Positions 1 to 32,000 of a DNA stretch of 32,000 nucleotides are shown here, one piece after another (positions within the stretch are counted from its first letter, which is position 1; every line of letters begins with the position of its first letter). This DNA comes from Acaryochloris marina MBIC11017. Lineage in GTDB: Bacteria > Cyanobacteriota > Cyanobacteriia > Thermosynechococcales > Thermosynechococcaceae. The stretch is from contig NC_009925.1 in assembly GCF_000018105.1 (NCBI RefSeq), positions 630,001 to 662,000 of the forward strand, written 5' to 3'. Under the pieces are notes generated by a model. It was not told where the DNA came from. It did not search any database and saw only the letters and a program-made list of their open reading frames with translations. A program made the translations under genes and the position numbers.

Positions 1-55
1 GGTGAAGGCAGCCCGTACCCAAATGGCCTCATAAACCGAGGGGCCGCAAGGGACT

Positions 56-1414
56 TTAGGTCGCGATTCTCTGGCTGCCGGGTCGTCGTAGACGTTTCCG
101 ATTGATCTTCTGGACAGCTAAACCAGATAGTCCACCGGCGGCAAGGGCAAAAACAGGATTGATCATGGCATTCACAAGGCAATCTAGCCCATACATAATC
201 AAGGCCACCGACAGGGCAGCGACGGGAGCAGCCGCGGGGTGAGTCCAGTTGGAGACAGGAATTCGCCTGGCTAACATCAGGATGGGCAATACTAAGGCCG
301 TCATTAAGCTCACTAATCCAACTAAGCCATGATTGCCAAAGGCGATGATCCATAGGCTATCGGTTACGGAGATATCTTGACCCTGGTCATTATAAATTCG
401 TGCTCTGCCCCACCCTCCCCAGCCAAAGATGGGTCTAATCCGGGCTTTGGCCGACAGAATTTGTTCGTTCTCCAGTCGAAAGTTGAGGGATGCCGCTCTC
501 TCAGGTCCGGTGATTTGGCTTGCCGTGGCAACGAGCTGCCGGGTATAGGTGGGTGTTAACGACCCCGTTGAACTGATGGCTAAATATCCCGCCATTAGTA
601 GAGCGAGTAGCCAAATGGCAATACTAGATCGAGACCAAGTAACGGCAAATAGGAGAATAAGGCTGATGAGTAACAGAGCATAGGCCCCGGTAGACCGCAG
701 GAGAATAAAGGTTACTCCGAGGGCCAATACGCACCAAATCATGGGAATATCCCCTAAGCGAGTCAGGGTGCCAGCGCGCCATAGCCAGATGGCCATTAAA
801 GTCGCGCTCATCATCCAAACCCCCAGCATTAGTCCATGCTCCATAAAGACCGTGGGTCTAAATCCCCCCAAACGAAAGGTCTGTTCGAAAGAATGGGCAT
901 GGTAGCCGTAAATCCATCGGTGGAGTTGGGGACTTAGCCGGATCTCCAGCAAACAAAGGGGAACGTACAGGATGCCGCCGATAATAATGCCAGTTGCCAA
1001 CTGCCTGAGCCCGCTTAAATTCCCTAGGTACAGTCGCCCCAAGAAATAGGGAAATCCCCAGGTAACGGTTTGGCCTAAGGCTTGGGCGAGTCCGTCGTAT
1101 AGTCCTAAATCATTGGTTAAAGACGAGGCGATGGGACAGAGGCACCAGACCACCATGGGAATATCTATCCAGCTGAACTTGAAGAGCTGGAACCGCTTGG
1201 CATCGAAGATAAATGTTGCCAGTAAGATGCCATAGCAAGTTGCCGACATTTTAGTGAGATCGGGCAGCCCCACCAAGGGAAAACTGGCCTGGGGAAGAAA
1301 TAACCAGGCACCAATAAAGCTGATGACCAAAGCCCGTTGCACCGGAAGCTGGCTGAATAGATAAAGGACCAAAGGAATCCAACCAAACATCACGAGATAA
1401 ACAATAAAGTTCAT
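56..1414 (-). CDS. O-antigen ligase/polymerase-like (Wzy_C-type) polytopic membrane protein
   Basis: 452-aa ORF that is hydrophobic throughout, with about 10 or more predicted TM segments. A central loop region (RSTGAYALL...) and a distal FGWGGWG / GNHGLVGLV segment resemble the O-antigen ligase family. Divergent from a glycosidase-like gene. Confidence 0.6.
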   Translation of the reverse strand: MNFIVYLVMFGWIPLVLYLFSQLPVQRALVISFIGAWLFLPQASFPLVGLPDLTKMSATCYGILLATFIFDAKRFQLFKFSWIDIPMVVWCLCPIASSLTNDLGLYDGLAQALGQTVTWGFPYFLGRLYLGNLSGLRQLATGIIIGGILYVPLCLLEIRLSPQLHRWIYGYHAHSFEQTFRLGGFRPTVFMEHGLMLGVWMMSATLMAIWLWRAGTLTRLGDIPMIWCVLALGVTFILLRSTGAYALLLISLILLFAVTWSRSSIAIWLLALLMAGYLAISSTGSLTPTYTRQLVATASQITGPERAASLNFRLENEQILSAKARIRPIFGWGGWGRARIYNDQGQDISVTDSLWIIAFGNHGLVGLVSLMTALVLPILMLARRIPVSNWTHPAAAPVAALSVALIMYGLDCLVNAMINPVFALAAGGLSGLAVQKINRKRLRRPGSQRIAT

Positions 1415-1525
1415 AAGCCGGGTCAGGGTGAGATCGCTAAGCTAGAAGTTGAAATTAACAGCAGAATAATGGATTAGATATTGCGAGTTCAACGGAATAT
1501 TGATGTCATTGGAGTGAGGTGAAAC

Positions 1526-3139
1526 GTGCCTCGACGACGCAATCCTTTTCGGAATCTCAGGGAGTGGTTTTTAGTCCTACTCTTTATCGCGATGTTTGCG
1601 TTATGTGTGGTCGGGTTTAATCAGCCGCCCTCTCCTACTATCCAGGCTACCCAGCCGGTCTCTAATCCACAACTCGGGATGAATTTAGGGGAGGTGGTGA
1701 GTTACACCAGTCAATGGCCGTTTGTGGATGCTTTTAAGCTATCGCGCCCTTGGTTCTCGGGGCGGGAAGGGGCTGGTTTTGATCAGGGAGGCCCCCTGAA
1801 GCTCACTCCTGAGGGCTGGATTGCAGCCCTAGAACCCAAGCAGTTTGCGGAGACCGTGATCTTTGACAATGGCAAAGGTCATTACCCGGCGGGGAAATAC
1901 ACCCTGCTGTATGACGGAGAGGGAGAGATTAGCTTTAACTATGGTAGTGCCACCATTGCGAGTCAGCAGCCTGGACGGATGGTATTGGACGTAACGCCGA
2001 TGGAGACGGGGATTTGGTTGAAAATTAATCGAACAAATCCCCAAAATCCCATTCGGAATATTCGCTTGATTTTACCTGGATTTGAATATGCCTATCAGCA
2101 ACGTCTTTTTCATCCATTGTTTCTAGAGCGGCTGCAGCCCTTCAAAACCTTGCGGTTTATGGATTGGATGGAAACGAATGGCTCTGACATTCAAGAGTGG
2201 CAGGATCGGCCTCAAGTGTCGGATGTGACCCAAGCGGCTGGCAAGGGAGTGGCTTTAGAGTACATGATCGATCTGGCCAATACTCTACAAGCCAATCCTT
2301 GGTTTACCTTGCCCCATCAGGCCTCGGATGATTATGTTCGTCAATTCGCGACGATGGTACGCGATCGGTTAGACCCTCGGCTCAAGGTGTACGTGGAGTA
2401 CTCTAACGAGGTGTGGAACACCGCCCCCGACTTTAATCAATATCAGTATGCTCAATCCAAAGGATTGGAATTAAAGCTTGCAGAAGACCCCTATCAAGCT
2501 AGCTTACGCTTCTACTCCCAAAGATCTGTTGAGATTTTCAAACTTTGGGAATCGGTATTTGGCAGCCGCGATCGCCTAGTGAGAGTATTAGCATCCCAGT
2601 ATGTCAACCCCTGGACCGCTGAGCAGGTGCTGACTTGGAAAGATGCCTATAAATCCGCAGATGCCTATGCTATTGCGCCTTACTTCAGTGGGGAATGGGA
2701 TTATCTGGAGAATTTACCCCGATTACTCAAGAGTTCTGAAGCCGAAATTTGGCAACAGATGGAGGCAGAAATTAAGTCCTATGGGCCGTTTCTGCGGGAG
2801 CACTATAGCCGTATTCGAGACGAGTTTGGGTTGGATTTGATTGCCTATGAGGGAGGACAGCATTTAACCAGTGCTGCATTTAGCGAAGAACATGAGCAGA
2901 AGATTACTCAACTGTTTACCTCCCTTAACCGTCACCCCCGCATGGCCACTCTGTATAAGCAGTATCTCCAGCAATGGCAGGAGTCCGGTGGAGGATTGCT
3001 CTGTCATTTTGTAGATGTTTCGCCCTATACCCGTTTTGGCAGTTGGGGAGCGCTGGAATACCAAAACCAACCATTAGAAACTGCCCCAAAATATCAGGCA
3101 TTAGTGGACTTTATGGCGCAAGGTTCAGCTCAACAATGA
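1526..3139 (+). CDS. Membrane-anchored glycoside hydrolase-like protein (clan GH-A TIM-barrel type)
   Basis: 537-aa ORF with a GTG start. The N-terminus is basic and followed by one TM/signal anchor (LVLLFIAMFALCVVGF). YSNEVWN (candidate acid/base Asn-Glu) and IAYEGGQH (candidate nucleophile Glu) are spaced as in clan GH-A hydrolases. The family was not assigned. Confidence 0.5.
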   Translation: MPRRRNPFRNLREWFLVLLFIAMFALCVVGFNQPPSPTIQATQPVSNPQLGMNLGEVVSYTSQWPFVDAFKLSRPWFSGREGAGFDQGGPLKLTPEGWIAALEPKQFAETVIFDNGKGHYPAGKYTLLYDGEGEISFNYGSATIASQQPGRMVLDVTPMETGIWLKINRTNPQNPIRNIRLILPGFEYAYQQRLFHPLFLERLQPFKTLRFMDWMETNGSDIQEWQDRPQVSDVTQAAGKGVALEYMIDLANTLQANPWFTLPHQASDDYVRQFATMVRDRLDPRLKVYVEYSNEVWNTAPDFNQYQYAQSKGLELKLAEDPYQASLRFYSQRSVEIFKLWESVFGSRDRLVRVLASQYVNPWTAEQVLTWKDAYKSADAYAIAPYFSGEWDYLENLPRLLKSSEAEIWQQMEAEIKSYGPFLREHYSRIRDEFGLDLIAYEGGQHLTSAAFSEEHEQKITQLFTSLNRHPRMATLYKQYLQQWQESGGGLLCHFVDVSPYTRFGSWGALEYQNQPLETAPKYQALVDFMAQGSAQQ

Positions 3140-3331
3140 TGAAGCTGACTTTTCACCTATTGGAGGCATCGTTCAACTTTAACCAGAGATCCGTCTAGGT
3201 TGGGGGAAGGCCGGGAACCCTGTAGGGAAGGCTTATCGTCTTTATGTCTAAGGGCTGAATTTTAGAACTAAAACGACAAGCGAGTGAGATCCTCGCTAGA
3301 ATGAGAAAAGGTTACGAAATATTAAGCAATC

Positions 3332-4786
3332 GTGTACATCAATCTTCCGGTCGTTGGTAAGGTCAAGAAACCTAAGGTATGGGTGGTTGGCCTGGTAAGT
3401 ACCGTTGTCCTGTTGGGGGCAGTTGGGGCAAGGTCTTTTGTCAATCGGTCTTCGGATAAGCCAACCCTAGAAGACTTGACGGTGGAGGTTGAGTCAAAAG
3501 ATGTCACCCTCCGGATTGGGGCTAGCGGGACGATTACGCCCGCTAAAAGTGTCAACTTAAGTCCCAAGCAAGCAGGCGTTTTGGCCAAGCTGTTGGTGGA
3601 GCAAGGGGACGAGGTTGAAAAAGGGCAGGTCATTGCCCGCATGGATACTCGTGATTTAGAAGGTCAGTTAATTCAAGCGAATGCGTCGGTGGCCCAGGCA
3701 AAGGCTCGGCTGTCGGAGTTGCAGGCCGGTAACCGCCCAGAGGAAATTCAACAGGCCAGGGCTCGTTTGGTCCGAGCGGAGGCCCAGCTCGCCCAAATTG
3801 CTGGGGGCAATCAACTGGAAACCATTACCCAGGTGCAAAGCCAAGTGGAGTCGGCGAAAGCTCGTCTGAGATTAGCTTTGACTCGCCTGAATAGTTTTGA
3901 ACAGCTCTACAAAGCAGGGGCAGAAACCCGCGATCGCAGGGACGAAGCCAAAGCAGAAGCGGATACCGCCCGAGCCAACTTAAGAGAGGTGCAAAAGCGC
4001 CTGCAAATCTTACGGCAAGGGTCTCAACCGGCAGAGGTTCTAAGGGCTAAAGCCGATGTGGCGGAAGCCCGCCAAGCCTACCAGCTGATGCAGAAAGGCA
4101 GTCGCCCAGAAGCAATTCTGCAAGCAAAAGCGGCAGTAGCTGAGGCTCAGGGCCGTCAGCAGGTGGTGATGACCCAGGTCAACGATACGATTATTCGCGC
4201 CCCCTTTGCAGGCATCATTACCCAAAAATTTGCGACGGAAGGGGCCTTTGTAACGCCTACAACGACTGCATCGAGTACCTCTTCGGCCACTTCGACGTCT
4301 ATCGTGGCCTTAGCCCAAAAGCTAGAGGTGTTAGCCACGGTGCCTGAAATTGATATTGGTCAGATCCGACCCGGTCAGTCTGTTGAAATTCGGGCAGATG
4401 CGTTCCCCGATCAGGTTTTTAAGGGGCGCGTTCGGTTGGTGTCACCAGAAGCGATTGAAGAGCAAAATGTCACCTCCTTTCAGGTCAGGGTAAATATTAC
4501 CTCTGGGCAAGACAAGCTGCGATCAGGGATGAATTCAGATCTCACCTTCTTGGGGGATACCGTTGCCGACAGCATGGTGCTACCCACCGGTTTGATTGCC
4601 ACAAAAGATGGAAAAACGGGGGTCTATATCCCTGATGAAGATGGCAAGCCTAAGTTTCAGCCAGTAACGACTGGGTCATCGATCAAGAATCAAACCCAGA
4701 TTCTAGAGGGTGTAACCCCCGGTCAAAAAGTTTTTGAAACGTTTCCAGAAGGTCAAAAGCCCGAAGATTTAAAAGAGGAAGAGTAA
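3332..4786 (+). CDS. HlyD-family periplasmic adaptor (membrane fusion protein) of a DevBCA/MacAB-type ABC exporter
   Basis: 484 aa with an N-terminal TM anchor. It has a long alpha-helical hairpin with internally repeated RPEE(I/V)..A.A....A segments and a C-terminal beta-barrel region. The gene ends 2 nt before the permease start. The GTG start at 3332 is uncertain (alternative GTG at 3383). Confidence 0.85.
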   Translation: MYINLPVVGKVKKPKVWVVGLVSTVVLLGAVGARSFVNRSSDKPTLEDLTVEVESKDVTLRIGASGTITPAKSVNLSPKQAGVLAKLLVEQGDEVEKGQVIARMDTRDLEGQLIQANASVAQAKARLSELQAGNRPEEIQQARARLVRAEAQLAQIAGGNQLETITQVQSQVESAKARLRLALTRLNSFEQLYKAGAETRDRRDEAKAEADTARANLREVQKRLQILRQGSQPAEVLRAKADVAEARQAYQLMQKGSRPEAILQAKAAVAEAQGRQQVVMTQVNDTIIRAPFAGIITQKFATEGAFVTPTTTASSTSSATSTSIVALAQKLEVLATVPEIDIGQIRPGQSVEIRADAFPDQVFKGRVRLVSPEAIEEQNVTSFQVRVNITSGQDKLRSGMNSDLTFLGDTVADSMVLPTGLIATKDGKTGVYIPDEDGKPKFQPVTTGSSIKNQTQILEGVTPGQKVFETFPEGQKPEDLKEEE

Positions 4787-4788
4787 CC

Positions 4789-6006
4789 GTGGATATCCTC
4801 GAAAGCGTAAAAATGGCTTCAGCGACGCTAGTCGCCAACCGCCTGCGCAGTAGTTTGACGATGTTAGGGATGATTATTGGCAATGCTTCTGTTATTGCCA
4901 TGATCGCCGTGGGGCAAGGGGCCCAAAAGTATGCTTCCGGTCAGTTTGAGTCCCTAGGACCCAACATTCTATTTATCGTTCCGGGAACTGATAAAGCCCG
5001 CCGACAGACCTTTGAAGTGCCCAAGACCTTGGTTTGGGCGGATGCTAAAGCAATTAAAGAAGCGGTATCTGCAGTTCAATCTGTTATTCCTCAACTTCAG
5101 AATCAGTTGACCACTGTTTACCAAGGGGCGAATACAACGGCCTTGGTGATGGGCACAACGGATGAATATCCAATTGTGCGGAACCATGATGTGGCTAAAG
5201 GTCGATTTCTTAGCCCGCAAGATATCCAGCGAGGCAATTTGGTGGCTGTATTAGGCACTGATCTGGCTAAGCGCTTGGTGGGGTCTGAAAATCCAATTGG
5301 TAAGCGAATTCGGATTAAAAACCTCAATTTTGAAGTCGTTGGATTAATGGAGGAAAAGGGGTCTTTCCTTGGGAGTAGCCAAGATGATGTGATTTTTATT
5401 CCCATTTCAACGATGGCGAATCGGGTGGTGGGATCTACATCTCCCTTTGGTACTGAGCTAACGTTTATCTCGGTCTCTGCTAAAGATGAAGCCAGTATTC
5501 CCTCAGCAGAGTTTCAGATCCGTAATCTGTTGCGGATCCGCCACAAAATTATTGACGAAGATGATTTCACGATTCGGACTCAAAAGCAGGCGTTGGAAAT
5601 TATCGGCAATATCAGCGGTGCTTTGACGGTTATGTTGGCTGCAATTGCGAGTATTTCTCTGCTGGTAGGTGGTATTGGCATTATGAATATCATGCTGGTG
5701 TCCGTGACGGAGCGGATTCAGGAAATTGGCCTCCGCAAAGCCATTGGAGCCTCACAATCCGATATTTTGGTCCAATTTATGATCGAAGCGATTATTTTGT
5801 CTGCCGTAGGCGGCATGATTGGCACCTTCGTTGGCGTGGGTGGCACGGTGATGGTCAGCAGCCTCACACCTTTGGAAACAGGTATTTCCGTTCCGGCTGT
5901 AATGTTGGCTGTGGGGGTCTCAGGGGGAATTGGTCTGTTTTTTGGAGTCGTTCCGGCCCGACGGGCGGCTCAACTGGATCCAATTGTGGCTCTGCGCAGT
6001 GCTTAA
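4789..6006 (+). CDS. MacB/FtsX-type ABC transporter permease (DevC-like)
   Basis: 405 aa. The N-terminal ANRLRSSLTMLGMIIG motif, a large periplasmic domain, and a C-terminal FtsX-like 3-TM bundle (ERIQEIGLRKAIGA) are present. A GTG start best fits the family N-terminus. Confidence 0.9.
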   Translation: MDILESVKMASATLVANRLRSSLTMLGMIIGNASVIAMIAVGQGAQKYASGQFESLGPNILFIVPGTDKARRQTFEVPKTLVWADAKAIKEAVSAVQSVIPQLQNQLTTVYQGANTTALVMGTTDEYPIVRNHDVAKGRFLSPQDIQRGNLVAVLGTDLAKRLVGSENPIGKRIRIKNLNFEVVGLMEEKGSFLGSSQDDVIFIPISTMANRVVGSTSPFGTELTFISVSAKDEASIPSAEFQIRNLLRIRHKIIDEDDFTIRTQKQALEIIGNISGALTVMLAAIASISLLVGGIGIMNIMLVSVTERIQEIGLRKAIGASQSDILVQFMIEAIILSAVGGMIGTFVGVGGTVMVSSLTPLETGISVPAVMLAVGVSGGIGLFFGVVPARRAAQLDPIVALRSA

Positions 6007-6021
6007 GGGAAGAATAAGTCT

Positions 6022-6780
6022 ATGACCTCAACGCAGCCGCAAGCTCAATCCCTGACAGAAGGGAATCCAGATCAGGCCATTATTCGCCTAGAGTCAATCA
6101 CTAAGGTTTATGGTGCAGGAGAAACGGAAGTCCGGGCCTTAGATGGGGTGGATCTGGTGGTCAACCCTGGTGAATACTGCTCGATTATGGGGGCTTCTGG
6201 ATCCGGCAAATCGACCATGATGAATATGATTGGCTGTCTGGACCGCCCCACGTCCGGCCAATATTTCCTGGATGGAGTGGATGTGGCTCAGCTTTCTGAT
6301 ACTGAGCTGGCCTTGGTGCGCAATCGCAAGCTTGGGTTTGTCTTTCAGCAGTTTCATTTACTGAGTCAAGTCAGTGCCTTGGAGAATGTAATGCTGCCCA
6401 TGGTTTATGCCAATGTGCCGGTTAAAGAGCGACGGGAGCGGGGTAAGGCTGCACTTGAACGTGTTGGATTAGGCGATCGCATTCACAATAAACCTACTCA
6501 ACTGTCGGGGGGACAACAACAGCGGGTGGCCATTGCTCGGGCTATTGTGAATGAGCCTGTGTTGCTGCTGGCGGATGAACCCACGGGGGCGTTGGATACC
6601 AAAACAACGAATGAGATTCTGGATATCTTCTCCACCTTAAATGCTAGCGGCATGACAGTGGTGATGGTGACTCACGAGCCAGAAGTCGCGCGTACCACTC
6701 AGCGAGTAGTTTGGTTTCGGGATGGCCAAGTGGTTCATGCTCATCTCGACCCAGAAGAACTGCATACCACGGCATTCTAA
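6022..6780 (+). CDS. ABC transporter ATP-binding protein (DevA/MacB-ATPase-like)
   Basis: Walker [10 protein letters not shown], signature [14 protein letters not shown], Walker [13 protein letters not shown], and H-loop VTHE. Confidence 0.93.
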
Positions 6781-6855
6781 AGCTGCTTTGAAGCTATTTC
6801 AGGGGGATATTACTCTATTCTTTGGAGATAGTATTTCCCCACCGTTATTAATTCC

Positions 6856-7677
6856 ATGCCTGAAGGACCTGAAATTAGACGTGCTGCGGATCGTATTGCG
6901 AGTGAGATCGCAAACCAACCCCTACAGGAAGTTTGGTTCGCCTTTTCCCACCTAAAAATATACGAAGCTCAATTAGGTGCCAGTCAAATTCAACAGGTAG
7001 AAACTCGGGGTAAAGGTCTGCTGATGCATTTTGACTGTGGTCTCAGCATCTACAGCCATAACCAGCTTTACGGCAAGTGGATGATCCGCAAAGCCTACAA
7101 CTATCCTCAAACCAAGCGACAATTGCGGCTAGCTTTGCATTGCGATCGCAAATCCGCTCTCCTTTATAGTGCATCAGATATTGATGTCTTGGATGCGGCG
7201 GGGATTCAGGCCCATCCCTTTCTAAGTCGGATTGGACCAGATGTTCTCAGTTCTGAGACAACCGTCGAGCAGGTACGAGAGAGACTGAGTTGCGATCGCT
7301 TTCGCCGTCGTCGCCTCACGACACTGTTACTTGACCAGCATTTCCTGGCTGGGTTGGGGAATTACCTCAGAAGTGAAATCTTGTTTGTTGCCAGGGTTCA
7401 TCCTTCTCTCAGACCTGCAGATTGTACCGATGAACAGATAGAGAAATTGGCAGAAGCAGCCCTAGCTTTGCCTAGACAGTCCTATGAAACCGGAGGTATT
7501 ACCAACGATATTGCCTGGGCCGCTAAATTGAAATTCCAGGGATTTGCACGGCGTGTGTATCGACATTGGGTCTTTGCCAGAGCAGGGCAGCTCTGTTGGG
7601 TTTGTGCTACCCCGATTGTCAAAGATGCTCAAGGTGGACGTCGGTATTATTACTGTCCCCAATGCCAAGAAGAATGA
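6856..7677 (+). CDS. nei: Endonuclease VIII (Fpg/Nei family DNA glycosylase/AP lyase)
   Basis: The N-terminus MPEGPEIRRAAD carries the catalytic Pro2/Glu3. LYSHNQLYG, LLDQ.FLAGLGNYLR.EIL and a C-terminal CxxC-x16-CxxC zinc finger are present. It aligns closely with my recollection of E. coli Nei. Confidence 0.93.
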   Translation: MPEGPEIRRAADRIASEIANQPLQEVWFAFSHLKIYEAQLGASQIQQVETRGKGLLMHFDCGLSIYSHNQLYGKWMIRKAYNYPQTKRQLRLALHCDRKSALLYSASDIDVLDAAGIQAHPFLSRIGPDVLSSETTVEQVRERLSCDRFRRRRLTTLLLDQHFLAGLGNYLRSEILFVARVHPSLRPADCTDEQIEKLAEAALALPRQSYETGGITNDIAWAAKLKFQGFARRVYRHWVFARAGQLCWVCATPIVKDAQGGRRYYYCPQCQEE

Positions 7678-8043
7678 GTTGTTCCACTTTATAAGCCAGT
7701 GACAGTTGGTATGGCAATCGCCATATCGAGAAGGACGTAAACTACACGCCCTTTTCTCGTAGCTAGGCCCCTTGGTGCAATATCTCAGATCTCGTAACGT
7801 TATGTCCCGTTATCCAGAGAAAAATTTGCTGGATCTTTTCTAAAAGATGTGTGTATGGACTCATTAAATATCTTGAATTGCATAAAAATTAATATTTACC
7901 CTGATATCTCAAGATAGCTTCCAAAAGCTAGATAGAACCTTGTGATCTTTGTTTGTCCTTGTTCCTATCTTTTTCCTGAGTCAGAAGTAGAAATTTGAAT
8001 GTGGATTTATCAATCAAGGATAAGGTTCTTTTTCCTCGGAAAG

Positions 8044-8604
8044 ATGCAGTTCAGTGGTTTGATATTGAGTGTTGTTATATTTCCGTTGAGTTTAGTCAAC
8101 ACTTCTCAAGCTCAACTCATAATACCTGCTGGTCAAGTTCAACCACCCCCAATACCTGCCGGTTTTACTTTGCAAGATGCACGACAACAAGGTAGACAGC
8201 TAACTATTGATACAAGAAAAACAATACGTAAGTTACCTGAGAATTTTAAAACTACTAGGACACCGATCATCTGGCTGAGTTGTAATCCTGGAGGACTAGA
8301 AGAAAATAATGTTTTGGTTATTCACAGCCCAATTTTGATTCATCTGTCTGAAGTTCTTTTGACTGAGAAAGCAATTTGGCATGATACGCGTTCCCCATTA
8401 GAGCTTAAACAGATACCTATCAAAGGATTCAGTGAATATTTTTCAAAACACAGCCGTAAACTTGGTGATCAATCTATTAGCCCGCATATAACTCAGGCAA
8501 CCCAATGGATTCGAACCAAGGACAATAAAATGAAACTTATATATGGAGGTGTTAGGCCATTGCCCTCTTCCCAAACCTCTTCAAGACCTTGCCGAAAGAA
8601 ATAG
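8044..8604 (+). CDS. Hypothetical secreted protein (unknown function) in an AT-rich segment
   Basis: The ORF track gives 7999..8604. The internal ATG at 8044 yields a typical signal peptide (MQFSGLILSVVIFPLSLVNTSQAQ). I recognised no family motif. One 60-nt line (8221-8280) is 38% GC by hand count. Confidence 0.4.
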   Translation: MQFSGLILSVVIFPLSLVNTSQAQLIIPAGQVQPPPIPAGFTLQDARQQGRQLTIDTRKTIRKLPENFKTTRTPIIWLSCNPGGLEENNVLVIHSPILIHLSEVLLTEKAIWHDTRSPLELKQIPIKGFSEYFSKHSRKLGDQSISPHITQATQWIRTKDNKMKLIYGGVRPLPSSQTSSRPCRKK

Positions 8605-8686
8605 TACAGATCGCTCCCTTGCAAAAATTTCAGATTTTTGCCGGTTTACTCTGCAAAAGCTGCGCTATGATAGTAAAGCCAAATTT

Positions 8687-8768
8687 GCGGACGTGGCGGA
8701 ATTGGTAGACGCGCTAGATTTAGGTTCTAGTACTGCAAGGTGTGAAGGTTCAAGTCCTTTCGTCCGCA
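8687..8768 (+). tRNA. tRNA-Leu, anticodon UAG (class II, long variable arm)
   Basis: The cloverleaf folds by hand. The acceptor stem is GCGGACG/CGTCCGC plus discriminator A. The D-arm is GCG-GAATTGGTAGA-CGC. The anticodon stem CTAGA/TCTAG has loop TT-TAG-GT. A long variable arm and a T-arm AAGG-TTCAAGT-CCTT are present. CCA is not encoded. Confidence 0.9.
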
Positions 8769-9058
8769 TTCTCTCTAAGACATTAGAACGTTACCCATCT
8801 TCTTCGGAAAGGTCGAGATTGTGGCTAACTTATTGCGTCGTTTTTATTGAATCCGGATGGGAGTGTTATAGGATGTCTGTAGGGTCAGCATCCAAGCATT
8901 AACTGTGTTGACTGCCTTAGGTGTATTTAGTCTGCGATCGCAAGTGTCGTTTCAGCCTAACGTAAACCACTTCATTTCAAACTTTGATTTAAGCGGATTC
9001 CGTTAAGTTAGACTAAGACAATCTGTTAAAATGCTTAAAGATTCTACAAGATTGCCAC

Positions 9059-10093
9059 ATGGGAGCCACTCGCGCACGTATTGCCATTGACGCCATGGGG
9101 GGCGACCATGCCCCAGATGAGATTGTTGCTGGTGCCTTAAGAGCCCAAGCAGAATTGGATGCAGATGTCTTACTAGTCGGTGATCCTGACCGTCTTGAAG
9201 CTTCCATCAAAAGCCATTCTGATTCCGTCCCCGTTGAAATCATCCCTTCTGAAGGGCTGATCGAGATGAACGAAGAGCCGATCAGCGCCCTTCGCCGCAA
9301 GCGTAAGGCCTCGATCAATGTGGCGATGGATTTAGTCAAAAAGAAGAAGGCTGATGCAGTTGTTTCAGCAGGTCACTCTGGAGCTGCAATGGCTGCCGCC
9401 CTCCTGCGATTGGGTCGAATTCCAGGGATTGATCGACCGGCCATTGGCGGTGTCTTCCCCACCATCATTGCTGGGAAGCCTGTGTTAGTGCTGGATGTTG
9501 GGGCAAATGTAGACTGTCGCCCGGCATTTCTCGATCAATTTGCCACCATGGGCACCATCTACAGCGAGTACGTTTTAGGGACTGAAGCGCCAAAAGTGGG
9601 ATTGCTCAACATTGGAGAAGAATCCTGTAAGGGCAATGAAGTATCGGTTCAAACCTATCAATTATTAGAGCAGAACCCTCACGTTGACTTTATTGGTAAT
9701 GCTGAGGGACGAGATGTGCTCTCTGGTCAGTTTGATGTCATTGTTTGCGATGGGTTTACCGGAAATATCCTTCTGAAATTTGCAGAGGCGGTGGGCGAAG
9801 TTGCCCTTCAAATACTACGAGAAGAGCTGCCTAGAGGCATCCACGGCAAAGTGGGGACAGGTATTTTAAAGCCCAACTTGCGTCGGATTAAACAGCGGAT
9901 GGACCATGCAGAGCATGGTGGAGGATTGCTCTTAGGCGTTGCGGGTGTCTGTATTATCAGTCATGGCAGTTCCCAAGCACCTTCAATCTTTAATGCCATT
10001 CGGTTGGCAAAAGAAGCTGCGGATAATCAGGTATCCCAGCGAATTCAGTCTTGCTATCAACAGACGGTGACAGCCGCCTCCAATGGAGAATAA
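9059..10093 (+). CDS. plsX: Phosphate acyltransferase PlsX
   Basis: 344 aa with IAIDAMGGDHAP, VSAGHSGA, the GNAEGRD region, DGFTGNI.LK and a typical C-terminus. It sits immediately upstream of fabH, which is the conserved arrangement. Confidence 0.93.
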   Translation: MGATRARIAIDAMGGDHAPDEIVAGALRAQAELDADVLLVGDPDRLEASIKSHSDSVPVEIIPSEGLIEMNEEPISALRRKRKASINVAMDLVKKKKADAVVSAGHSGAAMAAALLRLGRIPGIDRPAIGGVFPTIIAGKPVLVLDVGANVDCRPAFLDQFATMGTIYSEYVLGTEAPKVGLLNIGEESCKGNEVSVQTYQLLEQNPHVDFIGNAEGRDVLSGQFDVIVCDGFTGNILLKFAEAVGEVALQILREELPRGIHGKVGTGILKPNLRRIKQRMDHAEHGGGLLLGVAGVCIISHGSSQAPSIFNAIRLAKEAADNQVSQRIQSCYQQTVTAASNGE

Positions 10094-10104
10094 ACGTGCA
10101 GCAA

Positions 10105-11094
10105 ATGGCCACTGGATTGGCAGTTACTGGGTGCGGCTCTGCTGCTCCTGAGACTTCCCTGGATAATCATGGTCTGAGCCAAATCGTTGATACCTCTGAT
10201 GAGTGGATTGCAAGCCGAACGGGCATCCGATCTCGGCACCTCGCGGGTCCAGATGACACGTTGGCAAAACTGGGTGCGATCGCAGCCCAAAATGCCTTAG
10301 AGATGGCCCAAGTGGAAGCCACTGATCTTGATCTAATACTGCTGGCCACTTCGACCCCTGACGATTTGTTTGGTAGTGCCTGTCAGATTCAGGCTGCAAT
10401 TGGTGCAAAGCATGCCGTTGCCTTTGACCTCACTGCTGCCTGTTCTGGGTTTGTATTTGGCATGATTACGGCTGCCCAATTTATCCGCACGGGGGTCTAC
10501 CGCAATGTCCTCCTGGTCGGAGCTGATGTGCTCTCTCGTTGGGTAGACTGGACCGATCGTCGATCTTGTGTCCTCTTTGGGGACGGAGCAGGCGCGGTGG
10601 TTCTCCAAGCCAATGACACCGATCGCCTGCTCGGATTTGCTTTACACAGCGACGGCTGTTTACATGATTGCCTCAATGTCCAATATCAGGGCGAGGCACG
10701 TCCCTTGACTGGGGAAATTAATGTTAGTCAAGGGACATATCAACCTATTTCCATGAATGGGAAGGAAGTCTACCGGTTTGCAGTGAATCGAGTGCCTGAA
10801 GTCGTGGAGAAGGCTCTCTTTCAGTCGGACTTAAAAACGGACGATATTGATTGGTTGCTCTTGCACCAGGCAAATCAGCGCATTCTCGATGCGGTGGCCA
10901 AGCGCCTCAAGGTGCCTGCTGAGAAGGTGATTAGTAATATCGCCAACTATGGCAATACCTCTGCCGCTACGATTCCTTTAGCGTTGGACGCAACGGTTCG
11001 CAAAGGTCATATCAAACCTGGAGATACGATTGCGGCCTCTGGATTTGGGGCTGGCTTGAGTTGGGGCGCGGCTATCTTTCAGTGGCAGCGCTAG
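10105..11094 (+). CDS. fabH: Beta-ketoacyl-ACP synthase III (FabH)
   Basis: Active-site Cys in AACSGF, His in LHQANQRI, and Asn in NYGNTSAATIP. The track start at 10051 overlaps plsX. ATG at 10105 (or GTG at 10096) gives the family-typical N-terminus. Confidence 0.93.
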   Translation: MATGLAVTGCGSAAPETSLDNHGLSQIVDTSDEWIASRTGIRSRHLAGPDDTLAKLGAIAAQNALEMAQVEATDLDLILLATSTPDDLFGSACQIQAAIGAKHAVAFDLTAACSGFVFGMITAAQFIRTGVYRNVLLVGADVLSRWVDWTDRRSCVLFGDGAGAVVLQANDTDRLLGFALHSDGCLHDCLNVQYQGEARPLTGEINVSQGTYQPISMNGKEVYRFAVNRVPEVVEKALFQSDLKTDDIDWLLLHQANQRILDAVAKRLKVPAEKVISNIANYGNTSAATIPLALDATVRKGHIKPGDTIAASGFGAGLSWGAAIFQWQR

Positions 11095-11970
11095 TTGTCG
11101 GTTCACAATTTTCTTAAACTGCTGCTGCTAGCCGCTATCTGGGGTAGTTCGTTTCTGTTTACCCGAATTGCAGCACCAGAATGGGGGCCGATTTGGTTAA
11201 TTGAGCTGAGAGTTTTAATCGCTAGTCTGACCTTACTACCGCTGGTGTTCAAATTAGACCTATGGCCTCAGATTCAGCGACAATGGCGACCTTTGCTGCT
11301 GCTGGGCATCTTGAATTCGGCCTTGCCATTCAGCCTGTTAGCCTATGCATCTTTATCCTTATCTTCAGGGTTTACTGCCATTTTGAATGCCACGACGCCT
11401 TTGTTTGGCTTGTGGATTGTGGTCCTGTGGCTACAGGAAAAACTCTCCGTGCCGCGCTTGGTCGGCTTTGCGGTTGGTTTTTTGGGTGTGGTGTTTTTAG
11501 TGGGCTGGCAGGATATACCCCTAACCTTTAATCAAGGCATTGCCATTGCTGCGGGGCTTTTAGCGGCTTTGCTATACGCCATTGCTGCCCCCTATATTCA
11601 GCAGCAGTTTGCCGGTGTTCCTGCTTTAGCTGTAACAACGGGAAGCCAACTGAGTGCGGCAGTGAGCTTGGTGCCATTGCTTCCGTTCTCCATACCTAGC
11701 CAGATTCCTTCGTCCAAAGCGATCCTATCTGTCTTGGCCTTGGGGATTCTGTCTTCGGTTCTGGCTCAGATGCTTTATTTTCACTTGATCAAAGTCATGG
11801 GGCCAAGCAAAACTTTGACCGTTGCTTACCTAATTCCCTTATTCGCCATGCTTTGGGGAGCATTAGCACTAGGAGAAATCGTGACGACATCGATGGGGGT
11901 GGGATGTGGATTGGTGCTATTAGGAACTGCGATCGCAAATGATCTGTTTACACCTACTAAAAATTCCTAG
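11095..11970 (+). CDS. EamA/DMT-superfamily transporter
   Basis: 291 aa with about 10 TM segments and a duplicated EamA-like architecture (LLLAAIWGSSFLF...). The only canonical start before the conserved N-terminus is TTG at 11095, directly abutting the fabH TAG stop. Confidence 0.8.
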   Translation: MSVHNFLKLLLLAAIWGSSFLFTRIAAPEWGPIWLIELRVLIASLTLLPLVFKLDLWPQIQRQWRPLLLLGILNSALPFSLLAYASLSLSSGFTAILNATTPLFGLWIVVLWLQEKLSVPRLVGFAVGFLGVVFLVGWQDIPLTFNQGIAIAAGLLAALLYAIAAPYIQQQFAGVPALAVTTGSQLSAAVSLVPLLPFSIPSQIPSSKAILSVLALGILSSVLAQMLYFHLIKVMGPSKTLTVAYLIPLFAMLWGALALGEIVTTSMGVGCGLVLLGTAIANDLFTPTKNS

Positions 11971-11996
11971 CTAGGAAAGCTGAATCTCCCCCAGAA

Positions 11997-12323
11997 TTAG
12001 GCTAGCCCTTCAACGGCACGGCGGAATTCTTCTACCTCATCGCCGAATTCGATGTCCATGACCGCTTCCACATTTTCATGGGGACGAGGAATAATCACCC
12101 AAGTCTCCAAAACACCACCGGGTGTTTTCTCCGCTGCTGCCACACCAGCATCCATAGCCATTTTGACTTCAGACACATCCCCGCGAATATTGATCGTAAA
12201 CCGAGCACTCCCTGCTCGGATATAACCAACTAAGGTCACACGCCCAGCTTTGACCATGGCATCTGCTGCCGCCAATACGGGGGGGAATCCTTTCGTTTCC
12301 AGTGACCCAACTGCCTGTGGCAT
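11997..12323 (-). CDS. ccmK4: Carboxysome shell BMC-domain protein, CcmK4-like
   Basis: The BMC fold signature is present (GFPPVLAAADAMVKAGRVTLVGYIRAGSARFTINIRGDVSEVK ... TWVIIPRPHENV). It closely matches my recollection of Synechocystis CcmK4. ATG at 12323 has GAGGAA upstream and is preferred over the TTG at 12338 in the track. Confidence 0.85.
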   Translation of the reverse strand: MPQAVGSLETKGFPPVLAAADAMVKAGRVTLVGYIRAGSARFTINIRGDVSEVKMAMDAGVAAAEKTPGGVLETWVIIPRPHENVEAVMDIEFGDEVEEFRRAVEGLA

Positions 12324-12379
12324 TCCGACTTTCCTCAAAGATAATAATGTACAACTTAGCGCTCGTTCTAACCCTTAAT

Positions 12380-12691
12380 TCACGTTCGAAAGGGTTCAGA
12401 ACGTTCTGAGTAATCAATCGGCAAAATCGCCTCAATATTCTCAGGGGGATTTGGCACGATATAGTGGGATTCAACTTTAGCTGAACCAGGCATCCCTTCA
12501 ACAGCGGCAATACCTGCCTCCATGCCCCGCTTTACTTCCGCCACAGGTCCACGAATGGAGATCACATAGCGACCGCTGGCGCAGCTCGTGTACCCCATCA
12601 GGGCCACACGACCGGCTTTGACCATGGCATCTGCTGCTGCTAAAACAGCCGGATATCCATAGGTTTCAATCATTCCAACGGCAACTGGCAT
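12380..12691 (-). CDS. ccmK3: Carboxysome shell BMC-domain protein, CcmK3-like
   Basis: BMC domain (MPVAVGMIETYGYPAVLAAADAMVKAGRV ... ISIRGPVAEV ... HYIVPNPPENI), which is CcmK3-like. It is upstream of the ccmK4-like gene on the same strand, as at the satellite ccmK3-ccmK4 locus of other cyanobacteria. Confidence 0.8.
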   Translation of the reverse strand: MPVAVGMIETYGYPAVLAAADAMVKAGRVALMGYTSCASGRYVISIRGPVAEVKRGMEAGIAAVEGMPGSAKVESHYIVPNPPENIEAILPIDYSERSEPFRT

Positions 12692-12791
12692 TGTTTTTCT
12701 CCGGTGCTAACCCTTTACCCGCAGTACAAACTATACCTCAATCGTTCTACCGCTGATAGTCATTGCGCTCGACAATGTCATGGTTCTTATT

Positions 12792-12816
12792 CTGTGGCCT
12801 TAAATAGAGGCCACAG
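12792..12816. promoter_or_regulatory. 8-bp stem hairpin (CTGTGGCC-N9-GGCCACAG) in the ccmK3 / ABC-ATPase intergenic region
   Basis: A perfect inverted repeat read directly from the sequence. It has no flanking U-run, so it is not a classic terminator. Function unknown. Confidence 0.2.
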
Positions 12817-13040
12817 CGGGAAGGATGATCTGCAAAAAAAGTGTTCTCGACTTGGTAAATGACAGATGCAATACACTATGTCTCTTGTATGGCAAAGACA
12901 AGTGTAAGTTTCCTCGGGAGGTTAGAATCATCTCTTAGCGCTGGCCACCAGCCAACATCATCTGTTTCTGATTTAGGCCATGATTTTTTAAAGACCCCTG
13001 GCAGCTGAACTTCAACAAATGATTCAAAATGATAAGACTG

Positions 13041-13060
13041 CCTCGACATCAGTGTCGAGG
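13041..13060. promoter_or_regulatory. 8-bp stem hairpin/palindrome CCTCGACA-TCAG-TGTCGAGG, part of a CTCGAC motif cluster
   Basis: A perfect inverted repeat. The same CTCGAC(A/T) core recurs at 12768, 12846 and 13098. Confidence 0.2.
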
Positions 13061-13236
13061 TTAGACTGATCGTCATTCTGGAACAACGTGAATGTTGCTC
13101 GACACTTTCACGAAAGGTCGTTGGGGATGATTTCGCGATTTAACTTGCAAACTAACGGTAGAGTCAAGGCATCGATGAAAATTTCACGATGGATGCCCAG
13201 CATCAATACTGATCTTTGCTGAAAACCCTCTAGAGT

Positions 13237-14196
13237 ATGCTGCACTTTGAACAGGTCAGTTTGCAATTCCCAAGTGTGCCAGAGCCAACATTACGAAGCT
13301 GCACTTTTAAAGTCGAGGCTGGGGAATTGGTGGTAATTTTGGGGCCATCAGGTTGTGGCAAAACCACCTTATTAAAGCTGGTTAACCGTTTATACGAGCC
13401 TACTTCAGGACAGATCTCCCTCAATGGTAAAGGCATTCATACGCTTCCCCTGACTACCCTGCGTCGCCAAATGGGATATGTCATCCAGCAGGCAGGTTTA
13501 TTTCCCCATATGACCATTGCCCAAAATATTGCGGTCGTACCTAAGTTATTGGGGTGGCCTAAAACTGAGATCGCTGCTCGGGTAGAGGAATTATTGGAAC
13601 TTGTTCAACTCCCCCAAGCGTTTGGCAAACGCTATCCCAGTCAACTTTCCGGTGGACAGCAGCAACGGGTGGGGTTAGCCCGAGCTTTGGCGGCTAAGCC
13701 AGAAGTGTTACTAATGGATGAGCCCTTTGGGGCTTTGGATGCCATTACTCGTAAATCTCTGCAACAAGAGCTGCAGCAGTTACAGCAACAATTCAAAAAA
13801 ACGATTCTGTTTGTCTCCCATGACATTGAAGAGGCTTTACGACTAGCTGATCGGATTTTGATTCTCAATCAGGGGCATTTGGTCCAATACGGGACACCGT
13901 GGCAAATCCTCACCCAACCTGCCTCTGCTTTTGTTGAAGCATTAGTAGGTACTGAGGATGTTCTAAAACAGCTATCGGTTTTGTCTGTAGAACGAGTGAT
14001 GGTAACCACAGCTTCTTCCGTTCCCCATCTTCCCAAAATTGCTAATCATGGCACGTTACGAGATGCCTTGTCCATGTTATTGAAGTCAGGTCAATCGCAA
14101 TTACAGGTTATGAATGGGACAGACGCAGTGGGAATTTTAGATCTCAATCATATTCAAACCGTTTGGCAAGATCCAACCCATTTTGATGGAGGCTAA
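13237..14196 (+). CDS. Osmoprotectant (glycine betaine/choline, OpuC/ProV-type) ABC transporter ATP-binding protein
   Basis: Walker A GPSGCGKTT, FPHMTIAQNI, signature [16 protein letters not shown], and Walker B LLMDEPFGALD. A short CBS-like C-terminal tail is present. Confidence 0.85.
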   Translation: MLHFEQVSLQFPSVPEPTLRSCTFKVEAGELVVILGPSGCGKTTLLKLVNRLYEPTSGQISLNGKGIHTLPLTTLRRQMGYVIQQAGLFPHMTIAQNIAVVPKLLGWPKTEIAARVEELLELVQLPQAFGKRYPSQLSGGQQQRVGLARALAAKPEVLLMDEPFGALDAITRKSLQQELQQLQQQFKKTILFVSHDIEEALRLADRILILNQGHLVQYGTPWQILTQPASAFVEALVGTEDVLKQLSVLSVERVMVTTASSVPHLPKIANHGTLRDALSMLLKSGQSQLQVMNGTDAVGILDLNHIQTVWQDPTHFDGG

Positions 14197-14240
14197 GAGC
14201 ATTGAATCTGTTGTGATAGTTTGTGATTGAGTCTGCTAAA

Positions 14241-15080
14241 TCAAAGTACAGCAGAACTTTTATCTCTGACCCGATCATAGAATTCTTCCATAACGGCTAG
14301 GAAGGATTGCTCCTTTGGCCAAAAGGCTGGAAAGTCGCCTTGGGTTTTAACCAAAATCCCAGAGACTCCCGTCGAGGGTGGGGCATTAATGGTTTGGGGA
14401 AGTCGTTTGTCTCCTTGCCAAAAGTCTTTGAGCTGTTCGATCTCGGATGCGGGGGTGGTGAGGGGCTGGGTGTAATAGCTGGTGTCTGGTTCCAGCTCTG
14501 TTTGCTGGGCAGTGAGTTCAGCGGATAATGCTTGACCGAGGGGGGATTTCGCGAGTTCCTTTTGTAAGTTTTCCCGAGACAGACCTCGTAGCTCAAACAG
14601 CAAAAATGGGTCTTGGTCCAGCTCTGCAGCTAATAGGTAATAGACGCCAGCAATATGTTTGCAGGGATTGCTCCAGTCGGGACAAGAACATTGAGTCTTG
14701 AAATTTGTATTGCTACGGGGTAGCAGGTTTAAATCCAGCTTGGCAAAGGCATCTTCGATATTGTCAGGCATTTCGTTTAGCATCAGCCGTGAGATCAGAC
14801 TGGCTTTGGATGCGATAAATGCGATCGCAGCTGCCCAATTGGCTTTGCTAATCGGCTCAAACTCAATGCTGGTTTCATACAAAGGCTCTTTATAAACCCC
14901 AAAATAAGGATTCACCGAGCCGCGAACTTCAGCTTTCACCAACCCATCTTTAAGAGTAAAACTTTTGACTTTATTCCCCCGAGCATAGGATCGTCCTCGC
15001 CCCAAACGCCCTGGATCGGTAATTTGCTCAATTGCTGTAAGGAACCGTTGTCCCCACCAGGTTCGACTGAAGTTAGCCAT
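14241..15080 (-). CDS. SWIM zinc-finger family protein (SNF2-partner type)
   Basis: 279 aa with the SWIM signature CSCPDWSNPCKH (CxC-x(n)-CxH). The N-terminal WWGQRF...GRL.RGR.YAR segment is typical of bacterial SWIM proteins found beside SNF2 helicases. Confidence 0.85.
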   Translation of the reverse strand: MANFSRTWWGQRFLTAIEQITDPGRLGRGRSYARGNKVKSFTLKDGLVKAEVRGSVNPYFGVYKEPLYETSIEFEPISKANWAAAIAFIASKASLISRLMLNEMPDNIEDAFAKLDLNLLPRSNTNFKTQCSCPDWSNPCKHIAGVYYLLAAELDQDPFLLFELRGLSRENLQKELAKSPLGQALSAELTAQQTELEPDTSYYTQPLTTPASEIEQLKDFWQGDKRLPQTINAPPSTGVSGILVKTQGDFPAFWPKEQSFLAVMEEFYDRVRDKSSAVL

Positions 15081-15657
15081 TGGTGATTATTCCTCTAAAT
15101 ACGTCCTGGGCCGTTAGTTCTAGCTCAGGGAATAATTCATCACTCAGAATGCGGTTCTCTCGATAGGTAATGGGTAATTGTTCAGGCATAAACACCGTAA
15201 TCGTTTTTGCCTTGGGATCTACGATCCAGACTCTGGATATGCCTGAACTTAAATAGTCTGTTGCCTTTTCCGCCATACCGCCGAAGGATTGATCCGGTGA
15301 GATGACTTCGATTGCCAATTCGGGGGGGACAAGGCAGGGACCATCATCATCTCCCATACTAGAGAGACGTTCATTGGAGATATAGAGCAAATCAGGAACG
15401 GGGACCCAAGGTTTGCCCTCTCGGGATAGGATAACCGCCCATTCAATACCCACTTCTCCTCGATCTTGTGCCCACTGTCGGAGCAATACGTATAACTCAC
15501 CTGAAGTCCGAGAGTGGAAACGTTGTGGAGACATTTTAGGAATCGCTTCTCCATCAATGAGTTCACAGGCCGTTTCACCCTCAGGAAGAGAGAGAAACTC
15601 ATCTAGGGTTAGTTTTCGCGTGACAGCCGGGGTCATGATTTGCTTCGCCTTGGGCAA
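15073..15657 (-). CDS. Uma2-family (DUF820) PD-(D/E)xK putative endonuclease
   Basis: 194 aa. LTLDEFLSLPEGE..ELIDGE, PDLLYI and PELAIEVISP match the Uma2 restriction-endonuclease-like fold core. Its stop overlaps the SWIM start codon (ATGGCTAA, 8 nt). Confidence 0.8.
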   Translation of the reverse strand: MPKAKQIMTPAVTRKLTLDEFLSLPEGETACELIDGEAIPKMSPQRFHSRTSGELYVLLRQWAQDRGEVGIEWAVILSREGKPWVPVPDLLYISNERLSSMGDDDGPCLVPPELAIEVISPDQSFGGMAEKATDYLSSGISRVWIVDPKAKTITVFMPEQLPITYRENRILSDELFPELELTAQDVFRGIITNG

Positions 15658-15740
15658 TCAGGGTGGGCTGGGGACTAGTTCTAATGTAGTCTGCTTCTGG
15701 TAATTCTTCGATTCAATCCTTATTTTTTTCTGTACAGTTG

Positions 15741-17207
15741 TTAATTCTTGGAAGAGTCACGGAAGACATTAGGCGTCCAGCTACCGTGGAATCCATGAGG
15801 AATATGATGCTGAAGGTGTAATTTTGCAATGACGGTGTTCAGATCTTGGGCATCTAAAATGGCCAAATAAGAACGATAGGTAGCGGCATCAAATACGAGA
15901 GAGAGTAACCACCCATCATCTTCTTGAGTGCTATCGGGGCGAGGGACAAAAATCGGTTCACCCGGAAATGCTCTGGGAGCGACACTCCAGATTTGCTGTT
16001 CACCGGATTCTTTATCGAGCTTAAGAATGGCTTGCAGGGGACCATTTTTATCTGAACTGTCACAGACACTCATATATACATAACGATGCTCTTTTCCTAC
16101 CCATTGGGGATGCACGGAGGGAAATTCACAGCCTCTTTCAACTACTTTTCGGTGGACTACCTTTTTAGATGATAAATTGACCTCAAATTCCCATAATTCG
16201 CCTGTGGGGAAAGACTCAAAGTCAATTTGCTCAAAATCTAACTCGTCTTGCTGTTTCTGGGGGAAGAAATCACTACAAACGGATTCAAAGTAGAGTTTTC
16301 CTTCTTTCTCCCAGGCATTGCCATGGTGAAATCCAAAGAATGAATCGGTTTCTAATATCTCTAGGTCATGATTGCCATGGCGAGAAATCAGAATGATTTT
16401 AGTGGGTTGCTCTGGATTGAAGTCAAAACATTGTTCAATAGTTTTGAAACCCAGCAGAAAAGGCAATCCTTTTACCTGAAAGGGATGCTGCACAAAGATG
16501 CAGTAATTTTCTGTTACTAACATGTCGTGCAAGAAAGCAAACCCTGATAAAGGATGAGAGGACTGTTTTAATGGGTTGCCTTGCTCATCGAGTTCAAAGA
16601 TGGTTAAGCTTTGGGACGCAATCCCTTTAACGCCAAAATTAATAAAACGGCCATCAATGATTCTGGGGTGAGCCGAAAAAGGCTGATCGGCTGTGAGTAG
16701 TCCATCTAGAGTGTCTGGACCAATGGTTTCTAGGGTCTCAGGAGTGAGCTGATGGGGATGGCCGCCTTCCCACATCGCCCATAATTTATCTCCCCAGTAA
16801 ATCACGCTGGTGTTTGCCGCATTTTTGAAATTGGTATTAAAAATATTGGCTAGCCATCCTCCCGCTTTTTGGGTGCCAAACCCTCGGTATAGGATTTTCC
16901 CAGCGGCTTGTTCTTTGAGATAGCCTTCTGTGCGAACGTAGCGATTTTGAAAGTGGGCACGACCTTGCTCAAAGGTGATGGCACAGATCATGCCGTCTCC
17001 ATCAAAGGGATGGCCGATTTTTTGGCCGTTGACTTCTAAGCTGCCAGCTCCATTCCGGAACAACGTCCCTTGCAGTTCTGGGGGAATGGTGCCTTCTACT
17101 TCATCAATCCAGTAACTATATTCATTCAGCTGTGATTCATAACCTTTGGCCCAGTCTTTGACTAGAGAAGCGTTTTTGCTTAATTTCTCTGATGCAATAG
17201 CTGTCAT
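15741..17207 (-). CDS. Carotenoid cleavage oxygenase (apocarotenoid-15,15'-oxygenase-like, RPE65 family)
   Basis: 488 aa. The conserved iron-ligand His contexts are present (SAHPR, FLHDM, FHHGNAWE, HIPHGFHGSW), and the length is typical of cyanobacterial ACO. Confidence 0.9.
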   Translation of the reverse strand: MTAIASEKLSKNASLVKDWAKGYESQLNEYSYWIDEVEGTIPPELQGTLFRNGAGSLEVNGQKIGHPFDGDGMICAITFEQGRAHFQNRYVRTEGYLKEQAAGKILYRGFGTQKAGGWLANIFNTNFKNAANTSVIYWGDKLWAMWEGGHPHQLTPETLETIGPDTLDGLLTADQPFSAHPRIIDGRFINFGVKGIASQSLTIFELDEQGNPLKQSSHPLSGFAFLHDMLVTENYCIFVQHPFQVKGLPFLLGFKTIEQCFDFNPEQPTKIILISRHGNHDLEILETDSFFGFHHGNAWEKEGKLYFESVCSDFFPQKQQDELDFEQIDFESFPTGELWEFEVNLSSKKVVHRKVVERGCEFPSVHPQWVGKEHRYVYMSVCDSSDKNGPLQAILKLDKESGEQQIWSVAPRAFPGEPIFVPRPDSTQEDDGWLLSLVFDAATYRSYLAILDAQDLNTVIAKLHLQHHIPHGFHGSWTPNVFRDSSKN

Positions 17208-17751
17208 ACCATTTTTACGAAGATTTGTAATAATCTTAGCGTGAAAAAACTATGCCAAAATCGCAGCGATGTTGAAGTAGCGTTGTACATGCCAGAATTA
17301 AATGACATTTTCTCAAAATTATTGTCAAAACCCTAAATTCTTGAGAAATATACCAGGTAAAGATTTTGGGGAAATACAGATTTCCTCTTCACTGAATATC
17401 TTTCAATAATTAAATACCATTTTTTCAGAATCATTTTAGAATTTTCCAGGGTTGGTTGTCATTTGTCAGCTTGACCTCAGTGGTTAATCTACTTATGTTT
17501 CTGATGACATTGTTGTTCATGAAATGGCTTCTTAAATATTGTGAATAGAGAATTAAAAACTACTAATATGTCACTATTTTGTTCGATTCAGAAGGATTAA
17601 ATGATACTTGATATCTAATTTACTTTTGGAGATTTTCATGCGAGTCTTGACATCAGTTTTTTTGTATAGAGAAGTTGTACGTCAGTCTGCCATATAACCA
17701 TAGTAAGATGAAAAGTTTTCGTGTAGTAAAGTTTTAGGTAAATAGTATTTT

Positions 17752-18546
17752 ATGGGTAAGCGAGTAACAATAAGCCCCCTGAGTATATCCTCAATGTTTA
17801 TTGAGCTTTTATATGATGATATAAGCCTAGGTTCAGGTAGCGCATTTTATCTAAAAAACAACAACAGATTATACCTAATAAGTAATTGGCATAATTATTC
17901 TGGGAGAAATCCAAAAACGAGAAAGCCTATACATAAAGAATGTGCAATACCGAATAAGGTAAAAGTTTATAGTTACAACGAAACCGATCAAGGCTTTGCT
18001 ATTGAAGAAAAGGTTTATGATTTATTAGACAACAATGAAATTTCCACTTGGTACGAGCATTGTGAGCTCGGGAGTAAGGTTGATGTAGCCGCATTACCTA
18101 TCAATGATGAAGATCTAGGTGATGTCATTGACATTGAAAGAGCGATAGAACTTGTTGACCCGTACGATAGCGAAACCATAAAAATTAGTGACAGTCTTTT
18201 TATTCTTGGTTATCCCTTTGGTTTAAGGGTTAATGATTCACTCCCTATATGGAAGTCAGCAACTGTAGCAAGTGAACCAGAAATAGACTGCGGTAGTGTT
18301 CCAATGTTTTATATTGATACAGCTACAAAAGCAGGTATGTCAGGCGCTCCTGTTATTATGTATAGGAAACGAGCAATACCTATATTTGGTGATGGCAAGT
18401 CAAGTGTGTATCACGCTGAATTTATAGGGATTTATTCTGGCCGAGTTATACCTAGAGATTTAATAGAGGTGCAACTTGGTAAAGTTTGGAAGAAGTCTTG
18501 TTTGCCTTCAGTTTTAAATGGTAGCAAGTACAGCTATTTTGCCTAA
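17752..18546 (+). CDS. Trypsin-like (S1/Trypsin_2-type) serine protease, no signal peptide, no accessory domain
   Basis: 264 aa. The triad is in chymotrypsin-like order and spacing: His in GSGSAFYL...LISNWHN, Asp in KVDVAALPI, Ser in TKAGMSGAPV. The N-terminus is not hydrophobic. The gene sits in a very AT-rich islet (hand counts of 32% and 23% GC on single lines). Confidence 0.75.
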   Translation: MGKRVTISPLSISSMFIELLYDDISLGSGSAFYLKNNNRLYLISNWHNYSGRNPKTRKPIHKECAIPNKVKVYSYNETDQGFAIEEKVYDLLDNNEISTWYEHCELGSKVDVAALPINDEDLGDVIDIERAIELVDPYDSETIKISDSLFILGYPFGLRVNDSLPIWKSATVASEPEIDCGSVPMFYIDTATKAGMSGAPVIMYRKRAIPIFGDGKSSVYHAEFIGIYSGRVIPRDLIEVQLGKVWKKSCLPSVLNGSKYSYFA

Positions 18547-18689
18547 CAAATTGCTTCCCTCGGATTTGTTACTCGTTACGCTTTCAGGTAAATAGACTAA
18601 TCCTGTGCGTAGAAATTGAGCCATCAGTTCTCGAATCTTTCGCAGCATGGACTAGGTCGACTCACACCTTAATGAGGTCTTCTATTTCG

Positions 18690-21600
18690 TTAGTCCAAGA
18701 TAGCGCTCTTGTTGAGGGAAATGAGCTTCCTAAAGGACTCATTATCTAGTTCTGTTAACCACGACTCGTCCGAACCAACAATCGCACCAGCCAGTTTTTT
18801 CTTGTCCTCAATCATTTCGTCAATCCGTTCTTCTAGGGTGCCGATGGCGACGAACTTATGGACAAATACATTTTTTTTCTGGCCGATGCGGAAAGCTCGG
18901 TCCGTAGCTTGATCCTCCACTGCCGGATTCCACCAGCGATCGAAGTGGAAGACGTGATTGGCCTTGGTGAGGGTGATGCCGACGCCCCCTGCTTTGAGGG
19001 ACAGAATAAACACAGATGGCCCAGTCTCAGGATCTTGAAACTCAGTAATCATCTGTTCTCGCTTATTGCGGTTGGTGCCGCCATGAATGTAGTAGGTGGT
19101 GTAGTGGTGGGTTTGACGCAGATATTTTTCCAAGGCATCACCGAGTTCGGTGAACTGGGTGAATACCAAAAGACTTTCCCCTTCCTCCATGACTTCAGTG
19201 ATCATCTCCGTGAGACGGCTGAGTTTATGGGAACGCTCGGGGGTGAAGTCGCTTTCATCTTGGAGGAACTGACGGGGATGGTTGCAAATTTGCTTGAGCT
19301 TTAGCAGGGTAGAGAGAATCATGCCCTTGCGCTGAATGCCGTCTACTTCGTCAATATCTTTGGAAATCTCTTTGACAACAGCTTCGTAAAGGGAGGCTTG
19401 TTCTTTGGTGAGGTTGCAGTAGAGTTTTTGCTCAACTTTGTCGGGTAGGTCTTTGATAATCGATTTGTCCGTTTTTACCCGCCGCAGGATAAAGGGCTCC
19501 ACTAGCTTTTTGAGAGTGGTTGATTGCCTGCGGTTATTGTCTTTTTGGATCGGCAGTTCAAAGTTCTTACGGAATTGGTTTTGCTTGCCTAAGTACCCCG
19601 GATTGAGGAAGTTGAAAATGGACCACAAATCCAGCAGTCGATTTTCTACGGGGGTGCCAGTGAGGGCCAGTCGGTGGGTGGCTGAGAGCTTAAGGATGGC
19701 TTTGGTTTGGGCGGCTTTGGGATTTTTGATATTTTGAGCTTCGTCTAAAACAATCCGATGCCAAGGAACAGCATCTAGTAGCTTGCTATCCCTGCGGGCG
19801 AGACTAAAGGACGTAATCACTACATCGTTTTGGTTCGCCATTGCCTTAAAGTCTTTGGCGACTTTGGCTCGTTCATTGCCGTGGTGAACGATGGCCTGTA
19901 AATGGGGAGCAAATTTCTGAATTTCTCGCCGCCAGTTGCCCACCACTGAGGTGGGGGCAATCAGCAGGGTCGGGGGGACGGTTTCGGCTTCTTCCCTTTC
20001 CTGAGCCAGACGAGCAATTACCTGAACGGTTTTTCCTAGGCCCATATCATCGGCCAAGCAGCCATTTAGACCGAGTTGCTCTAGGTAGTTCAACCAGGAG
20101 ACACCTCGCTTTTGGTATTCCCGTAGGGTTCCTTGCAAGGTTTCAGGATCTGAGATCGCATCCAGCTTACTCTTATCCTGAAGCTGCTTCAACATCTGGG
20201 CCAGGGTCTTATCGCGGTTAAAATCCACCTCCACATCCTCTCCCCCTTCTGCGGTCATCCGCATAAAGTCTAGAAGGGTCATATCGGGATTTTCGGCCTG
20301 CTGAGTTTTCCAGAACTCCAGCATCTGCTGCATTTTGTCTTGGTCGAGGTGCATCCACTGGCCCCGAAACTGTACTAGAGAGGATTTAGCCTGTACCAGC
20401 TCCAACCATTCCTGTTCAGACACCTTCTGATCGCCAATGGCTAGGTCGTACTTATATTCGACCAACCGATCTTGGGAGAAGTAACTCTTCGACTTATTGT
20501 TGGTGCTGGACATGGATCGACCCTTAGCCCGCAGCTTAATTTTGGCTCGCTGCCGACCTTTGGGCGTCCACCAGGCAGGCACAATTACTTTGTAGCCTGC
20601 GTTCTCTAATACCCAGGCGGATTCCTGTAAAAAGTCTAGGGCAGCACCAATCTCCAAAGGAATACCAATCGGTTGGTCGGTTTCTAGTCCCTGCCAAAGC
20701 TGAGGATAAATTCGAGCAGCATACCCTAAGCCGAGCAATAGATGCTGCTCGAAACTCTCACCCAAATGCTTTTGTAATTCCATTTGTTTTTGGGGTTTGA
20801 ACCGCCAGTATTCTGCAAGGGAAATTTGCAGGGACGGATCTTGTTTGGGGGCGACGAGAAACTGCAATTGCCAAGGTTCGTCTGGGAGCGGGGGATCCTG
20901 AAGCTGAAAGCAGAGATAGAAGGAGTTCGAGGTTTGGGTTTTACGGATGCGATCTCGCCACACTCGCCACTGCTCATACAGCTCCTGATTGATGCTTCGG
21001 CCATCACGCATTCCTGGTTGCCAACAATCCTCAATCAAAGTGCTGGCAATTTTTTTCGTAAAGCTGGCGGGTAAATAGGTTGCGGTAATAATTTCAGTCA
21101 ATAAATGTTCTGAAAAATGCCGCAACAGCGTTTTTCGATCATAAAAAGTGGGGGTTGGAGGACATTCTGAAAACCCAGCTACACAGGCTAAAGGCATATA
21201 GTCCACAAATCGATCTAGCTCAGTTTCATAGGATTCACTGACAATTTCCCAGGCTGGATAGATTTCGACAGACTGAGATTTGGTCCGAGATTTAGATTTG
21301 CTACGAGAGCCTTTGGCAGATGACACTTCTCGGTAACGCAGGGCTGGAATGTATTGATCCTTCAGTAAGACGGGTTTGAGGGTTTGGGTGTAGTGGTACC
21401 AAAACAGCAAATCTGCCCCGAGCTGCATATCTGCAAGATTATGCAGGGCAATAAAATGCAGCTCATTGAGCAGCTTGATAATGTCGGTGACAGGTTGCTG
21501 CTCATACTGCCCGGTTTTGACCCAGGTTTTGACCTCAAAGCATTCCACCTGCCAATACTGCCACTCAAAGGCCTCAGGAATGGCTTGTTCTAGGTATCGG

Positions 21601-21872
21601 GATAGTTCTAGGGAGGGGAGTGGCGCTTGATCCGTGCTGGGCAGCAAGAAATGGCGTGAATCAATCAGTTGTTCTAGGGGGCGACCGGGTTTTACACCTA
21701 GCTCATTGCTGAGGAAGTCTTCTAAGTCATCCCTGACTAACTGATAGGGATGAATGGAACGGCCCGTTTTGCGTTTCTTTTTTGGTTCTGTTGTTTCCAC
21801 CCAAAGATAGAAAGCGCCTGATTGTATAAATGTAGCTTCGTCAGGAATCCAGGTTCCGTGGATGATCTTCAT
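18690..21872 (-). CDS. SNF2-family DNA-dependent ATPase/helicase with bacterial SNF2-associated N-terminal region
   Basis: 1060 aa with an intact motif set: LREYQKRGVSWL, I DDMGLGKT, II DEAQNIKN, III LTGTPVENRL, IV LVFTQF, V LKAGGVGITLT, VI DRWWNPAVEDQATDRAFRIGQ. The roughly 570-aa N-terminal region (IHGTWIP..FYLW) is typical of the SWIM-partnered bacterial subgroup. Confidence 0.93.
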   Translation of the reverse strand: MKIIHGTWIPDEATFIQSGAFYLWVETTEPKKKRKTGRSIHPYQLVRDDLEDFLSNELGVKPGRPLEQLIDSRHFLLPSTDQAPLPSLELSRYLEQAIPEAFEWQYWQVECFEVKTWVKTGQYEQQPVTDIIKLLNELHFIALHNLADMQLGADLLFWYHYTQTLKPVLLKDQYIPALRYREVSSAKGSRSKSKSRTKSQSVEIYPAWEIVSESYETELDRFVDYMPLACVAGFSECPPTPTFYDRKTLLRHFSEHLLTEIITATYLPASFTKKIASTLIEDCWQPGMRDGRSINQELYEQWRVWRDRIRKTQTSNSFYLCFQLQDPPLPDEPWQLQFLVAPKQDPSLQISLAEYWRFKPQKQMELQKHLGESFEQHLLLGLGYAARIYPQLWQGLETDQPIGIPLEIGAALDFLQESAWVLENAGYKVIVPAWWTPKGRQRAKIKLRAKGRSMSSTNNKSKSYFSQDRLVEYKYDLAIGDQKVSEQEWLELVQAKSSLVQFRGQWMHLDQDKMQQMLEFWKTQQAENPDMTLLDFMRMTAEGGEDVEVDFNRDKTLAQMLKQLQDKSKLDAISDPETLQGTLREYQKRGVSWLNYLEQLGLNGCLADDMGLGKTVQVIARLAQEREEAETVPPTLLIAPTSVVGNWRREIQKFAPHLQAIVHHGNERAKVAKDFKAMANQNDVVITSFSLARRDSKLLDAVPWHRIVLDEAQNIKNPKAAQTKAILKLSATHRLALTGTPVENRLLDLWSIFNFLNPGYLGKQNQFRKNFELPIQKDNNRRQSTTLKKLVEPFILRRVKTDKSIIKDLPDKVEQKLYCNLTKEQASLYEAVVKEISKDIDEVDGIQRKGMILSTLLKLKQICNHPRQFLQDESDFTPERSHKLSRLTEMITEVMEEGESLLVFTQFTELGDALEKYLRQTHHYTTYYIHGGTNRNKREQMITEFQDPETGPSVFILSLKAGGVGITLTKANHVFHFDRWWNPAVEDQATDRAFRIGQKKNVFVHKFVAIGTLEERIDEMIEDKKKLAGAIVGSDESWLTELDNESFRKLISLNKSAILD

Positions 21873-22128
21873 GACTTAGGTTAGATACAGGTGGCTCAGG
21901 GTAGTTCCAAGATTAATCAAACTGTATCAGGCTGATTCTAAAAGACCAATCTGAGTGGTGATCCGTGAAATGGGCTCAGCCCCCTGCATATGAACATAAA
22001 TTCATACGATACGTTGACTGTAGTTTCTGATGATTCTGTCAAAATTTGGTGGAGCCCCAGCTTTCTCCCACCGATCAACAGGATTCAGTGCAAAACTCTT
22101 TTCCTCTTTCTGGAGCGAACTTTTGAAG

Positions 22129-22407
22129 ATGCGAAACGCCCTTTTCCTGCTTATGATTATTCCGGGGGTAGCTGGAGTGGTTATTTTTGGCAATGCAGCC
22201 TTAACCGATTGGCAACAGCTCAGAATCGACTATCGAGCCTATGAAGACGTTCTTCGCAGTACGGATGATTTATCTACGCTATTTAAAGCAGAAGCCGCTC
22301 AAAATATTCAACGGATTAACTTGTTTGCCGATGGTGTCTGGACTTTGCTGAGCGGAATCTTAGGGGCCATTGGCTTACATGGTTGGTTGAGCAACACAAA
22401 ATCATGA
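22129..22407 (+). CDS. Small two-TM membrane protein (hypothetical), translationally coupled to the ABC permease
   Basis: The track ORF is 22030..22407. The internal ATG at 22129 gives 92 aa with N- and C-terminal TM helices. Its TGA stop overlaps the permease ATG (ATGA). Confidence 0.45.
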   Translation: MRNALFLLMIIPGVAGVVIFGNAALTDWQQLRIDYRAYEDVLRSTDDLSTLFKAEAAQNIQRINLFADGVWTLLSGILGAIGLHGWLSNTKS

Positions 22408-23033
22408 GCTATATCCTCCAAAATCCGGATCTTGTATTGGAATTATTGCTGGAACATCTGCAAATGACGGGGATTGCTTTAGCAGGGGCCGTGATCATTG
22501 CGGTCCCTATTGCCTGGATCATTTATCGGTGGACTTGGCTACAAGGACCCATTATGGCGGTATTGGGAGTGATTTATACCATTCCTAGCTTGGCCTTGAT
22601 GATTTTGCTCATCCCGTTGCTGGGACTCAGTTCTATGACTGCCATTGTAGCCATGACCCTATATGCACAAGTCATATTGGTGCGAAGTATTTTGGTGGGG
22701 TTGCAGTCTATTCCGCAACCCATATTGGAGGCAGCTCAAGGGATGGGTATGTCTGCTTGGCAATGTTGGTGGCAGGTGCAAGTTCCGTTAATGCGACCTG
22801 TCTTTTTGGCGGGGGTTCGCTTAGCTACGACGGTTATGATTGCCCTAGGAACCATTGCAGCTAAATTTGGGGCAGGAGGATTGGGCGTATTGCTGTTTGA
22901 GGGCATTGCTCAAGCGGGACGATATGACAAAATCTGGGCTGGGACAATTGTGGTGGGCCTGTTAGCCGTCATCAGTAATGGTTTGTTGTGGCTGTGGGAG
23001 CAACAGTTGCAGCCTAAGTCTCCTCCAGCGTAG
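22404..23033 (+). CDS. Osmoprotectant-type (OpuCB/OpuBB-like) ABC transporter permease
   Basis: About 209 aa. It has the binding-protein-dependent permease core with IPSLALMILLIPLLG, EAAQGMGMS..Q....V.VPL..PV.LAG.R and IAAKFGAGGLG. ATG at 22404 is preferred over the track start at 22383. Confidence 0.85.
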   Translation: MSYILQNPDLVLELLLEHLQMTGIALAGAVIIAVPIAWIIYRWTWLQGPIMAVLGVIYTIPSLALMILLIPLLGLSSMTAIVAMTLYAQVILVRSILVGLQSIPQPILEAAQGMGMSAWQCWWQVQVPLMRPVFLAGVRLATTVMIALGTIAAKFGAGGLGVLLFEGIAQAGRYDKIWAGTIVVGLLAVISNGLLWLWEQQLQPKSPPA

Positions 23034-23200
23034 GTGGGCATTCTGTTCCCTGTATTGATAGGGTTGTGTAGGGGCGTCTGATATCCGGTCTTGTGAAAAA
23101 CGCTAGTGGCGTTGCCAAGAGATGGCTTACAAAGAACGAATTGAACTAGCTAAACTAGAATTTGCTCATCGAGCAGCATCACTTCTGAATTTAAATATTA

Positions 23201-24508
23201 ATGGCGGATTTGCAACCTTACTTTCAATTGCTTCGAGTTTCAGCGGATGTAACGCCTGCAGAGCTTAAGGCTGCCTTTCGCCGTCAGGCTAGAACCTGCC
23301 ACCCTGATTTACACCCAGACAACCCTGCTGCTGAGGCTGAGTTTCAACGTTTGAGCGAAGCCTATGACATTATTTCTGAAGCCCTCTATCCTCCTAGCCC
23401 AGTGGATGGATTTATTCATGGGGATGGCAGTAATGGTTTAACCAACGCTCAAGCATTGTATGCCCGAGGGACTCAAAAGGCTGCTGAAAGAGACTATATA
23501 GGGGCTATTCAGGACTACACCCGAGCCATTGAATCCGATCCAGAATTCTTGGATGCCTACCTTAAACGGTGTCAGGTGCGGTTTGTTCAGGGGGATGACG
23601 AAGGGGTACTGGCAGAATGTGCGGAGATTTTAGGGTTAGATGATACGGTTGCCCAGGCTTACTATTACCAGGGGCGAGCCCGATTGCAGTTAGGCTCTGC
23701 ACCCGCTGCGATCGCATCCTATAGCCAAGCTATTTCTCTAGATGAAGATTATGCCCAAGCCTGGTTGCACCGTGGACGGGCTCGTCTGGAAATGCAGGAA
23801 GAGACATTGGCCCGTGAAGACTTAACCAAGGCCGCACAGCTTTTTGAAGCCCAAGGTGAGCCAGATGAAGTCAACCGAGTGCAGGTGATTTTGCAAGAGA
23901 TGGGCCGGAGTCGTCGCTCGAAATCTGAGGTTAAAGTCCAAAGACAGCAATTAAGAGAGCAAGGTCTCTTACAAGATATTTTTACGACGATTCCTGAGTT
24001 CTTTATGAACCCAAGTGGTGGATTGTTGCCCACCTTTGCCCGCTTGTCTGCTCGACGGGCTACTGAAGTGGGGTTAAGCTATGCGGGGCTGTCCATACTG
24101 GGGTTTGTGTTAGCCGCTAACCTGTTTCCGATTGTCTTTAGTTCAGTCACTTTGGGCGAACGGTTTATACTCGGCGCGATGCCATTTTTTAGCTTAGTTT
24201 TTTTGAATCAACTTGTTCGGAGTCTGATTCGTGCTCGGGGGAGTTGGGCCAGCGATATTTTTATCAGTGGGGCAACGCTCTTGCCCCTGAGTTTGCTGAT
24301 GTTTTTAAGTGGGCTGGTGGTTCAATTTGGGGCGGCTGGCGTTTGGATTTTATCCTTCTATCTGGGGTGTGATTCGGTGTTGATGCTGTATGTGGGCTGC
24401 TCTCAAGTGAATAACTTGTCAGAGCAAAATGCTACATTGGCCGTTCCGACTCTATTATTGATAACCAGTGCATTGACCTATGGCACTTTTACAATATTTG
24501 CTAGCTGA
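23201..24508 (+). CDS. J-domain protein with TPR repeats and a C-terminal multi-TM region
   Basis: N-terminal J domain with an HPD motif (TCHPDLHPDN). Several TPR-like repeats are present (A..Y.RG......Y..AI.DY..AI). The last roughly 170 aa form about 4-5 hydrophobic helices. Confidence 0.8.
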   Translation: MADLQPYFQLLRVSADVTPAELKAAFRRQARTCHPDLHPDNPAAEAEFQRLSEAYDIISEALYPPSPVDGFIHGDGSNGLTNAQALYARGTQKAAERDYIGAIQDYTRAIESDPEFLDAYLKRCQVRFVQGDDEGVLAECAEILGLDDTVAQAYYYQGRARLQLGSAPAAIASYSQAISLDEDYAQAWLHRGRARLEMQEETLAREDLTKAAQLFEAQGEPDEVNRVQVILQEMGRSRRSKSEVKVQRQQLREQGLLQDIFTTIPEFFMNPSGGLLPTFARLSARRATEVGLSYAGLSILGFVLAANLFPIVFSSVTLGERFILGAMPFFSLVFLNQLVRSLIRARGSWASDIFISGATLLPLSLLMFLSGLVVQFGAAGVWILSFYLGCDSVLMLYVGCSQVNNLSEQNATLAVPTLLLITSALTYGTFTIFAS

Positions 24509-24531
24509 CCGACAGGAATGAAACCGCCGTT

Positions 24532-26202
24532 GTGATTGTTACCCTCATCGTTTTCTTGGGATGGATTGTCTCTGTTTGTCTGCACGAATTTGGACATGCC
24601 ATTATTGCTTACTGGGGAGGAGATAAAACGGTCAAAGATAAGGGTTATCTCACCCTGAACCCGCTCAAATATACGGATGTTTCTTTGAGTTTGGTACTGC
24701 CGATTGTCTTTCTACTGATTGGCGGCATCCCATTGCCTGGAGGAGCAGTCTATATCAATCGCAGCCTGATTCGGAATCGTTGGTGGGATAGTGCCATGTC
24801 CGCAGCAGGCCCTGCGGCAACGTTTATGGTGGCGCTGGTATTGTCGGTGCCTTTTAGGCTAGGGAATCCCCTTGAGGCGGTGGAAACTTCCCTGAGTTTA
24901 GGAACGTTTGAATTAGAGACTCTGACCACCCAAGATCAACTCTGGTTAGCCCTGGCATTTTTAGGGATGTTAGAAGTTGCGGGCGCTGTTTTAAATTTGC
25001 TACCTGTACCTTCTCTGGACGGCTTTGGGATTATTGAGCCCTGGCTTCCTCCACCGCTGCAACAACAAGTGAGGAAGTATAGCCGTTACGGGTTTTTAGT
25101 TTTATTTGGCTTGCTGTGGTTTGTCCCTGCTGCCAATGCTGCTTTTTGGGGATTGGTCTATGGCTTGAGTCAGCAGCTCGGCATCCCCGTATTGTTCTCC
25201 AGAATGGGGTACTTGGTATTTCGCCAGTGGTCCTGGCTACCGCTGGTGATTCTGGTAGTGACGATTGCTATTGGTCAACGACTGAACCCTCGAGCCCAGG
25301 TGCGGTCTAATCAACGAGTGGATTTGCAGCGTGCGATCGCAAATGCAGAATCAGCCGTTCAAGCCAATCCCAACCAGCCTCAATATTGGTATCAAAAAGG
25401 GCAACTACTCCTCGCTGATCACCAGTATGAAGCTGCTGAGGCCGCCTTCCATCAGGCCATTCAACTTAAGCCAGATGCGGATACCTGGCATTCCCGGGGG
25501 ATTGCTCTGTTATTTATGCAGCAATACGAACATGCGATCGCAGCCTTTGACGAAACCCTGCATTTGCAGTCTGATCAATCCCTAGCTTGGGTGCATCGAG
25601 GCCGGGCTCAGCGGGGACTACAGCGCTATGAAGATGAAATTACCGACTATGAGCAGGCCCTCGCTCTCGATCCTGAAAATGCGAATATTTGGTGCGATCA
25701 CGGTTTAGCCCACTATCACCTGGGCCAATATAAAGCAGCGATTGATAGCTTTGATCGAGCCGCCTACATTGATCCATCCTCTTGGACCGCATGGTACTTA
25801 AAAGGACTCGCACTGATGCCCCAGCAGCAGTTTGAGCGAGCCATTCGCTGCTACGATCATGCCTTAAATCTGCGGGCAGATGCGACCCAGACCTGGATTG
25901 CTAAAGGTTCAGCCTTGCTACAACTCCAAGATTTTGAAGGGGCGATTGCATCCTATGATCAAGCCCTTTCCTTAGAGCCTGAGAATGCCACAGCTGTCTA
26001 TAACAAGGCCTGTACCTATAGTTTGCAAGGGCAACGTGAGAAGGCCTTAGAGATGCTGAGTCAGGCTCTTAATCTCGATCCAAAAGTCAGTGACCTGGCA
26101 GCCTCCGATGTAGACCTCGATCCATTGCGCTCAGAACCCGCATTTCAGCAGTTGATGGCGGGTTACCATTCCAATTCTGATGGAGCCATGATCTCCGGTT
26201 AG
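24532..26202 (+). CDS. Site-2 protease (peptidase M50)-like membrane metalloprotease fused to a C-terminal TPR array
   Basis: GTG start. HEFGH (HExxH) lies in the first TM helix, and NLLPVPSLDG (the second S2P signature, NxxPxxxLDG) lies in a later TM helix. About 7 TPR repeats follow from about residue 265 to the end. Confidence 0.8.
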   Translation: MIVTLIVFLGWIVSVCLHEFGHAIIAYWGGDKTVKDKGYLTLNPLKYTDVSLSLVLPIVFLLIGGIPLPGGAVYINRSLIRNRWWDSAMSAAGPAATFMVALVLSVPFRLGNPLEAVETSLSLGTFELETLTTQDQLWLALAFLGMLEVAGAVLNLLPVPSLDGFGIIEPWLPPPLQQQVRKYSRYGFLVLFGLLWFVPAANAAFWGLVYGLSQQLGIPVLFSRMGYLVFRQWSWLPLVILVVTIAIGQRLNPRAQVRSNQRVDLQRAIANAESAVQANPNQPQYWYQKGQLLLADHQYEAAEAAFHQAIQLKPDADTWHSRGIALLFMQQYEHAIAAFDETLHLQSDQSLAWVHRGRAQRGLQRYEDEITDYEQALALDPENANIWCDHGLAHYHLGQYKAAIDSFDRAAYIDPSSWTAWYLKGLALMPQQQFERAIRCYDHALNLRADATQTWIAKGSALLQLQDFEGAIASYDQALSLEPENATAVYNKACTYSLQGQREKALEMLSQALNLDPKVSDLAASDVDLDPLRSEPAFQQLMAGYHSNSDGAMISG

Positions 26203-26258
26203 GTTAGCCCAATGGGGTGACGATAAAAATGGTGATTAAAGGGATATGGCACTCATGG

Positions 26259-26654
26259 CTAGGGACAACACAAGAGTTTTTGGCGCTGATATAAACCAAA
26301 GATCGCCTCAAAAAGACGGGAAAGCGCAATTCTGAGAGAAATTGGCAACAGATTGAAGTCCTGTGTGAGCAGACGATAGACCAACCAACCCAGAGGACGT
26401 TGGTCTCGACTTGACTTCGAAAAACTTACAAAATTTGAGAGTTGATGAATAGCGCTATCGTACTGGAGAGGAGAAGGTTTGGACCGAAAAGATTGCCGCC
26501 ATATGCTGAAACGCCTATAGCGCAGTCCTTTTTCTGCACACCAGAGTGAATGTAAAGGAATGAAAAGTGTTACGGTAAAATGCAGCCTGTTGGCTGGTGT
26601 TGTATTGAATTGATCTGCCATGTTCCTTGTTTTCTTTCTTGTCAGTACAATCAC
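26259..26654 (-). CDS. Hypothetical basic protein (doubtful ORF)
   Basis: 131-aa ORF (120 aa from ATG at 26621). It is rich in R/S/L/F, I recognised no motif, and its start region collides with the divergent BON-like ORF. Confidence 0.3.
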   Translation of the reverse strand: MIVLTRKKTRNMADQFNTTPANRLHFTVTLFIPLHSLWCAEKGLRYRRFSIWRQSFRSKPSPLQYDSAIHQLSNFVSFSKSSRDQRPLGWLVYRLLTQDFNLLPISLRIALSRLFEAIFGLYQRQKLLCCP

Positions 26655-26664
26655 TGTCCTGCTG

Positions 26665-27117
26665 ATGAAACTTCCTTTTTTGAAGTCTCAACGATTTCTG
26701 AGTTCAGCCTTGGCTGCCTGCCTAGTGGGTATACTCTTGTTTGGTAATAGTGTGGCCGCTCTAACCCTTAACCTGCCTCAATTGGCTGCAATGGGAGCGT
26801 CCGATAGCGCCTTAGATCAGCGGCAACGAGTCATTGATGAAGATCTGAAAATTGACCCCACCAAATTGCGCTACCGTGGCTTGGAATATGTCCAGTTCCA
26901 ACCAGAAGCGGAACGGCTCACTGATCCAGAAATTAAATCTTTAATCAAATCAGACATCAACCCAGAGGTCTTTGCCGCAGTAGCGAGTGGTTCAGTCCAA
27001 ATTTTTGGCAATGTCCAAGATATTGATATTGCTCGTGATATTGTCACTCAAATCAAAGATATTCCCGGTGTTAGAGAAGTCATGTTTGATATTGGTTTGG
27101 AAGTCAAAGCCGAGTAA
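26665..27117 (+). CDS. Secreted BON-like domain protein (hypothetical)
   Basis: The track ORF is 26620..27117. ATG at 26665 gives a canonical signal peptide (MKLPFLKSQRFLSSALAACLVGILLFGNSVAA). The C-terminal VQIFGNVQDIDIARDIVTQIKDIPGVREV resembles a BON domain. Confidence 0.5.
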   Translation: MKLPFLKSQRFLSSALAACLVGILLFGNSVAALTLNLPQLAAMGASDSALDQRQRVIDEDLKIDPTKLRYRGLEYVQFQPEAERLTDPEIKSLIKSDINPEVFAAVASGSVQIFGNVQDIDIARDIVTQIKDIPGVREVMFDIGLEVKAE

Positions 27118-27142
27118 CGGGCTCTAGACCATCCCTCCCTCT

Positions 27143-27952
27143 CTAGGGCAAGGTCAACTGAGCAGATGCATTAAAAAACTGACGATACACTCCCTTCGCC
27201 ACCAGTAAGGTGGTCACTAAGGTGGCGAAAGCCAACATAAACATAATTAATATTTGGTATGAGGCTGCTTCTTGAGGGTTAACACCGCTAAGCAGCTGTC
27301 CCGTAATAATGCCGGGTAGCTTAACCAGACCCACCACCATCATGGCATTGATGGTGGGGATGAGTCCGGCCCGAATGGCATCGCGACGATATTGGGCAAT
27401 CGCTTGCTGGGGAGAGGCCCCTAGGCAAAGGTGGGTCTCGATTTCATTACGATTCGCTTTTAAGCTTTTGACGAGACGTTCCCCTGCGATCGCAGCACCA
27501 TTCATCGCGTTTCCCATCACTATCCCCGCTAAGGGAATGAGATATTGCGGATCAAACCAATTCTCTGGTTGCAGGATAAAAAGGGTCGTGTAGCTCAGAG
27601 TCAAAACCGTACTGATAAAAATTGAGCCCCATAGCCAGGGGATAAGGTGGGGAATATCTTTGCCAATGCGGTTGCGAGATTCAATGCTGGCTACGGTCAA
27701 CATGCCTGCTACCAGGGCTAAAACAGCTCCTGGATGTTTCCAGTCAAAAATAAACCACAAGACATAGCCCATAATCATGAGCTGTAAAATTGTTCGACCC
27801 ATGGCTAAAAATAAGCTCCAGGTCAGGTCAAGTTGCTGCCAAACCGAGAGACCAATGGCGATCGCCATTAAGCCTAATGCCCAAGCTAGGTCAATGGGTT
27901 GAAGTACGATTAAGGCCAAGAGGGATTGAGGAATTGAGAGGTTCTGCAACAC
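27143..27952 (-). CDS. fetB: FetB/YbbM-family (UPF0014) ABC-type iron-export permease
   Basis: 269 aa. GRTILQLMIMGYVL, IPLAGIVMGNAMN and LGASPQQA....R.AIRAGLIPTIN.M..VGLV.LPG...GQ align well with my recollection of E. coli FetB. No fetA ATPase gene is adjacent. Confidence 0.85.
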   Translation of the reverse strand: MLQNLSIPQSLLALIVLQPIDLAWALGLMAIAIGLSVWQQLDLTWSLFLAMGRTILQLMIMGYVLWFIFDWKHPGAVLALVAGMLTVASIESRNRIGKDIPHLIPWLWGSIFISTVLTLSYTTLFILQPENWFDPQYLIPLAGIVMGNAMNGAAIAGERLVKSLKANRNEIETHLCLGASPQQAIAQYRRDAIRAGLIPTINAMMVVGLVKLPGIITGQLLSGVNPQEAASYQILIMFMLAFATLVTTLLVAKGVYRQFFNASAQLTLP

Positions 27953-28201
27953 TAGATGCTTCGTTCCATCAGTTCAGTCTCTATTGTATGAAAGCAAACT
28001 TGCTGGACTGACTACAGGTCAGACTCTTTGTCATTTGCCTCTTTGGGTTCACCAAAAGCGGACAAGACCCTGCAAACGCTGTTCTTTTGCCCAAATGTGG
28101 AAGAAACAGCGGGTTTGGCGATAAGACCCCATACATTTTGGGCAGACATCCTTGTCATTTTAATGCAGCTATTGATGTTGAGCAGCCTGACTGCATTAAG
28201 A

Positions 28202-31200
28202 TCAACTGGCCGTAGAGACTAACCCACTGTGGATTGATGCTAAAGTCTCGAAGATGCCGTCTATGATGGTTTCCTGCCCTTGAAATAACTCATCGGGACC
28301 GCCTGCATGAAGGTTGCTGAAGGGTGGTTCGTAAAGGGCAGAAGCTTCTACGATGCCTTGTGCAGTGAGCTGATCGATCACCATTTCAATAAAGCGGATC
28401 TGTGGGGGTGTAAGGCTGCGGTCATTTAAAAAATGAGAAAAGGCAGCTTGAGCAGTCTTGCGATCCATTCCCACGAGGCTGCGGATGAAATGAGCGAGGG
28501 ATGGAGCATTACTGCGCGTTAATAAATTGGAGAGGAGCGTTTCGCCTTCGTCTGCGCCGATCTCGGCTAAAGCGGCCTCTAGTCCTTGCAGATCGGTATC
28601 AGTCAGGGGTTTGTTGGTCCGTAACCGCTGAATGACAAGGTAATCTTGATGGTTGCGCAGATAGGCTTTGACTTTTTTCTCGTACTGCACGCCGGTCATT
28701 TTGGGCATGTAGACCACGTCTTGTTCTCGCACCCTGATGATTTCGTCTTGGAAGTCGGTGTAAACAATCTTGCGTTTTTTCTTGTCGAGAAATGGGGTTA
28801 ACCCTCGCAGGCGCAGGCGCAACTCTTCGAGGTCGTTCAGGTCGATGGCTTCCCAGAAACTAGCTTCTTGTATACGGTTAAGGTATTCGAGCTGGGCAGC
28901 GACAGCGGGGATTGTGGTTTTCTCTTCGATGAGCAGGGCCATCTCTACCACGCGCTGACGATGGCGTTCGAAGGTGGCGGCGTCTCCCTCGGTCTGGGCA
29001 AGCTGCATGCGCAATAGTTTGAGGTCAAATAGCCGCGATTCGATATCGTCGATTTCTAGGTCATTGGGCAGACCAGCGATTTCTTGGGTGAGCACCTCCC
29101 GATCGCTGTCGTTTATTTGGTCCCAGGTCTGGCGCTGTTGGAACTTTTCTACGGCTTCTAGGTGCATGCGCACCATGAAATTCTCGGGGTTCATGGCGGC
29201 CACTTCGCCATATAGCTGATCTGTAAGGGAGCCTTTGAGGGCGATATCTGGATCTAGTTCAGGATTCGCATTAACGTAGCCCAGCAACTGCACACGAGCG
29301 CGGAAGAGTCGGGTACTGAGGGGAGCGCTGCCGCTGCTGGTGATACCCTCTGGCTGTTCGCGGAAGAAGTCGAAGTTAAAGCAAAAGTCGAAGATGCGAA
29401 AGTCTTGTTTGTCTTGATCAGGACCAAAGAGATGCTCGCAAAGGCGGGTGCCGCGACCGATCATTTGCCAGAATTTGATTTTGGAATAGACGGGCTTGAA
29501 GAACACCAGGTTAGCGACCTCGGGCACGTCAATGCCGGTGTCGAGCATATCTACGGAGATAGCGATGTGGGGGGCTTTGTCTTTGATGGAGAAATCGTCG
29601 ATCAGGCTTTGGGGATATTTTGCATAGTTGTCGATGATGCGGGCAAAATGTCCGGCATGGTGAGGATAGTGGTGATTAAACCGTTCCTCGATAAACTTTG
29701 CGTGGTCGTGATTACGGGCAAAGATGATGGTTTTGGCGAGTCTGTCGCCTCCTTCGACTTTGTGACCGTGCTCCATTAGGTATTTGAGCACTTTATCAAC
29801 AGTGTCTTTGTTAAAGAGCCAACTGTTGACGGCGGCGGCATTGACCCGGTCAGGTAGGGTGCCTGATGAGTCGGCATCATCACCCCAGTCGAGGCTTTCC
29901 CACTGGGCTTTTTCGTCGTCGCTGAGGGTGTCGTAGTCAATGCCTTCGCGGGGAAAGCGCAGATCTACCTGTTCCACGCGGGGGGGCACCAGGAAGCCAT
30001 CAGCGACGGCAGTTTCGAGTTCATAGGCATCGGTGGGGACACCGGGTTCTAGGTCGAAGAGGTCGTAGGTGTTTTTGTCGATTTCTTCGCGAGGGGTGGC
30101 AGTGAGGCCCACGAGCAGCGAGTCAAAGTGTTGGAAGATAGCTCGGTATTTTTGGTAGACGGAGCGGTGGGCTTCGTCGATGATGACGAGATCAAAGTGG
30201 CCGACGCCAAATCGGGCTTTATGATCCTCTGTTTGGTCTATCAGACCCATCATGGTGGGATAGGTGCAGACGTAGACCCGGCCATCGGTATCTTTTTCGG
30301 TGACGAGGTTGACGGGGCTGGAGTCGGGCAGATTTTTTTTGAAAGAACTGGCGGCTTGTTTAACGAGGGACACGCGGTCGGCGAGAAAAAGGGCGCGTTT
30401 GACCCAGCCTGCCCGTTGAAGAACATCGACTAGGGCGATGGCGGTGCGGGTTTTGCCGGTGCCGGTGGCCATCACTAACAGCGCTTTGCGGCGAGCCTGG
30501 GTAAACTGCTCGAAAATACTGCCAATGGCCCGCTTTTGGTAGTAGCGGTCGACAATTTCATCTTTGATCTGGGCCGTGTCTAAACTCTGACGCTGGGTAC
30601 GGCGGCGGATAAGGCGGGTCAGTTCGTCTTTTTTGTAAAATCCGACGACTTGGTGAGCAGGGTAGACGGTGTCGTCCCACAGCCAGGTGGTATAGCCATT
30701 GGTGTAAAAGATCAGAGGCCGCTGGTTATGCATGGCTTCTAGGCAGTCGGCGTAGAGTTTGGCCTGCTGCTGGCCAATAGCGGGGTTGACGGTGGATTTT
30801 TTGGCTTCGACGACGGCGAGGGGGTTGCCATCGTCGCCCCAGAGAACGTAGTCGGCATAGCCAGTGCCGGTGTGAGTCCCTTTAGAGGTGGGCATGCCGG
30901 TGACTTGGTATTCTCGATCGCGTTTTTGGTCGAGGGGCCATCCGGCGCGTTTCAGGTCGAGGTCGATGAGGTAGTGGCGGGTTTCGGCTTCAGTGTAGTC
31001 GTGGGGGTCGGGTTGCTGTTCGTTGGCGGCGCGGATTTCGGCGAGCTGCTGCTGTAGGGCTTGGAGTTCGGTGTCGAGTTTGTCGCGTTCTTGCTGCTGT
31101 TTGAGGGTGGCTTCATGCTGTTTGGCCAGTTTCTCTTCTAGCGTTGCTAATTCCTGGCGGGGGACAACCTGGGTGCTGTCTATCGGGGTGGGGACGCGGT

Positions 31201-31621
31201 CGTCATTCCAAGCTGCACCATTGCGGGGTGCGTCGGGGGTGTAGGTGCGGGTGAGCCAGTAACAAATGTGGTGGAGTTCTTTGACGGCTTGGAGGGCGTC
31301 TTTTTGGTGAATGGGGCGGGGGTTATGGACGGCGTCGTTGCCGATATTTTTGATCAGCTTAGCTTTATGAAAAAGGACCTGGGGGACGAGGTTTTGAAAG
31401 GATGGCTCGTGAAGGAGGGCGCTGAGTTTGTTGTCGTAGGGCATGTGCAGCGATCGCTCATGGCGATAGAGCCAGTGAACGAGGGCTTCGAGGGCGAAGC
31501 GGGAATGGAAGCAGGCGGTGCGCGGGTCGCTGTTGATGTAGCCTTCGGCTCGGGTGGCGGATTCGGCGATGGTGCGGAATTGGCTGGGGAGGAAGGCGAA
31601 GTTAGTCATGCAGTCAGACAA
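28202..31621 (-). CDS. hsdR: Type I restriction enzyme R subunit-like protein (EcoEI-like HsdR) with an N-terminal DUF4145-like domain and coiled coil
   Basis: 1139 aa.
- The N-terminus NFAFLP....I...A..AE.....DPR.ACF..R.ALE..V.W.Y resembles DUF4145.
- A coiled coil follows (LEEKLAKQHEATLKQQQERDKLDTELQALQQQLAEI).
- The HsdR_N PD-(D/E)xK nuclease region is present (ETRHYLID..L..AGW ... ADYVLWGDDG.PLAVVEAKK).
- SF2 helicase motifs are I MATGTGKT, II IIDEAH and III GLTATP.
- The C-terminal region resembles the EcoEI R C-terminal domain.
The start may instead be the second Met at 31609. Confidence 0.88.
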   Translation of the reverse strand: MSDCMTNFAFLPSQFRTIAESATRAEGYINSDPRTACFHSRFALEALVHWLYRHERSLHMPYDNKLSALLHEPSFQNLVPQVLFHKAKLIKNIGNDAVHNPRPIHQKDALQAVKELHHICYWLTRTYTPDAPRNGAAWNDDRVPTPIDSTQVVPRQELATLEEKLAKQHEATLKQQQERDKLDTELQALQQQLAEIRAANEQQPDPHDYTEAETRHYLIDLDLKRAGWPLDQKRDREYQVTGMPTSKGTHTGTGYADYVLWGDDGNPLAVVEAKKSTVNPAIGQQQAKLYADCLEAMHNQRPLIFYTNGYTTWLWDDTVYPAHQVVGFYKKDELTRLIRRRTQRQSLDTAQIKDEIVDRYYQKRAIGSIFEQFTQARRKALLVMATGTGKTRTAIALVDVLQRAGWVKRALFLADRVSLVKQAASSFKKNLPDSSPVNLVTEKDTDGRVYVCTYPTMMGLIDQTEDHKARFGVGHFDLVIIDEAHRSVYQKYRAIFQHFDSLLVGLTATPREEIDKNTYDLFDLEPGVPTDAYELETAVADGFLVPPRVEQVDLRFPREGIDYDTLSDDEKAQWESLDWGDDADSSGTLPDRVNAAAVNSWLFNKDTVDKVLKYLMEHGHKVEGGDRLAKTIIFARNHDHAKFIEERFNHHYPHHAGHFARIIDNYAKYPQSLIDDFSIKDKAPHIAISVDMLDTGIDVPEVANLVFFKPVYSKIKFWQMIGRGTRLCEHLFGPDQDKQDFRIFDFCFNFDFFREQPEGITSSGSAPLSTRLFRARVQLLGYVNANPELDPDIALKGSLTDQLYGEVAAMNPENFMVRMHLEAVEKFQQRQTWDQINDSDREVLTQEIAGLPNDLEIDDIESRLFDLKLLRMQLAQTEGDAATFERHRQRVVEMALLIEEKTTIPAVAAQLEYLNRIQEASFWEAIDLNDLEELRLRLRGLTPFLDKKKRKIVYTDFQDEIIRVREQDVVYMPKMTGVQYEKKVKAYLRNHQDYLVIQRLRTNKPLTDTDLQGLEAALAEIGADEGETLLSNLLTRSNAPSLAHFIRSLVGMDRKTAQAAFSHFLNDRSLTPPQIRFIEMVIDQLTAQGIVEASALYEPPFSNLHAGGPDELFQGQETIIDGIFETLASIHSGLVSTAS

Positions 31622-31707
31622 ACAATAATTTTGGGTTTGCGGAGTAAAAAATAGGCGATTTTTTGATTGAAAAGATTATGGTAGAGATATCAGCAAATCT
31701 GTTGTGT

Positions 31708-32000
31708 ATGCGTGAAACTGTCTATATTGAGACCAGTATATTAGGCTATCTCACGGCTCGGCGGAGCAGGGATATTATTGTGATGGCTAATATTGAAATC
31801 ACGCGAGAGTGGTGGGATGCCCGTCGTCCTGACTTTCAACTTTATTCTTCCCAAGCCGTTGTGCAAGAGACCACCCAGGGAGATGCTGAAATTGCAGCTC
31901 AACGATTAGACATTTTGAGTGATATTTCTCTGCTGGACTTGGACCAAGCTGTCCTTGAGTTGGCGACGGCATTTTTGGAGCGTAGCAACTTGCCTGCTAA
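31708..32000 (+). CDS. PIN-like (VapC-like) domain protein, 5' part only (runs off the window)
   Basis: This frame is open from ATG at 31708 to the window end and is not in the ORF track because it is truncated. It reads MRETVYIETSILGYLTARRSRDIIVMANIEITREWWDARRPDFQLYSSQAVVQETTQGD... This resembles an N-terminal pattern I recall from cyanobacterial PIN-domain proteins. The first acidic residue is Glu, not Asp. Confidence 0.45.
   Translation, partial: MRETVYIETSILGYLTARRSRDIIVMANIEITREWWDARRPDFQLYSSQAVVQETTQGDAEIAAQRLDILSDISLLDLDQAVLELATAFLERSNLPA

Follow-up and report, generated by a model that had tools for sequence, protein, structure and literature searches.

A strain-specific trypsin-fold protease gene of Acaryochloris marina, most likely a fossil integron cassette and plausibly a one-gene defence module

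Proteolysis as an immune output follows a known logic (PMC13434031; doi 10.1101/2025.09.03.673762). RT-protease systems (UG/Abi class XI) have a reverse transcriptase fused at the N-terminus of the protease; the Lamassu LmuA-protease occurs with LmuB/SMC; the trypsin-MBL / HamMAB pairs have an adjacent MBL nuclease; and the gasdermin-activating proteases have a gasdermin or NTPase partner. A trypsin-like protease is also listed in PADLOC as the single-gene candidate PDC-S45 (PDLC05022), which is itself a computational candidate only. In addition, integron cassettes encoding streamlined anti-phage systems have been described (Darracq et al. 2025; Getz et al. 2025; Kieffer et al. 2025); in the literature searched, reports of tested defence cassettes name no protease cassette. 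For the V. cholerae integron, activity against phages was seen in 18% of the tested cassettes, almost 10% of all its cassettes (Darracq et al., doi 10.1101/2024.07.02.601686), which sets the base rate of defence among integron cassettes at only 10-18%.

The window analysed here is a 32 kb stretch of the chromosome of A. marina MBIC11017, and its features are listed in Table 1. It contains an AT-rich islet with one protease gene, AM1_0663. The islet is best read as a fossil integron cassette that codes for a one-gene defence protease, and we give this reading an even chance of being right as a whole; the origin is fairly secure, and we infer the function.

Table 1. Positions of the protease gene, the islet elements and the flanking genes in the 32 kb window.
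Feature	Position	Strand	Basis
SWIM gene, left flank, beyond Uma2	14241-15080		kept in L081 and L082
Uma2 gene, left flank, beyond the oxygenase	15073-15657		kept in L081 and L082
RPE65-type carotenoid oxygenase gene, left flank, outside the element	15741..17207	-	Pfam E 9e-145; kept in L081 and L082
Strain-specific AT-rich islet	17242..18689	.	blastn homology breaks; GC; slot contents unlike those of the relatives
Distal leader, AT-rich, non-coding	17242..17605	.	no ORF >35 aa; no Rfam match; repeats D1, D2
Proximal leader element, probably promoter/operator DNA	17606..17708	+	shared with the region upstream of the pREC4 TIR-effector gene
Direct repeat, left copy, 14 nt (TTTTAGGTAAATAG), just before the start codon	17732..17745	+	repeat D6
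AM1_0663, single-domain cytoplasmic chymotrypsin-fold serine protease gene, 264 aa	17752..18546	+	identity, Pfam, triad, AF2, Foldseek, phrog_7688, PDC-S45
Triad codon His47	17890-17892	+	29-member alignment A1
Triad codon Asp111	18082-18084	+	29-member alignment A1
Triad codon Ser197	18340-18342	+	29-member alignment A1
Vestigial attC	18541..18581	+	register shared with homolog cassettes; best covariance-model match, not significant
Direct repeat, right copy (TTTCAGGTAAATAG), directly after the attC vestige	18582..18595	+	repeat D6
SNF2 helicase gene (DUF3670 + SNF2 + Helicase_C), right flank, outside the element	18690..21872	-	domain matches; beside the slot in L081 and L082

The ORF product is 100% identical to a protein of A. 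marina MBIC11017, for which no NCBIfam name and no literature were found. The AF2 model (pLDDT 89.8, pTM 0.90) shows a confident chymotrypsin fold with a double β-barrel. Foldseek matched the exfoliative toxins, V8/Esp, and DegS (E ~1e-6, TM ~0.5); 118 PDB structures were matched at E<=1e-3, and the best 50 of 118 listed are S1 proteases. By PDB profile search the sequence relation is very weak (best E 1.8e-4), and the score for Pfam Trypsin_2 (PF13365), 28.5 bits, lies marginally above the gathering cut-off of 27.6. The viral structural analogues found by the BFVD search were generic chymotrypsin-like viral proteases only. A complete His/Asp/Ser triad had been proposed from the letters alone, and it aligns across a 29-member family alignment: His47 and Asp111 are invariant, and Ser197 is present in 28 of the 29 members, in the context GMSGAP. 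The ordered His-Asp-Ser residues with the G-x-S-G-x-P motif, the fold, and the Pfam score assign the protein to the clan PA / S1-type proteases. None of the 29 members has a signal peptide, a TM segment, or a hydrophobic N-terminal segment; the N-terminus forms a β-strand of the fold (pLDDT ~96). Pfam identified Trypsin_2 only and no PDZ domain, and the protein ends 67 residues past Ser197. By these in silico results, the islet gene product is a cytoplasmic, stand-alone trypsin-fold protease.

Among the known families, phrog_7688 (PHROGs, function unknown) is the best profile match (E 3.8e-27), aligning residues 9-229 with model positions 6-227 of 288 (222 of 288 positions). It is a phage/prophage protein family, whereas the window copy is chromosomal and lies outside any prophage. 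All 29 members match phrog_7688. In the PADLOC profiles, PDC-S45 was matched by 29/29 members, RT-Protease_XI by 24/29, and LmuA by 5/29. The window protein resembles PDC-S45 in being single-gene and trypsin-like, and the best family member reaches E 6e-21. However, the match of the window protein covers only residues 137-233 (~97 residues; 98/293 model positions; 39 bits, E 1e-10), while a true member scores ~4e-94; this makes it a sister family of PDC-S45 rather than the same family. Both are linked to phages: PDC-S45 proper is reported from a Sinorhizobium prophage (PMC12429752), and relatives of the window family occur in phage SfII. The protease domain is also homologous to that of the RT-protease systems (RT-Protease_XI, E 4e-8, model positions 345-501 of 510), although the window protein, with 264 aa, corresponds to the protease part only. 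Homology to LmuA was detected as well (E 3e-4), but LmuB/SMC is absent from the islet and does not recur in the homolog loci. Likewise, no MBL nuclease recurs in 79 homolog loci, no MBL domain is present in the top Pfam list of 150 neighbours, and a gasdermin or NTPase partner is absent both here and in the homolog loci. The best structural matches are HtrA/DegP/DegS and the staphylococcal V8/exfoliative-toxin S1 proteases, and they share the D-x(7)-S-G-x-P active-site motif with the window protein. The window protein differs from HtrA/DegP/DegS, as the sequence-only reading had stated, in having no PDZ domain, signal peptide, or membrane anchor, and its family has motifs of its own (PIWK, YSGR, and QLGxVW).

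The islet occupies a slot of variable content that runs from the SNF2 stop codon to the promoter of the carotenoid oxygenase gene. Its GC content is 35.2% (17242-18689, synteny-bounded, ~1.45 kb), against a mean of 48.1% (sd 3.8%) for same-size windows across the 32 kb, and the lowest GC values of the whole window fall here. The GC3 of the protease gene is 28%, compared with 42-54% in six neighbouring genes. The AT-rich islet noticed earlier is real, and the GC counts that had been made by hand on three single lines are exact (23.3%, 31.7%, and 50.0%). The protease gene is the only ORF of at least 60 aa in the islet, and, as had been noted, it lies on the strand opposite to all four neighbouring genes. 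As for the neighbours themselves, the SNF2 gene does lie on one side; the direct left neighbour is the carotenoid oxygenase gene, not Uma2/SWIM as had been described. The order SNF2 - slot - carotenoid oxygenase - Uma2 - SWIM is kept in two relatives (loci L081 and L082; ~85% DNA identity), where the slot holds not the protease but a PAP_fibrillin gene or a kinase-FGE-sulfatase gene. These slot contents are unrelated to the islet, and comparison with it gave no similarity. Because the relatives share the flanks but have unrelated genes in between, the islet counts as strain-specific and as independent of the genes beside it. By blastn, homology to both relatives stops at 18690 on the right; on the left it ends at 17241 (L081) or 17168 (L082). 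A G|TT recombination junction at 18689/18690 was considered and rejected: the break falls on the stop codon of SNF2, a point past which the three strains all differ in the way expected of intergenic DNA. More distant cyanobacteria (oxygenase 77% identical) do not keep SNF2 in the adjacent position and so offer no reading of the ancestral state of the slot. It is fairly secure that the islet is a horizontally acquired, strain-specific filler of a variable intergenic slot of the chromosome.

The protease family comprises 1,757 clusters at E<=1e-30; the best 150 of these 1,757 are nearly all 250-290 aa long, that is, nearly always single-domain. The closest proteins are from Vibrio and a gammaproteobacterial MAG (52-57% identity), and all others share at most 46%. 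Together with the other genes found in the slot of the same-flank relatives, these homologs bear out the horizontal acquisition that had been suggested from composition. The only cyanobacterial homolog among the organism-named matches is the window's own protein, and the family is rare and patchy in distribution. The carriers of its members are integron cassettes and attC arrays, 95 plasmids (conjugative plasmids among the carriers), the moron locus of a prophage, and a tRNA-Lys mini-island; the gene exceeds its flanks in AT content at 58 of 70 loci. The partner search covered the called ORFs of 80 homolog loci, with four genes per side clustered by all-against-all BLASTP. No conserved partner gene was identified, the largest neighbour cluster being 5/79 loci, and Pfam assigned 20 tightly linked neighbours to unrelated housekeeping or miscellaneous functions. 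The earlier impression that there is no partner gene in the islet extends in this way to the 79 homolog loci. When the window protein was compared with 50,697 phage records by tblastn, no close homolog was found at E<=1e-5; the Shigella phage SfII carries a truncated relative after its lysis genes, which is matched by distant members only. This is a distinct and nearly always solitary family that travels from one bacterium to another as a single gene.

In three Vibrio species, sedentary chromosomal integrons carry the closest homologs as one-gene cassettes. Each of these copies, in V. splendidus, V. parahaemolyticus, and V. cholerae, is flanked by attC repeats, with 127 attC matches that all lie on one strand, and the V. 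splendidus array begins with an integron integrase (TIGR02249, 460 bits). The attC abuts the stop codon in seven homolog loci (L014, L018, L030, L034, L040, L074, and L075), and attC sites of the R''-L''...L'-R' type, folding into a long imperfect hairpin, lie directly downstream of the homologs in L083, L087, L090, L018, L030, L034, L040, and L075. Like these cassettes, the window gene is a single short ORF with its stop codon in or next to an R'' core; in this and in its cassette-like size it resembles the streamlined anti-phage cassettes. The vestige consists of an R''-type core, GCCTAAC, across the stop codon, followed by the 5' arm CTAACAAATTGCT and R'-like sequences, GTTACTC / GTTACGC. 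The first core survives, while the middle of the site (the L''/L' part) is missing. The sequence GCC-TAA-CAAATTGCT (GCC TAA CAA) stands in the register of the attC in the cassettes of Vibrio (V. splendidus, V. parahaemolyticus), Luteimonas, Reinekea, and Alteromonadales. The attC covariance model (R1) gave its best score in the window at this position, although the score is not significant (8.7 bits, E 3.8). The fold of the vestige is -3.6 kcal/mol, against -18 to -29 for the true attCs of the homologs, and an 8-bp hairpin at this position arose in 177 of 20000 shuffles. Covariance model and folding gave no functional attC directly downstream of AM1_0663, and neither an integrase, a further attC, an array beside an integrase, nor an attC cluster was found in the 32 kb window, in which respect the locus differs from the anti-phage cassettes.

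The gene is also bracketed by the direct repeats of Table 1. The left copy includes TTAGGT, as expected for the 5' end of a cassette; the ~850 bp between the repeats is a cassette-like size, and 1 of 3000 shuffles gave a match of at least 13/14 between the two flanks of the ORF. Two further candidates were rejected. A complete attC from 18541 to a GTTAGTC at 18689 is not supported, as the covariance model and folding support the 41-nt vestige only. An attC-like palindrome at 8955-9013, found by regex scan, has arms that match at 9/14 positions by hand count, and its region is conserved with the relatives. Cassette origin is observed for the homologs, and for the window the evidence is suggestive; for the A. 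marina copy, a fossil integron cassette is the likeliest reading.

The defence association of the family is circumstantial. In the V. splendidus integron the neighbours include AbiTii, a Shedu SduA_C domain, and DUF4365, and on plasmids they include a dGTPase and a ThsA/LmuA-like SIR2. As a raw count, ~11-12 of 150 neighbours within two genes are strong PADLOC matches. The searched literature holds no tested function for the family, PDC-S45, or phrog_7688. Of the conflict-system role that had been suggested, the plausibility stands, through the PDC-S45, RT-Protease_XI, and LmuA matches and the carriage by integrons, plasmids, and prophage; defence itself would go a step beyond these data. Its most likely function would be that of a self-contained module against phages or mobile elements. 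The cassette would have been acquired horizontally, keeping the first attC core across the stop codon and losing the rest of the recombination site, and the gene now probably uses an Acaryochloris-type element upstream as its promoter. The protease might stay latent until infection and then cleave either a phage protein or a host protein that is essential, and it would need neither the SNF2/Uma2/SWIM genes nor a leader RNA.

If the defence reading is true, the family would represent a partner-less trypsin-fold protease as a complete immune module, and the question would arise of how a bare protease stays harmless until infection. The locus would also outline a concrete route by which cassettes leave integrons, from marine Gammaproteobacteria to a cyanobacterium, with the attC lost and a local promoter apparently gained, and it would offer an experimental handle in a host whose anti-phage immunity is little studied. 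If it is false, the islet is still a clean but ordinary example: a foreign, strain-specific gene placed in a slot of the chromosome whose content varies.

The product might instead be an accessory intracellular protease without an immune role (regulatory or quality-control, peptide-processing, or selfish toxin-like cargo), mobile in itself and placed in defence company through guilt by association. We regard this as unlikely, but it deserves serious weight. Ordinary housekeeping genes make up most of the neighbours of family members, a conserved sensor or partner is absent, and 82-90% of the integron cassettes tested elsewhere had no defence activity; moreover, NCBIfam has no name for the protein, and a protease fold is silent on the substrate. 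On the other hand, defence genes appear repeatedly among the neighbours, the family is homologous to the RT-protease and Lamassu protease modules and to a PADLOC candidate, and it is rare, patchy, and AT-rich and occurs on integrons, plasmids, and a prophage.

Integron cassettes are usually promoterless. A cassette that landed outside an integron might be unexpressed or useless in A. marina and simply have yet to decay. The degraded attC, the promoter-like count in the islet, which is at chance level, and the restriction of the gene to A. marina MBIC11017 (among organism-named matches; L081 and L082 do not have it) are consistent with such an inert relic, which nevertheless appears improbable. 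The ORF is intact, and at the 19 invariant and 12 near-invariant positions it has the residue of the family throughout, as it must by construction of the alignment summary. Furthermore, an Acaryochloris-type element sits 44-146 nt before the ATG. These ~100 nt of the proximal leader recur upstream of an orphan TIR-effector gene (CAP12/Pycsar TIR domain) on plasmid pREC4 of A. marina MBIC10699, in the same orientation and ~120 nt upstream of that gene. A search of 7.3 Gb of plasmids gave no other match; the identity is 72% (E 3e-4 with the 510-nt query and 7e-5 with the 167-nt query). The CTTGACAT repeats and TATAACCATAGT of this upstream region would be candidate factor-binding sequences.

For the cassette that encodes a defence protease, a broader proposal can be made from these observations. 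The family might be a minimal one-protein immune system, in which a bare protease both senses the cue and executes, and which is small enough to spread by cassettes across phyla. The orphan effectors of Acaryochloris, the protease and the pREC4 TIR, would then share upstream control, and immunity would be gated transcriptionally by a shared regulator, with no dedicated sensor protein. We consider this generalization distinctly improbable.

The leader was also examined for a structured RNA partner controlling the protease, such as a retron-like ncRNA, a type III antitoxin, or a riboswitch. The 510 nt of non-coding DNA upstream of the ORF (17242-17751), the imperfect 17-28 nt repeats of the distal leader (17294-17323, 17406-17435, and 17593-17609), and the resemblance of the protease domain to that of the RT-protease systems made an RNA conceivable, and the absence of an ORF of at least 60 aa in the leader, as claimed before, was borne out (none longer than 35 aa). 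However, no Rfam match was found in the leader, the fold of the whole leader is no better than that of shuffles (z = +1.08), no reverse transcriptase is present nearby, and the conserved 100 nt, which in pREC4 lie upstream of an unrelated gene, give a negligible consensus structure (-4.7 kcal/mol for the window and pREC4 copies). In the Vibrio cassettes, moreover, just 21-42 nt separate the gene start from the attC before it, so the unit has no leader of its own. The RNA suggested earlier is very improbable. No terminator or tandem repeat was found in the leader. A decayed gene was likewise rejected, as there is no ORF >35 aa, and tblastn with the slot proteins of the relatives and tblastx against all fetched loci were blank. 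Beyond one marginal 49-nt match, nothing in the other fetched loci resembles the distal leader. At its left edge it extends into the -35 region of the oxygenase promoter, with a promoter-like site on the - strand at 17258-17230.

A multi-gene system in which the flanking SNF2/Uma2/SWIM proteins are substrate or trigger, as had been proposed, is hardly credible: the genes are physically adjacent, SNF2 helicases occur in defence systems (the flanking one scores on the ZorD, DpdE, and DrmD models), and ietHAS is a described protease system to which an SNF2 helicase has been added (PMC13069673), but the gene string is conserved in two relatives with other slot genes and no protease, a synteny that largely refutes the idea, a recurrent SNF2, Uma2, or SWIM neighbour was seen in 0/79 homolog loci, and the protease differs from the string in strand and composition. 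The slot genes of the two relatives, for their part, show that the slot changes by means other than cassette insertion alone.

The product of the protease gene is 100% identical to AM1_0663 of A. marina MBIC11017. The gene is the only ORF of at least 60 aa in the islet, on the strand opposite to all four neighbouring genes. The islet has a GC content of 35.2%, against 48.1 ± 3.8% in windows of the same size, and is the most AT-rich part of the 32 kb; the three hand GC counts of the sequence-only reading were exact on recount. GC3 is 28% in the protease gene and 42-54% in neighbouring genes. That reading named Uma2 and SWIM with SNF2 as flanking proteins; the carotenoid oxygenase gene lies directly left of the islet, with Uma2 and SWIM beyond it.

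Contigs of two relatives (L081 and L082) were found by searching with the oxygenase protein, whose orthologues there are 93% and 84% identical. Both share about 85% DNA identity with the window over more than 7 kb on each side of the gap, and both keep the order SNF2, gap, oxygenase, Uma2, SWIM. Homology ends at the SNF2 stop codon (18690) and at 17241, which is roughly 35 nt upstream of where the oxygenase gene starts. In the gap, one relative has a PAP_fibrillin gene and the other has a protein kinase/FGE-sulfatase gene, both encoded on the opposite strand, and no similarity was found among the three gap contents. Presence of the protease gene at this place in close relatives would have counted against the sequence-only reading; the gene is absent there in both, and the islet is strain-specific as judged from these contigs. 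The SNF2/Uma2/SWIM proteins had been suggested as linked to the protease; the string does not depend on it, because the relatives keep the string without the protease gene. The adjacency of SNF2 to the oxygenase gene is absent in cyanobacteria with a 77% identical oxygenase.

Features of the locus and of related sequences
Feature	Sequence	Coordinates	Remark
RPE65-type carotenoid oxygenase	window	15741-17207	left neighbour of islet
Uma2, then SWIM	window		beyond oxygenase, left side of islet
Islet	window	17242-18689	AT-rich
Distal leader repeats	window	17296-17323, 17408-17435, 17593-17609	imperfect direct repeats
Shared upstream element	window	17606-17708
Protease gene	window	17752-18546	+ strand
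Best attC model match	window	18541-18581	not significant
SNF2 helicase	window		right neighbour of islet
Amine-oxidase/FAD gene	L081; L082	13036-14445; 13027-14436	469 aa
Shared upstream element	pREC4 (NZ_AP026079.1)	4001-4104
TIR gene	pREC4	4223-5296	357 aa
41-bp direct repeat	L001, gammaproteobacterial MAG	7881-7921, 8971-9011	perfect
attC after protease cassette	L083, V. splendidus	10784-10906
SfII_57	L101, phage SfII (NC_021857.1)	5013-5633	annotated hypothetical

The window protein matches Trypsin_2 (Pfam) just over threshold. Across 29 aligned relatives, His47 and Asp111 never vary, Ser197 (GMSGAP) is conserved in 28, and PIWK, YSGR and QLGxVW are invariant motifs specific to the family. 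The AlphaFold model is confident (pLDDT 89.8, pTM 0.90), and its structural matches are the exfoliative toxins, the V8/Esp glutamyl endopeptidases and the DegS protease domain (E ~1e-6, TM ~0.5); at the sequence level, no solved structure is more than weakly related. No signal peptide or TM segment was found in the 29 aligned members, and no PDZ domain in family members. The triad, the model and the lack of an export signal agree with the cytoplasmic trypsin-fold protease proposed earlier. Among 1.84 billion cluster representatives, a profile search gave 1,757 family clusters at E<=1e-30, and nearly all of the best 150 are 250-290 aa long; the family is therefore, on these profiles, distinct, rare and essentially always single-domain. 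Rare longer members have N-terminal additions, seen by eye only: P0097 has one that resembles a ribbon-helix-helix DNA-binding domain, P0361 has a zinc-ribbon-like segment of the form CxxC...CxxC, and P0311 begins like a signal peptide.

One genome from each of 185,579 species was scanned; the 283 relatives obtained have a scattered distribution across Gamma-, Beta- and Alphaproteobacteria, Bacteroidota, Firmicutes, Chloroflexota, Gemmatimonadota and CPR. ORF calling and neighbour clustering found no conserved partner gene in 79 loci. The tightly linked neighbours are mutually unrelated (e.g. FtsY, methylmalonyl-CoA mutase, DHODH, UvrD, HsdM, Mrr, Fic and NUDIX); PADLOC matches are strong for about 11-12 of the 150 neighbours that lie within two genes, and housekeeping genes are the majority. 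In 58 of 70 loci, the GC content of the protease gene is below that of its flanks (median -8.8 points). Together with the strain-specific islet, the missing partner bears out the earlier view of a horizontally acquired orphan. Ninety-five plasmids carry a family gene (69 from Klebsiella; 63 of the 95 typed conjugative), with copies adjoining a dGTPase in Klebsiella, a RelE/ParE pair in Acinetobacter and a ThsA/LmuA-like SIR2 protein in Peribacillus. SfII_57 of Shigella phage SfII is a 5'-truncated copy in a post-lysis moron locus, directly adjoining IS911 between the lysis genes and an HNH endonuclease. The second-closest relative (L001, 52% identical protein) lies in a mini-island inside a tRNA gene cluster, bounded by a 41-bp direct repeat. 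The repeat equals the tRNA-Lys(CTT) 5' half as far as the anticodon loop, and the insertion is one gene, about 1.1 kb, without an integrase. It is well supported that the protease gene is foreign, solitary and mobile.

The closest relatives (52-57% identity) are from V. splendidus, V. cholerae and V. parahaemolyticus, where the gene is one unit of an array; the single genes of these arrays all point the same way, with spacers of about 150 bp. An HMM from five intergenic repeats of these arrays found 127 copies, all on one strand, and the V. splendidus array starts with an integron integrase (TIGR02249, 460 bits). By these features the Vibrio copies are chromosomal integron cassettes. Neighbours of the V. 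splendidus cassette include AbiTii, a Shedu SduA_C domain and DUF4365. The attC after this cassette was missed by the HMM that detects the VCR-like repeats of the array, which suggests a different integron pool. An attC covariance model with inspection identified further cassettes in Alteromonadaceae Bs31, Aestuariibacter, an Alteromonadales MAG, Reinekea, Nitrosomonas and Luteimonas; the Pseudoxanthomonas copy is probably also one.

The window gene ends in GCC-TAA-CAAATTGCT. An R''-type attC core (GCCTAAC) and the stop codon overlap here, in exactly the arrangement of the Vibrio and Luteimonas cassettes, and the 13 nt that follow match the 5' arm of the Reinekea attC without a difference. The covariance model has its best match in the whole window at this site, but the match falls short of significance (8.7 bits, E 3.8), since of the attC only both ends remain. 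The folding energy of this remnant is -3.6 kcal/mol; real attCs have -18 to -29. The ORF lies between two copies of a 14-nt direct repeat, TTTYAGGTAAATAG, spaced 850 bp apart, and the left copy includes TTAGGT, as expected at the 5' end of a cassette. Of 3000 shuffles, 1 gave an equally good repeat on the two sides of the ORF, in a test picked after the repeat was seen. These features are suggestive, not proof, of a fossil integron cassette; a cassette origin of the window copy is moderately supported.

The Vibrio copies start 21-42 nt after the preceding attC, so the long leader (17242-17751) is not part of the mobile unit. No ORF above 35 aa, Rfam match or terminator was found in it; promoter counts are at chance, and folding is no better than in shuffled sequence. 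The earlier idea of a leader-encoded RNA partner thus fails on Rfam, folding and a negligible consensus structure. One leader element has a single match in 7.3 Gb of plasmids, 72% identical and in the same orientation. The match is on plasmid pREC4 of A. marina MBIC10699, where a gene starts about 120 nt downstream of it. The product of that gene has a TIR effector domain of the CAP12/Pycsar type at its N-terminus (Pfam E 2e-30; PADLOC Effector TIR E 3e-46) and a C-terminal half without an assigned domain, and no recognisable partner or cyclase was found nearby. Two orphan effector-type genes thus stand behind one upstream sequence of about 100 nt. The two copies yield a negligible consensus RNA structure, and their common blocks (CTTGACATC, TATAGrGAA, TACGTC and TATAACCATAGT) look more like promoter or operator DNA. 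Integron cassettes are normally promoterless, and a promoter-like element would account for expression of such a cassette outside an integron. The distal leader, 360 nt long, also holds imperfect direct repeats of 17-28 nt (AATTAAATGACATTTTCTCAAAATTATT and variants), spaced by 112 and 187 nt.

All 29 members match the PADLOC phage-defence candidate PDC-S45 (best E 6e-21; window protein 1e-10, partial) and phrog_7688, a phage/prophage family whose function is not known (window E 3.8e-27); 24 match the protease part of RT-Protease_XI, and five match LmuA. The conflict-system company proposed earlier is recovered in these matches and in the integron, plasmid and phage carriers. No experimental work on PDC-S45, AM1_0663 or its family was found in the literature searched. 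In the V. cholerae integron, anti-phage activity was found in 18% of the tested cassettes, almost 10% of all (doi 10.1101/2024.07.02.601686). In several systems, trypsin-like proteases have an established place as activator or effector, always with partners (PMC13434031, PMC13069673, doi 10.1101/2025.09.03.673762). We infer the immune role and the trigger of the protease; its most likely function is that of a self-contained anti-phage or anti-mobile-element protease, and the chances of this reading as a whole seem about even. The evidence is suggestive of a sister of a computational defence candidate, kept as a fossil integron cassette in a cyanobacterium.

Other differences from the relatives were observed in the window. 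At 14176-14247, about 70 bp separate SWIM from an ABC ATPase where both relatives have an amine-oxidase/FAD gene; on this alignment it is a second presence/absence difference beside the SNF2-oxygenase-Uma2-SWIM string. In a second lower-GC stretch (7678-8650, 39-42%) lies an orphan ORF of 201 aa (7999-8604) whose N-terminus is hydrophobic, and homology to L081 ends at 8646; this may be another variable segment. At 26209-26530, about 320 bp lie between two L081 homology blocks that are only about 16 bp apart in L081, an indel. Two adjacent BMC-domain (carboxysome-shell-type) genes, identified from the annotation of the relatives, cross-match at 12238-12299 and 12602-12667 over 62-66 nt (77-81% identity), which is consistent with tandem paralogs.
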